Shown: positions 1 through 64,000 of the stretch, in pieces | How positions within the stretch are numbered: position 1 is the stretch's first letter | Layout of the letters: the number at the start of each line of letters is the position of its first letter | Sequence record: DRR723986_6657 | Length of the DNA stretch: 64,000 nucleotides | Direction: 5' to 3' (one strand) | Notes under the pieces: model-generated | Told to the model about the DNA's origin: nothing | The model's input: the letters and a program-made list of their open reading frames with translations, nothing else | The model's database searches: none | Position numbers and translations under genes: made by a program

Positions 1-1
1 G

Positions 2-763
2 GCCGATGGCGGCACGCTGTTCCTGGACGAAGTCGGCGAACTGCCGCTTGACGCGCAGGTGAAACTGCTGCGTGCGCTGCAGGAAGGCGAAGTCGATGCC
101 GTCGGCTCACGCCGCCCCACAAAGGTCGATGTGCGGATCATCTCCGCCACCAACCGCGACCTGTCCCAGCAAGTGGCCGAGGGCACGTTCCGCGAAGACC
201 TGTTCTACCGCCTCAATGTGTTCCCGATCGACATGCCGAGCCTGCGCGAACGCCGCGACGACATTCCGGCGCTGGTCGATCACTTCATCGCCCGCTTCAA
301 TGCGAGCGAGGGCACGAAAGTGTCCGGCGTTTCCGACGACACGATGAAGATGCTTTATGCCTTCGACTGGCCGGGTAACGTCCGTCAGCTGGAGAACGCT
401 GTCTTCCGCGCCGTGGTCCTCTGCGATGGCGACAAGCTGCGTCCGCAGGATTTCCCGCAGATTTCCGGCCAGATGCCGGACATCGCCAGCTTGCCGGCGG
501 CCCCGGCCGCAACTTCAGCCGAAGCGGCCGTTCCGGCTGCCGCCGGTGTGGCAGCTGTTGGTGAAGGCCCGGTCTCCATCATGGATTCCGATGGCGAAAT
601 GCGCGCCCTGCAGGATATCGAACGCGACATCCTGCAGTACGCCATCGACTATTATCAGGGCCATATGAGCGAAGTGTCCCGCCGTCTCGGCATCGGCCGC
701 TCGACGCTTTATCGCAAGGTGCGCGAGTACGATCTCGACATGCATGAGCGCGAAGCCAGCTGA
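2..763 (+). CDS. Sigma54-dependent transcriptional activator (NtrC family, TacA-like), 5'-truncated by the window edge
   Basis: The frame is open from base 2 ([29 protein letters not shown], Walker B). It has the [18 protein letters not shown] and [10 protein letters not shown] motifs and a C-terminal Fis HTH ([11 protein letters not shown]). Confidence 0.93.
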
Positions 764-790
764 TCATCCTTTGACCCGTTTGAGGCTGCC

Positions 791-1768
791 TCAGCCCTGG
801 GGCGGTCTCGACAGGTCGAATGACATGGCCACATCGCAGCGGGCATAGCGTTTGCCATAGCGTTCCATGATGTCCGCATCATGCACGAAGCCGGCTTTCT
901 CATAGAGATGAATCGCAGCCGCGCATTTCCTGTTGGTCAGCAGGAACAGAGTGCCGATGGGCAGTTGCCGGGCACGCTCGATTGTCCGTTGCAGGAGGAA
1001 GTCTCCGGCCTTCAGGCCGCGCGCGCTGGCGCGGACCCCCATCTTGGTCAGTTCGAACGTATCGCCTTCCACCGGCATCAGGGCACAGGTGCCTATGATG
1101 CCCAGTCCCGCCGCTTCGATGAACAGGATATCGCCGCCCCGGTCGATGATCATCTCGCGCGGATGCTCGATGATCTCGATATCTTTTTCCTCCAGCGTGA
1201 ACATGTCTTCCACCCATTCGCGGGTGATGGCGTCAAAGTCGGGGGCGAGGCGGTCATCATAGTTGACCAGCCTGAGCGCCGGGCCCGCACCTTCGTCCAG
1301 TATACGGTCGTGCAGCGAGCGTTCCTGCAGCGCCGCTTCGACCCGGCCGATCTGGGTCAGGAAGTCCGCATCGGGGCCTTCGCAGAGGCGCTGGGCCGCG
1401 CGGCGCACCTGGGGCCAGAGATCGCGCTTCAGCGCGTTGACCAGGGTTTCGCCCTCTGGCGTCAGGCGGATCTGCTTCTGCCGGCTGTCGCCTTCGACGG
1501 GCGAGACCGTGGTGAGCCCCATTTTCTGCAAGGCGTTGTGGATCCGGGTGACGGCAGGCTGGCTGATACCGACGGCTTCCACCGCTTCGCTCACACTGAG
1601 CGGGCCATAGGTGGCGAGTGCTGCTAACAGCGGGAAATGCGTGCCCTGAATGGGCAGGCCCTGGTCGGCGAACACTTTCGTTGCGTCGGCCTGCATCCGT
1701 TCTGCCAGCCGTTTCAGCCGGCTGCCGAGCGCCAGCGGCCCCATTTCAGCCAGAATGTCTCGTGTCAT
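791..1768 (-). CDS. MarR-family HTH / GNAT acetyltransferase fusion
   Basis: N-terminal winged HTH (ISQPAVTR...DSRQKQIRLTPEG) and a C-terminal GNAT domain (FELTKMGV..ARGLKAG, AAIHLYEKAGF). Confidence 0.88.
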   Translation of the reverse strand: MTRDILAEMGPLALGSRLKRLAERMQADATKVFADQGLPIQGTHFPLLAALATYGPLSVSEAVEAVGISQPAVTRIHNALQKMGLTTVSPVEGDSRQKQIRLTPEGETLVNALKRDLWPQVRRAAQRLCEGPDADFLTQIGRVEAALQERSLHDRILDEGAGPALRLVNYDDRLAPDFDAITREWVEDMFTLEEKDIEIIEHPREMIIDRGGDILFIEAAGLGIIGTCALMPVEGDTFELTKMGVRASARGLKAGDFLLQRTIERARQLPIGTLFLLTNRKCAAAIHLYEKAGFVHDADIMERYGKRYARCDVAMSFDLSRPPQG

Positions 1769-1791
1769 GCCCGGTCTCCTGATTCACAGCA

Positions 1792-1809
1792 TATATAACC
1801 TGTTATATA
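1792..1809. promoter_or_regulatory. Perfect inverted repeat TATATAAC-CT-GTTATATA, probable MarR autoregulatory operator
   Basis: AT-rich palindrome about 24 bp upstream of the MarR-GNAT start. A minus-strand TTGACA lies at 1818-1823. Confidence 0.65.
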
Positions 1810-1848
1810 ATTGGGGTTGTCAACCCGTTTTTGGTGGACTGGCCGCGC

Positions 1849-3051
1849 TCAGGCGTCTTCGTCGATCGAGCTGGCCACTGTGGCGGGCGTCGGCCGCGTG
1901 ACGGCCGCGACAGCGAGGCCCGCGCCTGCGGCCAGGACCATCAGCCAGTAGATGTGTGTCTGCGCGCTCGCGCCGCCGGGGGCCAGGGCATCATAGGCAA
2001 GGCCGGACAGGAAAGTGGACAACGCCAGGATCGGCCCGAACACTAGCGCGCCATTCACGGCATAGGCCAGCGGCAGGCGCTCATCCGGCAAGGCCTGTTG
2101 AAGGAACCGCATTGTCGCCAGGTGCGTCAGCGCGAATGAGGCTGCGTGCAGCGTCTGGAAAAGGGCTGCGGCCATGACCGGCAGGACGAACCCCGCCGCG
2201 GTCCAGCGGATCATGGCGCCGAGCCCGCCCAGCCACAGCAGGCCAACCGCGCTGAAGCCGCGGAGGAGCCGCCCGGAGAGCAGCAGGAGCGCGATCTCTG
2301 TCACCACGCCCACCGCCCAAAGCACGCCGATGCTGGAGCCGGAAATGCCCTGCGACACCCAGATCACGGACGAGAAAGCGTAATAGACGCCATGGCTCGC
2401 CTGAATCAGTGCTGCGGCCAGGATGAAGGCGAAGAGCGCGGGCAGACGGTAAAGCGAGAAGCCCTCCGCAAATGTGCTGAGTATGGTGCGCTTCGGCAGA
2501 ACCTTCCGCGCGCCCTCCCGTGTGAACAGCGGCGCGATTGTCGCCAACAGGGCCGCGATGATGAGATAGGTGAGAATGCCGTCCGGTCCGAAGGCCGACA
2601 GGACGGCGCCGCCCGCCAGGTTGGAAACAACGAAAGCGAGAGAGGCGATGGCGCGGCCCTGCCCGTAATCCGGCCGGGCATTCCGTGTGCCGTAGATCAG
2701 CACCGCTTCGAACAGCGGCCCGGACACATTGGTTGCGCTGTAGATCGCGACGCAGACGAGAAAGGCAGCGGCCTGCGGCACGTCCGGGAAGAGCAGCGCG
2801 TATCCGGCGAGGCAGACGGCCATTGTGCCCGCCAGTGTGGCGCGAAGCCCGTGCGACTGGGCCCGGCCCGCGGCAAGCGGCCCAGCGAAGATGCGGATCA
2901 GCGCGGCGAGCGTGCCTGCCCCGGCGATTTCCGCGCCCGACATGCCGCCGGCCTTCTCCATCCAGACCGGCAGATAAGGCAGGTTCGCCCCGAGCACGAG
3001 GTTGACCGCACCAGCCGAAAGCGAGGCAAGCCAGGCATCGTTCAGGCGCAT
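1849..3051 (-). CDS. MFS transporter (HcaT/MFS_1-like)
   Basis: 400 aa with about 12 hydrophobic segments and the motifs YLPVWM, DYGQGRAIASLAF, QASHGVYYAFSS and QTLHAASFAL. Confidence 0.85.
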   Translation of the reverse strand: MRLNDAWLASLSAGAVNLVLGANLPYLPVWMEKAGGMSGAEIAGAGTLAALIRIFAGPLAAGRAQSHGLRATLAGTMAVCLAGYALLFPDVPQAAAFLVCVAIYSATNVSGPLFEAVLIYGTRNARPDYGQGRAIASLAFVVSNLAGGAVLSAFGPDGILTYLIIAALLATIAPLFTREGARKVLPKRTILSTFAEGFSLYRLPALFAFILAAALIQASHGVYYAFSSVIWVSQGISGSSIGVLWAVGVVTEIALLLLSGRLLRGFSAVGLLWLGGLGAMIRWTAAGFVLPVMAAALFQTLHAASFALTHLATMRFLQQALPDERLPLAYAVNGALVFGPILALSTFLSGLAYDALAPGGASAQTHIYWLMVLAAGAGLAVAAVTRPTPATVASSIDEDA

Positions 3052-3191
3052 GCGTCAGGCCTGCTGGAAAGGAACGGGCCGGTTTGCATCTGGGGTCCGT
3101 AAGTTGTGTTGAGAACGGAATCCGCACTAGCCCGGTTATGGCGGCCGGGATAGCGGAAATTGACCGTGTCCGGAAAAATCCTCAGCGGGTC

Positions 3192-4100
3192 TCAAACACC
3201 GGTGGCGGTCAGCTGTTCCTTGATGACTTCGCCCACTTTCCTCGCGTCGGCTTCCCGCGGGCTGCCGGCCCGCCAGGCGATGCCGATCCGGCGGCCGACG
3301 ACCGGGCGCACAAACTCGCGCACGGCTACATCGCTGCCGACATTCAGCCCGTGATCCACCGCCAGCCTGGGCAGGAGCGAGACGCCAAGCCCGCCGGCGA
3401 TCATGTTGACCAGTGTGCCGAGCGAGGTCGCGGCCACCTGGTCCTTCCGGGCACCTGTCCGCATGCGGCAGATGGAGAGGGCATGGTCGCGCAGGCAGTG
3501 GCCGTCTTCCAGCAGCAGCAGATTCTCGTCCGCCAGGTCTTCCGGGGCGAGCCCGTTCTTCTTCGCCAACGGGTGATTGGCCGGGGCGGCAAACAGGAAC
3601 TCGTCGTCCATCAGCGTCATGGTCTCGATGCCGGGCGTGTCCCAGGGAAGCGCGATCAGGGCGGCGTCCAGCGTCCGGGTGCGCAGCTGGTCGATCAGGC
3701 GTCCGGTCTTGTCCTCATGCAGGTAGAGTTTCAGGTCCGGATAGGCCGTGTTCAGGGCCCGCACGGTCTGCGGCAGCACGAAAGGAGCGATGGTGGGGAT
3801 GGCGCCGAGGTGGAAGGGGCCCGTCAGCAAGGCGCCGGCGCTCTGTACCGCCTGCACGAGCGCATGAGCATCGTTGAGCAGGGCCGCGGCACGGGCGAGG
3901 GCGATCTCGCCGGCATGGGTGAGGCTGGCGCCGCGGGCCTCGCGCTCGGCCAGCTTGACGCCCAGCAGGTCCTCCAGCTCGCGGATCCCGGCAGACAGCG
4001 TCGGCTGGGTGACGTGGCAGGCTTCGGCTGCGCGGGAAAAGGATCCCGTTTCGCCGAGCGCGACCAGGAACTGCAACTGGCGGAGTGTTGGGATAATCAT
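3192..4100 (-). CDS. oxyR: Hydrogen peroxide-inducible LysR regulator OxyR
   Basis: LysR HTH (SFSRAAEACHVTQPTLS), IPTIAPFVLP, and LEDGHCLRDHALSIC carrying the C-x8-C redox pair. Confidence 0.88.
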   Translation of the reverse strand: MIIPTLRQLQFLVALGETGSFSRAAEACHVTQPTLSAGIRELEDLLGVKLAEREARGASLTHAGEIALARAAALLNDAHALVQAVQSAGALLTGPFHLGAIPTIAPFVLPQTVRALNTAYPDLKLYLHEDKTGRLIDQLRTRTLDAALIALPWDTPGIETMTLMDDEFLFAAPANHPLAKKNGLAPEDLADENLLLLEDGHCLRDHALSICRMRTGARKDQVAATSLGTLVNMIAGGLGVSLLPRLAVDHGLNVGSDVAVREFVRPVVGRRIGIAWRAGSPREADARKVGEVIKEQLTATGV

Positions 4101-4113
4101 AGGTTCGATCTAT
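4099..4113. promoter_or_regulatory. OxyR/LysR box ATAG-N7-CTAT overlapping the oxyR start
   Basis: Sequence ATAGgttcgatCTAT. Confidence 0.6.
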
Positions 4114-4324
4114 GGCCTATCGGCAATCCATCAAAATTTCTTTTTGTCGCAGGCAAAAATTCCCAAAAGCCTGAAAATCAAAAATATGCAGTAAAAACAA
4201 ATTGTTGACTTGTTTTTTTCGCTGGGTGGCGGTTCAGAAAATCACCCCTGGGTGACTTTGAGAAGAAAAAACTTCAGCCGAGGCGAGAAAAATTGGAACC
4301 ATTTGGCGCCGCCAGACATATGCC

Positions 4325-4540
4325 TCATGAACCGTTCGGGACGGGACATCTCAACTCCCCACCCAAGACCCTCCTTTCGAACGGCGAAAATGGCCCGGCA
4401 AGCCGGAACAAAGCGTCCGCCACCCATCAGGGCGCTCGGCACCGTCCCCCTCCCAGGCCAGATGGCTTGTCGGGCCTAATTTCCTCACTCTCCGGACTTC
4501 GACATGAACATAACGGACCTTGAGCTGTCCGTATGTGATT
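4325..4540 (+). ncRNA. Candidate multi-hairpin small RNA with C-rich (anti-SD) loops
   Basis: Hairpin 4332-4384 (loop CTCCCCACCC), hairpin 4434-4475 (loop CCCCTCCC) and a third stem at about 4509-4535. There is an upstream GGAAC at 4295 and no credible ORF. Ends are approximate. Confidence 0.45.
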
Positions 4541-4669
4541 GCGGCGCGTCTCAAGAAAACCACCTGATTGCTTCGGCGGCGCACAAGTCGAATCCCAGTG
4601 CCTGGTAAGTGAAACCAAGTTTCCGCGAGATGATTTGTGGATGGCTGCGCAAACCGCAGGCTTCAAATG

Positions 4670-4706
4670 TTAAAAACTCAGTAACTTTTAATCTGGCTGT
4701 GGATAA
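4670..4706. promoter_or_regulatory. CtrA-like site and perfect DnaA box upstream of mraZ
   Basis: TTAA-aaactca-GTAAC at 4670-4685; TGTGGATAA (reverse complement of TTATCCACA) at 4698-4706. Confidence 0.5.
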
Positions 4707-4853
4707 CCGAGTCTGTTTCGGCATCGAGCTGATTCAAAAAGGAAATTCGGTTCCTGCCCATACCGGCCCACCTGTTTGTTCCGGTTTGTTCATGGTTCAA
4801 TCTCTTGGTGTTCCCATGCGGGGCTGTTGTGGATATTTCGATTCACGTGTCTT

Positions 4854-4879
4854 GCCCATTGAGGCCCATGTCTGCCCAT
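4854..4879. repeat. Three GCCCAT direct repeats at exact 10-bp period, probable MraZ operator
   Basis: GCCCAT at 4854, 4864 and 4874 (TGGGN repeats with 5-nt spacers on the minus strand), directly upstream of mraZ. Confidence 0.7.
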
Positions 4880-4944
4880 GATACTCCAAATTAAGACATG
4901 GTTTACCCATGCGGGGTTTAGGCAAACGAAGATCGGGCTGGCGG

Positions 4945-5460
4945 GTGTTTGTATCCACCTATGAAAGTGCAATTGACGCAAAAGGGCGGGTGTCCATCCC
5001 GGCTCCCTTTCGTGCTGCGCTTGGCGGTGGGAACCGGATATTCCTGTGGCCTGCGCTCGACGGATCCGGCTGCCTGGAAGGTGGCGGCGAAGCCCTGATG
5101 GCCATGTACCGCGCCACGCTGACCCGCCTTCCCCCGCAATCCCCGGTCCGCAAGGCGCTCGTGTCGTCGATCATCGCCGGCTCGGCCGATCTGAAGATGG
5201 ACGATACCGGCCGCATCAAGCTGACTGATGAGCTGATCGCGGCAGCCGGTCTCGACGGTCGCGTGAAGTTCGCCGGCAACATCGACAGCTTCCAGATCTG
5301 GAACCCCGAAAAGCATGCCGCATTTACCACGGCCATGTCCGAAACCGCTGCGAAACCGGAGACGCTCGAGGCGCTCGGCCAGGCCTATAATGAGGTGCTG
5401 CGCCAGCACGAAATGGGCCTCTACCCCGACCTGAAACTCGTTGAGGGAGGGGATGGATGA
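4945..5460 (+). CDS. mraZ: Division/cell-wall cluster regulator MraZ
   Basis: GTG start giving MFVSTYESAIDAKGRVSIPAPFR. Two DxxGR repeats; first gene of the dcw cluster. Confidence 0.93.
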   Translation: MFVSTYESAIDAKGRVSIPAPFRAALGGGNRIFLWPALDGSGCLEGGGEALMAMYRATLTRLPPQSPVRKALVSSIIAGSADLKMDDTGRIKLTDELIAAAGLDGRVKFAGNIDSFQIWNPEKHAAFTTAMSETAAKPETLEALGQAYNEVLRQHEMGLYPDLKLVEGGDG

Positions 5461-6485
5461 TGACCGCCAAACCCCGGCCTGACGGCGCAGCTTTCGGGCA
5501 CAAGCCCGTCATGCTGGACGAAGTCCTGGCTGCCCTCGACCTCAAGGATGGCGACCGCGTCGTCGATGGCACATTCGGCGGTGGCGGCTATACGCGTGCC
5601 ATCCTGACGGCGGCGAAGTGCTCCGTCTTTGCAATCGACCGCGACCTCGACGCCATCATGCGGGCCGAGGCCCTCGCTGCGCAGACCGACCGCATCACCC
5701 CGCTGCTGGGCCGGTTTGGCGAAATGGATGCGCTGGTCGAGGCGACCGGATGCGATCAGGTCGATGCCGTTGTGCTGGATATCGGCGTGTCCAGCTTCCA
5801 GATCGATGAGGGCCATCGCGGCTTCTCCTTCAACAAGGACGGCCCGCTGGACATGCGCATGGGGGCAGCAGGCCCCACCGCGGCGGATGTCGTGAACCAC
5901 ATGGCAGAAGGCGATCTTGCCAATGTCATCTTCCGCCTTGGCGAAGAGAAGCAGGCGCGCCGGATTGCCCGCCAGATCGTTCAGCGCCGCAAGGAACAAT
6001 TGTTCGAGACCACGCTGGACCTCGCCAACACCGTCGAGACTGCTGTGGGCGGCCGCAAAGGCAGCCGGATTCACCCCGCGACGCTGACCTTCCAGGCAAT
6101 CCGCATGTATGTGAACGACGAGCTGGGCGAACTGGCCCGGGCGCTGGTGGCGGCCGAACGGCTGCTGAAGCCCGGCGGACGTCTGGTGATCGTCACCTTC
6201 CATTCGCTGGAAGACCGCATGGTGAAGCAATGGCTGCGCGACCGGTCCGGCAAGAATACTGGCGGGTCCCGCCACATGCCATTGATGGCCAAAGGTCCGG
6301 AACCGACCTTCGAACTGCGCCCAAACAAGGCGATCCTGCCCCAGGATAAGGAAGTGGAAGGCAATCCACGTGCACGATCTGCAAAATTGCGGGCGGCGAT
6401 CCGGACCGAAGCGCCTGCAATCGACGAAGAAGCGGATGACGGCATGAGCCTGCCCCCGCTTTCGCAACTGGAGGACGTGTCATGA
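5457..6485 (+). CDS. rsmH: 16S rRNA m4C1402 methyltransferase RsmH
   Basis: HKPVML, DGTFGGGGY, DIGVSSFQ, GPLDMRM, FHSLEDR, NPRARSAKLR. Confidence 0.97.
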   Translation: MMTAKPRPDGAAFGHKPVMLDEVLAALDLKDGDRVVDGTFGGGGYTRAILTAAKCSVFAIDRDLDAIMRAEALAAQTDRITPLLGRFGEMDALVEATGCDQVDAVVLDIGVSSFQIDEGHRGFSFNKDGPLDMRMGAAGPTAADVVNHMAEGDLANVIFRLGEEKQARRIARQIVQRRKEQLFETTLDLANTVETAVGGRKGSRIHPATLTFQAIRMYVNDELGELARALVAAERLLKPGGRLVIVTFHSLEDRMVKQWLRDRSGKNTGGSRHMPLMAKGPEPTFELRPNKAILPQDKEVEGNPRARSAKLRAAIRTEAPAIDEEADDGMSLPPLSQLEDVS

Positions 6486-6817
6486 GCCGCCGCGCATTCA
6501 TTCTGGGTCTCGTCATCGTCGGATTGCTGGTGTTCAGCCTCTACCGGGCGAAATACGGCGCCAAGGACACGGCGTCTGAGCTGATGGCCGTGGAGGCCCA
6601 GATCGAGGACGCCCGCCACGAAAAGGCGCTGCTGGAGACCGAGCTCTCCCATATGAGCCGCCGCGAGTGGATCGAGGAATATGCCCGCAACGAGCTGGGC
6701 ATGGCGCCGCCGCGCCCGGAGCAGATGGCCAATGAGCGCGATCTGGATGCGCTGGTCGGTCTTCCGGTCGATCCCGCAAAGGATGCGGATGCCGCTTCTG
6801 TGGAGGCGCCTGAATGA
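6482..6817 (+). CDS. ftsL: Cell division protein FtsL
   Basis: Single TM segment plus coiled coil, located between rsmH and ftsI with 4-bp overlaps. Confidence 0.8.
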   Translation: MSRRAFILGLVIVGLLVFSLYRAKYGAKDTASELMAVEAQIEDARHEKALLETELSHMSRREWIEEYARNELGMAPPRPEQMANERDLDALVGLPVDPAKDADAASVEAPE

Positions 6818-8436
6818 CGGAAGCGTCGCGCCACCGGACACGGCTGGTCGGTCTCGGCCTCAGCGCGTTGTTTGTGGTGCTGGCCGGCAAGGCCGGCTAC
6901 CTGGCGCTGGCGCCTGACCGCGATTCCGGCACGCTGGCCATGCGGGTCGGTGAACAGGTCAAACGCGCCGACATAGTCGACCGGAACGGAGAGCAGCTCG
7001 CGACGTCCGTGACCGTCTACTCGCTGGTTGCCAATCCGCAGCTGATCTGGGATCCGCGCGAAGTGGCAACCCGCATCGCCGGTGTCCTGCCCGACATCGA
7101 TGTCGACAGCCTGACGAGCCGACTGTCCGACCAGTCGCGGGAGTTTGTCTGGGTGAAGCGCGGCCTGACCCCGCGCCAGCGCCAGACCGTGTTCGACCTC
7201 GGCCTTGAGGGCCTCTGGTTCAAGGAAGAGATCAGCCGTGCCTATCCGCGCGGAACGCTGGCCGGCCAGGTGCTGGGCTTCGTGAACGTTGACGGCGTTG
7301 GTGCCGGCGGGGTCGAGTTCAGCCAGAATGACCGTCTCACGGCCGGCGGGGAACCGCTGCGCCTGACCATAGACAATGGCGTGCAGGCGGCGGTCGAGGC
7401 AGAGCTTGCCGCTTCGGCGGCGGCCGACGGGTTTGAGGGTGCCGCAGTCATCCTGATGGAAGCGCGCACCGGTGAGGTCCGCGCCATGGCCAGCTGGCCG
7501 CCTTTCAATCCGAACCGCTCGTCCGACATTGCCATCGACGATCCGTCCCGCATGAACCGGGCAACCGGCGCGCTTTATGAGCTGGGCTCTGTCTTCAAGC
7601 CGCTGACCGTGGCGGCGGCCCTCGAAGCCGGGGCGATCCGTCCGACCGACATGTTCGATGTCCACGATCCGATCGAGATGCGCGGCTACACGATTTCGGA
7701 CCTGCATCCCATCGGTACACGCGCAAATGTCACGACGATCATCGCCGAAAGCTCGAATATCGGCACCGTGCACATCAACCAGAAACTTGGTCCGCGCCGC
7801 CAGCAGGATTTCCTGAAAACCGCTGGCCTGCTGGATCGCTCGCCCGTCGAACTTGCTGGCAGCGCCGCGCCGATCCTGCCCGAGCACATGGACGACCTGA
7901 CCGCGGCGACGATGGCCTATGGCCACGGTATCGCCGTGACGCCGATGGCATTCCTGTCGGCCTTCGCCGCCTTCGCCAATGGCGGGGAGCGGGTGGCGCC
8001 GACCCTGATCTTCGATGAGACCCGCAAGCCGAAACCGGTGCGCGTGATGTCGGCCATCACGGCAGACCTCGTGAACGCGATGATGCGCGAAGCGGTGCTG
8101 ACCGGAACGGGCAAGAATGCCGAAGTGGCAGGCTACCGCGTGGCAGGGAAGACCGGCACGGCGGAGAAGCCTGTGCCGGGCGGCTATGATGACGGGCGTA
8201 ATATCTCCAGCTTTGCGGCGATATTTCCCTATGACAGCCCGCAGTATGCCATGATTGTGACACTGGATGATCCCAAAGCCGGACCGGGAGGCTCTGTGGC
8301 TTCCCAGAATGCGGCGCCGACCGCAGGTCGCATCATAGAACGTGTCGCGCCGCTGCTCGGCATCGCCCCACGCTTTGAAGATTTCCGTCCTGCAGGAGAC
8401 GCGTACCGCTCCGGAGATGAGAGGACTTCGCTGTGA
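6814..8436 (+). CDS. ftsI: Penicillin-binding protein 3 (FtsI)
   Basis: RADIVDRNG, GSVFK (SxxK), SSN (SxN), KTGTA. Confidence 0.93.
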   Translation: MTEASRHRTRLVGLGLSALFVVLAGKAGYLALAPDRDSGTLAMRVGEQVKRADIVDRNGEQLATSVTVYSLVANPQLIWDPREVATRIAGVLPDIDVDSLTSRLSDQSREFVWVKRGLTPRQRQTVFDLGLEGLWFKEEISRAYPRGTLAGQVLGFVNVDGVGAGGVEFSQNDRLTAGGEPLRLTIDNGVQAAVEAELAASAAADGFEGAAVILMEARTGEVRAMASWPPFNPNRSSDIAIDDPSRMNRATGALYELGSVFKPLTVAAALEAGAIRPTDMFDVHDPIEMRGYTISDLHPIGTRANVTTIIAESSNIGTVHINQKLGPRRQQDFLKTAGLLDRSPVELAGSAAPILPEHMDDLTAATMAYGHGIAVTPMAFLSAFAAFANGGERVAPTLIFDETRKPKPVRVMSAITADLVNAMMREAVLTGTGKNAEVAGYRVAGKTGTAEKPVPGGYDDGRNISSFAAIFPYDSPQYAMIVTLDDPKAGPGGSVASQNAAPTAGRIIERVAPLLGIAPRFEDFRPAGDAYRSGDERTSL

Positions 8437-9875
8437 CCTGTAAACTGAAAGACCTGTTCCCTGGTGCGCCGAATGGCGACACCGTCATCACCGGGATGAC
8501 GGCGGACAGCCGTAACGTGAAACCGGGCTATCTGTTCGCGGCCCTGAAGGGCAGCGTCATGGACGGGCGCCGGTTCATCCCGGACGCGATCGAGAAGGGC
8601 GCCGTGGCGATCCTCTCCGGCGATGCGGCCGATGAGGTGTCCGTCACCCATATCGTCGATGACGAACCGCGCCGGGCGCTCGCGCTGGCCGCAAAGCGTT
8701 TCTACAATTCCCAGCCGGGCACCGTGGTGGCGGTCACCGGCACGAACGGCAAATCCTCGACCGTCGATTTCTGCCGCCAGATCTGGGCGCACGCTGGAAT
8801 CAAATCCGCTTCCATGGGCACGCTGGGCGCGATCGGTCCGGAGGGCCATATTGATGTTGGCCACACGACGCCGGATCCGGTGACCATTCACGAGACGCTC
8901 GCCGAACTGACCCGGCAGGGCGTCACTCATTGCGCGATGGAAGCCTCCAGCCACGGCCTGGAACAGCACCGCCTCGACGGGGTGGACCTTTCCGCCGTCG
9001 CCTTCCTGAACTTCACGCAGGACCATCTCGATTACCATTCGACGATGGAGGAATACCTCTCCGCCAAGCTGCGCCTGTTCCGTGAACTCGGGCGTCCGGG
9101 CCTGCCGGCCATCGTCAATGCCGACTCCGAACAGTGCAATGATTTCGAGGCTGCCGCGCTCGGCAAGCAGATGCCGATCGTGTCCTTCGGCTGGCGCGGG
9201 GAAGACCTCTGGATCGACGAGATCATGCCGCGCGCCACCGGGCAGATCCTGCACCTCTATTGGCGTGACGTGGAACAGAAGCCGCTGGAGCTGCCGCTGA
9301 TTGGTGAGTTCCAGGCGCTGAACGCGCTGGCCGCCGCTGCGATCTGCCTGTCGCTGGGTATGGCGTTCGATCAGGTCGCTGACGGCCTGACCCATCTGGA
9401 GCCGGTCAAAGGCCGGATGGAGTTCATCGGCAAGACCGAATCCGGGGCCGCTGTCTTCGTCGACTATGCGCACACGCCGGACGGTCTGGACGTGCTGCTG
9501 CGCGCCGTGCGCCCGCACACGGCCGGTGACCTGAAAGTCATCTTCGGTTGTGGCGGCGACCGCGACGCGCGCAAGCGTCCCCTCATGGGCGAGATCGCGG
9601 CGCGGCAGGCCGACGATGTGATCGTGACGGACGACAATCCGCGGACGGAAGACGCCGCTGAAATCCGCAAGCAGGTGCTTGTCGGCTGTCCGGACGCCCG
9701 CGAGATCGGCGACCGCGGCGAAGCCATCCGCACGGTCATCGCAGAGCTGAAAAAAGGCGACACGCTCGTCATCGCCGGCAAGGGCCATGAGACCGGTCAG
9801 ATCATCGGCAAGGAAGTCCATCCCTTCTCCGATCAGGACACAGCGCGTGAAGCGCTGGGAGCGGTGCGTGCATGA
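8433..9875 (+). CDS. murE: UDP-MurNAc-dipeptide--DAP ligase MurE
   Basis: TGTNGKSS, DYAHTPD, DDNPR (DAP specificity), AGKGHE. Confidence 0.96.
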   Translation: MTCKLKDLFPGAPNGDTVITGMTADSRNVKPGYLFAALKGSVMDGRRFIPDAIEKGAVAILSGDAADEVSVTHIVDDEPRRALALAAKRFYNSQPGTVVAVTGTNGKSSTVDFCRQIWAHAGIKSASMGTLGAIGPEGHIDVGHTTPDPVTIHETLAELTRQGVTHCAMEASSHGLEQHRLDGVDLSAVAFLNFTQDHLDYHSTMEEYLSAKLRLFRELGRPGLPAIVNADSEQCNDFEAAALGKQMPIVSFGWRGEDLWIDEIMPRATGQILHLYWRDVEQKPLELPLIGEFQALNALAAAAICLSLGMAFDQVADGLTHLEPVKGRMEFIGKTESGAAVFVDYAHTPDGLDVLLRAVRPHTAGDLKVIFGCGGDRDARKRPLMGEIAARQADDVIVTDDNPRTEDAAEIRKQVLVGCPDAREIGDRGEAIRTVIAELKKGDTLVIAGKGHETGQIIGKEVHPFSDQDTAREALGAVRA

Positions 9876-11308
9876 CGAAACCGCTCTGGACCTCCGACGA
9901 CATTACCCTTGCCACCGGCGGCATTGCGACTGCGCCCTTTACGGTGACCGGCACGGTGTCCATCGACACGCGGTCGCTGCAGCCGGGGGATCTGTTCGTT
10001 GCGCTGAAAGACCAGCGCGACGGCCATGACTTTGTCGAAGCGGCCTTCAAGGCGGGTGCTGCCGGGGCGCTTGTTTCCCGGAAGAAGGGGGACGGCCCCC
10101 AGGTCGTCGCCGAAGATACACTGACCGCGCTGGAACAGCTCGGCGTTGCCGCCCGGGCCCGCTGCGCTGCGCACCGCACCGCGATCACCGGCTCGGCCGG
10201 AAAGACCAGCGTCAAGGAAATGCTGGCGCGCATCTATCGCGCGCTCGGCCCGGCGCACTGGAGTACGAAGAGTTTCAACAATCACTGGGGCGTGCCGCTG
10301 ACGCTGGCCCGCATGCCGGAAGAGACCGAACGGGCCGTGTTCGAGATCGGCATGTCGACGCCCGGCGAGATCGCCCCGCGCAGCCGCATGGTCCGCCCGC
10401 ATACGGGGATCATCACCTGTATTGCCGGGGCGCACCTCGAAGGTCTCGGCAGCCTTGAAGCCATCGCGCGAGAGAAAGCCGATATTTTTGCGGGTCTTGA
10501 GGCAGGCGGCACCTTCATCCTTCCGGCAGACGACACCTTCTTCGAGTATCTCGCAGACCGGGCACGGTCGCTGTGCCCGACCGGGAACATGGAATCCTTC
10601 GGCCGCGGGCCGGATGCGACCGCTCGGGTCGTCGGCTATGAAACCGACGGTGTAACCAGCCGCATTCAGGTCGATGTGGTCGGCAAGCCTGTTCTGGTGA
10701 CGCTGGAAGCTGTCGGTGAACATTGGGCAATGAATGTCGCAGCCGCGCTGCTGGCAGCGACGCAAACCGGTGCAGCAGTCAATGACTGCGCCGAGGCCCT
10801 TTCGGGCTATGCTCCGCCCGCCGGACGCGGCACCGCCGAGCGCCTTGCCCTGCCCGGCGGCGGCAGCTTCCTGATGATCGATGACGCCTACAACGCCAAT
10901 CCGGGCTCCATGCGGGCAGCACTTTCCTCATTGAAACAACGCGGTGCAGGCCGCCGGCTGGTCGCGCTGGGTGAGATGCTGGAAATCGGCGATACGTCGG
11001 ATGCGGAACATGCAGGTCTTGCCGCACCGGTTGTGGAGACCGGTGCGGCGGGCGTGTTCCTGGCAGGGGACAAAATGACTCATCTGGCCGAGGCGCTGCC
11101 GACAGACCTGCAAAAGGTGTGGGCGCCAAAGGCCGACGAACTTTTTATTGCACTGGAAAATGCACTTCGGGATGGCGACGTGGTCTTGATCAAAGGCTCG
11201 AATGCATCCGGGATGGGGCGATTAGCAGACCGTTTGCGCCAATGGAGCGCAACGGCGGACATGGGCAAGATGGCAAGCGGCACAGAAGGTGCTGCAGGGG
11301 TTAGTTGA
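9872..11308 (+). CDS. murF: UDP-MurNAc-tripeptide--D-Ala-D-Ala ligase MurF
   Basis: [34 protein letters not shown]. Confidence 0.96.
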
Positions 11309-12501
11309 TGCTGTACGAATGGCTGGCCGCTGACAGCGGCGTCCTGAACGTTCTCAACTATATTACTTTCCGCACAGGCGCGGCCGTCGTGACGGCGTTC
11401 CTGGTGACGGTGCTGTTTGGCGACGCCATCATCAATTTCCTACGCGCTCGCCAGGGCAAGGGCCAGCCGATCCGCGACCTGTCGCTGGAACAGCAGCTGG
11501 AAAAGCGCGGTACACCGACCATGGGCGGCTTCCTGATCTGGCTTGGCCTGGTCGTCGGCGTCCTGCTCTGGGCGAACCTGCACAATCCTTACATCTGGGT
11601 CACCCTGTTCGTGACCCTGTCCTACGCAATCCTCGGCTTCCTCGATGACTATGCCAAGGTGACCAAGCAGACTGATGCCGGTGTTTCCGCCAAGGTGCGC
11701 TTGCTGGCCGGTTTCGGCATTGCCGCCGTGGCTTGTGCGTTCATCATGGGCCTGCATGGTGCACACACGCCCGAAGGCCATGCTGAATGGGGCGCGCTGA
11801 ACGGCCTGGCCGAGCAGATTGCCGCCTTCGCGCCGCAGACCAGCGTGACGCCTGCCGATCCGGATTTCTCCGGCGGCGTCGCCGTGCCGTTCGTCAATAA
11901 TTACTTCCTGCCGCTCGGCATGTTCTTCATCCTGTTCGGCATGATCGTCATCGTCGGCAGCGCCAATGCGGTGAACTTCACCGATGGCCTGGACGGCCTC
12001 GCCATCGTGCCGATGATGTTCGCAGCCGCATCCTATGCGATGATCGCCTACCTGACCGGTAACTTCGTCTTCGCGGAATATCTCGGCATCCAGTTCGCGC
12101 CGGGGGCAGGGGAGCTGGCCGTGCTGCTGGGTGCCATGATGGGCGCCGGCATGGGGTTCCTCTGGTACAATGCCTATCCGGCGAAAGTCTTCATGGGCGA
12201 CACCGGCTCGCTCGGCCTCGGCGGCATGCTGGGCGTCGTTGCCGTGGCGACCAAGCATGAGTTCGCGCTCGTCGTGATCGGCGGCCTGTTCGTGATCGAA
12301 GCGCTGTCCGTGATCATGCAGGTCAGCTGGTTCAAGCTGACCCGCCGCCTGACCGGTGAAGGCAAGCGCATCTTCCTGATGGCGCCGCTGCACCACCATT
12401 TCCAGAAGCAGAACTGGCCGGAGACCCGGGTCGTCGTCCGCTTCTGGATCCTGTCCGTCTTGTTCGCCCTTGCGGGCCTTGCAACCCTGAAGCTGAGGTG
12501 A
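11308..12501 (+). CDS. mraY: Phospho-MurNAc-pentapeptide transferase MraY
   Basis: [40 protein letters not shown]. Confidence 0.97.
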
Positions 12502-12511
12502 GCGAGCGCGC

Positions 12512-13927
12512 ATGATACCGATCACGGAATATGCAGGAAGGGATGTTGCGGTGTTCGGCCTTGGCCGCACCGGCCTTTCCGCTGCCAAGGCCCTGAAGGC
12601 CGGCGGCGCGCGTGTTCATGCGTGGGATGACAATGAAGACACCCGCCGCAAGGCGGAAGCCGCGGGCCTGACCTTGTCCGACATCAACAAGCGCGACTGG
12701 CAGACCTTTGCCGCGCTCGTCCTGTCGCCAGGTATTCCCTACAAGTTCCCGCAGCCGCACCGCATCGTGCGCATGGCAGAAATGACCGGTGTGCCGATCG
12801 TCGGCGACATGGAACTCTTTGCCCGCGCCGTGCAGAGCCTGCCGGAACGCGGCCGCCCGAAAATTGTCGGCATCACCGGCACGAACGGCAAGTCGACGAC
12901 GACGGCGCTGATCGGGCATATCCTGAAACAGGCCGGCCGCGACGCGCGGATCGGCGGGAACATCGGAACCGGCGTGCTGGACCTGGCGGCCCTGCATGCC
13001 AATGCGATCTATGTACTGGAGCTCAGCTCCTACCAGCTGGACCTGGTGAAGAGCCTGCACTGCAATGTGGCTGTCCTCCTGAATATCAGCCCGGATCATC
13101 TGGATCGCCATGGCGGCATGGAAGGCTATCAGGCTGCCAAGATGCGCATCTTCCAGAACCAGACCGAGCGGGACACTACTGTGGTCGGATTCGATGATGT
13201 GATCACCCAATCCATTGCCATCGGCCTCGCGGCGCGCGGGCCCGCCCGTGTGGTGCAGGTTTCATCCAGCTACGCGCTGGGTCGTGGTGTAAGCGCCGTG
13301 GACGGACGGCTCTACGATTCCAATAGCGGTAATGCCATCTTCGTCGGAAACCTCGCCGAATGCGCCGCACTGCCGGGCAAGCACAATCACCAGAACGCCG
13401 TCGCGGCCTATGCCGCCTGCCGCGCCCTGGGCCTTGATCCGCAGACCATCATGGAAGGCCTCAGAACCTTCCCGGGCCTCGCGCATCGCATGGAGCGTGT
13501 GGCCGAGATCGAAGGTGTCCGCTTCATCAATGACTCCAAGGCCACGAACGCGCAGGCCGCCGAGCAGGCACTTAAGTCTTACGACAATATTTACTGGATT
13601 GCCGGCGGCGTGCCCAAAGCTGACGGCATCGGCCCGCTGACGCCTTACTTCCCGCGTATCAACAAGGCCTATCTGATCGGCGAGGCGGAAGAGGCATTTG
13701 CCGCCACTTTAAAGGGCAAAGTACCGACCCAAGGCTGCGGAACCCTTGAAAATGCAGTTCAGGCTGCCTTCCGCGACGCCAGAAACGCCGGAATCGACCA
13801 TCCGGTCATTCTTCTTTCACCAGCCTGTGCGAGCTTTGACCAGTTCCGCGATTTTGAGCACCGGGGCGATACGTTCCGGTCGATCGTGGAGGCGATGATG
13901 CCCACAGAGCTGAGGGAATTGGCTTGA
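12512..13927 (+). CDS. murD: UDP-MurNAc-L-Ala--D-Glu ligase MurD
   Basis: GLGRTG, TGTNGKSTT, ELSSYQL, NDSKATN, SPACASFDQF. Confidence 0.96.
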   Translation: MIPITEYAGRDVAVFGLGRTGLSAAKALKAGGARVHAWDDNEDTRRKAEAAGLTLSDINKRDWQTFAALVLSPGIPYKFPQPHRIVRMAEMTGVPIVGDMELFARAVQSLPERGRPKIVGITGTNGKSTTTALIGHILKQAGRDARIGGNIGTGVLDLAALHANAIYVLELSSYQLDLVKSLHCNVAVLLNISPDHLDRHGGMEGYQAAKMRIFQNQTERDTTVVGFDDVITQSIAIGLAARGPARVVQVSSSYALGRGVSAVDGRLYDSNSGNAIFVGNLAECAALPGKHNHQNAVAAYAACRALGLDPQTIMEGLRTFPGLAHRMERVAEIEGVRFINDSKATNAQAAEQALKSYDNIYWIAGGVPKADGIGPLTPYFPRINKAYLIGEAEEAFAATLKGKVPTQGCGTLENAVQAAFRDARNAGIDHPVILLSPACASFDQFRDFEHRGDTFRSIVEAMMPTELRELA

Positions 13928-15078
13928 GCTACACGGCCACAGCGCCATTTCTTGCCCGGTCAGACACGTCCTGGTTCATGGAATGGCGGCGAACAGTAGA
14001 TTGGGGCCTGCTTGCAGGGGCCTTTTTCCTGATGGCGATCGGCCTTCTGATGTCGCTCGCGGCTGGCCCGAGCGCGGCGGCACGCATCGGCTACGACAAC
14101 CCCTATTTCTTCCCCATGCGTCAGTCGCTGTTTGCGGCAGCGGGGGTGATCCTGCTGATCGGCACCAGCATGCTGGACCGGGCCTGGGCGCGGCGCTTTG
14201 CGGCGGTGTTGCTGCTCGGCTGTATCGGTCTGATGGTCTACATACTTGTCGGTGGCGGACATGAGGCGAAGGGCGCGCATCGCTGGATCCGGGTCGCCGG
14301 GTTCTCGCTTCAGCCGTCCGAAGCGGCAAAGCCTGCGCTGATCGTCATGTCCGGCTGGCTGCTGGCGCAGCGCGAACTCTATCCGAACCGGATCTGGGAA
14401 ACCGTGGCGTTCATCTTTTTCGCGGTCACGGTCGGCCTGTTCCTGCTGCAGCCGGATGTCGGCCAGTCCTTCCTGCTGACCGTTGCCTTTATCGTTACGT
14501 TCTTTGTCAGCGGCCTGCCCTGGCGCTGGGGCGCGGCCTTCGCTGGCGGCGGTGTCGCGCTGGGCGGCTTGCTCTACGCGCTGCTGCCGCACGTGCGTGA
14601 CCGGATCCGCGGCTTTGCCAATGTCCAGCATGGCGACCATTCTCAGATCGACCGCGCGGCCGAAGCCATTGGGCGCGGCGGCCTGTTCGGCGTCGGCCCG
14701 GGGGAGGGACTGGTCAAGGCGCACCTGCCTGATGCGCATACGGACTTTATCTTCGCGGTCATGGCCGAGGAGTTCGGCCTTGTCGCAGCGATCGTGCTGC
14801 TGGCGGCTTTCGCGCTCATGCTCCTGCGCGGCTTCCGGGCTTCGGCACGGGTGGAAGATGGTTATGCCCGGGCGGCAAGTGCCGGACTTTTCACGCTTTT
14901 CGGTCTTCAGGCTGCCATAAACCTGGCGGTAAATCTGGCCCTGATCCCGCCGAAAGGGATGACCCTGCCATTTGTCTCCTATGGTGGTTCGTCCATGCTC
15001 GGTACGGCATTGACTCTGGGCCTTGCGCTGGCACTTGTGCGCGGACAAGGTACGCGCACAAGGGGCCGGTATGGCTGA
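13924..15078 (+). CDS. ftsW: SEDS peptidoglycan polymerase FtsW
   Basis: [40 protein letters not shown] start. Confidence 0.95.
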
Positions 15079-16183
15079 CGAAACGAACGGAAAACTGGGC
15101 GAAAAACTGGTCATCATCGCTGCAGGCGGTACCGGCGGGCACATGTTCCCGGCGCGCGCCTTTGCCGACGAGATGCGCAAGCGCGGCTGGCGCGTCGGCC
15201 TGATCTCCGACAGCCGCGGTCTCCATTATGCCAGCGATTTCCCGGCGGAATGGAAGGAAGAGGTGTTCGCCGCGTCCCCGAACTTCCGCAAGCCATGGAC
15301 CCTGCCGGGCGCTTTCCTGAAGATCCAGGCGGGCATCGGCATGGCCAAACGCATCATGAAGGAAAAGAAGCCCGCATTGGTGGCTGGTTTCGGGGGCTAT
15401 CCGGCGTTTCCGGCGCTGGCGGCGGCGAAGGCGCGGAAAGTGCCGATCCTGATTCACGAACAGAATTCCGTCCTGGGCCGTGTGAACCGCAACATGGCGC
15501 CGAATGCGCGTGTCATCGCCAGCGGGTTCGACCGGCTGGACCGGCTGCCCAAGGGCAAGCCGCACAAGGCGGTCGGCAATCCCGTCCGGGCGTCGATCCT
15601 TGCCGTAAGGGACCAGCCCTATCCGTCCACAGAAGACAAGCTGACCATTCTTGTCACTGGCGGTAGCCAGGGGTCGCAGATCATCGGCGAGAGTGTTCCG
15701 CTGGCAATCGCGAACCATATTCCGGCACCGTTGCGGGCCCGCCTGAAAGTGATCCAGCAGGTGCGCGTCGAACAGCTGGAGAAGGTGAAAGACATCTACG
15801 ACAAGGTCATGGTCGAGGCCGAGCTTGCGCCATTCTTTTCCGACATGCCGGAGAAACTTACGGCCGCCCATCTTGTCATCGCGCGCAGCGGGGCGGGGAC
15901 GGTGAGCGAACTCGCCGCTGTCGGCCGCCCTTCAATCCTCATCCCGCTGGCCATCGCGATGGACGACCATCAGGCCGCCAATGCCGAAGCCCTGACGGAT
16001 GTGGGCGCCGCTGACATGATCCTCGAGGCGAACCTTTATCCTGCATTGCTGGGTGAGCTGATTGCGGTACGCCTGTCCGATGTGGACGAACTGAAACAAC
16101 GCGCAGAAGCGGCGAAGCAGTCTGCCAAGGTGGACGCAGCGGGTGATCTCGCCGATCTCGCCGAAGCCGTGGCCCTGCACTGA
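15071..16183 (+). CDS. murG: Lipid II GlcNAc transferase MurG
   Basis: [34 protein letters not shown]. Start assigned to ATG 15071. Confidence 0.96.
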
Positions 16184-16247
16184 GGTCTCGACCGGCACCC
16201 CGACTTGGCGCAGCATGACACACACCAGACTTCGGAGACCTTAGAAC

Positions 16248-17678
16248 ATGGCTTCCCCCACACCTTTTGATCTTGGCCCGGCTCATATTGTCGGCATCGG
16301 CGGTATCGGCATGTCCGGCATTGCCGATGTGATGATCACGATGGGTTATGATGTGCAGGGGTCCGACATCAGGGATTCCGACAATATTGAGCGCCTGCGC
16401 CAGCGCGGCGCGCAAGTGTTCATCGGGCATAATGCCGAGAACGTCAAAGGCGCCGGAACGGTGATCATTTCTTCGGCCATCAAGGGGGACAATCCGGAAG
16501 TCGCTGCCGCCCGCGCCGCCGGCATTCCGGTGGTGCGCCGGGCGAACATGCTGGCCGAGATCACCCGCCTCAAATACACGGTTTGCGTGGCGGGTACCCA
16601 TGGCAAGACGACGACGACGTCCATGGTGGCGGCCCTGCTGGACGGGTCCGGGATCGACCCGACCGTCATCAATGGCGGCATCATTCACGCCTATGGCTCG
16701 AACTACAAGGCCGGTGAAAGCGACTGGATGGTCGTGGAAAGTGACGAGAGCGATGGCACCTTTGCCAAGCTGCATCCGACCTGCGCGATCGTCACCAATA
16801 TCGACCCGGAGCATATGGACCATTACGGATCCATGGAGAAACTTCGCGAGGCATTCGATACCTTCGTCGAAAACCTTCCTTTCTACGGTTTTGCCGTTCT
16901 GTGTACCGACCACCCGGAAGTGCAGGCGCTGGCCGCACGGGTAACCGACCGTCGCCGTATCACCTATGGCTTCAACCGGCAGGCTGACATTCGCGCCGTG
17001 AATCTTGAGACAGACCTGGCCGGCGCGCACTTTGATGTCGCTCTGCGACGCCCCGGATCGGCCATGCCGCGCATGATCGAAGGTCTGACCCTGCCCATGG
17101 CGGGGGAGCACAATGTGCAGAATTCCCTCGCGGCCATCGCCGTCGCACTGGAGCTTGGTGCAAATGACGAGCAGATCCGGAACGCCCTGATCAGTTTCGG
17201 CGGCGTCAAGCGCCGGTTTACATCGGTAGGGGAGTGGACCCCGGTTGCGGGCGAAGCGCCGGTCCGCATCATCGACGACTACGGCCACCATCCGGTGGAG
17301 ATCACCGCCGTGCTGAAAGCCGCCCGGGCCATGCAGGGGCAGGGGCAAATCATCGCCGTGTGCCAGCCGCACCGTTACACGCGCCTGCGGGACCTGTTCG
17401 AAGAATTCTCACGATGTTTTGACCAGGCGGACGAAGTGCTTGTCGCGCCAGTCTATGAGGCGGGCGAAAGCCCGATCGAAGGCTATGATGCAGAATCGCT
17501 CGTCGCATCCATCCGGCGGCATGGCCACCGGTCGGTGTCACTGCTGGATTCGCTGGAAGATTTGCCCGGTGTGATCCGGTCGCAAGCAGGGCCCGGCACT
17601 ATGGTCGTTTGCCTCGGTGCAGGCGACATTACCCGCTATGCCGGTGACCTCGCCTCCAAGCTGGAAACCTTAAGCTGA
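16248..17678 (+). CDS. murC: UDP-MurNAc--L-Ala ligase MurC
   Basis: [39 protein letters not shown]. Confidence 0.97.
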
Positions 17679-17786
17679 CCTCGCGGCAGGTGGCGCAGAC
17701 GGACACTTCCCCTTTGCCTTGCAATGTCGCAGGCTGGACAAATCCGCCCGGCAAGAGGCGGCTATTGGCCAAGGGAGTGAGCACAA

Positions 17787-19280
17787 ATGAGCGACACGCA
17801 GGTTGTCGGGCCAGCGCTGGCCGTGCCCGAAACCGAGACAGAGCGCGCTAACGGCGGGCCGTTCGGGATCAAGGGACTGGCCTGGGCGATCTTCGAAGGC
17901 GCGCGCAATCCCTATTACAACCTGATCGTCATTTATGTTTTTGCGCCCTATTTCGCAAAAGAGATGGCCGGGGGCGGGGAGCATGGTCTCAGCCTTTCCG
18001 GCCTGACGGTTACGATTGCCGGCATCGCAACAGCCCTGACGGCGCCATTCCTGGGAGTGATTGCCGACAAGGCGGGCCGGCGGAAGCCGCCGATCGCCTT
18101 CTTCATGGCGCTCATGTTCATCTGCTCGTTCAGCCTGTGGTGGGCGCGCCCGGAAGGCCCGCTGACCATGTGGCCGACCATGGCCGTCCTCGCGGTGGCC
18201 TATTGCTGCTACGGCTACTCGGAAGTTCTGCACAACGCGATGCTGCCGAATGCGGGCCGGCCAAGCGCCTTGCCCTATATCTCCGGCCTGGGCCTTTCGC
18301 TAGGCAACATTCTGAGCGTCGGGATTCTTATCTTCTTCCTGTTCGGCCTGTTGCTGCCCGGATCGGGATTGCCATTTGCACCGGCAGAACAGGTGATCAA
18401 GCTGGACCGGGAGACCTTTGCACCGGAGAGGTTCGCCGGGCCGTTTGTCGCGGTCTGGATGGCGGTGCTGCTGATCCCGTTCTTCATCTTCATGCCGGAC
18501 GGTATCAAAGGCGGCCAGAGCACGACATGGAAACAGGCAGCGGCGGATGTGTTCCGCGGTGAAGACCGCCATTCCGGGAATGCACAGAACCTGATTGAGC
18601 GCGCGAAGGTACTGTTTGGATACCTGAAAGGCCTGTTCAAGGAGCACCCGCAAACCATGCGGTTCCTGATCGCCCGCACCATCTATGCCGATGCCATGTC
18701 TGCGCTGCTGACGCTTGGCGCGGTCTATGCCGGCACTTTCCTTGGCTGGAGCGGTGTCGAAATCCTGTTCTTTGGCATCACGGGCGTTCTGTTCGGGGCC
18801 GTCGGCGGCTTTGTGGGCGGTTATCTGGACCGCCTTCTTGGACCGAAGCTCGCCCTGGTCTGGGAGATTTCAGCGCTGGTGACCCTGCTGCTCGCGCAGC
18901 TCTCGATCACGCCGGACGCGCTGTTCTTCGGCTTGCTGCCGGCCAACACGCCCATCTGGGACAGCCCGTTCTTCAGCACGCTTTCTGACATCACCTATTT
19001 CCTGTTCGTGATCCCGGTCGCAATCGCCGTGGTCGCGTCGATTTCCTCCAGCCGGTACATGCTGGTGCATATCGCCCCGCGTGACCGGATCGGAGAATTC
19101 TTCGGCCTCTATGCTATCGCCGGCACGGTGACGGTGTGGATGGGCCCCGGCATTGTCAGCCTGCTCACCTGGGTGACTGGCAATCAGCGGATCGGCATGG
19201 GCGGTATCGGCTTCATGTTCCTGGCCGGATTGATCATCCTCTGGAAAGTCCACGCGCCGAAGCGTGGTTTCGAAGACTGA
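17787..19280 (+). CDS. MFS transporter (UMF1/Atg22-like)
   Basis: 497 aa polytopic protein with APFLGVIADKAG and GEFFGLYA. Confidence 0.82.
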   Translation: MSDTQVVGPALAVPETETERANGGPFGIKGLAWAIFEGARNPYYNLIVIYVFAPYFAKEMAGGGEHGLSLSGLTVTIAGIATALTAPFLGVIADKAGRRKPPIAFFMALMFICSFSLWWARPEGPLTMWPTMAVLAVAYCCYGYSEVLHNAMLPNAGRPSALPYISGLGLSLGNILSVGILIFFLFGLLLPGSGLPFAPAEQVIKLDRETFAPERFAGPFVAVWMAVLLIPFFIFMPDGIKGGQSTTWKQAAADVFRGEDRHSGNAQNLIERAKVLFGYLKGLFKEHPQTMRFLIARTIYADAMSALLTLGAVYAGTFLGWSGVEILFFGITGVLFGAVGGFVGGYLDRLLGPKLALVWEISALVTLLLAQLSITPDALFFGLLPANTPIWDSPFFSTLSDITYFLFVIPVAIAVVASISSSRYMLVHIAPRDRIGEFFGLYAIAGTVTVWMGPGIVSLLTWVTGNQRIGMGGIGFMFLAGLIILWKVHAPKRGFED

Positions 19281-19289
19281 TCCCATAAA

Positions 19290-19321
19290 GGAAGGCCGGC
19301 CTCCTGAGAGACCGGCCTTCC
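19290..19321. terminator. Hairpin between convergent genes, probable terminator
   Basis: GGAAGGCCGG...CCGGCCTTCC inverted repeat. Confidence 0.55.
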
Positions 19322-19349
19322 GGTAAATGCTCCTGGGAGAGGAGTTGGA

Positions 19350-19961
19350 TCAGCTGGTGGGGCCGAACGGGTTGGTACCTGAACTGGACGATGTGACGCG
19401 GGCGATTTCAGAAACGCGCCGCGGACGCAGGTAGAATTTATCGCTGATCGTCTTCGAGGTCGAAATGATGTAACCGATTTCACTTTCATACGAATAGTTG
19501 ACTTCGGCCATGATGATTGAGCCGGGGGAGGGCATGATCCCGGCAGGAATGGTCACCGTCGCGCCTTTCGAATACGGCGTCATGTTGTGAGCATCTGACC
19601 AGGCCACTTTCGGATTGCCGTCGCCATTGTCGACAATACTTGAGATACGCATCTCGGCCGCGGTCGCGTCATACGGCTCCATCAGAACTTTTGCCGCTGC
19701 GAACATCTCCGCCATGTCGGAATCCGTCACGGTCGAAAGGCGGGCGGTCAGGTCACCAAGGCTGGCGCTGGTCTGGGTGACCCGGCGGTCGGCTTCCATC
19801 AGGAAATTGAGCTCGATGGCGCCGAGATATAGCATGATCAGCAGCGGCGAGATCAGAGCGAACTCGACCGCGGAAATGCCCCGCTCATTATAGCGAAGGC
19901 CTCGGATGCCGCGCCATTTCAGACGAGGATTGAGCCGTGAAAGAAGCTTACGTTTGGCCAT
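19350..19961 (-). CDS. TadE/TadG-family pseudopilin
   Basis: ERG^ISAVEFAL prepilin-type motif; C-terminal YLRPR. Confidence 0.85.
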   Translation of the reverse strand: MAKRKLLSRLNPRLKWRGIRGLRYNERGISAVEFALISPLLIMLYLGAIELNFLMEADRRVTQTSASLGDLTARLSTVTDSDMAEMFAAAKVLMEPYDATAAEMRISSIVDNGDGNPKVAWSDAHNMTPYSKGATVTIPAGIMPSPGSIIMAEVNYSYESEIGYIISTSKTISDKFYLRPRRVSEIARVTSSSSGTNPFGPTS

Positions 19962-19964
19962 GGA

Positions 19965-20525
19965 TCAATCTCCGAATGGCTCGTTGCGGAAGACGGTGGT
20001 GGCCGAAATAAGGTGCTTGCCATTGGCCATGTTTGCGAGGGGGGCAGACAGGATCGGCGTCACCAGACCCCACTCATAATAGACACGCACAGCCACGATT
20101 TCGTTGGCACCGCCTGGCTGGAAGTCAAAGTCGCTGTCATCGAAATTGCCATCCGAATCGAGGGGGGATGCCAAATTGGCAGCGCTGAAGCTGGTTAGCC
20201 GTTTGACGTCGATGTGCAGGCTCGCATCGCATCCCATCAGGCCGAACATCTCGTCACAGACGGAGTTCTGGAATTCGACTTTGGAAAACCCGGCTTCTTG
20301 CGCCTGGCCGGTCCGGATCTCACGCGAGGCGTCCGACACGGCATGTTCCAGTACGGTCGACATGATGAAGATCAGGCAGATCTCCATCAGGCCGAAAATG
20401 ATGAAAAAGAAAGGCGCAGCGATCAGGGCGAATTCAACCGCCGTCTGGCCACGGCGTTCAGTCGCCCACTCTGCCAGCTTGCGCTGCAGTCTGGATGTCA
20501 GAAATCCCGCATTCGGCGAACGCAT
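19965..20525 (-). CDS. tadE: TadE-family pseudopilin
   Basis: RRG^QTAVEFALIAAPFF; ends in VFRNEPF. Confidence 0.87.
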   Translation of the reverse strand: MRSPNAGFLTSRLQRKLAEWATERRGQTAVEFALIAAPFFFIIFGLMEICLIFIMSTVLEHAVSDASREIRTGQAQEAGFSKVEFQNSVCDEMFGLMGCDASLHIDVKRLTSFSAANLASPLDSDGNFDDSDFDFQPGGANEIVAVRVYYEWGLVTPILSAPLANMANGKHLISATTVFRNEPFGD

Positions 20526-20665
20526 CCCAAACCCCTCTCTCAGAGTCGCTCAATCTTCTGGTTATCAGATCTGGGTTTGCGGCCCGTTTCAGAGATTGAA
20601 CAAATTTCAAGGAATTTCCGACGTAAAGCCGCAGATGATTGTGGCGAACCGGATAATGGCCCAGA

Positions 20666-21109
20666 TCAGTCGGCGTTTGTCAGCGCCTGCATACCCATCT
20701 GCTGCTGCATCAGATCGTCGAAATGCTGGGCGTTGTCGCCAGGACTCATGACGGAGCGGCAGGACGAGGCACAGTCATAAGTAAAATTCGACCCGTTACG
20801 ATTCACGGTGACGAGGTTCGACGTATTCGCTGTGACAACGACCTCTGTATTCAGGATCTGGTTCCCCGCCCGGTCGAACACCATGAGATTGGTGGTGCCG
20901 AATACCTTGCCGGTAATGAAGATCAGATGCTCGTCATGAACGGCAACGTCCGCAATGTTCCGGTTACCGAGTACAACACTTGCTGCCGTTCCCTTCATTT
21001 TGAGCGGGACAGTCTTGTTGGCTTCGACGGTCAAAGGTCCGGCGATTGCCGGGAGCACCATCAGGCTGGCGGCCAGGCCGAATGCGCAAGTCCGTGCGAA
21101 AGTTTTCAT
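20666..21109 (-). CDS. Secreted pilus-assembly protein with secretin N-terminal-like domain (CpaI-like)
   Basis: Signal peptide, then VVLGNRNIADVAV...ITGKVFGTTNLMVFD and a C-terminal CxxxC. Confidence 0.78.
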   Translation of the reverse strand: MKTFARTCAFGLAASLMVLPAIAGPLTVEANKTVPLKMKGTAASVVLGNRNIADVAVHDEHLIFITGKVFGTTNLMVFDRAGNQILNTEVVVTANTSNLVTVNRNGSNFTYDCASSCRSVMSPGDNAQHFDDLMQQQMGMQALTNAD

Positions 21110-21402
21110 GTCTGGTCACTCCGGGAATGATTTCGTGCAATTTGTCTGAAGAAAGTTTCACGAGTGCTAACTGCCAAAAAGCTCGCTTTTCCGGATGAGC
21201 AATGTATATAAAGAATCTACTTAAGGCCGCAGGGTCCGAACCTGTCCGCACCCGGATTCAGGTGGTAAACAAATCCCTGTAACCCCTTCATGGAATTTCT
21301 GTTTCTCTCAACTCGATGTGAACAATAATCGCGTAGAGTTCGAACTGTTCCGGCAGACAAATGAGAACCGGGGCGCTAACAAATGCATGATGGGAGTTTC
21401 CA

Positions 21403-21558
21403 ATGTTTGCACGTTTTCTGAAAGACGAGTCGGGTGCTACGGCTATCGAATACGGCCTTATCGCCGCTCTGATCGCTGTTGCCATCATCGGTGGTGTTAC
21501 GGCTCTTGGTACGAACGCTAACGCCAAGTTCCAGGAAGTCGCTACTGCGATGTCCTAA
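21403..21558 (+). CDS. pilA: Flp-family type IVc (Tad) major pilin, 51 aa (absent from the ORF track)
   Basis: Hand translation: MFARFLKDESG^ATAIEYGLIAALIAVAIIGGVTALGTNANAKFQEVATAMS*. GGGAG RBS upstream. Confidence 0.96.
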   Translation: MFARFLKDESGATAIEYGLIAALIAVAIIGGVTALGTNANAKFQEVATAMS

Positions 21559-21591
21559 TCGTAGTTCTCAGAACTACTGATTACCTAGAAG

Positions 21592-21625
21592 AGGCCGCCG
21601 GGTTTTCCCGGCGGCCTTTTTCTTT
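21592..21625 (+). terminator. Rho-independent terminator after pilA
   Basis: AGGCCGCCGGG-TTTT-CCCGGCGGCCT followed by TTTTCTTT. Confidence 0.9.
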
Positions 21626-21713
21626 GGCCAATGGCCCGGGATCCGGTGATCAGCATTCCTTAGGATTTAGGGGGCAGGGTCCGGCGCAGTCCTTTCTGAT
21701 GGGGAGTGCGGAC

Positions 21714-22229
21714 ATGATTCTGGTCATTCTTGGCGGGCTATTCCTCGCCCTCTGCCTTTTTGCGGCACTTCATGATGTCAACAGCCTGACGATTCCGAAC
21801 TGGCTCAATCTGGTGCTTGCGGGTCTGTTCATTCCCGCGGCAGTATTTTCCGGCCTCCCCATGGAGATTATTTTCGGCCATGTGCTGGCTGGCCTGGCAG
21901 CGTTTGTGATTGCTTTCGGCCTGTTTGCGTTCCGCATTTTTGGGGGAGGGGATGCAAAAATGATCCCGGCCGTCATGCTTTGGGTCGGGCCTTCAGCGTC
22001 CTTGCAGTTCATTTTTGCGATGGCGCTTGTTGGCGGTCTTTGTGCAATGATCATTGTGCTTGTGCGGAACACGGTACCGGCAGCCGTAGTGCCTGGGCCG
22101 ATCCGCGCCCCGTTCGAAGAAAAAGCTGGCGTTCCTTACGGTGTTGCCATCGCGGCGGGGGCTTTCTTCGCCAGCCCCGCGTCTCCAATTCTTTCCCAAA
22201 CGTTAAAAGCAGCCGGAGTAATCGGTTAA
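21714..22229 (+). CDS. cpaA: Prepilin peptidase CpaA (A24)
   Basis: HDVNSLTIPNW, GGGDAK, VPYGVAIAAG. Start assigned to ATG 21714. Confidence 0.92.
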   Translation: MILVILGGLFLALCLFAALHDVNSLTIPNWLNLVLAGLFIPAAVFSGLPMEIIFGHVLAGLAAFVIAFGLFAFRIFGGGDAKMIPAVMLWVGPSASLQFIFAMALVGGLCAMIIVLVRNTVPAAVVPGPIRAPFEEKAGVPYGVAIAAGAFFASPASPILSQTLKAAGVIG

Positions 22230-22240
22230 CGTTGCTTTAG
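22226..22240. promoter_or_regulatory. CtrA-like site upstream of cpaB
   Basis: TTAA-cgttgct-TTAG, with GANTC sites just downstream. Confidence 0.45.
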
Positions 22241-22328
22241 GCGTGCTGTGGGAATCTGACTCGTGGATGGGGATGAGCGCTGACCGGCCAGAGTCCCTGT
22301 GTATCGTAATTTAGGGGAGTTACACTCC

Positions 22329-23171
22329 ATGTCACCGATGCGTCTCATTATCCTGATTGGCGCGGCCGCTGCGGCCATAGCTGCAGCGTTTCTCGTCCGG
22401 GGGCTGGCCCAGCCGCAGACCGTGACGCAGACCGTTACTGAGCAGCAGACTGTGTTGCAGACGAGGGAAGTCTCCGAGACACACGTTCTCGTCGCGAAAC
22501 GCGACCTGATGGTTGGTGACCTTCTGTCACCCGATGATTTTGAATGGGCGCCGTGGCCCGAGAAAAACGTCGTGGATGGTTACAAGACGGAGGAAGCTGA
22601 CGCTGACGCAATCGCAGAACTGTCGGGAAGCGTCGTGCGCATTCCAATCTATGCAGAAGAGCCCGTCCTTCCGCAAAAGCTGGTCATGAAGGGCGAGACC
22701 GGTTTCATGGCCGCGCTGCTGTCGCCCGGTATGCGGGCCATCTCCGTGGAGATCTCGACCGAATCGGCGTCCGGCGGCTTCATCCTTCCGGATGACCGGG
22801 TGGATGTGATCCTGACCTACCAGGCGCAGGTCGCTATGGCTGACGCGGTTCTGGATCGTCCTGTGACCGAAACCATTCTCCAGAATGTCCGGGTGCTGGC
22901 AATCGACCAGGTCTTTTACCAGGGAGAATCCGAATCGGCCTCCCAGATCGGCAATACGGCCACGCTGGAAGTGAAGCCGGACGAAGCGGAGCTGATTGCC
23001 CATTCGCAGCGTCTCGGCACGCTGTCGCTGTCACTGCGGCCGTGGTCGGATGCTGGTGACACAGGGTCGCGGGGCGCACGGACTGACCTCCTGCGCGGCG
23101 GCGGTACGCCCGGAAACGGCATCACAATTTATCGCAATGGCCAGGCAGCGTCCGGCCTTGGGGGTAGCTGA
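22329..23171 (+). CDS. cpaB: Flp pilus assembly protein CpaB
   Basis: SAF domain, PGMRAISV, GGFILPDDRVDVIL, LQNVRVLAIDQ. GGGGAG RBS. Confidence 0.93.
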   Translation: MSPMRLIILIGAAAAAIAAAFLVRGLAQPQTVTQTVTEQQTVLQTREVSETHVLVAKRDLMVGDLLSPDDFEWAPWPEKNVVDGYKTEEADADAIAELSGSVVRIPIYAEEPVLPQKLVMKGETGFMAALLSPGMRAISVEISTESASGGFILPDDRVDVILTYQAQVAMADAVLDRPVTETILQNVRVLAIDQVFYQGESESASQIGNTATLEVKPDEAELIAHSQRLGTLSLSLRPWSDAGDTGSRGARTDLLRGGGTPGNGITIYRNGQAASGLGGS

Positions 23172-23173
23172 GC

Positions 23174-24736
23174 ATGAAGGCCTTCCTGAAAGCCAGAACG
23201 GCAGCTGTAATTGCCTTGTCGCTCGCGATAGGGCCGGCGGCTTTGGCGGGACCAAACACATTCGGGACCCAGATCACCCAACCGGGTGAATCCGCGGTCA
23301 GCGAGCAGGTAACGCTCGGACTGAACAAGTCGACGATCATTGACCTCGGCGCGCCTGCGGCAGATGTCGTGATCACCAATCCTGAGATTGCCGACGCCAT
23401 TGTGCAGACGTCGCAGCGGATCATCTTCCGCGGCATGGATTACGGGCAAACCAATGCCTTTGTCTTCGATCGCCAGGGCAACCAGCTTCTCAATCTCGAA
23501 ATCAATGTCGAGATGGACATGGCCAGCGTCCAGCAGATGATTGCCCGCCACGTGCCAGATGCCCGGGTCAAGGTCGAAGGCCTGAACGGTAATGTCGTGA
23601 TTACCGGAACCACGGACAGTCTGGCCGAATCCGACGCCGTGCAGCGTCTGGTTGAGGCCTATCTCGGCGCGGACGCGGCGGAAGAGACCAAAGTCATCAA
23701 CATGATCGACATTGCGGCGAAGGACCAGGTGCTCCTGGAAGTCCGCATCGTCGAGATGCAGCGCAATGCGATCAAACAGCTGGGGATCAATCTGAGTGGA
23801 TCACCGACCTTCGGCGACCTCGGCAATCTGGTTGAGCGCCAGCTCTTTGTTGGGAATCCGCCGGTTAATGCAGATACAACCGCGCTGCTGCCGGGATTGC
23901 CATTTGATGTTTCCTCAAATGTCGGTTCCAGCTTGGGCTTTCCGCTTCAGGGACGGTCTCTGGGCGGTTTCGACGGCAGCGCTTCGTACAGCAACTATGT
24001 TGGTACGGACCTCCAATCGAGGGTCGGTGTCGAGCTGAATGCGCTCGAGCGTATCGGCATCGTCAAAACGCTCGCTGAACCGAACATTGTCGCCATGTCG
24101 GGCGAGAGTGCGAAATTTCTTGCCGGCGGTGAATTCCCGGTCCCAGTCGGTCAGGACCAGAATGGCCGGATTACGGTCGAGTTCAAGCCTTATGGCGTTG
24201 GTCTCGGCTTTACGCCGGTCGTCTTGTCGGAAGGACGTATCTCCCTGAAGATCTCGACGGAAGTTTCCGAGCTGAGCTCCGAGGGCGCATTCCAGGGCGA
24301 GAGCACCACGATAGTCGACGCTCAGGGCAACACCACCTCCTATGAAGGCGTGACCCTGCCGGCGCTCTCTGTCCGGCGGGCCGAGTCGGTGATTGAGCTG
24401 CCGTCTGGCGGATCGATGATGATGGCGGGCCTGATCCAGTCGCAGACGCGTCAGAGCCTCGACCAGATTCCTGGACTCAAGAAGCTGCCGATCCTGGGCG
24501 CGTTGTTCCAGTCTCGCGACTTCATCCAGGAAGAAACCGAACTCGTTGTGATCGTGACGCCTTACCTGGTAGATCCGACCAAGAAGGATCAGCTTCGTAC
24601 GCCAGCTGACGGTTATGCAAACGCTTCGGACTCGAAGACCATCTTCTTCGGCAAGCTGAATGAAAAATATGGCCGCAACGGTGAGCCCGTTTCGGCGTCT
24701 GATTATCGTGCCCCTGTGGGCTTTATCGAGGAATAG
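23174..24736 (+). CDS. cpaC: Pilus secretin CpaC/RcpA
   Basis: QVLLEVRIVE, LAEPN..AMSGE.AKFLAGGEFPVP, LPILGALF, ETELVVIVTPYLV. Confidence 0.95.
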   Translation: MKAFLKARTAAVIALSLAIGPAALAGPNTFGTQITQPGESAVSEQVTLGLNKSTIIDLGAPAADVVITNPEIADAIVQTSQRIIFRGMDYGQTNAFVFDRQGNQLLNLEINVEMDMASVQQMIARHVPDARVKVEGLNGNVVITGTTDSLAESDAVQRLVEAYLGADAAEETKVINMIDIAAKDQVLLEVRIVEMQRNAIKQLGINLSGSPTFGDLGNLVERQLFVGNPPVNADTTALLPGLPFDVSSNVGSSLGFPLQGRSLGGFDGSASYSNYVGTDLQSRVGVELNALERIGIVKTLAEPNIVAMSGESAKFLAGGEFPVPVGQDQNGRITVEFKPYGVGLGFTPVVLSEGRISLKISTEVSELSSEGAFQGESTTIVDAQGNTTSYEGVTLPALSVRRAESVIELPSGGSMMMAGLIQSQTRQSLDQIPGLKKLPILGALFQSRDFIQEETELVVIVTPYLVDPTKKDQLRTPADGYANASDSKTIFFGKLNEKYGRNGEPVSASDYRAPVGFIEE

Positions 24737-24747
24737 GGGACCAGAAG

Positions 24748-25461
24748 GTGACCAGGATCCTGAAACCCACCGCCAATTTGATTGTTGCTGGCATAGGAAT
24801 GGCAGCGCTAAGCGCTTGCTCCAGCATGGCGCCATCGACCGTACCTGACTCCTATCTGCAGGGAACGGTGCTCGACCGGAACGCCATCCGCGTTGAGAAG
24901 AAGACTGAATTCCTGGAGATTGCGATCCACCCGCAAGCGTCGGAAGTCAGTCTTGCAGACAAGGCCGCGATATCGAACTTCGTTTCGGCCTATCGGGATC
25001 ATGGCCATGGCCCGCTGATCATGTCCTTGCCAGCCTCATCCGCCAATCCGCAGTTGGCTGTAGCAGCTGTCGCGGAAGCCCGGGCGATCGCCTACGAAAA
25101 TGGCGTTCAGTATGAAGAAATCGAGGGAACGCATCATGGCGAAGACTCTCTCGTTTCCGAACCGATGATCCTGGCGTTCCAGGCATATGATGCCATAGCG
25201 CCAGACTGTCCTTCCGAAGCGACGATCGATTATGCGGACATCAGTTCCAATAATGAGCGGGCCACGCTCGGTTGTTCTATCCGCTCGAACCTCGCAGCGA
25301 TGATCGCCGATCCGGCTGACCTCCTCGGAAGCCGACCGCTGGACAGCGCCGATCCGGTTCGCCGCAGCGTCATTCTTGAGAAATTCCGTAAGGGTGAATC
25401 GACCGCATCCACGCGAAGCAGCGATGAATCCGGAACCGTTTCCACGGCCGTTTCGAACTAG
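24748..25461 (+). CDS. cpaD: Pilus assembly lipoprotein CpaD
   Basis: Lipobox LSAC and LGCSIRSNLAAMIADPADL. Confidence 0.9.
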   Translation: MTRILKPTANLIVAGIGMAALSACSSMAPSTVPDSYLQGTVLDRNAIRVEKKTEFLEIAIHPQASEVSLADKAAISNFVSAYRDHGHGPLIMSLPASSANPQLAVAAVAEARAIAYENGVQYEEIEGTHHGEDSLVSEPMILAFQAYDAIAPDCPSEATIDYADISSNNERATLGCSIRSNLAAMIADPADLLGSRPLDSADPVRRSVILEKFRKGESTASTRSSDESGTVSTAVSN

Positions 25462-25487
25462 AGCGTAAGACAAGGAATAAACAAGCC

Positions 25488-26891
25488 ATGTCCAGTGAAA
25501 AGCCGCTCCACGAATCCGATTTCGAATCCGACTTCGAAGACGTCTTTGCAGATGATCCATTGGCGGATCTGGCCCTGCCGAAAGAGGAGCCGATGGCCGA
25601 AGAGATGGAAGAGTCTCCGGTGATGGTCGATCTGGATACGCCGCAGCGTGAGGTCGAGTTTGATCAGCCGGTCTTTTCTGCACCTGAGGATGGCCTGGGG
25701 GGAGATTCCGTCCTGCCCGCCATTTCGATTCAGGTTTTCTACGAGCGTGATGAAACCCGCTTGCTGATGGAAGTCTGCGCCCGTGACCGGCGCATGGGCC
25801 GCGCGACGATTGAGGCGCATGCGGGCGGCATCTCCGCGGCGACCGAATATATGCGCCTAAACCCGACGCCAAACCTGCTCATTATCGAATCGTCTGCCCG
25901 TTCGGCCCAGCTTCTGTCCGAGATCGATCAGCTGGCAGAACATTGCGACGAAACAGTCAAAGTGATGGTTGTCGGTGCGATTAACGACATCGCCCTGTAT
26001 CGCCAGCTGGTTGCCCGCGGCGTCAGCGAGTACGTCGTCCCGCCATTCCAGCCCCTGCAGATTCTCCGGACAATCTCCGGCCTCTTTGCCGATCCGGATG
26101 CTCCATTTGTCGGCAAACAGATTTCTGTGGTTGGTGCGAAAGGCGGGGTAGGGGCCTCGACAATTGCCCACAACCTGGCTTGGGCCATGGCTGAGAACAC
26201 CAAGGTCAATACGACACTCGTCGATCTTGATCTGTCGTTCGGGACCACGGCGCTGGATTTCAATCAGGAACCGGCACAAACCATCGCGGATGCCTTGCTC
26301 CAACCAGAGCGGGCAGATGACGCCGTGATCGAGCGTCTGCTTGCCAAGGCAAGTGACCGGCTCTCGCTGTTCACGGCACCGGCCTCGATTGGCCAGATCA
26401 TGGACATTCCGGATGAGTCTTACGTCTCCGTGATCGAAGTCGTTCGCCGGAACGTGCCATTTCTGGTCCTGGACCTCCCGCATGTATGGAGCCGCTGGGT
26501 GCAGCGCACGCTCGTTGCATCTGATGAGGTGATCATCGTCTGCCAGCCGGATCTCGCTTCCCTGCGCAACGGCAAGAACTATATCGACCAGTTGAAGGCA
26601 GCGCGGCCAAACGATAACCCGCCGCGTCTCGTCATAAACATGTCGGGTGTGCCGAAGCGACCGGAAATTCCGGTGAAAGACTTCGCCGCCGCGATTGGTG
26701 TCGAGCCGGAAGTGATCCTGCCGTTCGAGCCGGAACTGTTCGGCACGGCAGCAAACAACGGGCAAATGATTTCCGAGACGGACGGTACATCACGTTCGGC
26801 ACAGGCAATCGACCATATGGCTTCGCTGCTCACCGGGCGTTCGGTCGCGGCGCAGCAGAAATCCATATTCAAGAAACTGTTGGGCAAGTAA
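25488..26891 (+). CDS. cpaE: Pilus localisation protein CpaE/TadZ
   Basis: Receiver-like domain plus deviant Walker A GAKGGVGAST; acidic N-terminal extension. Confidence 0.92.
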   Translation: MSSEKPLHESDFESDFEDVFADDPLADLALPKEEPMAEEMEESPVMVDLDTPQREVEFDQPVFSAPEDGLGGDSVLPAISIQVFYERDETRLLMEVCARDRRMGRATIEAHAGGISAATEYMRLNPTPNLLIIESSARSAQLLSEIDQLAEHCDETVKVMVVGAINDIALYRQLVARGVSEYVVPPFQPLQILRTISGLFADPDAPFVGKQISVVGAKGGVGASTIAHNLAWAMAENTKVNTTLVDLDLSFGTTALDFNQEPAQTIADALLQPERADDAVIERLLAKASDRLSLFTAPASIGQIMDIPDESYVSVIEVVRRNVPFLVLDLPHVWSRWVQRTLVASDEVIIVCQPDLASLRNGKNYIDQLKAARPNDNPPRLVINMSGVPKRPEIPVKDFAAAIGVEPEVILPFEPELFGTAANNGQMISETDGTSRSAQAIDHMASLLTGRSVAAQQKSIFKKLLGK

Positions 26892-26915
26892 GGTCTGACA
26901 AGGCGGGACATACGA

Positions 26916-28412
26916 ATGGCATTCGGGAAACGTTCACCTTCTGCGACACCGACAGCGGCACCGGCCTCTGCGCCGGCGCCGAAGGCTGCACCTGCGCCAG
27001 CCGCACCGCGTCCGCAAGCCGCAAAGCCTGCAGCACCGAAACCTGTTGCGGTGAAGGGCGCGCCCAAGGCGCCGCCTCCGCCAGCCCCGGCACCGCCGGA
27101 GCCGAAGCAGGAAAAGGTTCGCCAGGTTTCGCAGCAGTCTGAACAATACTACGCGACGAAGACGACGATCTTCAATGCGCTGATCGATACGATCGACCTC
27201 TCTCAGCTGGCACAGCTCGATTCCGAAAGTGCACGGGAAGAGATCCGCGACATTGTCGTCGAGATCATCTCCATCAAGAATGTGGTGATGTCCCTGTCGG
27301 AGCAGGAGCAGCTGCTCGACGACATCTGTAACGATGTTCTGGGCTATGGCCCTCTGGAGCCGCTCCTGGCACGAGACGACATTGCCGATATCATGGTCAA
27401 TGGTGCCGACACGACCTATATCGAGGTCAACGGCAAGATCGAGCGGACCAATATCCGTTTCCGTGACAATGCTCAGTTGATGAACATCTGTCAGCGGATT
27501 GTGAGCCAGGTTGGCCGCCGCGTTGATGATTCCTCTCCCATTTGTGACGCGCGACTGCTTGACGGCTCTCGTGTGAACGTGATCGCGCCGCCACTGGCGA
27601 TTGACGGGCCGACCCTGACAATTCGTAAGTTCAAAAAGGACAAGTTGCGCCTTCAGGACCTTGTGAATTTCGGCTCTATTAGTGAGCCGGGTGCTGAGCT
27701 TCTCCGGATCATCGGTCATTCGCGTTGCAATGTCCTGATCTCCGGCGGCACGGGTTCGGGTAAGACAACCCTGTTGAACTGCCTCACCGGGTTCATCGAA
27801 CCGGGCGAACGCGTCATCACCTGCGAAGACTCCGCGGAACTCCAGCTCCAGCAGCCGCATGTTGTGCGGCTCGAGACACGTCCGCCGAACATTGAAGGCT
27901 CCGGCGAGATCACCATGCGGGATCTCGTGAAGAACTGTCTGCGTATGCGTCCGGAACGGATCATCGTGGGCGAGGTGCGTGGCCCGGAGGCGTTTGACCT
28001 TCTCCAGGCCATGAACACCGGTCACGACGGCTCGATGGGAACGCTGCACGCCAACAGCCCGCGCGAAGCCCTCAGCCGTGTGGAATCCATGATCACGATG
28101 GGCGGTTTCTCGCTGCCGGCAAAGACCATCAGGGAGATGATCGTCGGCTCGATCGATGTTGTCGTCCAGGCATCGCGTCTGCGTGATGGTTCGCGCCGTA
28201 TCATGAACGTTACGGAGGTTCTGGGTCTCGAAGGCGATACGATCGTCCTCCAGGATGTCCTGAAATACGAAATTGAGGGCGAGGACGAGAACGGCCGTGT
28301 CGTAGGCAAGCATCGCGGCACCGGTATTGGCCGTCCGCGATTCTGGGACCGTGCGTCCTATTACAATCTTGAGCGCGAACTCGCAGCAGCCCTTGATGAG
28401 CTGGGAGGCTGA
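26916..28412 (+). CDS. cpaF: Pilus ATPase CpaF/TadA
   Basis: [32 protein letters not shown]; Pro/Ala-rich N-terminus. Confidence 0.96.
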
Positions 28413-28414
28413 CG

Positions 28415-29449
28415 ATGGACGGTAACATGATGACCATCGCAATTGCCGTTCTGGCATTTGTGGCTATCGCCGGCCTCGGTTTGGCGTTTTCGGGTGGTGA
28501 GAAGGAAGCGGCTAGGAAGCGTGCGCGTGCCATCGGCGCCGGCGCGACCGTGTCGGGGAGGGGCCGGGCCGGCAAGGTCATGGACGAGTCGGCGAAGCGC
28601 CGCGCCAAGACGCAGGAGATGCTGGACTCGCTCCGTAAGCAGGGGCAGGCGCGCCGGAAAAGCAGCGGCGCTCAGACGATCAAGGACAAGCTCGTGCAAG
28701 CGGGTCTTGATGTTCCGCTCTCCGCATTCTGGATGTTCTCCATTCTTTTAGGGGGTGTTTGCGGTGCGCTGGTCTTCCTGTCGGGGTTCGAAGGTCTGAC
28801 CATTTCCGGTATAGCCTTGCGGAGCCGTCCAGCCCTCGTGGCAGGTGCGTTCTTTGGCGGGGCATTTGGTTTGCCGCGGTTTTTCCTGAACTTCATGATC
28901 AAAGGCCGCCATAAAAAGATGATCAACCAGTTTGCCGATGCGCTGGACGTGATCGTGCGCGGTGTGAAATCCGGCCTGCCTTTGAATGAATGTATTCGGA
29001 TCATTGCCAAGGAAAGCCCGGAGCCGCTGAGGACCGAATTCGGTACACTCGCCGACAATCTGGCCATGGGGGCAGGGACCGAACGGTCCCTGAGCATGTT
29101 CTACAAGCGCGTGCCGTTGCAGGAAGTGAACTTCTTCATGATCGTTCTGCTGATTCAGGCCAAGGCGGGCGGTAACCTTTCCGAAGCGCTCGGCAACCTG
29201 TCGAGCGTGATCCGGTCGCGTAAAATGATGCGTGAAAAGATCAAGGCGATGTCGTCCGAAGCGAAAGCGTCGGCTATGATCATTGGTTCTCTACCCTTTG
29301 CGGTTGGTCTGCTCGTCTTCATGACCACACCGGATTACATCATGGAACTGTTCCGGACCGAGACGGGACACGTCGTTCTGGCAACAGGATCGACCCTGAT
29401 GTTTACCGGTATCATGACGATGAAGAAGATGATCAACTTCGATATCTAG
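28415..29449 (+). CDS. tadB: Tad inner-membrane platform protein TadB
   Basis: T2SSF domain with QFADALDVIVRGVKSG and GGNLSEAL. Confidence 0.92.
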   Translation: MDGNMMTIAIAVLAFVAIAGLGLAFSGGEKEAARKRARAIGAGATVSGRGRAGKVMDESAKRRAKTQEMLDSLRKQGQARRKSSGAQTIKDKLVQAGLDVPLSAFWMFSILLGGVCGALVFLSGFEGLTISGIALRSRPALVAGAFFGGAFGLPRFFLNFMIKGRHKKMINQFADALDVIVRGVKSGLPLNECIRIIAKESPEPLRTEFGTLADNLAMGAGTERSLSMFYKRVPLQEVNFFMIVLLIQAKAGGNLSEALGNLSSVIRSRKMMREKIKAMSSEAKASAMIIGSLPFAVGLLVFMTTPDYIMELFRTETGHVVLATGSTLMFTGIMTMKKMINFDI

Positions 29450-29458
29450 GCAGGCACA

Positions 29459-30538
29459 GTGTACGAGATCATCCTTTCCCTGACGAAGCCTGAAGCCCTG
29501 GCGTCCCTGTTGGTCGCGGTGGCCGTGTTCGGCACCATGGTGACCATGTTTCTGCCCTATCTGCAGGGCAACAAGCTGGAAACGCGGCTTAAATCCGTTT
29601 CGATGCAACGGGAAAAACTGCGCAAGCAAAACCGGGCAGCGCTTGAAAACAAAAAAGGCCTGCGCCGGAAAGATGATTCGACCATCGGCGAGATTTCTTC
29701 CCGCCTGAACCTGGCCAAGGCCCTGGAAGATCCGAACCTTCAGGACACACTGAACAAGGCCGGCATGCGGGGCCCTGGCCCTGTCTCCGCATTCTATTTT
29801 GCGCGGATGACGCTGCCCTTCGTGGGGATGCTGGTCGTCTTCGTCTATGTCTTCTTCGTGAATGATTTCGGTTTCCAGCCGATGATGAAGTACGGTTCCC
29901 TCCTATTCGGGGCTGCGGCGGGTTTCTATGCGCCAAATCTGTACGTTTCCAATCTGGCCCAGAAACGCCAGAAATCCATCATGCGCGCCTTTCCCGATGC
30001 GCTCGACATGCTGCTGATCTGTGTCGAAGCCGGCATGTCGATCGAGCTTGGCTTTCACAAGGTCAGCCAGGAGATCGGCTCCGCGTCTCCGGAACTGGCC
30101 GAGGAATTCGGCCTGACGGTTGCGGAACTGTCCTATTTGCCAGAGCGCCGCCAGGCCTATGAAAACCTGGCGAAACGTACGGGGCACGAAGGCGTCAAAG
30201 CTGTCTGTATGGCGCTTGGCCAGGCCGAACGCTACGGTACGCCGCTGGGCGATGCGCTGCGTGTGATGGCCAAGGAGAACCGTGAGATGCGGATGTCGGA
30301 GGCCGAGAAGAAGGCCGCGGCACTTCCGGCCAAGCTGACCGTGCCGATGATCGTCTTCTTCCTGCCGGTCCTGTTCCTCGTCGTGCTTGGCCCGGCCTAC
30401 ATCAAATTCCAGAAGATGCAGTCGAAGAATGATGCAGTTCCGGCTGTTACGACGGAGCAACGCACGAATGACCGCCGCTCCGATGCGGGCGGCCTGATCG
30501 GGATCGACCCGCGCATTGAAGTCAGCGTCCTGGCCTGA
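29459..30538 (+). CDS. tadC: Tad inner-membrane platform protein TadC
   Basis: FPDALDMLLICVEAG, YGTPL, KLTVPMI. Confidence 0.92.
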   Translation: MYEIILSLTKPEALASLLVAVAVFGTMVTMFLPYLQGNKLETRLKSVSMQREKLRKQNRAALENKKGLRRKDDSTIGEISSRLNLAKALEDPNLQDTLNKAGMRGPGPVSAFYFARMTLPFVGMLVVFVYVFFVNDFGFQPMMKYGSLLFGAAAGFYAPNLYVSNLAQKRQKSIMRAFPDALDMLLICVEAGMSIELGFHKVSQEIGSASPELAEEFGLTVAELSYLPERRQAYENLAKRTGHEGVKAVCMALGQAERYGTPLGDALRVMAKENREMRMSEAEKKAAALPAKLTVPMIVFFLPVLFLVVLGPAYIKFQKMQSKNDAVPAVTTEQRTNDRRSDAGGLIGIDPRIEVSVLA

Positions 30539-30567
30539 TCCGCCGGAAATCTTCAGATATGGATGCT

Positions 30568-31461
30568 TCAGCCGCCGGTGCGGCGTAACCGCAAGCCAGT
30601 TGCTTCGGCGGGCGGCGCGTCAGCCTCCGGCGCCGGTGCCGCGGCCTGCGCCGAGGTTTTTCCCTGAAGCGCCTCCGGATCACGGCCCGGCTTTATCATT
30701 TCCTTCAGGAGTTCAACATTCTGCTCGACCACGGCGTCCGGCGCAAAACCAGCGCTCGTTTTCTGCATCTCTTCGAACCGGCCCTGAAGGCCCAGCACCA
30801 GTGCGAGGTTTTCGCGGATTCGAACATCGCCCGGTGCGATAGCAGCGGCCTGGCGCAGCTTGGCTTCAGCTCCGGTCAAATTACCTGTCAGCGCGAGAGA
30901 GAGCCCGTAATTGGCCAGCGTTGAGGCGCGGGCCGGCTCGATGGCCAACGCTCTTTCGTAAGCGACCTGCGCGCCTTTGTGATTTTCAAGCTGGTCCATA
31001 GAGGTGCCAAGCGCGGCCCAGGCGTCCGCCCGGTCAGGCTGAGCGACGGCGACCTGTTCGAATGCCCGTGCAGCGCCCAATTGGTTGCCATTGGCGGCCA
31101 GCGCCCGGCCCAGCGGCATCAGGATGCGCGGCTCGTTGGGATGGATGACCAGCACTTCGGACAGGACCTCAACCGCCCGTTCCGTGGAGCCGATGCCGCG
31201 CAGGGCGTCAGCGAAGGTCAGGGCGTTGTCCAGGTTTTCGGCATCCTTGGCATATTCCTTCGACCAGAAATTCGCCTTTGTCAGCGGGTCTGCATTGTTG
31301 GCCGCTTCGATTTCCTCAGGGGTTGCCGGCTTCATGGCCTCGGTCATGGCAGCCTGCAGCTCTGCCGCAGCTTTGGCATCCGGATCAGGCGTCGAGGCGC
31401 AGGCCGAGATACCGGCCAGGGCGACAGCAAGTGCAGCCAGTGAGGTTTTGGCTCTGGACAT
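30568..31461 (-). CDS. tadD: TPR lipoprotein TadD/CpaO (pilotin)
   Basis: Lipobox ISAC, TPR repeats, NLALVLGLQGRF. Start 31461 or 31491. Confidence 0.82.
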   Translation of the reverse strand: MSRAKTSLAALAVALAGISACASTPDPDAKAAAELQAAMTEAMKPATPEEIEAANNADPLTKANFWSKEYAKDAENLDNALTFADALRGIGSTERAVEVLSEVLVIHPNEPRILMPLGRALAANGNQLGAARAFEQVAVAQPDRADAWAALGTSMDQLENHKGAQVAYERALAIEPARASTLANYGLSLALTGNLTGAEAKLRQAAAIAPGDVRIRENLALVLGLQGRFEEMQKTSAGFAPDAVVEQNVELLKEMIKPGRDPEALQGKTSAQAAAPAPEADAPPAEATGLRLRRTGG

Positions 31462-31579
31462 GGGACCGCTCCGGGTTTGAATCAGGGTCATTCCCGCGTG
31501 AGTCTGGACCTGTGGGCGTCAAGGATGGGTTAACGCCAGCGCAGACTCCATTAACACTTGCCCGTACGAGGCCATTTTC

Positions 31580-32941
31580 ATGCACAAGAGTTTCACCACC
31601 GGTGCCGACGGGGCGGTCAGCGTCTGGCTGTATACCGCTGATGCCTTCAAATCCCTGGAGAACGATCCGTTCCCTTCCGCCCGTGCGATTGCAACGGCGC
31701 AGACGTTCAAGGGCGGGGCAGGGCAGATGGTGCTGGTGCCGGGCCCGGAAGGTGGCCTTGCGCATGTTCTGGGCGGTATCGGCGACGGAAAGGATGCGCT
31801 GGCAGTCGCTGCGCTCTCGGGCAAGCTGCCGGAAGGGGTCTATGAAATCGCGGCAGATGGTGGCCTGTCCATGGCGTCCATTGCGGCTGGCTGGGCGGAC
31901 GGGGCCTACAGGTTCGAGCGGTACCTGAAAGAAAAGTCCAGCCCGCCGCAGCTCGTGATCCCGGAGGGCGATGTGGGAGACGCGCTGTCGGCGGAAGCGG
32001 ACTCCATCGCCTTGTTGCGGGATCTCGTGAACACACCGGCCGGCGACATGACTCCGGCGGGCATTCAGCAGACCGTCGAAAAGTTGGCGGAGGAATTCGG
32101 TGCGAAGCTGACCGCGATTGTTGGCGACGCCCTGCTGGAGCAGAACTACCCCATGATCCATGCCGTTGGCCGCGCGGCCAAGGCGGCGCCGCGCTTCCTG
32201 GAACTGGAATGGGGCGATGCGTCGAAGCCGAAGCTCGCGCTTGTCGGCAAGGGGGTGACCTTCGATTCCGGCGGGCTCGACATCAAGCCGGGCAGTGGCA
32301 TGCGGATCATGAAGAAAGACATGGGTGGTTCCGCCCATGTCATTGCGCTGGCACGCCTCGTCATGGCGACAAAACTGCCGGTGCATTTGAAGCTGTACGT
32401 GCCAACGGTCGAAAATGCGATCAGCGGCGATGCGTTCCGGCCGGGCGATATCCTGTCGTCCCGCAAGGGCCTGACGGTCGAGATCGACAATACGGATGCC
32501 GAGGGCCGGCTGATCCTGGCGGATGCGCTGGCGCGGGCCTCCGAAGGGGGGCCTGATCTGCTGATCGACTTTGCGACGCTCACCGGTGCGGCCCGTGTCG
32601 CGCTCGGGGCGGATCTCGCGCCGGTCTACTCCGATGACGAGCAACTGGTCGCCGATATCCTTGAGGGTTCAGCACAGTCCGGCGACCCGGTCTGGCGCAT
32701 GCCGCTCTGGGATCCCTACCTGGCGGAGTTGAAGAGCCCGATTGCCGACCTCGTAAACTCCGGCAGCAGCTTTGGCGGCTCGATCACTGCAGGTCTCTTC
32801 CTGAAGCAATTCGTCGACGCAAAGAGCTGGGCGCACTTCGACGTCTGGGCCTGGCGCAAAACCAAATATGGCCGGCCGGAAGGCGCAGCTGCCTGCGGGC
32901 TGCGGGCTGTCTGGACGATGCTTCAGAAGCGCTACCGCTAA
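31580..32941 (+). CDS. M17 leucyl aminopeptidase family protein
   Basis: VGKGVTFDSGG, MKKDMGG, NTDAEGRL, ATLTGA. Confidence 0.93.
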   Translation: MHKSFTTGADGAVSVWLYTADAFKSLENDPFPSARAIATAQTFKGGAGQMVLVPGPEGGLAHVLGGIGDGKDALAVAALSGKLPEGVYEIAADGGLSMASIAAGWADGAYRFERYLKEKSSPPQLVIPEGDVGDALSAEADSIALLRDLVNTPAGDMTPAGIQQTVEKLAEEFGAKLTAIVGDALLEQNYPMIHAVGRAAKAAPRFLELEWGDASKPKLALVGKGVTFDSGGLDIKPGSGMRIMKKDMGGSAHVIALARLVMATKLPVHLKLYVPTVENAISGDAFRPGDILSSRKGLTVEIDNTDAEGRLILADALARASEGGPDLLIDFATLTGAARVALGADLAPVYSDDEQLVADILEGSAQSGDPVWRMPLWDPYLAELKSPIADLVNSGSSFGGSITAGLFLKQFVDAKSWAHFDVWAWRKTKYGRPEGAAACGLRAVWTMLQKRYR

Positions 32942-32974
32942 AATCCGAGACATCAGTGCCCCGCAGGGAGTGTG

Positions 32975-33015
32975 TTGACGAATTCCATATTTCCAGTATC
33001 GTAGAAATATGGAAT
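32975..33015 (+). promoter_or_regulatory. ars promoter and ArsR operator
   Basis: -35 TTGACG at 32975 and -10 TATCGT at 32997. A 12-bp inverted repeat ATTCCATATTTC-N10-GAAATATGGAAT spans the arsR ATG. Confidence 0.75.
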
Positions 33016-33344
33016 CAAAAGCTGCTCTCTCGCAATTGTCCGCGCTCGCTCAGGAAAACCGGCTGGCCGTGTTCCGTCTTCTGGTGAAAGCCGGGCATGA
33101 CGGCCTGCCCGCCGGGGACATCGCAGCGACCCTTGGCGTACCCCCGAACACGCTGTCATCGCAGCTCAATATTCTGTCGAATGCGGGCCTTATCGAAGGC
33201 AACCGGCAGGGGCGGTCCATCATCTATACAGCCAACTACGACACCATCAGTGGACTGATCGTGTTCCTGATGGAAGACTGCTGCCAGGGCCGGGAAGAGG
33301 TTTGCACCCCCATTATGGCGGCCGCGCAATCTGCGTGTTGCTGA
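33009..33344 (+). CDS. arsR: ArsR/SmtB repressor with C-terminal Cys site
   Basis: LAQENRLAVFRLL, TLSSQL, GRSIIY, EDCCQGREEVC...ACC. Confidence 0.92.
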   Translation: MESKAALSQLSALAQENRLAVFRLLVKAGHDGLPAGDIAATLGVPPNTLSSQLNILSNAGLIEGNRQGRSIIYTANYDTISGLIVFLMEDCCQGREEVCTPIMAAAQSACC

Positions 33345-33367
33345 AATCCCACCGGAAAGGAAACATC

Positions 33368-33856
33368 ATGAAGCGTCTCCATGTGCACATCGCGGTGGAC
33401 AACCTCCAGCGCTCGATCGACTTCTACTCCACCTTGTTCGACGCCCCGCCAAGCGTGCTGAAGGACGACTACGCCAAATGGATGCTGGACGATCCACGCG
33501 TGAACCTCGCTATCAGTGCCCGCGGCGCGGCGCCGGGTGTCGAGCATCTTGGCATTCAGGCAGAGGATTCCGCTGAGCTCGCTGAAGTGTATGACCGGCT
33601 GAAGCGGGCAGACGCGCCTGTGCTCGAAGAAGGGCAGACGGTCTGCTGCTATGCCCAGTCGGAGAAGAGCTGGATCGCTGATCCGGCGGGCGTGCCGTGG
33701 GAAGTGTTCCACACGACCGGAGACAGCGCTGTCTATGGCGGCGGGCCGGAACTGAATGACGGACGGCTGGCCTCAACACCGACCGGCATGGCGGTGGAGC
33801 GGGCCTGCTGCGCACCGGCCTTCGCTGAACCGAAAAGCTCCGGCTGCTGCGGCTGA
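33368..33856 (+). CDS. arsI: ArsI/CadI-family VOC metalloenzyme (putative organoarsenical C-As lyase)
   Basis: [41 protein letters not shown]; further CC pairs at the C-terminus. Confidence 0.82.
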
Positions 33857-33860
33857 AGCC

Positions 33861-34883
33861 ATGGGAGCGTTCGAGAAATACCTGTCGGTCTGGGTCGGTC
33901 TTTGCATTCTCGCAGGGATCGGCCTCGGGGCATTGGTGCCCGGCGTGTTCTCGGCGCTGGCGGCGCTGGAATATGCGAATGTGAATTTCGCGGTCGCCAT
34001 CCTGATCTGGGCGATGGTCTGGCCCATGATGATCGGCATCGACTTCTCGGCCATGCGCCGGGTCGGCGATAGACCGAAGGGGCTGATCATCACATTGGTG
34101 GTGAACTGGCTGATCAAGCCCTTTACCATGGCCATGCTGGGCGTTCTGTTCTTTCGCCATATCTTTGCTGACCTCATCCCCGCTGCGGATGCGGAGGGCT
34201 ATATCGCCGGCCTGATCCTGCTGGGGGCGGCGCCGTGCACGGCCATGGTCTTCGTGTGGTCCCAGCTGACACGCGGCGATCCGAACTACACGCTGGTGCA
34301 GGTTAGCGTGAACGATGCGGTGATGGTGTTCGCCTTCGCCCCGATTGTGGCCTTCCTGCTGGGCGTGACGGAGATCAGCGTGCCCTGGGAAACGCTGCTC
34401 CTGTCGGTGGCTTTGTATGTCGTGATTCCGCTGGTCGCGGGTATCCTCGCACGCAATGCCCTGTCGCGGCGGGGTGGGGAGGCAGCGGTGACCAGCTTCA
34501 CCCACCGGATCAAACCCCTGTCCGTGATAGGATTGCTGGCGACCGTCATCCTGTTGTTCGGTTTCCAGAGCGGCACGATTCTGGCGCAGCCTGCCGTCAT
34601 CGTGCTGATCGCCGTGCCGATCCTGATCCAGTCCTATGGCATCTTTGCGCTGGCCTATGCTGCGGCCTGGGCCTGGAAAGTGCCGCACCGGATTGCCGCG
34701 CCCTGCGCGCTGATCGGGACATCCAATTTCTTTGAGCTGGCGGTCGCCGTCGCGATCAGCCTGTTTGGCCTGAACTCCGGCGCAGCATTGGCGACAGTGG
34801 TCGGCGTGCTGGTCGAAGTGCCGGTGATGCTTTCGCTGGTCGCGTTCGCCAATCGTACGCGGCAGGCATTTCCCGAGAACTGA
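33861..34883 (+). CDS. acr3: Acr3 arsenite efflux transporter
   Basis: [48 protein letters not shown]. Confidence 0.95.
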
Positions 34884-34895
34884 TCGGAGCTGCGT

Positions 34896-35780
34896 TTGCG
34901 TATCCTCTTTCTTTGTGTTGCCAATTCGGCACGTAGTCAGATGGCTGAGGGGCTTGCTCGCCACTTGTTCGGTCCTGATGCTCAGATCGCGAGTGCAGGA
35001 TCAAATCCCACCCGGCCGAACCCTTATGCAATCGAAGCCATGCAGGAAAAGGGAATCGACATTACCGGACACACGTCCAAATCCGTCGATGACTTCCGAG
35101 CCGAAGATTTCGATTTTGTGATCACACTCTGCGCGGAGGAAGTATGCCCCTTCCTGCCAGGCTCCACGCACCGGCTCCATTGGGCAATTGATGATCCCGC
35201 AATTGATGATCCCAGTATCGACCCGGATGAGATGCGAGCCCGCTTTTCAAGGGCGCGCGATCAGATCGAGGCGCGGTTGAAGATTTTTGCGGCCTTGCAG
35301 GGGTTGCCAGAAGGCCCGGCATCACAGGAGTTCCATGCAAGTATCCGTGTTGGGGACATGCCGACCAGCGTACGGTTCTACGCTTGGCTGTTCAATATCT
35401 GGCCGAAGGAGTGGACCCATCGGTTTGCGACCTTCATTCGGCCAGACCTGAATCTGAATTTTGTTCTACTTGTCTCCGATGGCAAGCAATTGGCCGGCGA
35501 TACACTCTACCATCTGGGCATCGAAGTGGCGGACCGGGACGCTGTTGTCGACGCCTATGAGAGAGCGTTGGTCTTTGGCGCTCATGTGGAGAAACCGCCG
35601 CGTTCGACCTGGCGCGGGACCCCCTTGCACGAGTTGTGGCTGCGGGACCCGGACGGCACGTTGATCGAGATATATGCGCGCATGACCGATACCGAACTTG
35701 CGGCAATGCCTGACGACAAAGAGCCTGTTTTTCTCGTGCCCGGCACCGGTCAACATACGCTTGAAAGGGTGGGATCATGA
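34896..35780 (+). CDS. Thioredoxin-type (LMW-PTP) arsenate reductase fused to a C-terminal VOC/glyoxalase domain
   Basis: N-terminal half: [32 protein letters not shown]-terminal half: [30 protein letters not shown] start. Confidence 0.82.
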
Positions 35781-36196
35781 TTGTCATCCATCACAATCCA
35801 GACTGCGGCACCTCGCGGAACGTGCTGGCGACAATTGAGGCGAGCGGTGAAACGCCCATCGTGATCGATTACCTGACAGAGGGCTGGACGCGGCCGCAGT
35901 TGCTGGGTCTGTTCGCCGCCGCGGGGTTGACGCCTCGCAGCGCCCTGAGGGAGACCAAGTCACCCGCGAAGGAGCTGGGCCTGCTTGAGCCGGGCGTCAG
36001 CGAAGAGGTGATCTTCAAGGCGATGCTGGAATGCCCCGTCCTGGTGAACCGGCCCATCGTGTGCAGCCCGAAAGGTGTACGCCTGTGCCGGCCGAGCGAG
36101 GCGGTGCTGGACCTGTTGGAATCCCTGCCGCCAGGCCCGTTCTACAAGGAAGACGGCGCGCTTCTGATTGACGAAAATGGCCAGCGTTTGGGCTGA
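35777..36196 (+). CDS. arsC: Glutaredoxin-type arsenate reductase ArsC
   Basis: [23 protein letters not shown]. Confidence 0.93.
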
Positions 36197-36199
36197 GGC

Positions 36200-36889
36200 C
36201 TAGTCGGTTTCCAGACGCTCGATCGGTCCGCCAGCATCCGCCTGCAGGCGCAACGCTTCGCGCACCTGGCCGCGCAGGACGAGCGTGTAGATGTCTTCCG
36301 GGTCTGCTTCCATCGCCGCGTTCACGTCCAGCATGGCCTTGTCCGGCTCGCCTTTGGCGAGCCAGGCGGCGCCGCGCATCTGGTAGGCCTCGGCATGGTC
36401 AGGCACGCGCATCAGCACGGCGTCGAGGTCTTCGATGGCTTTGTCATAATTCTCCAGCAGGATGTGGGCCGAGGCCCGGTCCAGCAGCAGCTCAGGCGCG
36501 TCGGGCGCAATTTTCAGTGCGCCGTCGAAGGCCTGCAGGGCGGAGTCCGGATCCTCGGCCTCAATCCACGCGTTCCCAGCTTGCGAGAGATACGCCGCGC
36601 GCTGTTCCAGCGTGCCGCCATCCGTTGAATTTGCGAGGTTTTTCAGCCGCTCGGCGCCTTCCGCCTGATGGCCGAGGGCGATCAACGCCATGGCCGTACA
36701 CTGGCGCGCGCCGGGGCGGTTGCCCTGGTAGAGCCAGGCGAGGCCATCTTCATAAGCGTCGTCCGGATCGGTCTCGATCTTGGCGAGGCAGGCCTCCAGC
36801 CGGGCCTGTTCCTCAGCGGCGATACGTTCGCCAGCCGACGTGGTCTGCAGGAAGGCGAGCGACACGGCGGCGAGTGTGAGAAGGGGCAT
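36200..36889 (-). CDS. Secreted tetratricopeptide-repeat protein
   Basis: Signal-like N-terminus, QAGNAW and TPR-type helices. Confidence 0.78.
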   Translation of the reverse strand: MPLLTLAAVSLAFLQTTSAGERIAAEEQARLEACLAKIETDPDDAYEDGLAWLYQGNRPGARQCTAMALIALGHQAEGAERLKNLANSTDGGTLEQRAAYLSQAGNAWIEAEDPDSALQAFDGALKIAPDAPELLLDRASAHILLENYDKAIEDLDAVLMRVPDHAEAYQMRGAAWLAKGEPDKAMLDVNAAMEADPEDIYTLVLRGQVREALRLQADAGGPIERLETD

Positions 36890-36950
36890 GGATCGGACAC
36901 TCCGGAACCTGTAACAAACCTCATAGATACAAAGGGATCAGCACAGGCAA

Positions 36951-37829
36951 ATGACAGTTCAGCCATCTCTGCTTTTTGTCGCCGGGCTTGGCTATAGTGC
37001 CACACAGCTGGCGCGGATCTGGCCGGGGCCTGTCGCCGGCACGGTGCGCAGCGAGGCGAAGGCGGCGGCGCTGCGGGCAGACGGCATCGCCGCCCGCGTC
37101 TGGGATGGCGAGAGCCCGTTTCAGTTGCCCGCCAACGCATGCCTGCTGGTGACGATCCCGCCGGATGCGCATGGATGCCCCGTGCTGCGCCATGTGCAGA
37201 CCGGACCAGGCCATGATCATACCGGACTAAGCGATGATCTTGTCGTCATTTATCTGTCCACAACCGGTGTCTATGGCGACCTTGCCGGCGGCTGGGCGTT
37301 CGAGTGGAGCAAGCCCGACCCGCAGAGCCGCCGCGCCAAGGCCCGCGCCCTCGCCGAGACCCAGTGGCGCGAGGCCACAAACGGCCGCGCCAGCCTCGTG
37401 CGCCTGCCGGGCATCTATGGTCCCGGCCGCTCCGCCTTCGACCGGCTGAGGGAAGGAACGGCCCGGCGCATCGTGAAGCCGGGGCAGGTCTTCTCCCGCG
37501 TGCATGTGGACGATATCGCGACCGGCCTTCTGGCCCTTCACCAGCGCCCGGAGGCGGCCGCGCAGGCAGGGGGCGTGTTCCACCTCTGCGACGACGAACC
37601 CGCCCCGCCGCAGGATGTGATCGCCTACGCCGCGGAATTGCTCGGCATCGACCCGCCGCCGGAAATCCCGTTTGACGACGCAGACCTCAGCCCCATGGCC
37701 CGCAGCTTCTATGCCGAGTGCAAACGCATCTCCAATGCCCGCACCAAGGCGGCCCTGGGCTGGCGTCCCCAATACCCCACCTACCGCGAAGGCCTCGCCG
37801 CGGTTCTGGCGGGGGAGGCGGGAACCTAG
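36951..37829 (+). CDS. Atypical SDR / NAD-dependent epimerase family protein
   Basis: GLGYSA, YLSTTGVYGD, RLPGIYGPGR, FSRVHVDD, YPTYREGL. Confidence 0.88.
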   Translation: MTVQPSLLFVAGLGYSATQLARIWPGPVAGTVRSEAKAAALRADGIAARVWDGESPFQLPANACLLVTIPPDAHGCPVLRHVQTGPGHDHTGLSDDLVVIYLSTTGVYGDLAGGWAFEWSKPDPQSRRAKARALAETQWREATNGRASLVRLPGIYGPGRSAFDRLREGTARRIVKPGQVFSRVHVDDIATGLLALHQRPEAAAQAGGVFHLCDDEPAPPQDVIAYAAELLGIDPPPEIPFDDADLSPMARSFYAECKRISNARTKAALGWRPQYPTYREGLAAVLAGEAGT

Positions 37830-38414
37830 TCAGGCGGCGGAGGGGTCCGCCGCCAGCAGTTTCTCCCGCGCGGCGCGCCATTCCATGAGGCCCACGACAC
37901 ACATGGCGAGGAAGATGCCATAGAGTCCGGCCGTCAGCCACAGGCCCTTCACCGCATAGAGCGGGATGTAGATCAGGTCCGCCGCGATCCATAGCCACCA
38001 ATTGGCGATCCATTTGCGCGACAGCATGAACTGCGCGACGAGGCTGAGCGCCGTGGTAATCGCGTCCCATCCGGCAACGGTAGAGTCTGTGTAGCGGGAG
38101 AGGCCGAACTGGATCGCCGCCCAGATCACGCCCACGGTGGCAAGGCAGGCGAGGAATTGCGGCAGCGTGGGATTGTGCACTTTCAGCGCAGTGTGATCCT
38201 CACCCCCGCGCAGCCAGGAATACCAGCCATAGAGCGCCAGCCCGAAATACACCACCTGTAGCCCGGCATCGGCATAGAGCCCTGAGCCGATGAACAGTAC
38301 AAAGAAGAAAATATAATTCGCGATCCCGACCGGGAAGTTCCAGATATTCCGTTTCACAACGAGCCAGACGCAAAGCGCGCCGGTGACGAAGCCCGCAATT
38401 TCAGTCCAGGTCAT
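37830..38414 (-). CDS. pnuC: PnuC-family (nicotinamide riboside/vitamin) transporter
   Basis: CVWL, WNFPVG, LYADAGLQ, YGWYSW, WDAITT, WLWIAAD. Confidence 0.88.
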   Translation of the reverse strand: MTWTEIAGFVTGALCVWLVVKRNIWNFPVGIANYIFFFVLFIGSGLYADAGLQVVYFGLALYGWYSWLRGGEDHTALKVHNPTLPQFLACLATVGVIWAAIQFGLSRYTDSTVAGWDAITTALSLVAQFMLSRKWIANWWLWIAADLIYIPLYAVKGLWLTAGLYGIFLAMCVVGLMEWRAAREKLLAADPSAA

Positions 38415-38460
38415 GTTTGGAGTGCGCCTTCATGGAGTGGAAAAGCAGGAAACGGCGTGG

Positions 38461-38952
38461 TTAGGGAAACACTGGGGCATTGAGGTTTTCAAATTGTGAG
38501 ACGAAGTTTGCAAGCTGAGGTAGGGGCGGAATCTCATCATAGAGTGCATTCAGTATGAATAATGCACTCTCTAAAAGATCGTTGTCTCTTTGGTTGTCAG
38601 TGTTCTTGTCGCCGTGCACGAGATTGTTGCGAATGGTTTCGACACAACCAAGAAGTTGCTCTACGTTGGTCGGTGCTGCTGGGTTGTTCATCCATTGTGC
38701 GTCTCGCTCTCCCAAGCGGACGAGTGATTTCGGTGAAGTATCGAAAATGACTGATGTCTCATGCGCCGAACTCATTTTTTCGAAAAAATCTTGAGGAACT
38801 GCGTCGGCGAAGGTTCTCCATGCTGCGGCAGCGTGCCTTGTTTTCCTGAAGCCACCACGCTTCATGGCAAACTCATATCGTGCGAACACAACAAAGAGAT
38901 TCCAGCCTTGGCGGGGCGCTTTATCTCTTAGTCGATCCTGTAAGTTTGGCAT
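38461..38952 (-). CDS. Low-GC hypothetical protein with HEPN-like R-x4-H motif
   Basis: FARYEFAMK and IRNNLVHGDK; visibly AT-richer than its neighbours. GAGG RBS. Confidence 0.65.
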   Translation of the reverse strand: MPNLQDRLRDKAPRQGWNLFVVFARYEFAMKRGGFRKTRHAAAAWRTFADAVPQDFFEKMSSAHETSVIFDTSPKSLVRLGERDAQWMNNPAAPTNVEQLLGCVETIRNNLVHGDKNTDNQRDNDLLESALFILNALYDEIPPLPQLANFVSQFENLNAPVFP

Positions 38953-39269
38953 ATTTCCTCATCCCAACCTCTTGGTAATGAAAATCCTTGAGCCATAAAA
39001 CCCCGGTCTTCAGCCTCCAGCCTAACGAAGCTCCCAGCTTCTAGCACTGTCTAAGGTCCACGTCCGTTATTGTATTCTCCGCTAAAACTTACTTCCGGAG
39101 TCTGAGCACTGGTGCAGGCAATCAGGAGGAGGTCGTACGTGGTGAAAGTGCCGCCCTCTTTATTTGCGGCGAAGGCGGCCTCGGCCGTCTGGCGCGCGCC
39201 ACCGGGGCGGGTATGATATACGCTCAATCATCCGGCGATTTCACAGTCGTAAAAACAGGGAGGCACGCC

Positions 39270-39638
39270 ATGAGCAATGAAGAGGTGATCCGGGATTTTA
39301 TTGTGGCCTGGTCGCGGCTGAATGTGGACGAGCTGGTGAGCTTCTTTGCCGAGGACGGCATCTATCACAACATGCCGACGGGCCCGGTGCAGGGGCATGA
39401 GGCCCTGCGCAAGTTCATCGGCGGCTTCATCAATGGCTGGAGCGAGACGACCTGGGATGTCCTGACACTGATGTCAGCCGGGGACACGGTGATCGCCGAA
39501 CGCCTCGACCGCACTGTCGCGCATGGCAAGCAGATCGACCTGCCTTGTTGCGGGGTTTTCGAGATGAAAGACGGCAAGATCGCCGTCTGGCGCGACTATT
39601 TTGACCTCGCCACCTATATGAAGCCGCTGGGCGGGTGA
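39270..39638 (+). CDS. Limonene-1,2-epoxide hydrolase family (NTF2/SnoaL fold)
   Basis: YHNMP, ERLD, GVFE, WRDYFD. GGGAGG RBS. Confidence 0.87.
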   Translation: MSNEEVIRDFIVAWSRLNVDELVSFFAEDGIYHNMPTGPVQGHEALRKFIGGFINGWSETTWDVLTLMSAGDTVIAERLDRTVAHGKQIDLPCCGVFEMKDGKIAVWRDYFDLATYMKPLGG

Positions 39639-39709
39639 TCGCACACCCTTTGCTTTGACGTTCTGTTCCTGGCGGGGGCTGGAGGATAAACAGAGCTCCT
39701 CGCAACTTT

Positions 39710-39724
39710 TGCAAATAGGTCGCA
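39710..39724. promoter_or_regulatory. Fur-box-like site
   Basis: TGCAA-atagg-TCGCA, one mismatch to the Caulobacter-type TGCGA-N5-TCGCA, upstream of a TonB receptor. Confidence 0.55.
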
Positions 39725-39793
39725 CTTGCATTCTCAATCTGTCTCCAATAAACAGCCGCGACCTGAATAGACAATTAGCGGAGCGAGGGCAGC

Positions 39794-42046
39794 GTGAGCG
39801 GTTACAAGAGCGGTTTCCTGATGGCATCGGTGGCGGCGCTGGCGCTTTCGGTCGGGGCAGAGGCGCCGGAAGCGACAGAAGGGGACGACCCCTATCGCCT
39901 GTTGTCGACCGTCGTGGTCACGGGCTCGTCCGAGGCGGCGCTGGAAGTCGCAGGCTCGGTCTCGTTCCTGACCGATGCGGACCTTTCGGTGCAGGCGCAG
40001 AGCGACGTGCTGCGCATCCTGCGCGCCGTGCCGGGCGTGAACATCCAGGAAGAGGATGGCTATGGCCTGCGTCCGAATATCGGCCTGCGCGGGTCGGGGT
40101 CTGACCGCTCGTCGCGCGTCGCGCTGATGGAAGACGGCGTGCCGATCTCGCCTGCGCCCTATGCCTCGCCGTCTGCCTATTACTTCCCGACCATTGCCCG
40201 GATGAGCGCCATCGAGGTGACCAAGGGCCCGGCGGCGATCCTTTATGGCCCGCGCACGACGGGCGGGGCGATCAACATGTTCTCCACGCCGGTGCCGGAC
40301 GAACAGAAGGGCTATGGCCAGATGATGTTCGGCACGAACGACCGCCAGCGCGCGCACCTCTGGCTGGGCGGCAAAACGGATGCGGCGACGGGCTGGCAAC
40401 TGGGCGGCCTCGTCGAAGTGTTCACTGACGAGACGGACGGCTTCAAGCGGCTGGACAATGGCGGCCCGACCGGCTTCGACGCGGACGACCTGGTCGTGAA
40501 GCTCGGCGCCTACAAGACCGAAGGGGGCATGCCACAGAGCGTGGAACTGAAATACCAGACGCGGGAAGAGACCTCGAATGAGACTTATCTGGGCCTGACG
40601 CTGGACGATTTCCGGGTGGACCCCTACCGGCGCTATGATGCGAGCACGGACGATGTGTTCAATGGCGAGAACGAGCTCTTCCAGCTGACCCACCGGATTG
40701 ACCTGTCTCCGGAGCTGAGTCTGACGACGATTGCGTATCATCACGATTTCGCGCGCAACTGGTACAAGCTTCAGGGCATCAATGCAGACGGAAATGGCGC
40801 GAGCGGGGATGTATCCATCTCCAGCGTGCTGGCAGACCCGGTGACCTATGCGGCCGAGTATGATCTGGCCGTGGGCACTACCAGCCTCGACAATTCCATC
40901 GTCTACCGCGCCAACCGGCGGGCCTATTACAGCGAGGGCATTCAGTCCGTCCTCAACTGGAAGACCGCCTTTGCCGGGCTCGACCACGAACTGACCATCG
41001 GCGGCCGCCTGCACCAGGACGAAGAAGACCGGTTTCAGGAAGAGGACGCCTATCGCCTTGAGGGCGGGCGGCTGGTGCTGACCACCGCAGGCGCTGCGGG
41101 CAGCCAGGCGAACCGCATCTCCTCCGGTGAGGCGCTGGCGCTCTTCGTGCAGGACAAGTTCACGGTCGGGCGGCTGTCCGTCACGGGCGGCGCGCGGTTC
41201 GAGGACTACGAACTGACGCGCGAAGACTATTCGACCAGCGATCCCACCCGCGCTGCCGGGCCGACGCAGGTGAGAGAGCTGTCCGATACGGTGGTCGTGC
41301 CCGGCCTCAGCGCGCTCTACCAGATCAGCGAGACAACGACGCTGCTGGCCGGCGTGCATCGCGGCTTCGCCATCGCGAGCCCCGGCACGACGGACGCCGA
41401 TGTCGAGGAAAGCGTCAACTGGGAGTTCGGCGGACGCTATTCGCGCGGCGTGTTCGAACTGGAGGCGATTGCCTATTTCAATGACTATTCGAACCTGCTC
41501 GGCACCTGTACGGCCTCGTCCGGCGGCGGCTGTACGGTGGGCGACCAGTTCAATGGCGGCGAAGTGGACGTGCAGGGACTGGAAGTGACCGCCAGCTGGG
41601 ATGCCGGGTCTGCTCTGAATACGGATCTCTCCATTCCGCTGAGCCTCGTCTACACGCTGACCGATGCGGAGTTCCAAACGAGTTTCGAAAGCGACTATGA
41701 GCCCTGGGGCGACGTCGTTGCCGGGGACGAGCTGCCTTACATCGCAGACCAGCAGCTGACCCTCAGCGCGGGCCTGGAAACGGACCGCTGGGGCGCGAGC
41801 CTCTCCGGCAATTATGTCTCCGATGCACGGGCCCGCGCCGGGCAGGGGCGCATTCCGGAACGCGAACTGATCGAAGCCCGCTGGGTGGCTGACATGGCCG
41901 TCTGGGTGGACCTGACTGACCGCATTCGCGTGCGGGCCAAGGCTGAAAACCTGTTCGACGAGGTCTATGTCGCCTCGATCGATCCGGCAGGCCTGCGCCC
42001 CGGCAAGCCGTTCGAATTCCTGATGGGCGTCGAGGTGTCGTTCTGA
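39794..42046 (+). CDS. TonB-dependent receptor, FecA-like iron uptake
   Basis: Signal peptide, TonB box TVVVTG, EEDGYGLRPNIGLRG, IEVTKGP..ILYGP.TTGGAIN, ENLFD and terminal F. Confidence 0.92.
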   Translation: MSGYKSGFLMASVAALALSVGAEAPEATEGDDPYRLLSTVVVTGSSEAALEVAGSVSFLTDADLSVQAQSDVLRILRAVPGVNIQEEDGYGLRPNIGLRGSGSDRSSRVALMEDGVPISPAPYASPSAYYFPTIARMSAIEVTKGPAAILYGPRTTGGAINMFSTPVPDEQKGYGQMMFGTNDRQRAHLWLGGKTDAATGWQLGGLVEVFTDETDGFKRLDNGGPTGFDADDLVVKLGAYKTEGGMPQSVELKYQTREETSNETYLGLTLDDFRVDPYRRYDASTDDVFNGENELFQLTHRIDLSPELSLTTIAYHHDFARNWYKLQGINADGNGASGDVSISSVLADPVTYAAEYDLAVGTTSLDNSIVYRANRRAYYSEGIQSVLNWKTAFAGLDHELTIGGRLHQDEEDRFQEEDAYRLEGGRLVLTTAGAAGSQANRISSGEALALFVQDKFTVGRLSVTGGARFEDYELTREDYSTSDPTRAAGPTQVRELSDTVVVPGLSALYQISETTTLLAGVHRGFAIASPGTTDADVEESVNWEFGGRYSRGVFELEAIAYFNDYSNLLGTCTASSGGGCTVGDQFNGGEVDVQGLEVTASWDAGSALNTDLSIPLSLVYTLTDAEFQTSFESDYEPWGDVVAGDELPYIADQQLTLSAGLETDRWGASLSGNYVSDARARAGQGRIPERELIEARWVADMAVWVDLTDRIRVRAKAENLFDEVYVASIDPAGLRPGKPFEFLMGVEVSF

Positions 42047-42056
42047 GGCGAACGTC

Positions 42057-42542
42057 TCAGAACACGCCCATCTTGATCCCCGCGCCGAGCGCGGCGCCCA
42101 GTTCACGGCATTTTTCCAGCTCCGATGCCGGGATGGTCTTCTCCGCGAGGATGTCTTCCGGGGTCTGAGCGCTTGTGTTGACGATCAGGGGCGGCTGCAC
42201 GTCGCGGAGGCGCCAGCCTGTGGCGATGCGGGCTGCCTGACGGGCAGCGCCTTCGCCATCGCTGCCTGCGCAGATCATCAGGGCATAGGGGCGGCCCTCG
42301 ATTTGTCCGAGCACGGGATAATAGCAGCGGTCGAAAAATTCCTTCATCGCGCCGGAGAGCGCAGCGAGATTTTCCGGCCCGGCGAAGAGATAGCCATCGG
42401 CGGCCAGCAGGTCTTCCGGCATCGCATCTTCCGCGCGCATCAGCACGGCGTCGGCTTCTTCTTGTGCGGCTGCGAAGGCGGCCTCGGCCATCTGGCGGGT
42501 GCCACCGGTGCGGGAATGATAAACGATCAATAATTTGGACAT
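42057..42542 (-). CDS. Flavodoxin-like / WrbA-family FMN-binding protein
   Basis: LLIVYHSRTGGTRQMAEA, PENLAALSGAMKEFFDR. Start assigned to ATG 42542. Confidence 0.85.
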   Translation of the reverse strand: MSKLLIVYHSRTGGTRQMAEAAFAAAQEEADAVLMRAEDAMPEDLLAADGYLFAGPENLAALSGAMKEFFDRCYYPVLGQIEGRPYALMICAGSDGEGAARQAARIATGWRLRDVQPPLIVNTSAQTPEDILAEKTIPASELEKCRELGAALGAGIKMGVF

Positions 42543-42615
42543 CTCGCCGCCCATGTTAGACTCCGCCCCAGGAAAGGACACAAGAATCCTTTCCATAAAA
42601 AATTGGAGGACACTC

Positions 42616-42822
42616 ATGGCGACCCCGATCGAAATTGAGATCGAAGGCAAGACTTACAAAGGCAGCTATGACACCGATGGCCACCTGCTGACGACGCGCT
42701 ATCGCATGCAGGCGATGACGGACGAAGTGCGCACCACCGCGCCCGCCATCGCCGCGCGTGGCATGCTGGCCCGGCTCGTCAGGCTGGAGCATCGGGACGA
42801 GGACGGTGCCGCGGCGCACTGA
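42616..42822 (+). CDS. Small hypothetical protein (68 aa)
   Basis: Strong GGAGGA RBS and GC3-rich codons; MATPIEIEIEGKTYKGSY... Confidence 0.65.
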   Translation: MATPIEIEIEGKTYKGSYDTDGHLLTTRYRMQAMTDEVRTTAPAIAARGMLARLVRLEHRDEDGAAAH

Positions 42823-42861
42823 TCTTTCCGGATTTCCGTTAAACCTTGATGCCAGAAAACT

Positions 42862-42875
42862 TGACGCATGCGTCA
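42862..42875. promoter_or_regulatory. Perfect 14-bp palindrome TGACGCATGCGTCA overlapping a -35 element
   Basis: TTGACG at 42861; a degenerate second copy TGGCGCATGACTCA lies over the Rieske gene ATG. Confidence 0.6.
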
Positions 42876-42894
42876 TCTTTTATGAGGATGGCGC

Positions 42895-44010
42895 ATGACT
42901 CAGGAATTTCTCTCCCCCGCCGACGTTGCCGCGAGCCGCAGGCCGCTGGCCGAAGCCCGTACCCTGCCGCCTGCCGCCTATACGGATGCAGGGCTCTGGC
43001 ATGTCGAAAAGGCCCGTGTTCTGGCGCGCAGCTGGCTGCCGCTGGCGCGGGTGGATCAGGTGCCGGGGGCGGGGGACTATCTCTCCGCCGCTCTCGCGGG
43101 CGAGCCGGTGATGGTGGTGCGCGGGGAAGATGGCGCCGTGCGTGTGCTGTCGCGTGTTTGCCGCCACCGAGCCGCGCTGGTGGCCGATGGGCAGGGTTGC
43201 CGCAAGCTCTTCACCTGCCCCTACCATGCCTGGTCCTATGACACGAAAGGCAGTCTCGTCCGCGCGCCATTGATGGAAGGCGCGGAAGGGTTCGACCCTG
43301 CAGACCACGGCCTGCGCGAGATCCGCTCTGAAATCTGGGAAGGTTTCGTCATGGCGACGCTGGACGCCGACGCGCCGGCCTTCGCCCGGCAGGTCAGGGG
43401 CTTTGCGGACTATTTTGCGAACTACAATCTTGGCGGGTTCGTGGTGGCGCGCACGCTGGACTATGCCCATGGCTGGAACTGGAAGGTGCTGGCCGAGAAT
43501 TTCATGGAGGCCTACCACCACATCGCCACGCACTCGAAAACGCTGGAGCCGGGTTACCACGCCCGCGATTCTCAGGTGCCGGATACGGACCAGCCCTGGT
43601 CGATCCTGCACATGCCGGCCGCCGACCGGGACGCGCCCCAGCCGCCTGTTCCGGGCCTCGAAGACTGGCAGCTGCGGGACCTGATCGCGGCCATCGCCTT
43701 TCCCGGCCTGATGCTGGCTGTGCAGGGGCCGTTCATGGCCTGGTATCAGATGACCCCACTGGCCGAAGACCGGCTGGACCTGAAGATCCACCTCTGCTTC
43801 CCGGACTGGATGCAGGGCCTGGATGATTACGATGCGATCGTGGACGGGGCCGAGGCTTCCATCCGGGGGGTGCACGAGGAAGACATCGCCGCGAATGACC
43901 TTGTCTGGGCTGGCCTCAACGCGCCGCTGTCTCGCGCTGGGCCGCTGTCGCCGCTGGAGAAGTCGATCTGGCAGATGAATCAGTGGTGGCTGGACCGGAT
44001 GGGCGCCTGA
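42895..44010 (+). CDS. Rieske non-heme iron oxygenase alpha subunit (choline monooxygenase/CntA-like group)
   Basis: CRHR...CPYHAW Rieske motif; NWKVLAENFMEAYHHIATH and EED mononuclear-iron ligands. Confidence 0.9.
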   Translation: MTQEFLSPADVAASRRPLAEARTLPPAAYTDAGLWHVEKARVLARSWLPLARVDQVPGAGDYLSAALAGEPVMVVRGEDGAVRVLSRVCRHRAALVADGQGCRKLFTCPYHAWSYDTKGSLVRAPLMEGAEGFDPADHGLREIRSEIWEGFVMATLDADAPAFARQVRGFADYFANYNLGGFVVARTLDYAHGWNWKVLAENFMEAYHHIATHSKTLEPGYHARDSQVPDTDQPWSILHMPAADRDAPQPPVPGLEDWQLRDLIAAIAFPGLMLAVQGPFMAWYQMTPLAEDRLDLKIHLCFPDWMQGLDDYDAIVDGAEASIRGVHEEDIAANDLVWAGLNAPLSRAGPLSPLEKSIWQMNQWWLDRMGA

Positions 44011-44021
44011 CAAAGGCCTGA

Positions 44022-44600
44022 TCAGCGCGGCGGGCGGCCACCGCCTCCACCGGGCGGGCGTCCGCCACCCGGCATGCCGCCGCCACTGCCTTGTGAGCGA
44101 AGCGGCACATCCATCAGCATTTCAGCGCGGGTGAGCTGCCCGTCATGGTCGCTGTCCAGGCGGTCGAACTCGTCAGTCAGGCGGGTGCGGAATTCCTCTT
44201 CGCTGATCTGGCCATCAAGGTTCACGTCGAAGGCGATGTGATTGGGCAGGGCTTCCGGATTGCCGAGTGCGGTCATGGCCCAGTCCGACATGGCAACCGC
44301 CGGAACGGTGCCGCTGGCGCTGACTGGAAGGTGTGTCCACTCCTCCGAGATGCCAGCCGTCAGTTCAGCCGGGCCAATGGCATGGTCGTGGCCGGTGTCC
44401 ATGCCGGTGAAGAGGAGTGCGATGGGCCGGGCGACCTGTCCGCCATTCAGGCTTGTCGCCCGTCCGCCGGGACTGCCGCCGCCGGGCGGACCACCGGGCT
44501 GGCCGCCGCGCGGAGGTGGGCGGGATGTACAGGCCGCGATCAGGAGAATGCTGACGAGGGCGCAGGTGACAAACAAAGCTGCCGGGCGGGGTTCGAACAT
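44022..44600 (-). CDS. EF-hand lipoprotein with Gly/Pro-rich termini
   Basis: Lipobox IAAC; DVNLDGQISEEE and DSDHDGQLTRAE. Confidence 0.78.
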   Translation of the reverse strand: MFEPRPAALFVTCALVSILLIAACTSRPPPRGGQPGGPPGGGSPGGRATSLNGGQVARPIALLFTGMDTGHDHAIGPAELTAGISEEWTHLPVSASGTVPAVAMSDWAMTALGNPEALPNHIAFDVNLDGQISEEEFRTRLTDEFDRLDSDHDGQLTRAEMLMDVPLRSQGSGGGMPGGGRPPGGGGGRPPR

Positions 44601-44666
44601 GAGGGAGGCCTTCCTGCCGGTTATTATCCCGGCTGGAACGGCCTCACTCCGCCAATCCGTCGGCGC

Positions 44667-45425
44667 TTACTGATTTGTAACGCCAGCGATTTCAGCGCAG
44701 GTCGCCAGCAGGCGCGCAATATCCTGATCGCGGGAGAGGCGGTGGTCGCCATCCTTGATCAGGGTGAAGACGAGATCCTTCGTGCTCATTACATCGACCA
44801 GCCGGAAGGCGTGGCGCCATGGCACATCCGGGTCTTCGGCGCCCTGCAGAATGCGCACGGGGCATTCGAGGTCGATCGGCGTGTCCAGCAGCTGCCAGCT
44901 GCGGCCATCCTCGATCAGCGCGCGGGTGATCGGGTAGGGCTCGCCATAGTCTGATGGGCGCAGGGTCAGCCCGTTCTCCATGATTTCTTCCTGCTGGCGG
45001 GGCGTGAATTCCGGCCACATCAGCTTTTCGGTGAAATCCGGCGCGGGCGCGATCAGCACCATGCCGGCAAGACGTTCGCGCCGGGCGAGGCCGGACAGCA
45101 GTGCCATCCAGCCGCCCATGCTGGAGCCGACCAGGACCAGAGGCCCGTCCGTTAGCGCATCGATTGCGTCCAGCGCATCCTCGCGCCACAGTGAAATCGT
45201 GCCGTCCTCGAACGCGCCGCCTGATTCGCCATGGCCGGAATAGTCGAAGGCGAGAAAGCCGTGGCCGTTCTCTTTTGCCCATTCTTCCACGCACATGACC
45301 TTTGAGCCGGTGATGTCGGACTTGAACCCGCACAGCCACACATAAGTGAAATCGCTGCGGGCAGGGGCGAAACGGCGATAGGCCAGCTGTCTGCCGTGAG
45401 GAGAGATGAAATGTTCGGTTGTCAT
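44667..45425 (-). CDS. Alpha/beta hydrolase (ABHD10-like)
   Basis: GFKSD, FDYSGHGES, GSSMGG, DPDVP, DGDHRLS. Start MTTEHF at 45425. Confidence 0.88.
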   Translation of the reverse strand: MTTEHFISPHGRQLAYRRFAPARSDFTYVWLCGFKSDITGSKVMCVEEWAKENGHGFLAFDYSGHGESGGAFEDGTISLWREDALDAIDALTDGPLVLVGSSMGGWMALLSGLARRERLAGMVLIAPAPDFTEKLMWPEFTPRQQEEIMENGLTLRPSDYGEPYPITRALIEDGRSWQLLDTPIDLECPVRILQGAEDPDVPWRHAFRLVDVMSTKDLVFTLIKDGDHRLSRDQDIARLLATCAEIAGVTNQ

Positions 45426-45498
45426 AGTCTGTCCGTTCCGCCATCTCTCTCGCCTGTCAAGCGAATGGGTGGCACGCGACTTGGAACCTCTCCCCGAT

Positions 45499-46641
45499 AT
45501 GACCGGAAAGACGATCCTGCAGGTCGCGCCCGAACTTTCAGCAGGCGGCGTGGAGCGCACCGTTCTGGAAGTGACCGAAGCCATCGTTGGGGCGGGCGGC
45601 CGGGCGTTGCTGGCCAGCCGCGGCGGTCGCCTGGAAGGCGAATTCGAAAAGCTCGGCGGCGAGCTGTTCCGCATGGACGCCAAATCCAAGAACCCGCTGG
45701 TGCTGAAAGCCAATGAAGGCAAGCTGAAGCGGATCATCCGGAATGAAGGCGTAAACCTTGTCCATGCCCGGTCCCGCGCGCCGGCGTGGAGTGCCTATGC
45801 CGCTGCAAAGGCGATGGGCGTGCCCTTCGTAACCACTTATCATGGCGCCTATTCGGGCGAAGAAGGCCTCAAGCGGAAGTATAATTCGGTGATGGCCAAG
45901 GGCGAGCTGGTGATCGCCAATTCCCAGTGGATCGCAGAGCATGTCCAGCGCGTGCATGGCCTGCCGCCGGAAAAGATTGTGACCATACCCCGCGGGGTGG
46001 ATCTCGAAGCGTTCTATCCCGGCGCTGTAACACCGGCGCGGATAGATGCTGTCCGCGCCCGCTGGGGTCTCAAAGACGACAAGCGCCTGACCTTGTTCCT
46101 GCCGGGGCGCCTGACGGAGTGGAAAGGCCAGCTTCTGGCAATCGAGGCGCTGGGCCTGCTGGCGCCGGAGGAGCGGGAAGGGCTAGTGCTCGTCCTGGCG
46201 GGGGATGCGCAGGGCCGCGATGCCTATGAAGGGCGCATCTATGACACGATCCGCCAATTGCAACTGGACGGGCAGGTTCTGGTGGTCGGCCACGAGACCG
46301 ACATGCCGGCAGCTTACCTTGCCAGCGACATCGTGATGGCACCGTCGACGCGGCCGGAAGCCTTTGGACGCGTGGCGGCGGAAGCCTCGGCCATGGCGCG
46401 GCCGGTGATCGTGTCGGACCATGGCGGCGGGCGCGAAACCGTGCTGGACGGGGAAACCGGCGCGCGCTTCCAGCCGGGCGACGCAGCAGCCCTCGCTGGC
46501 GCAATCAGGGCGCTTCTGGCGGTCGGAAAGACGGCCCGTGGCGGCATGGGAAAGGCGGGGCAGGACCACGTCCGCAGCCATTTCTCAAAGCGGGGGCTTC
46601 AGATGGCCACCCTCGGCGTCTATAAGCGCCTGATCGGTTAG
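45499..46641 (+). CDS. Glycosyltransferase family 4
   Basis: GGVER, HARSRAPAW, TTYHG, PGRLTEWKG, PEAFGRVAAEA. Start uncertain (45469-45499). Confidence 0.9.
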   Translation: MTGKTILQVAPELSAGGVERTVLEVTEAIVGAGGRALLASRGGRLEGEFEKLGGELFRMDAKSKNPLVLKANEGKLKRIIRNEGVNLVHARSRAPAWSAYAAAKAMGVPFVTTYHGAYSGEEGLKRKYNSVMAKGELVIANSQWIAEHVQRVHGLPPEKIVTIPRGVDLEAFYPGAVTPARIDAVRARWGLKDDKRLTLFLPGRLTEWKGQLLAIEALGLLAPEEREGLVLVLAGDAQGRDAYEGRIYDTIRQLQLDGQVLVVGHETDMPAAYLASDIVMAPSTRPEAFGRVAAEASAMARPVIVSDHGGGRETVLDGETGARFQPGDAAALAGAIRALLAVGKTARGGMGKAGQDHVRSHFSKRGLQMATLGVYKRLIG

Positions 46642-46659
46642 GGGACCGACGAGGTAGGC

Positions 46660-47694
46660 ATGGCAAAAACCGCAAAGCTCGCCAGCCCGGTCAATCCGGG
46701 GGCTGGCGCCAAGGAAGTTCTGGTCATCAAGCTGAGCGCGCTTGGCGACTTCGTGCTGGCGCTCGGCGCGATGAAAGCCGTGCGCGAGTTCCATCCTTCC
46801 GCCCGGATCACGCTGCTGACGACGCCGCCTTTCGAGGATTTCGCCAGCCATTGCCCGTATTTCGACCGGATCGAGACCGATGGCCGCCCGCCCACGATGA
46901 AGGCGACGACCGCGCTGCTGAACCGGATCCGCAAGTCAAAGTACGACATAATCTATGACTTCCAGACCTCCGGCCGGACGAAGAACTATTTCACGGCGCT
47001 GAGCCGCACGGGCAAGGCGCCGCTCTGGTCGGGCCATCATGAGAAGGCGGCCTTCTTCCATGACAATCCGGACCGGGCGACCATGCACTCGATCGACCGG
47101 CTGGCTGAACAGCTGGCTGTGGCAGGCGTCGCGCCGGACGGGCGCTGGAACCGCCAGAACTTCCCCAAGCCGGACCTAAGCTGGGTACGCCCGAAACTGC
47201 GCGATGCCCCGCGCCTTCAGCCGGCCTATTTCGGGCTGGAACAGCCCTATATGCTGCTGATTCCGGGAGCCTCCGAGCACCGGGAAGCCAAGCGCTGGCC
47301 GGTGGAACGGTTCGCCGAACTGGCCAAACGGATCGCCGATGCAGGCGTGACCCCGGCCATTATCGGCGGCAAGGCGGAGGGCAAGATCGCGCAGGACATC
47401 CTGAAGCTGGAGAAGCGGGCAAAGAGCCTCGTGACCCGGACGGACCTGTTCCAGATCGTGACCCTGGCGGAGAAAGCTGCCTTCGTCGTCGGCAACGATA
47501 CCGGCCCGATGCATATGGCGGCGATTGCCGGTGCACCGGGCGTGGCCCTGTTTGCCACCAATGAAAGCAATCCCGACCACGCAGCCCCGCGCGGGGCCCG
47601 GTCGCCGATCATCAATTCGGCACCGATGCTCGCGGAATTGGAAGTCGACACAGTCTGGCGGTCAATTCTGGCGCTGGGTGTGCTTCCCACTTGA
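46660..47694 (+). CDS. Glycosyltransferase family 9 (LPS heptosyltransferase-like)
   Basis: IKLSALGDFV, KRWP, GNDTGPMHMAA. Confidence 0.9.
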   Translation: MAKTAKLASPVNPGAGAKEVLVIKLSALGDFVLALGAMKAVREFHPSARITLLTTPPFEDFASHCPYFDRIETDGRPPTMKATTALLNRIRKSKYDIIYDFQTSGRTKNYFTALSRTGKAPLWSGHHEKAAFFHDNPDRATMHSIDRLAEQLAVAGVAPDGRWNRQNFPKPDLSWVRPKLRDAPRLQPAYFGLEQPYMLLIPGASEHREAKRWPVERFAELAKRIADAGVTPAIIGGKAEGKIAQDILKLEKRAKSLVTRTDLFQIVTLAEKAAFVVGNDTGPMHMAAIAGAPGVALFATNESNPDHAAPRGARSPIINSAPMLAELEVDTVWRSILALGVLPT

Positions 47695-47727
47695 CCGCAC
47701 CGCAAATTTTGCCGAGTGCGCTTTTCC

Positions 47728-47756
47728 TTGAATATGCCCGCAACCACAGGCATATT
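47728..47756 (+). promoter_or_regulatory. Sigma70-type promoter of infC
   Basis: TTGAAT-N17-CATATT. Confidence 0.55.
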
Positions 47757-47792
47757 CAGGCATCCTGAGAACAGCCACAAAGGAGATCGGCT

Positions 47793-48332
47793 ATAGCTCG
47801 CAGACCAATGAATGAAGCGCCCCAGAAGGACAAGGGACCGCGCACCAATGACGACATCAAGGCCGCAAAGGTCCTGTTGATCGACGAACACGGTGAGAAA
47901 CAGGGAGTGATGCCGCTGGCAGCCGCTCTTGATGCTGCGCGCGAAGCCAGCATGGATCTCGTCGAGGTTTCGCCGAACCAGGAAGTGCCCGTCGTCAAGA
48001 TTCTCGACTATGGCAAGCTGCGTTTCGAAGAGCGGAAGAAGAAAGCCGCTGCGAAGAAAAAGCAGAAGAATTCCGAACTCAAAGAAATCAAGATGCGCCC
48101 GAACATCGACACGCATGATTATGAAGTCAAAGCGAAGGCGATGACGCGTTTCTTTGAAGCTGGGGACAAGGTGAAGGTGACCCTTCGCTTCCGCGGCCGG
48201 GAAATGGCGCACCAGCATCTCGGCATGGAATTGCTGAACCGGGTGAAAGAAGACTTCGACGAAATGGCGAAGGTGGAGCTGGAGCCGAAGCTCGAAGGCC
48301 GCCAGATGACCATGGTCCTCTCACCGCGCTGA
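47793..48332 (+). CDS. infC: Translation initiation factor IF-3 with non-canonical ATA start
   Basis: DLVEVSP, KILDYGK, KEIKMRP, GDKVK, FRGRE. AAGGAG lies 7 nt before an in-frame ATA at 47793. Confidence 0.95.
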
Positions 48333-48374
48333 ACACCATGAAGAATCCCATGTAGGGACCATGTATACACCATG

Positions 48375-48410
48375 AAGAGCCGGCCGGGGCGGACCCTGCC
48401 GGCTCTTTCC
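48375..48410 (+). terminator. Hairpin terminator after infC
   Basis: AAGAGCCGGC...GCCGGCTCTT followed by only a short T run. Confidence 0.65.
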
Positions 48411-48466
48411 GTTCCAGGGCGGCACGGCGGGGCATTTTCAAGTGCATTTTCAGCCGCTTTCGCCCC

Positions 48467-48495
48467 TTGATTCCATTCCCCCAATCCGCCATAAG
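48467..48495 (+). promoter_or_regulatory. Sigma70-type promoter of rpmI-rplT
   Basis: TTGATT-N17-CATAAG. Confidence 0.55.
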
Positions 48496-48593
48496 CCGCC
48501 TCTTCCGAGTGGTGCTGGCGAACGGCATGCCCTCCACTCACGACAGACCGGGCCGCCTGCAAGGGTGCGAGCTCCACCAAAAAGGAGAATGAA

Positions 48594-48794
48594 ATGCCGA
48601 AGATGAAGACCAAGAAGGCCGCTGCAAAGCGCTTCAAGATCACCGCATCGGGCAAGCTGAAGCACGGCGTCGCTGGCAAGCGCCACCGCCTGATCAGCCA
48701 CAATGCAAAGTACATCCGCCAGAACCGCGGCACGTCCGTCGGTGCCAAGGCTGATGAATCCCGTGTGAAAAAGTTCCTGCCGTACGGCCTCTAA
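48594..48794 (+). CDS. rpmI: 50S ribosomal protein bL35
   Basis: MPKMKTKKAAAKRFKITASGK...FLPYG. Confidence 0.97.
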   Translation: MPKMKTKKAAAKRFKITASGKLKHGVAGKRHRLISHNAKYIRQNRGTSVGAKADESRVKKFLPYGL

Positions 48795-48840
48795 GCCGCC
48801 GTCGCTGACTTAATACTGATCTTGATAGAAGGAGGCTCAG

Positions 48841-49203
48841 ATGCCCCGCTCCCGCGCCAAAGTTCCTGCCCATGCCCGCCACAAGAAAATCCTGAAGCAG
48901 GCAAAGGGTTTCCGTAACCGCCGCAAGAATACGTTCCGCATCGCGCACCAGTCCGTCTGGGAAGCCGGCCAGTACGCCTATGTCGGGCGCAAAGTTAAGA
49001 AGCGAAAGTTCCGCTCGCTCTGGATCCAGCGCATCAACGCCGCTGTCCGCATCCACGACGAGGACATGAACTATTCGCAGTTCATCAACGGCCTGACCAA
49101 AGCCGGCATCGAAGTCGACCGCAAAGTCATGTCCGACATCGCCATCAAGGACCCGGACGCTTTCGGCGCCCTGGTTGCCCAGGCCAAAGCGGCTCTCGCC
49201 TAA
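48841..49203 (+). CDS. rplT: 50S ribosomal protein bL20
   Basis: [44 protein letters not shown]. Confidence 0.97.
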
Positions 49204-49237
49204 GCTCCTTACAGACTGAAGCAACAGGAACGATCCC

Positions 49238-49399
49238 ATGTCGAAGTCCCCGAACTCCGTCCTGCACCCGGCCAAGAAGCCGCGCGTCAAGCGCCGCAAC
49301 GCGACCTGGAAGGCCAATCTCGGCAAGCGGTCGAAAGTCCGCGTGTTTGGCAACACCAAGCGTGCGCGTCTCGCCCGCAAGAAAGCTGCCGGCAAGTAA
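49238..49399 (+). CDS. Small highly basic protein (53 aa), function unknown (absent from the ORF track)
   Basis: MSKSPNSVLHPAKKPRVKRRNATWKANLGKRSKVRVFGNTKRARLARKKAAGK*. CAGGAA RBS, codon choice like rpmI/rplT, upstream of the operon terminator. Confidence 0.8.
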   Translation: MSKSPNSVLHPAKKPRVKRRNATWKANLGKRSKVRVFGNTKRARLARKKAAGK

Positions 49400-49463
49400 G
49401 CTTTCTGCAGGCCCCGCGCCGTCGGTGACCGCCCGGAAGGGCATGCACCGAACCGAATGAGAG

Positions 49464-49490
49464 AAAGCCCGGCCATCGTGCCGGGCTTTT
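49464..49490 (+). terminator. Rho-independent terminator of the rpmI-rplT-smallORF unit
   Basis: AAAGCCCGGC-catcgt-GCCGGGCTTTT. Confidence 0.82.
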
Positions 49491-49559
49491 CCGTTTCCAG
49501 ATTTGCATCCCCCCGCGAAGCGCCTACAAAGCCCGCGGAACCAAATGAGGGGCAAGACC

Positions 49560-50636
49560 TTGTCCGATATTACGACGATCGAAAACGAAGCGTTGGCAGC
49601 GGTGGCTGCGGCGGGTGATCTGGAAACGCTGGATGCGGTCCGCGTGGCTGAGCTCGGCAAGAAGGGCAGGGTCTCCGGCCTGATGGGCTCGCTCGGCAAG
49701 ATGAGCCCGGAAGAGCGCAAGGAAAACGGCCCGAAGCTGAACGCGCTGAAAAACCGGGTGAATGATGCGATCACCGCCCGCAAGGCCGAACTGGAAGCCG
49801 AAGCGCTTGAGAAGCAGCTGGCCAGCGAAAAGCTGGACCTGACCCTGCCGCCATCTCCCGGCCCGAAGGCGGGCGCGCTGCACCCGGTGATGCAGGTGTT
49901 CGAGGAAGTCGCCGCCATCTTCGGCGATATGGGCTTCACCGTGGCCGAAGGTCCGGACGTGGAAGACGACTGGCATAATTTCACCGCGCTGAACTTCCCG
50001 GAAGGCCACCCCGCGCGCGAGACGCACGACACCTTTTTCATGAAGGCGCAGGAAGGCGACACGCCAAAAGTGCTGCGCACGCACACCTCGCCCGTGCAGA
50101 TCCGCACCATGATGGACCAGAAGCCGCCGATCCGCATCCTAGTGCCGGGCCGGGTCTACCGGAACGACTGGGACGCGACGCATACGCCGATGTTCCACCA
50201 GGTCGAAGGCCTCGTCATCGAGAAGGGCACCCATATGGGGCACCTGAAAGGCTGCCTGATCGACTTCGTGAAAGCCTTCTTCGAGGTCGACAATGTGGAA
50301 GCGCGCTTCCGCCCGCACTTCTTTCCGTTCACGGAGCCGTCAGCCGAGATGGATGTGAAATATACCCGCAAGGGCGAGACGATCGAGATCGGCGCCGGCG
50401 ACAGCTGGATGGAGATCCTCGGCTCCGGCATGGTGCATCCGAACGTGCTGCGCAATTGCGGTATCGACCCGAACGAATATCAGGGCTTCGCCTTCGGTAT
50501 GGGGATCGACCGCCTGGCCATGCTGAAATACGGCATGCCGGACCTGCGCCCGTATTTCGAGGCCGATCCGCAATGGACCCGCCACTACGGCTTCGCGCCG
50601 TGGTCGACGCCGAGCGTCAGCGGCGGGCTGAGCTGA
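49560..50636 (+). CDS. pheS: Phenylalanyl-tRNA synthetase alpha subunit
   Basis: [43 protein letters not shown]. Probable TTG start at 49560. Confidence 0.97.
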
Positions 50637-50646
50637 GGGCGCGGCC

Positions 50647-51255
50647 ATGGGCACCGGCAACAAGGCAGAAATGCTGATTGCGATCTGCGCAGTGATCACC
50701 AGCGCGATAGCGGTCTTCATTGCCTGGGACCAGGGCCGCGTGATGCGGGCGCAACAGCACGGGTCTGTTTATCCGGTGCTGCAAGCAGACGGCTATGTCT
50801 CGGCAGACCTGCATGCGCGCGAGATCGGTGTCAGGTTCCGCAACAGCGGTGTCGGCCCGGCGCTGATAGAGTCGGTGGACATGCTGAAGAATGGCGAGCG
50901 CCTGGAGAATCTCAACGCCTATCGTGACGAGCTGCCGGACGGTTATGACCTGTCATGGACAAGCATGGTGGGCCGCGCCGTGGCGCCGGGGGAAACGATC
51001 AACGCTTTGCGTATTTCCTGGCCGGCCGAGTCAATAAGCGCGATTGCGCAGGCGGAAACAGCGGCAAAATGGGGCGGGCTGACGATGAACGTCTGCTATT
51101 GCTCCGTGTTTCAGCGCTGCTGGGAGGTCGAGGGCCTCGCCCTGAATTCGCCAGCGCGGCGCGTAAAGGCCTGCACGCGCAGTGAAGAAGATGTTTTTGA
51201 GAACCTGTCCCCGGTCAATCAGGTTCAAGACGAATTAAATCCCGAACTGGAATAG
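50647..51255 (+). CDS. Hypothetical membrane-anchored protein between pheS and pheT
   Basis: N-terminal TM, NSGVGPALI and CYCSVFQRCW; 10-bp and 3-bp gaps to the neighbouring genes. Confidence 0.72.
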   Translation: MGTGNKAEMLIAICAVITSAIAVFIAWDQGRVMRAQQHGSVYPVLQADGYVSADLHAREIGVRFRNSGVGPALIESVDMLKNGERLENLNAYRDELPDGYDLSWTSMVGRAVAPGETINALRISWPAESISAIAQAETAAKWGGLTMNVCYCSVFQRCWEVEGLALNSPARRVKACTRSEEDVFENLSPVNQVQDELNPELE

Positions 51256-51258
51256 ACG

Positions 51259-53652
51259 ATGAAATTCACCCTTTCCTGGCTGAGCGACCATATCGCCTCC
51301 AAGGCGACGCTGGAGGATATTCTTGCGTGCATGCAGAAGGCCGGCCTTGAGGTCGAGGATGTGCACGATCCGCGCGAGAAGCTGAAAGCCTTCACCGTCT
51401 GCAAGGTGATCGAAGCCGAGCCTCATCCGGATGCGGACAAGCTGCGCGTGTGCAAGGTGGAAACCGTGGACGGCATGAAGCAGATCGTCTGCGGCGCACC
51501 CAACGCCCGCGCCGGCATGACGGCGATCTATGCGCCGCTCGGCACCTATATTCCGGGGCTCGACTTTGCGCTCGACAAGAAGCCGCGCGCGATCCGGGGC
51601 GTCGAAAGCCACGGCATGATGTGCTCCACCAAGGAGATTGAGGCAGGAGAAGACCATGACGGCATCGCCGACCTGGACGACTCGATTCCGCTCGGCACGC
51701 CGGCGGCAGAGGCGCTGGGTCTCGCCGATCCTGTGATCGATTTCGAAGTGACGCCGAACCGGCCGGATTGGCTGGGCGTGCAGGGTATTGCGCGTGACCT
51801 TGCCGCAGCCGGGGCAGGGCGGTTCATCCCGAATGACGTGAAGAAAGTCTCCGGCAGTTTCGACTGTCCGATCGAGATCAGGCTGGATGCGCCGGAAGCC
51901 TGCCCGATGTTCGCGGGCGCGCTGGTCAAAGGTGTGAAAAACGGTCCGTCACCGGACTGGATGCAACAGCGCCTGAAAGCCGTCGGTATCCAGCCGCGCT
52001 CGCTTCTGGTGGACGTCACCAATTTCATCTCGCTGGACCGCGCCCGCCCGCTGCACGCCTATGATGCGGCGAAGCTGCAGGGCGCTGTCACGGCGCGCCT
52101 CGGCAAGAAAGGCGAGAAGCTCGTCGCGATTGACGGCAAGACCTATGAAATCGGTGAAGAGATGTGCGTAATCGCTGACGACAGCGGGGCCATCGGTCTT
52201 GGCGGCGTGATGGGCGGCGAGTCGACGGCCGTTTCAGCCGAGACCACAGACGTCTTCATCGAAAGTGCCTGGTTCGATCCGCTGCGCACCGCCCGAACGG
52301 GCCGCGCAACCGGCATTCACTCCGATGCGCGCTATCGGTTCGAGCGCGGCGTCGATCCGCAATCCTGTGTCGATGGCCTGAACCTCGCGCTGGCGCTGAT
52401 CACCGAGTTCGGCGGCGGCACGGTCTCGAAGGCGAATGTCGCCGGCATGATCCCGGCGCGGGCGGACAAGGTGACTTTCTATCCGGCAGACGTGGAACGC
52501 CTGACTGGCCTCAAGGTGAAGAGTGCCGACATGCGCCGTATCCTGAAGGATCTGGAGTTCGCCATCGAGGATGCGGGGGAAGCCTGGTATCTGATGCCGC
52601 CGAGCTTTCGGTTCGACATGGAGCAGTCCGCCGACATCGTGGAAGAGATTGCCCGCATGGTCGGCTATGACCAGCTGCCGACGACATCGCTGCCAGCGCC
52701 GGAAGGCGGCGTCCGCGCGATCACGACGCCAATGCAGCAGCGCGTGCGCACGGCGCGGCGCGTGCTGGCAGCGCGCGGCTTCCTCGAGGCTGTGACCTGG
52801 AGCTTCATGTCGAAGGCAAATGCGGCCCTGTTCGGGAAAACGCCGGAGAGCCTCACCGTTGCCAATCCGGTCGCGAGCGACCTCAATCAGATGCGCCCGT
52901 CCATCCTGGCGAACCTTGCGAGCGCGGCCCAGCGGGCGGCCAATCGCGGCGAGCCCGGTGCGCGCTTCTTCGAGGCGGGCCCGATCTATCTGGGCGACGG
53001 CCCGGACGATCAGCGCACGGTTGTTGCAGCGCTTGTGCGTCCGGTCAGCGAGCGTCACTGGCAGGGCACGCCGAAGCCTTACGATTCCTACGCTGCCAAG
53101 GCGGACCTCTTCGCTGTGCTCGAATCGCTTGGCCAGCCGGGAGACCGGTTCCAGGTTGCCCCGCCATCCCAGCCGCACTGGCATCCGGGGCAGGCGGCTG
53201 CGCTGAAACTCGGCCCGAAGGTTACGGTGGCGCATTTCGGTGCGCTGCACCCTGGGGTGCTGAAGCAGCTGGACGTCGAAGGCCCGGCCTTTGGCTTCGA
53301 GCTGAACCTCAACGCGCTGCCGGTGATGAAGGCGAAGGCGACCAAGACGAAATCCGTGCTCGAACGGTCGGACCTGACACCGATCCGCCGGGACCTGGCC
53401 TTCCTCGTGGACGAGACCGTGCCGGCGGCGGATATTGTCCGTTTCGCCAAGGGCGCCGACAAGCAGCTGATCGACCAGGTGGAAGTCTTCGATGTCTATC
53501 AGGGCAAAGGCGTGCCGGAAGACAAGAAGTCCGTCGCCTTCGAGCTCACGATCCAACCGAAGGAAAAGCTGAAGGATGAAGACATCCAGGCCCTGATGGA
53601 CAAGGTCGTGGCGGCCGTCGCCAAAGGCTGCGGCGGTGTGCTAAGAGGATAA
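51259..53652 (+). CDS. pheT: Phenylalanyl-tRNA synthetase beta subunit
   Basis: MKFTLSWL, HPDADKL, IVCGAPN, TPNRPD, RFERGVD, RRDLAF, FDVYQG. Confidence 0.97.
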   Translation: MKFTLSWLSDHIASKATLEDILACMQKAGLEVEDVHDPREKLKAFTVCKVIEAEPHPDADKLRVCKVETVDGMKQIVCGAPNARAGMTAIYAPLGTYIPGLDFALDKKPRAIRGVESHGMMCSTKEIEAGEDHDGIADLDDSIPLGTPAAEALGLADPVIDFEVTPNRPDWLGVQGIARDLAAAGAGRFIPNDVKKVSGSFDCPIEIRLDAPEACPMFAGALVKGVKNGPSPDWMQQRLKAVGIQPRSLLVDVTNFISLDRARPLHAYDAAKLQGAVTARLGKKGEKLVAIDGKTYEIGEEMCVIADDSGAIGLGGVMGGESTAVSAETTDVFIESAWFDPLRTARTGRATGIHSDARYRFERGVDPQSCVDGLNLALALITEFGGGTVSKANVAGMIPARADKVTFYPADVERLTGLKVKSADMRRILKDLEFAIEDAGEAWYLMPPSFRFDMEQSADIVEEIARMVGYDQLPTTSLPAPEGGVRAITTPMQQRVRTARRVLAARGFLEAVTWSFMSKANAALFGKTPESLTVANPVASDLNQMRPSILANLASAAQRAANRGEPGARFFEAGPIYLGDGPDDQRTVVAALVRPVSERHWQGTPKPYDSYAAKADLFAVLESLGQPGDRFQVAPPSQPHWHPGQAAALKLGPKVTVAHFGALHPGVLKQLDVEGPAFGFELNLNALPVMKAKATKTKSVLERSDLTPIRRDLAFLVDETVPAADIVRFAKGADKQLIDQVEVFDVYQGKGVPEDKKSVAFELTIQPKEKLKDEDIQALMDKVVAAVAKGCGGVLRG

Positions 53653-53679
53653 GCCAAGGGGAACGCAGCGAGGCCGGAC

Positions 53680-54564
53680 ATGGTGGTGCAGCAGCTGATG
53701 GTGCAGAACGGTCTGCGCTACAAGCTCTACGCAGAGCTGGTGCCGGAAGCGCGCCTGCGGGGCATCTCGGTCACCAATATCTTCATCGTTGCGCTGGTCC
53801 TGGCGAGTTTCCTGTTCCTGGCCCTTGAGACCGAGCCGGCCCTGAATTCCCAGCCCGGCTGGAAGACGGTTTTCAGCATTTTCAATGTCTTCGTCGTCGC
53901 CGCATTTGCGGTGGAGTATGTGCTGCGAGTCTTCGTGGCGGGGCTGGACCCGAAATATGCGGGCCTCGGCGGACGCCTGAAATACATGACGCGGTTCTAT
54001 TCCATTGCGGACCTGCTGGCCTTCCTGCCGGAACTGATCGTGATGCTGGCCGGGTTCGGTATTCCGCTGATTGCCCTGCGCGTGCTGCGGCTCTTCCGGT
54101 TGATCAAGATTGCGCGTTTCGTGCCGGCCTTCGACATTTTCGGCGCCGCGGTGAAGCGGGCAGGCACGCAGCTTTTGACCGCGCTCGCGATGGCGTTGGT
54201 GCTCGTCTATGTGTCGGCTGTGGCGCTCTACTTCATCGAAGGGGTTGGTGGGGAGAAGCAGGAAAGCTTTGCTTCCATCCCGCGGGCGATCTGGTGGGCC
54301 ATCGCGACGCTGACAACGGTCGGCTATGGCGATGTCTATCCGGTCACGCCGCTGGGGCGGATGTTTGCCTCCGTGATCGCGATTGCGGGGATTGGTGTCG
54401 TGGCCCTGCCGGCCGGTGTGTTCGCCAGCGCCTTTTCGGACGAGCTGCGTGAGCGGCAGGAGGCAAAGGCCCAGGCGGCCACCCATGCCTATTCCTCCCA
54501 GGCCGAACGCACCCCGGAAGGGAAGGTGCCCCTGCCGGGCACCGATGGCGGGCTAGGTGACTAG
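53680..54564 (+). CDS. Voltage-gated-type potassium channel (6TM ion transporter)
   Basis: S4 segment LRVLRLFRLIKIAR; selectivity filter TTVGYGD. Start uncertain. Confidence 0.9.
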   Translation: MVVQQLMVQNGLRYKLYAELVPEARLRGISVTNIFIVALVLASFLFLALETEPALNSQPGWKTVFSIFNVFVVAAFAVEYVLRVFVAGLDPKYAGLGGRLKYMTRFYSIADLLAFLPELIVMLAGFGIPLIALRVLRLFRLIKIARFVPAFDIFGAAVKRAGTQLLTALAMALVLVYVSAVALYFIEGVGGEKQESFASIPRAIWWAIATLTTVGYGDVYPVTPLGRMFASVIAIAGIGVVALPAGVFASAFSDELRERQEAKAQAATHAYSSQAERTPEGKVPLPGTDGGLGD

Positions 54565-54573
54565 ATAAGCTGA

Positions 54574-54939
54574 CTAGTCGTCGGCAGGTGCCCGCGGGCG
54601 GGTCACAACGAACAGGGCGCCGAGGGCGACAATCGACAGGCCGATGCCCAGCGGCACGGGCCGCTTCCAGAAGGCTGCGCCGATCACGGCGGCCGACAGG
54701 CCCATGCCGCCGAGCGCTGCCGCCTTGCCCGCCCGGTTGAGCGCGCCGGTCTCGACAAAGGTGCGGATCGGCGGGCCGATTCTGGGGCGGTTGTAGATCC
54801 ATTCAGCCCAGGCCGGGTTTGACCGGGCGAAGGCAAGCGCGGCGACGATCCAGAACACGGTCGTTGGCCAGATAGGCAGGAACAGGCCGATCGCGCCAAA
54901 CGCGAAAGAGACCAAACCAAGGATGCGCCAGCTCCACAT
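54574..54939 (-). CDS. YbaN/DUF454 family membrane protein
   Basis: GAIGLFLPIWPTTVF..A...FARS. Confidence 0.82.
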   Translation of the reverse strand: MWSWRILGLVSFAFGAIGLFLPIWPTTVFWIVAALAFARSNPAWAEWIYNRPRIGPPIRTFVETGALNRAGKAAALGGMGLSAAVIGAAFWKRPVPLGIGLSIVALGALFVVTRPRAPADD

Positions 54940-55097
54940 GGCACGACGATGGCGCGGGGCTTACCGGCTGGCAAGCCGGGTTTAACGGTGCCGCACCGGC
55001 GAAAACCCTGAATAATGTCGGAATTGTCCAATTCGCGCCCTGTTCGCGCCCCCGAGAAGATGTGTAAGAGTGTTCATGTACACGTAGGAGACGGTTC

Positions 55098-58000
55098 ATG
55101 ACGCACTTCATCCCGGGCCAGGGGGGATACGGTAAGGCAATGCTGATCGCGTTGCTTGTGGGTATTCTCGCTGCATGCGGAGGAGGCGGCAAAACGGACC
55201 GCTCCAGATCGGGCGCCGGCGAAGAAGGCACGGTGGTTCAGCTGTCTCCTGCCGACAGCGTTGCGGCCCGCCAGCGCGAAAAGCGGCGCCAGGCGGCGAT
55301 GGACGCGCGCGAGCAGGACTTCACATATTTCCGCTACCGGATCGACACAAGCCAGGACGAACCGCTGGCCTGTTTTGTCTTCTCCGCGGCACTGGACCCG
55401 GAAGAGGACTATTCCCCCTATGTCGAATTCCGCCCGGCCTTCAAACCGGCGCTGAGCGTTGAAGGGCGCGAGCTTTGCGTTGGCGGCATGTCCTTCGGGA
55501 CAGAGCGCACTGCAACGCTGCTCTCCGGCCTGCCGGCTGCCGATGGCCGGACCCTGAAAAACCAGGAAGAGGTGCCGATCGATTTCGCTGACCGGCCGCC
55601 TTATGTCGGCTTCAAGGGCACGGGCGTGATCCTGCCGCGTGAGAATGCCGACGGCTTGCCGATCGAGACGGTGAATGTCGATAAGATTGAAGTGACGGTC
55701 TCGCGCATCAATGACCGCGCGCTCGCTTTCAAACGTATCAGCCAGGGCACCACATCGGCGCAGGGGCGTCACGCCTGGACCTGGGGCGAAGATGACCCGG
55801 ATGATGTGAAGGAAGAATTGTTCAAGGGCACGGTGGACGTTGCCCGTGAGCAAAATGCGCCGGTGATCACCGTCTTCCCGCTGGAAGCCACGATCGGCAC
55901 ACTTGAGCCGGGTGCCTATTTCGTGACCGTGAAGGATGCCGACGACATCGGCGAAGCTGTCGGTCCGCCCGCCTCGACCAGCCGCTGGATCATGCTGACC
56001 GACCTTGCCATCACGGCCTATGAGGGCGGCAACGGAATCGACGTGACATTGCGCTCCCTGAGGGATGGCCGTCCGATCTCCGATACGACCGTGCAGCTGA
56101 TCGCGCGCAACAATGACATCCTGACCGAAGGCCGCTCTGATCAGCAGGGCCGGGTCGTCTTCCCGGCAGAGCTGATCAATGGTCAGGGCAATCTTGCGCC
56201 GAAGCTGATCCTGGCGTTGACCGCTAAGGGCGAGCTGGCCGCGCTGGACTTGACCCGTGCGCCAGTAGACCTGTCGGAAGAGAAAATCGGCGGGCGCCGC
56301 ATGCCGGGTCTTGTCGACGCCTATCTGTATACGGATCGCGGGATCTACCGCCCCGGTGAAACCGTGAAGCTGACCGCCATGCTGCGGGATTCCACGGGTG
56401 AGGCCGTGACCGACCGCGCCGGCAGCCTCGTGCTTTACCGCCCGAATGGGCTTCAGTCCGAGAAGATCCGCTTCGAAGGATCGGAAGCCGCAGCCGTCCT
56501 GCATAATTTCGAATTGCCGAAAGGTGCCTCGCGCGGCGAGTGGCGGGTTGAGGTCCAGATGGATGGCCTGTCCGGCACATCGGGCACGGTCCGTTTCTCG
56601 GTCGAGGATTTCGTGCCACAGCGGATCGCGGTGGACCTTGCCGCCGACGACGAGACGCCGGTCAAGCTGGGTGGCACGCGGGATGTCGAAGTGTCTTCCC
56701 GCTTCCTCTATGGCGCGCCGGGCGCTGGCCTGACCGTCAAAGCCGAGGCCCGTGTCGAGCGCCAGCCCAATCCGTTCCCGGAGTTTGAAGGCTTCACCTT
56801 CGGCCGCCACGATTCCAATTTCCAGGAACGCATTCTCGAGTTCGACGACGTCACGACGGACGGTGCGGGCAACGCCCTGATCCGGCTGCAGCCCGGTAAT
56901 GCGGGCAGCAATGCCGGTATTCCGCTGCGCCTGAACACAGTCGTCTCCGTGTTGGAGCCGGGCGGCCGGGCCGTGTCGGAAAGCGTGCGCGTGCCCTACC
57001 GGCCCGAAAATCTCTATCTCGGCCTGAAGCCCGGCTTTGACTATTCGGTCGAGCGGGGCGGGGACGCGACCTATCAGGTCGTCGCCATGGATGCCGACGG
57101 CAATGCCGTGGCGCGGGACCTGACATGGAAAGTCCTGGCCATCGACTGGCACTATGACTGGTACAATGACGGCGACCGATGGCGCTGGCGCCGCTCTCGC
57201 ACCGTGACCAAGGTCAATGAAGGCGTGCTGACCACGCCGGATGGTGGTACAGGCGAAATTACGGTCTCTGGTCTCGACTGGGGCAGCCATGAGCTGGTGG
57301 TCGAAGGCATGGATGCAGATTCCGGCACCTCGGCCAGCGACAATTTCTATGTCGGCTGGGGTGGTTATGTCTCTGATGACGGCGTCGAAGCGCCGGACCG
57401 TGTGAAAGTCACCGGTCCGGCCCGGGCGCCGGCCTCTGGCCAGACGGCTGAAATTACCATCGTGCCTCCTTATGACGGGCAGGCCCAGATTGTGGTTGCG
57501 ACCGACAAGGTGCTCTCTGTGCAGAATATCTCCGTCACGGAAGGCGGCACGCAGGTGACCCTGCCGGTGAACGACGAATGGGGCGATGGTGCCTACGTGA
57601 TGGTATCGGTGTTCACCGAACGCGATCCGGTGCTGCAGGCAAAACCGCGCCGCGCTGTGGGCGTCACCTATGTCCCGCTCAACATGGAAGCCCGGACCTT
57701 CGACGTGTCGATTGACGCCCCCAAGACGGCACGTCCGCGTGGCGAACAAGTGGTCGAGGTCAATATCGGCGAAGGCCCGCGTGAGCCGGTCTATCTGACG
57801 CTGGCCGCCGTGGATGAAGGCATCCTGCGTCTGACCAAGTTCAAGAGCCCGGACCCTGTGTCGTACTACTACGGCAAGAAGGCGCTCGGTGTGGAACTGT
57901 TCGACGATTATGGCCGCCTGCTGGATCCGAATATGGGCCTGCCGGCAGAAGTGCGCACAGGTGGTGACCAGCTGGGCGGGGAAGGTCTGTCCGTGGTGCC

Positions 58001-60074
58001 GGTCAAATCGGTGGCGCTGTTCTCAGGGCTGGTCGATGTCGGCCGGTCCGGTAAGGCGAAGGTCCGCTTCGACGTGCCGGAGTTCAATGGCGAGATGCGC
58101 CTGATGGCGGTCGCCTGGTCAAAGACCGGACTCGGTTCCGCCGTCTCCACCATGACGGTGCGCGATGAAGCCCCGGCCGATCTGATCATGCCGCGCTTCC
58201 TGGCGCCGGGCGACGAGGCTGTCCTCACTGCCAGCATCGACAATGTGGAGTTGGGCGATGGCGAATTCTCGGCCCTCGTCGGTGCCACCAAAGGCGTCTC
58301 GATTGCCGACGGTAAGCTGACCCGTGTGCTGAAGACCGGCGAACGGGCTGACCTGCCCGTCCGCGTCGAGGCTGAGGATGAAGGCATCTCCACCGTCCGC
58401 CTGGATGTGGAAGGCCCCGACAAGTATGCCGTGAACCGCACCTATCAGATCCAGACACGTTCACCTTACCTGCCGGTGACGCGTGTGTCCTCGAAACTGA
58501 TGCAGCCGGGCGAGGCCTTCTCGGTCGATCCGAGCCTGCTGACGGATCTGGTGCAGGGCTCCGGCTTTGTCTCGGTGGGCTTCTCGTCCATCCCGGTCGA
58601 TGCGGCGACGCTCTATGCCTCGCTGGATCGCTATCCCTATGGCTGCACCGAACAGACGACCAGCCGCGCGTTGCCGCTGCTCTATTCGGAACAACTGGTG
58701 GCCATGGGCGCGAAGGATGCGAATGACGATCCGAAGATGAAGGTGCAGGAGGCGGTGAATACGCTGCTGAACCGTCAGGGAGCGGATGGTGCGTTCGGCC
58801 TCTGGCGGGAAGGCGACGGCTATGCCTCGCCCTGGCTCGGCGCCTATGCGACAGACTTCATCTACCGTGCCAAGGAAGCTGGCTATGCCGTGCCGGACGA
58901 GGCGATGGACCGGGCCTATGGCGCCCTGCGCCAGATCGCGACGGGCGATGCCTGGCGGGTGTATGGCTACAATACGGACGTCTATGAGAGCCGCTATTCC
59001 AACGACACGGTCGACCAGATGATGAAACGGTCCTCGGCCTATGCGCTCTATGTGCTGGCCAAGGCAGGCAAGGCGGACATTTCCCGCCTCCGTTACCTGC
59101 ACGACCGTGAACTGAAGTCGATCGACAGCCCGCTGGCACGGGCCCATATCGGCGCGGCGCTGGCGCAGCTGGGTGACAAGGCCCGTGCGAACTCCGCCTT
59201 CAAGGCGGCGGAAGACGCGCTGGGTTACAACAATACCGGCGATTATTACCAGACGCCGCTGCGGGACCTGGCCGGCGTGCTGGCGCTCGCTGCGGAGGCT
59301 GGCCAGACCAGCACGCTGGAAAGCCTGTCCGAGAAGCTCGGCAATGAATCGCCAGACCCGTCCCGCCTGACCACGCAGGAGAAATCCTTCCTCCTGCAGG
59401 CGGTGAATGATCTGGGCGCTGGCGAAGACGGCTTCCGCCTCGAGGTCGAAGGCCTTGGCCGCGGTAACAACAATGACCGCCAATATGCCCTGACCGAAGA
59501 GCAGGCCCGCGAAGGCGTGACCTTCACCCTCGGCGGCAAGGCGCCGATGTTCCGGACCGTGCTGGTGTCCGGCGCACCGACAAGTGCCCCACCCGCCGCC
59601 GCCTCGAAGATGAAGGTCGAAAAGTCCTTCTACACGCTGACAGGCGGCCGGGTGGACCTCGCCCGCGTCAATCAGGGTGACCAGCTGGTCGTGAAGCTGA
59701 CCGTTTCACCTGAGGAGCGCCGCCTGAACCCGGTGATCGTGGCGGATCTGCTGCCCGCCGGTTTCGAGATTGAGACGGTGCTGCGCCCGGCCGATGGCCG
59801 CCAGGAATACGGCCAGTCCGGCGCCTTCGCCTATCTGGGCCAGCTGGCAAACGTCCAGACCGCGCAAGCGCAGGACGACCGCTATGTGGCCGCCGTCGAT
59901 GTCTACTCGAACTCGGTGACCATGGCTTATGTGGTCCGGGCGGTGACACCGGGTGACTTCGCCATCCCGGGCGTCGTTGCCGAGGACATGTACCGCCCGG
60001 CCGTGTTCGCCCGCTCCAAGGCTGGCCGCGTGACCATCGCCCCGGCCCAGAGCGGGGCCGAAGGAGGCAGATAA
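55098..60074 (+). CDS. Bacterial alpha-2-macroglobulin (YfhM-like lipoprotein)
   Basis: Lipobox LAAC, TDRGIYRPGE, LAAVDEGIL, thioester motif YPYGCTEQ, DLLPAGFEI; followed by pbpC. Confidence 0.95.
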   Translation: MTHFIPGQGGYGKAMLIALLVGILAACGGGGKTDRSRSGAGEEGTVVQLSPADSVAARQREKRRQAAMDAREQDFTYFRYRIDTSQDEPLACFVFSAALDPEEDYSPYVEFRPAFKPALSVEGRELCVGGMSFGTERTATLLSGLPAADGRTLKNQEEVPIDFADRPPYVGFKGTGVILPRENADGLPIETVNVDKIEVTVSRINDRALAFKRISQGTTSAQGRHAWTWGEDDPDDVKEELFKGTVDVAREQNAPVITVFPLEATIGTLEPGAYFVTVKDADDIGEAVGPPASTSRWIMLTDLAITAYEGGNGIDVTLRSLRDGRPISDTTVQLIARNNDILTEGRSDQQGRVVFPAELINGQGNLAPKLILALTAKGELAALDLTRAPVDLSEEKIGGRRMPGLVDAYLYTDRGIYRPGETVKLTAMLRDSTGEAVTDRAGSLVLYRPNGLQSEKIRFEGSEAAAVLHNFELPKGASRGEWRVEVQMDGLSGTSGTVRFSVEDFVPQRIAVDLAADDETPVKLGGTRDVEVSSRFLYGAPGAGLTVKAEARVERQPNPFPEFEGFTFGRHDSNFQERILEFDDVTTDGAGNALIRLQPGNAGSNAGIPLRLNTVVSVLEPGGRAVSESVRVPYRPENLYLGLKPGFDYSVERGGDATYQVVAMDADGNAVARDLTWKVLAIDWHYDWYNDGDRWRWRRSRTVTKVNEGVLTTPDGGTGEITVSGLDWGSHELVVEGMDADSGTSASDNFYVGWGGYVSDDGVEAPDRVKVTGPARAPASGQTAEITIVPPYDGQAQIVVATDKVLSVQNISVTEGGTQVTLPVNDEWGDGAYVMVSVFTERDPVLQAKPRRAVGVTYVPLNMEARTFDVSIDAPKTARPRGEQVVEVNIGEGPREPVYLTLAAVDEGILRLTKFKSPDPVSYYYGKKALGVELFDDYGRLLDPNMGLPAEVRTGGDQLGGEGLSVVPVKSVALFSGLVDVGRSGKAKVRFDVPEFNGEMRLMAVAWSKTGLGSAVSTMTVRDEAPADLIMPRFLAPGDEAVLTASIDNVELGDGEFSALVGATKGVSIADGKLTRVLKTGERADLPVRVEAEDEGISTVRLDVEGPDKYAVNRTYQIQTRSPYLPVTRVSSKLMQPGEAFSVDPSLLTDLVQGSGFVSVGFSSIPVDAATLYASLDRYPYGCTEQTTSRALPLLYSEQLVAMGAKDANDDPKMKVQEAVNTLLNRQGADGAFGLWREGDGYASPWLGAYATDFIYRAKEAGYAVPDEAMDRAYGALRQIATGDAWRVYGYNTDVYESRYSNDTVDQMMKRSSAYALYVLAKAGKADISRLRYLHDRELKSIDSPLARAHIGAALAQLGDKARANSAFKAAEDALGYNNTGDYYQTPLRDLAGVLALAAEAGQTSTLESLSEKLGNESPDPSRLTTQEKSFLLQAVNDLGAGEDGFRLEVEGLGRGNNNDRQYALTEEQAREGVTFTLGGKAPMFRTVLVSGAPTSAPPAAASKMKVEKSFYTLTGGRVDLARVNQGDQLVVKLTVSPEERRLNPVIVADLLPAGFEIETVLRPADGRQEYGQSGAFAYLGQLANVQTAQAQDDRYVAAVDVYSNSVTMAYVVRAVTPGDFAIPGVVAEDMYRPAVFARSKAGRVTIAPAQSGAEGGR

Positions 60075-60078
60075 GGCC

Positions 60079-62139
60079 ATGCTGACAGCGCGCCGGATCT
60101 TTGTCGGCATCTTCGCGCTGTTCCTTGCCGTGGTCGTCGCGGACAGGCTGCTGCCTCCGCCACTGGAAAGGGCGGGGGGGCTGTCTGCCCTCGTGACGGA
60201 CCGGGACGGCAAGCCGCTGCGCGCCTTCGCGACGCCGGATGGCCGTTGGCGGTTCGCCGGAGATCTCGACCGCATCGACCCGGACTTCATCGACGCGCTG
60301 ATCCGCGTGGAAGACAAGCGCTTCTACCAGCACCGAGGCACTGACTGGATGGGTCTCAGCCGCGCAGCGGTAGACTCGGTGTTTGCCGGCCGCATCGTCT
60401 CTGGCGGCTCAACCCTGACCATGCAGACCGCGCGCATGCTGGAACCGCGGGACCGGAACATCGGTTCGAAGCTGATCGAGATTGCCCGGGCCTGGCAACT
60501 GGAGCGACGTCTCACCAAGGACGAGATCCTGTCACTTTACCTGTCGCTGACGCCGTATGGCGGAAACCTTGAAGGCGTGCGCGCGGCGAGCTGGAGTTAT
60601 TTCGGACATGAGGCTGACAAGCTCTCCAAGGACGAGATCGCGCTGCTGATTGCCCTGCCGCAATCGCCGGAAGTGCGCCGGCCAGACCGGCACCCGGAGA
60701 ATGCCGAACGCGCCCGTAACTGGGTGGCGGAGAAGCTCCAGCGCTATGACGTCTTCACCGAAGGCGATGTCGAGGATGTCGCTACGCTCTCCGTGCCTGG
60801 ACGGCGGCGGGATTTCCCGGACCGGGCCTGGCACGGCACCGCCAAGGCCCTGGCGGAAGGGCCGCGCGAAGATGTCCGCTCCACGCTCGATGCCGGCCTG
60901 CAGGCAGAAGTCGAACGGATCGCACTGACCCGGGCCGAAGCCGAGGGCCAAGACGTACAGGTTTCGGTGCTGGTCGTGCATGTGCCGACGCGGGCCGTGC
61001 GCGCAGTGGCAGGCTCTGCCTCGCGCGACCGGCCGGGTGGCTGGCTGGACCTGACGGCGCAGGCGCGCTCGCCGGGTTCCACGCTGAAACCCTTCATCTA
61101 TGCCATGGCCTTCGACGATGGCACCGCCGCGCCGGACACACGCGTCGCAGACTTGCCGACGCGGTTTGCCTCCTACCAGCCGGAAAACTTCGATCGCATG
61201 TTCCGCGGCGATGTCCGCGTGTCAGATGCGCTGCAGCACTCTTTAAACATTCCCGCCGTCGCGATGCTGGACCGTGTGGGGCCGGAGCGCTTCGCCGCGC
61301 AGCTTGCTTCGGCGGGCGCCCGCCCGCGCATCTCCGGCGGGGCAGAACACGAAGCCGGGCTCGCCATTGCGCTGGGCGGGGCAGGACTGACCGCGCGCGA
61401 ACTGGCCGTGCTCTATGCCGCGCTCGGCGATGATGGCGTCGCCAAGCCGCTGGTCTGGCGCGCGGATGAGGAAGCGGCAAACTATGAAGCGACCGGCAAG
61501 CGCCTCGTGAGCGGGGAGAGCGCCGGGGAAGTGCTCGACATTTTGCGCAAGGCACCGACACCGGAAGGCCGCATGCCCGGCTCACTGACGGCGCACGCGC
61601 CGCAAATCGCGTTCAAGACGGGCACATCCTATGGCTTCCGCGATGCCTGGGCGGCGGGTGTCTCTGGCCAGCACGCGATCATCGTCTGGGTCGGCCGGGC
61701 CGACGGGGCGCCGCGCGCGGGAAAAACCGGGCACGACACGGCCCTGCCGATCCTGTTTGAAGTGGCCGACCGCGTCGCCCAGCACTTGCAGGACGAGGGT
61801 GAGGCAACCATGCGGCTGACCAGCGAGAAACGCCTCTTGAAATCCCATGGCGCGATGAAGTCTCTGGAAGACGCCGGACCGCCGCAGATTCTGTTCCCGC
61901 CACAGGCCGCAGAGCTTTGGGCGGGGCCGGTCAACGGACGCTCCGCCCGCGGCTTTGTTCTGGCCGGGCGCGGCGAAGGCGGACTCAGCTGGTACATCGA
62001 TGGCAGGCCATGCGACACGGATGATGCCGGAGTTCCGGTGTGGAAGCCGGAACGGCCAGGCTTCTACACGGTAACTGCAGTAGATTCTGCAGGACGCTCT
62101 AGCCGCGTCCGTGTGCGCGTGCTGACCGGGCCTGCCTGA
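60079..62139 (+). CDS. pbpC: Penicillin-binding protein 1C
   Basis: EDKRFY, GGSTLTMQ, PYGGNLEG, PGSTLKPF, SLN, KTGTSYGFRDAW. Confidence 0.95.
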   Translation: MLTARRIFVGIFALFLAVVVADRLLPPPLERAGGLSALVTDRDGKPLRAFATPDGRWRFAGDLDRIDPDFIDALIRVEDKRFYQHRGTDWMGLSRAAVDSVFAGRIVSGGSTLTMQTARMLEPRDRNIGSKLIEIARAWQLERRLTKDEILSLYLSLTPYGGNLEGVRAASWSYFGHEADKLSKDEIALLIALPQSPEVRRPDRHPENAERARNWVAEKLQRYDVFTEGDVEDVATLSVPGRRRDFPDRAWHGTAKALAEGPREDVRSTLDAGLQAEVERIALTRAEAEGQDVQVSVLVVHVPTRAVRAVAGSASRDRPGGWLDLTAQARSPGSTLKPFIYAMAFDDGTAAPDTRVADLPTRFASYQPENFDRMFRGDVRVSDALQHSLNIPAVAMLDRVGPERFAAQLASAGARPRISGGAEHEAGLAIALGGAGLTARELAVLYAALGDDGVAKPLVWRADEEAANYEATGKRLVSGESAGEVLDILRKAPTPEGRMPGSLTAHAPQIAFKTGTSYGFRDAWAAGVSGQHAIIVWVGRADGAPRAGKTGHDTALPILFEVADRVAQHLQDEGEATMRLTSEKRLLKSHGAMKSLEDAGPPQILFPPQAAELWAGPVNGRSARGFVLAGRGEGGLSWYIDGRPCDTDDAGVPVWKPERPGFYTVTAVDSAGRSSRVRVRVLTGPA

Positions 62140-62294
62140 AAACACGGCAAAGCCACAAATGTGCCGCTTTCAGACAACACAGGCGCAACACATTCCTGTT
62201 AGGACTGTGTTTACAGGGTTACGAACCATCGGTCATTTCCCATATCAGACGGGAAGTAAAATGGTCCCGGCCTGAATGACAGAGTAGAAGTAAG

Positions 62295-62945
62295 ATGCGT
62301 ACCCGTTCACCCCAGTCTGTTGCCCTTGTTGCAGGTCTTGCCGCGATGGCGCTTGGCTTCTTTTCCAGCGCCGGTGCGCAGGATCAGGTTTCCAGCCCGG
62401 ACGCGAAACGTCTGTCGACGGCAGTGTTTGCGGGTGGCTGCTTCTGGTGCGTGGAAGCGGATTTCGACAAGGTGGACGGCGTTGTCTCGACCGTGTCCGG
62501 CTATACCGGCGGCACGGTGGTGAACCCGACCTACAAGCAGGTCTCGCACGAAAAGACAGGCCATTATGAGGCCGTCAAAGTCACTTATGATCCGGACAAG
62601 GTCAGCTATGATGCGCTGGTGGACTATTACTTCCACCACATCGATCCGACCGATGCGACCGGCCAGTTCTGCGACAAGGGTGACAGCTATCGCTCTGCCG
62701 TGTTTGTCGCCAATGGCGACCAGCGCGAAGTGGTGGAAGCCGAGATCGACATGATCAACGCGTCCGGCGTGCTGGGCACGCCTGTGGTGACGCAGATCCT
62801 CGACGCCAGCACTTTCTGGCCGGCCGAGGACTATCATCAGGACTATTACAAGAAGAACCCGCTCAAATACCGCTACTACCGCACAGCCTGCGGACGTGAT
62901 GCGCGGGTGAAGAATGTCTGGGCAGTCGCCTCATCCGGCCACTGA
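62295..62945 (+). CDS. msrA: Peptide-methionine (S)-sulfoxide reductase with signal peptide
   Basis: FAGGCFWC, SGYTGG, GHYEAV, AEDYHQDYY; N-terminal Sec-type signal. Confidence 0.93.
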   Translation: MRTRSPQSVALVAGLAAMALGFFSSAGAQDQVSSPDAKRLSTAVFAGGCFWCVEADFDKVDGVVSTVSGYTGGTVVNPTYKQVSHEKTGHYEAVKVTYDPDKVSYDALVDYYFHHIDPTDATGQFCDKGDSYRSAVFVANGDQREVVEAEIDMINASGVLGTPVVTQILDASTFWPAEDYHQDYYKKNPLKYRYYRTACGRDARVKNVWAVASSGH

Positions 62946-62953
62946 TCTGGCGA

Positions 62954-64000
62954 TCACGGATCCGGCGATTCCGATTTTGCAGGGCAGGGTGCAGGCGGGA
63001 ATTCCGTCTGGCCTTTGAACCGGTCTTCCCAGGCCGCGTCATGGACCTGCGGCTCAAATCCCGAAGCGACATAAAGGACGAAGCTGCGCGAGAGCGGACA
63101 GCCATTGCTGCGCTTGCCAAGCGGCACGGAAATCTCGCCCGCCTGTTCGAAAGTCTCGAACTCGCTGCGCAGCATTGGCCGCATCCCCGGATGGATCGAA
63201 ACGACCAGCACGCGCTGGTCCAGCGGGGCGTCGAGCGGCTGGGATTCAGAGAAGCTTTTCGGCACGCCGTAACGCCGCCAGGAGAGCAGCGGCAGGGTCC
63301 GGTCGCGGCCATAATAATCCAGCCCATGCCAGACTTCACGCTCGTCCACGAGGACGGCCGTTGCTCCCAGCGACTGGGCAATGCCGAACACATCCTTGGC
63401 GGCCTGATCCCAGCCGCGCGTGCGCTTCAGGGCATTGTCGAGGCCGAGTGCGGTCGACGATTGCAGCGGCAGGAGCGAGATCACCGCGAAGCTGAGCGCG
63501 AGCACACCGTGCAGGCCAATGCTGAACCAGAGCAGGCCGGACGGGCGGTATTTCACCATGGTTGCGAACAGCAGAAGGCCGCCACTCACCAGAACGCCGA
63601 GCCCGAGGCGCACCAAGACGCTGAGGTCCGGCACGAACTGAAGCGCCACAAAGGTGAGCCCCGCCACGATGAGCCAGAGGTTCCGGTTGGGGCGAGCGCG
63701 CACCAGCCAGGCCGCAACCAGCACGCTGGCGGCGGGGTAGGCCGTTGCCGCCCAGTTCGCATTCGCGCGGGAGAGGACGGCCTGGCCGAGAATGATGATC
63801 AGGACCGGCAGGATGAAGCACAACAGCCAACGGTCCCGCCCCATGATGCCTTCATCCTGGGACCGGATCACGAACAGCCCGGAGACGAGCGCCAGGAAAC
63901 TGACCGGCCCGAACACGCCCAGCTGGTCGACCAGGAAGGTCAGTGCGTTTTCAGGATTGATCAGGTCTCCGCCGAGATTGGCATTGTCGACCGTGTGACT
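62954..64000 (-). CDS. GT39/ArnT-like membrane glycosyltransferase, 5' part outside the window
   Basis: The frame is open from base 64000 (SHTVDNANLGGD...FLVDQLGVFGP). Multiple TM segments and ANANWAATAY. Confidence 0.7.
   Translation of the reverse strand, partial: SHTVDNANLGGDLINPENALTFLVDQLGVFGPVSFLALVSGLFVIRSQDEGIMGRDRWLLCFILPVLIIILGQAVLSRANANWAATAYPAASVLVAAWLVRARPNRNLWLIVAGLTFVALQFVPDLSVLVRLGLGVLVSGGLLLFATMVKYRPSGLLWFSIGLHGVLALSFAVISLLPLQSSTALGLDNALKRTRGWDQAAKDVFGIAQSLGATAVLVDEREVWHGLDYYGRDRTLPLLSWRRYGVPKSFSESQPLDAPLDQRVLVVSIHPGMRPMLRSEFETFEQAGEISVPLGKRSNGCPLSRSFVLYVASGFEPQVHDAAWEDRFKGQTEFPPAPCPAKSESPDP

What the first reader, a model, noticed from the sequence alone, without database searches (positions are those of the whole stretch)
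49238..49399. Unannotated 53-aa ultra-basic protein as third gene of the rpmI-rplT operon: candidate lineage-specific ribosomal protein
Seen: an ORF below the track's size cutoff starts 34 nt after the rplT stop. It has a CAGGAA RBS and encodes MSKSPNSVLHPAKKPRVKRRNATWKANLGKRSKVRVFGNTKRARLARKKAAGK (11 K + 8 R of 53 residues, no D or E). Codon use (AAG, CGC/CGT, TCC/TCG, AAC, TAA stop) mirrors rpmI/rplT. I see no terminator between rplT and this ORF; the intrinsic terminator (49464-49490) lies after it. Established: rplT is normally followed by pheS (or the pheM leader in enterobacteria), and small basic lineage-specific ribosomal proteins (bS22, bL37, bTHX) exist. Inference: this is a co-expressed rRNA-binding or ribosome-associated peptide that I cannot assign to any known r-protein family.
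Basis: partly seen in the sequence, partly recalled or inferred. Interest (0 to 1): 0.85.

Follow-up and report, generated by a model that had tools for sequence, protein, structure and literature searches.

The report
Small basic gene inside rpmI-rplT operon
A real, conserved gene for a 53-residue, extremely basic protein sits between the ribosomal protein L20 gene and the operon terminator in most Hyphomonas species; it is a credible but untested candidate for a new genus-level ribosomal or ribosome-associated protein.

Summary
ORF 49238-49399 (+) starts 34 nt after the rplT stop, has an AGGA Shine-Dalgarno, and encodes 53 aa (11 K, 8 R, no D or E, pI 12). A hairpin plus T-run follows at 49463-49498.

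It is a real gene. All 47 related loci carry an intact 53-codon ORF. It lies 11-34 nt after rplT in 46 of 46 loci that hold upstream DNA. dN/dS is 0.165, and variable sites by codon position are 22/17/49.

In 23 close relatives without the gene, the same terminator follows rplT directly. The gene therefore lies inside the rpmI-rplT unit, not with pheS.

Its range is narrow: 55 of 79 Hyphomonas-like genomes and one other genus of the family, where uvrB lies downstream instead of pheS. Nothing was found in the rest of the 262 family and 401 order genomes searched.

It matches no Pfam or NCBIfam family, no solved ribosome chain and no known fold. Public records call orthologues "hypothetical protein".

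Ribosome binding is inferred, not shown. The gene is dispensable in some lineages. Best reading: an accessory rRNA-binding ribosomal or ribosome-associated protein (about 0.5).

The parts
48594..48794 (+). rpmI (ribosomal protein bL35, 66 aa), first cistron of the unit
   Evidence: ORF list. Conserved upstream of rplT in the related loci that hold that DNA.
48841..49203 (+). rplT (ribosomal protein bL20, 120 aa), second cistron, TAA stop at 49201-49203
49225..49230 (+). Shine-Dalgarno CAGGAA; the AGGA core ends 8 nt before the ATG
   Evidence: A GGA-containing SD (AGGA, GGAG or TAAGGAG overlapping the rplT stop) stands at the same place in all 47 related loci (upstream 20 nt).
49238..49399 (+). 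orf53: 53-codon gene for a 6-kDa, pI 12 protein. Predicted helix 15-33, conserved FGNTK loop 37-41, helix 41-52.
   Evidence: sequence. (conservation). (dN/dS 0.165). (AlphaFold2 pLDDT 71.9, pTM 0.32).
49463..49498 (+). Intrinsic terminator of the unit: 11-bp GC-rich stem, 6-nt loop, T-rich tail
   Evidence: The same hairpin lies 23-30 nt after the rplT stop in relatives that lack orf53.

Best explanation
orf53 is a genuine third cistron of the rpmI-rplT (bL35-bL20) transcription unit in most Hyphomonas species. SHOWN: it is conserved as an intact 53-codon frame under purifying selection. It keeps its place 11-34 nt behind rplT with its own SD, which often overlaps the rplT stop. It lies upstream of the unit's conserved terminator. 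It keeps that place even where the downstream gene differs. INFERRED: it is transcribed with, and translationally coupled to, rplT, so it is made in step with two 50S proteins. Its product is a 6-kDa protein with pI 12, no acidic residues, and two predicted basic helices joined by an invariant GNTK turn. That product most likely binds rRNA as an accessory ribosomal or ribosome-associated protein. It would fill or stabilise an rRNA surface, as other tiny lineage-restricted r-proteins do, and more likely on the 50S given its operon. It is accessory rather than essential, since close relatives live without it.
For: Gene reality: 47 of 47 genome-contig loci have ATG...stop with 53 codons. NG86 dN/dS is 0.165 over 48 loci and 1106 pairs, with variable sites 22/17/49 by codon position; rpmI gives 0.046 and rplT 0.098. 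Distant 52-aa homologues (40-46% identity) keep K14, L28, K30, R31, G38, N39, T40, K41, A43, R44, A46 and R47.

Operon membership: the ORF lies 11-34 nt after the rplT stop in 46 of 46 loci with upstream DNA, and an SD is present in all. By a strict rule, 38 of 48 plus loci have a hairpin plus T-run within 160 nt after orf53, and 24 of 27 minus loci have one 23-30 nt after rplT. The stem sequence AAAGCCCGGCC...GCCGGGCTTTT is the same in both. In about half of the plus loci a roughly 1.2-kb extra gene separates orf53 from pheS. In another genus (L081, rplT 73% identical) the order is rpmI-rplT-orf52-terminator-uvrB.

Composition: 36% K+R, against 29% for bL35 and 22.5% for bL20.

RNA libraries: contigs at least 90% alike cover the ORF and bridge the rplT-orf53 junction in four runs of four studies. 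These are X1 49021-49592, X2 49021-49537, X10 49015-49582 and X11 49127-49347. All listed indels fall outside the ORF (49208, 49212, 49223, 49407, 49412, 49494). The listed substitutions inside it are synonymous or change to residues seen in orthologues (A12S, S32A).

One copy per genome.
Against: No test of ribosome binding was possible. A profile search of all PDB chains, which include the ribosomes of many lineages, gave nothing below E 0.45. Pfam gave 0 hits for the window protein and only single-member chance hits for 19 family members. There was no Foldseek match, and VIA-align Z was at most 3.2 on generic long helices.

The gene is dispensable. In the block of 79 Hyphomonas-like genomes, 23 have rplT followed directly by the terminator and no copy elsewhere at E <= 0.01. 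A tree of 63 rows needs at least 3 gains or losses. The gene is less constrained than bL35 or bL20.

S21, L36 and L34 are present in 2 plus and 3 minus genomes alike, so orf53 does not replace one of them. 23S rRNA from 8 plus and 6 minus genomes shows no signature clearly tied to the gene.

RNA-library contigs do not prove transcription, since DNA may be present, and a contig across two genes does not show a single transcript.
Confidence: 0.5

Rival explanations
1. A small basic nucleic-acid-binding protein whose role is not as a stable ribosome component. It could be an rRNA-folding or ribosome-assembly chaperone that leaves the mature particle, a general RNA chaperone, or a nucleoid-associated DNA-binding protein that merely rides on a strongly expressed operon.
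For: The composition fits: pI 12, no acidic residues, predicted helices. It resembles no known r-protein. It is dispensable in 23 close relatives. No rRNA signature was tied to it.
Against: Its position is fixed inside an r-protein unit, with coupling-type spacing, in every one of 47 loci and in a second genus. That fits stoichiometric co-production with bL35 and bL20 better than a free-standing DNA-binding role. Nothing here tests DNA against RNA binding.
Confidence: 0.25
2. The act of translating the ORF, rather than its product, is what matters. Ribosomes running to within about 65 nt of the terminator could tune rplT mRNA stability, termination or read-through into pheS.
For: The ORF ends 63 nt before the terminator stem. 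RNA-library contigs run past the terminator to about 49540-49592.
Against: The amino-acid sequence itself is under selection: dN/dS is 0.165, with 20 invariant residues among 27 sequences and a motif kept at 40-46% identity. Relatives have the same terminator without any ORF. In about half of the loci pheS is not the next gene.
Confidence: 0.05
3. A pheM-like leader peptide that controls pheST by attenuation.
For: It lies upstream of pheS and is followed by a terminator.
Against: Only 1 Phe in 53 residues. The terminator is present without the ORF in 23 relatives. Another gene, or uvrB, follows in many loci.
Confidence: 0.01
4. A spurious open frame in GC-rich DNA with no function.
For: All three + frames are open over this stretch, and long shadow ORFs lie on the minus strand.
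Against: Third-position variation is 49 of 51 codons, against 22 and 17 at positions 1 and 2. The frame is intact in 47 of 47 loci. SD and start codon are conserved. Indels in related contigs fall only outside the frame.
Confidence: 0.02

Closest known systems
bL37 and bS22 of mycobacteria/actinobacteria (tiny lineage-restricted ribosomal proteins found by cryo-EM)
   Same: They are very small, very basic and restricted to one lineage. They were overlooked or left uncharacterised until a density was matched to a small ORF, and they sit in rRNA pockets. bL37 is a 24-aa protein found only in high-G+C actinobacteria and encircled by 23S helices near H89 (passages of PMC5876184 read).
   Different: There is no sequence similarity: the profile search of all PDB chains found neither. 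orf53 is longer at 53 aa, has a much narrower range (one genus plus one neighbour), and is missing from some species within that genus. Ribosome binding is shown for bL37 and bS22 but not for orf53. bS22 details are recalled, not read here.
bTHX of Thermus (recalled from general knowledge, no call)
   Same: A short, highly basic, lineage-specific protein that binds rRNA.
   Different: No Pfam match to any family and no PDB sequence match. bTHX is a 30S protein; the subunit for orf53 is unknown.
bL35 and bL20, its operon neighbours
   Same: Same transcription unit, basic, small, similar codon use.
   Different: hhalign of the orf53 alignment against alignments of L35, L20 and IF3 from the same loci gives probabilities of 0.5%, 0.1% and 0.2%. 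It is therefore not a detectable duplicate of a neighbour.
N-terminal extension of eukaryotic uS12 (40S protein S23)
   Same: This was the only PDB hit. Residues 9-31 of the profile align to residues 9-32 of yeast-type uS12, an rRNA-contacting basic tail. Shared letters include L, K, RV, RRN, W, N and KKR.
   Different: E is 0.45-0.68, which is not significant. The stretch is 23 residues of low complexity. Treat it as a lead, not as homology.
pheM leader peptide of enterobacterial pheST (recalled)
   Same: A short ORF between rplT and pheS, followed by a terminator.
   Different: orf53 is not Phe-rich and is conserved as a protein. The terminator exists without it, and it stays with rplT when pheS is elsewhere.

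Membership tests
Ribosomal protein (any) | Physically present in purified ribosomes or subunits, or seen in a ribosome structure | not testable with these tools
   No proteomic or structural data for Hyphomonas ribosomes were found. Supplements of papers are closed.
Ribosomal protein (any) | Encoded and co-expressed with ribosomal protein genes | tested here: met
   For encoding: it lies between rplT and the unit's terminator in 46 of 46 loci with upstream DNA. For expression, the evidence is only suggestive: RNA-library contigs cover it and bridge the junction.
Known small bacterial r-protein families (bL34, bL36, bS21, bL35, bTHX, Sra and the like in Pfam/NCBIfam) | Significant match to the family profile | tested here: not met
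   Pfam gave 0 families at E <= 10 for the window protein. Among 19 family members only five single-member hits appeared (best E 0.016, KOW). NCBIfam gave only a meaningless 11-bit hit. Canonical S21, L36 and L34 genes exist elsewhere in 5 of 5 genomes tested.
bS22 / bL37 / other proteins seen in solved ribosomes | Sequence similarity to a chain of a solved ribosome | tested here: not met
   hmmsearch of the A2 profile against 177,635 distinct PDB sequences gave 4 hits, all eukaryotic uS12, at E 0.45-0.68.
bS22 / bL37 / other proteins seen in solved ribosomes | Shared fold | tested here: inconclusive
   Foldseek gave 0 matches. VIA-align gave a best Z of 3.2, on generic helices. The model is a simple helical hairpin of moderate confidence.
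pheM-type attenuation leader | Short ORF rich in Phe codons whose translation controls a terminator directly upstream of pheS | tested here: not met
   1 Phe of 53 residues. The terminator is present without the ORF. pheS is not adjacent in many loci.
Duplicate of operon neighbours (bL35, bL20, IF3) | Profile-profile similarity | tested here: not met
   hhalign probabilities are 0.5% or less.
Phage or defence-system protein | Match to PHROGs or PADLOC profiles | tested here: not met
   PADLOC gave 0 hits for 3 proteins. PHROGs gave none for the window protein, and only a weak hit to an unknown-function family for the two distant homologues (E 0.005 and 0.02).

The most novel reading that the evidence does not exclude
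orf53 founds a new bacterial ribosomal protein family that arose within the rpmI-rplT operon of Hyphomonas and a neighbouring genus, and it is still polymorphic among species. Its presence goes with particular bL35 and bL20 alleles. bL35 has E55 and no one-residue insertion in 39 of 39 carriers, against V in 20 of 23 and the insertion in 21 of 23 non-carriers. bL20 residue 6 is A in 39 of 39 carriers against N in 22 of 23 non-carriers. This could mean that the three products of the operon are co-adapted on the 50S subunit. That would be a natural case of a ribosome gaining, or shedding, a protein, caught between sister species.
Probability: 0.3. Interest if true: 0.8.

Novelty: new member of a known kind. 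Interest (0 to 1): 0.55.

Why it matters
New bacterial ribosomal proteins have so far come from cryo-EM of a few lineages; no search here found one described for Hyphomonas or this operon. This is a sequence-defined candidate with an unusually clean comparative design. Closely related species with and without the gene share the same operon and terminator. One proteomic or cryo-EM experiment on two strains could therefore show whether a ribosome acquired a protein within a genus, and what it does. If it is not ribosomal, it is still a conserved, probably well-expressed, ultra-basic protein of unknown role in stalked budding bacteria, currently filed as hypothetical.

Tried and rejected
- Whole-genome search for the window: no genome is held.
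- Rfam over 47000-51000: only a chance lncRNA hit, E 0.33.
- Generic promoter/terminator scan: no + strand site listed in 47500-50000. The hairpin was confirmed by folding and by my own rule.
- ESM Atlas: nearest clusters are unnamed at scores 0.89-0.90, within the range that shuffled proteins reach.
- Foldseek and VIA-align: nothing specific.
- Context of the second distant homologue (P0028 cluster): two metagenome scans found no locus, so only P0029 (L081) has known context.
- Replacement of a missing small r-protein: S21, L36 and L34 are present in both carriers and non-carriers. L31, L32, L33 and L30 were not tested.
- rRNA co-variation: of 261 variable 23S columns, 7 separate 8 carriers from 6 non-carriers, and 4 of those as clean two-state splits. 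Conflicting splits are as frequent or more so (6, 7 and 10 columns), so I draw no conclusion.
- bL35/bL20 allele co-variation as evidence of contact: the nested non-carrier clade is a DNA mosaic. Its rpmI 3' end and rplT 3' end are 82-87% like the basal non-carriers, while mid-rplT is 98-100% like the window. Linkage or recombination explains it more simply.
- Complex prediction was not used. I claim no protein partner, and rRNA contacts cannot be tested there.
- The first 23S search failed on the machine. I repeated it with fewer genomes.
- Six weak family-wide hits (E 0.002-0.009; partial, three with stops) were treated as chance.

Full report
**1. The observation**

- The window reads infC (47808-48332), a hairpin, a roughly 260-nt leader, rpmI (48594-48794), rplT (48841-49203), the ORF 49238-49399, a hairpin plus T-run at 49463-49498, then pheS, a 202-aa ORF and pheT.
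- The ORF starts 34 nt after the rplT stop. It is preceded by CAGGAA (49225-49230) and gives exactly the 53-residue peptide quoted: 11 K, 8 R, no D or E, pI 12.0, 5.98 kDa.
- Codon use resembles rpmI/rplT: AAG 9 of 11, CGC+CGT 7 of 8, GC3 0.87. With 53 codons this is weak evidence.
- Frames +1 and +2 are also open over the same stretch, so an open frame by itself means nothing in this 62% G+C DNA.

**2. It is a real gene**

- A word-indexed search of 5.8 billion proteins gave 26 relatives. Most were 53 aa, 68-92% identical in the alignment, and where named were 'hypothetical protein' from Hyphomonas.
- A scan of one genome per GTDB species gave 47 loci. In all 47 the frame is ATG...stop with 53 codons and a GGA-containing SD in front. 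In many loci this is TAAGGAG overlapping the rplT stop.
- Nei-Gojobori dN/dS over 48 loci (the 47 plus the window; 51 codons; 1106 pairs with dS > 0.05) is 0.165. Variable sites are 22, 17 and 49 at codon positions 1, 2 and 3. The same loci give 0.046 for rpmI and 0.098 for rplT.
- In contigs from four RNA libraries, every listed indel lies outside the frame. The listed substitutions inside it are synonymous or are A12S and S32A, residues that orthologues carry.

**3. It belongs to the rpmI-rplT unit**

- In 46 of 46 loci with upstream DNA the ORF starts 11-34 nt after the rplT stop. L033 is cut at its upstream end.
- A search of 262 genomes of the family found 56 strong matches (E <= 1e-20) and six weak ones that I treat as chance.
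- The strong matches fall in one block of handles, G001 plus G100-G177. 55 of these 79 genomes carry the gene.
- I searched rplT in the 24 non-matching genomes of that block. It was found in 23, at 79-94% identity to the window's. In all 23, rplT is followed after 23-30 nt by the same hairpin that follows orf53 in the window, and pheS starts about 125 nt after rplT.
- Carriers therefore differ from non-carriers by a gene placed between rplT and a conserved terminator.
- By a strict rule, 38 of 48 carrier loci show a hairpin plus T-run within 160 nt after the ORF. By eye, most of the other ten have one with a longer loop or a shorter T-run.
- In about half of the carrier loci a further gene of about 1.2 kb lies between this terminator and pheS.
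- In G189, a genome with rplT only 73% identical, a 52-aa homologue (P0029, 46% identical in A2) sits 20 nt after rplT. It is followed by a terminator and then uvrB.
- The link is therefore to rplT, not to pheS.

**4. Range and history**

- An HMM of the family, read against 1.84 billion representatives with no length limit, found only five proteins at E <= 0.001:
  - one family member with a read-through tail;
  - a 50-aa chimera of orf53 and L35;
  - two 52-aa distant homologues;
  - a 2783-aa low-complexity protein.
- No fused or longer form appeared.
- Order-wide, 17 of 401 sampled genomes matched, all of them in the same block.
- I built a tree of rpmI+rplT+pheS with 63 rows: 39 carriers and 24 non-carriers. 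13 of 76 loci were dropped for incomplete genes. It needs at least three changes. Non-carriers are basal (11 rows, plus L100 and L104), nested (a 9-row clade sister to the window's clade) and single (L086).
- The nested clade is a DNA mosaic, so allele replacement by recombination may explain part of this pattern.
- Either way, close relatives live without the gene and have no second copy.

**5. What the protein looks like**

- AlphaFold2 on 19 sequences gives helix 15-33, a loop holding the invariant FGNTK, and helix 41-52. Mean pLDDT is 71.9 and pTM 0.32.
- Nothing matched in Pfam (window protein 0 hits; 19 members gave only single chance hits), NCBIfam, PADLOC or PHROGs.
- The profile against all PDB sequences gave only the N-terminal tail of eukaryotic uS12, at E 0.45-0.68. 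This is a lead at most.
- Foldseek gave nothing, and VIA-align gave Z of at most 3.2 on generic helices.
- hhalign against L35, L20 and IF3 gave probabilities of 0.5% or less.

**6. Function**

- What is shown is position, conservation and composition. Binding is inferred.
- A tiny protein with no acidic residues, made from the same unit as two early-assembling 50S proteins, is most simply an rRNA binder of the ribosome (confidence about 0.5).
- A non-ribosomal nucleic-acid-binding or assembly role is the main rival (0.25).
- Roles as a translated regulatory element, a pheM-like leader or a spurious frame are contradicted.
- Tests that could have supported ribosome association in silico gave nothing decisive:
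  - S21, L36 and L34 are present regardless of orf53.
  - 23S rRNA differences between 8 carriers and 6 non-carriers are no more numerous than conflicting patterns.
  - RNA-library contigs cover the ORF and bridge the rplT junction in four runs of four studies. They prove neither transcription nor a single transcript.

**7. An unexplained association**

- bL35 has E at alignment column 54 and lacks a one-residue insertion in 39 of 39 carriers. 20 of 23 non-carriers have V, and 21 of 23 have the insertion.
- bL20 residue 6 is A in 39 of 39 carriers and N in 22 of 23 non-carriers.
- Linkage within a 700-bp haplotype and the mosaic seen explain this more simply than co-adaptation. It is still worth a look if the protein proves ribosomal.

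**8. Novelty and literature**

- Full-text searches found no paper on this protein. I searched for Hyphomonas with ribosomal or small proteins, for rplT with a small downstream ORF, for four accession-type identifiers of orthologues, and for lineage-specific ribosomal proteins in Alphaproteobacteria.
- For comparison I read passages of PMC5876184 on bL37. Other papers were seen only as listings.
- Facts about bTHX, bS22 and pheM are recalled.
- Public databases hold the protein as 'hypothetical'.
- I rate it a new member of a known kind (small, basic, lineage-restricted ribosomal-type proteins). Its membership in the ribosome is still to be shown.

Noticed in passing
window 48594-49203 and loci L001-L047, L082-L104: bL35 and bL20 alleles co-vary with presence of orf53. 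bL35 E55 without a 1-aa insertion is seen in 39 of 39 carriers, against V in 20 of 23 and the insertion in 21 of 23 non-carriers. bL20 residue 6 is A in 39 of 39 carriers against N in 22 of 23 non-carriers. The exceptions are L086 and L100. The nested non-carrier clade is a DNA mosaic.
   Followed up: partly
P0027 (50 aa, on an 835-nt NCBI contig): A predicted protein that joins the first ~22 residues of orf53 to the C-terminal ~28 residues of bL35 at a shared NAK. This is an assembly chimera or a recombination product.
   Followed up: no
window 50647-51255 (+): A 202-aa ORF with a hydrophobic N-terminus lies between pheS and pheT. It has no Pfam family and is present in only some relatives, at 34-97% identity.
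   Followed up: partly
L008 3163-4337 and about half of the carrier loci: An extra gene of about 1.2 kb lies between the orf53 terminator and pheS. It is absent from the window.
   Followed up: no
window 48333-48593: A hairpin plus T-run follows infC (about 48380-48420), then a roughly 260-nt leader precedes rpmI. There is no Rfam match, including no L20-leader family. This may hold the unit's promoter and any L20 autoregulatory site.
   Followed up: no
P0003, P0005, P0026, P0045: A few database members have C-terminal extensions (62-89 aa) that diverge just before the normal stop. These look like frameshifted or error-bearing short contigs rather than a longer isoform.
   Followed up: no
L024, L027, L029, L043: Contigs with Hyphomonas-type rpmI-rplT-orf53-pheS are filed under Acidobacteria or Sulfopaludibacter MAG names. 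These look like binning or labelling errors.
   Followed up: no
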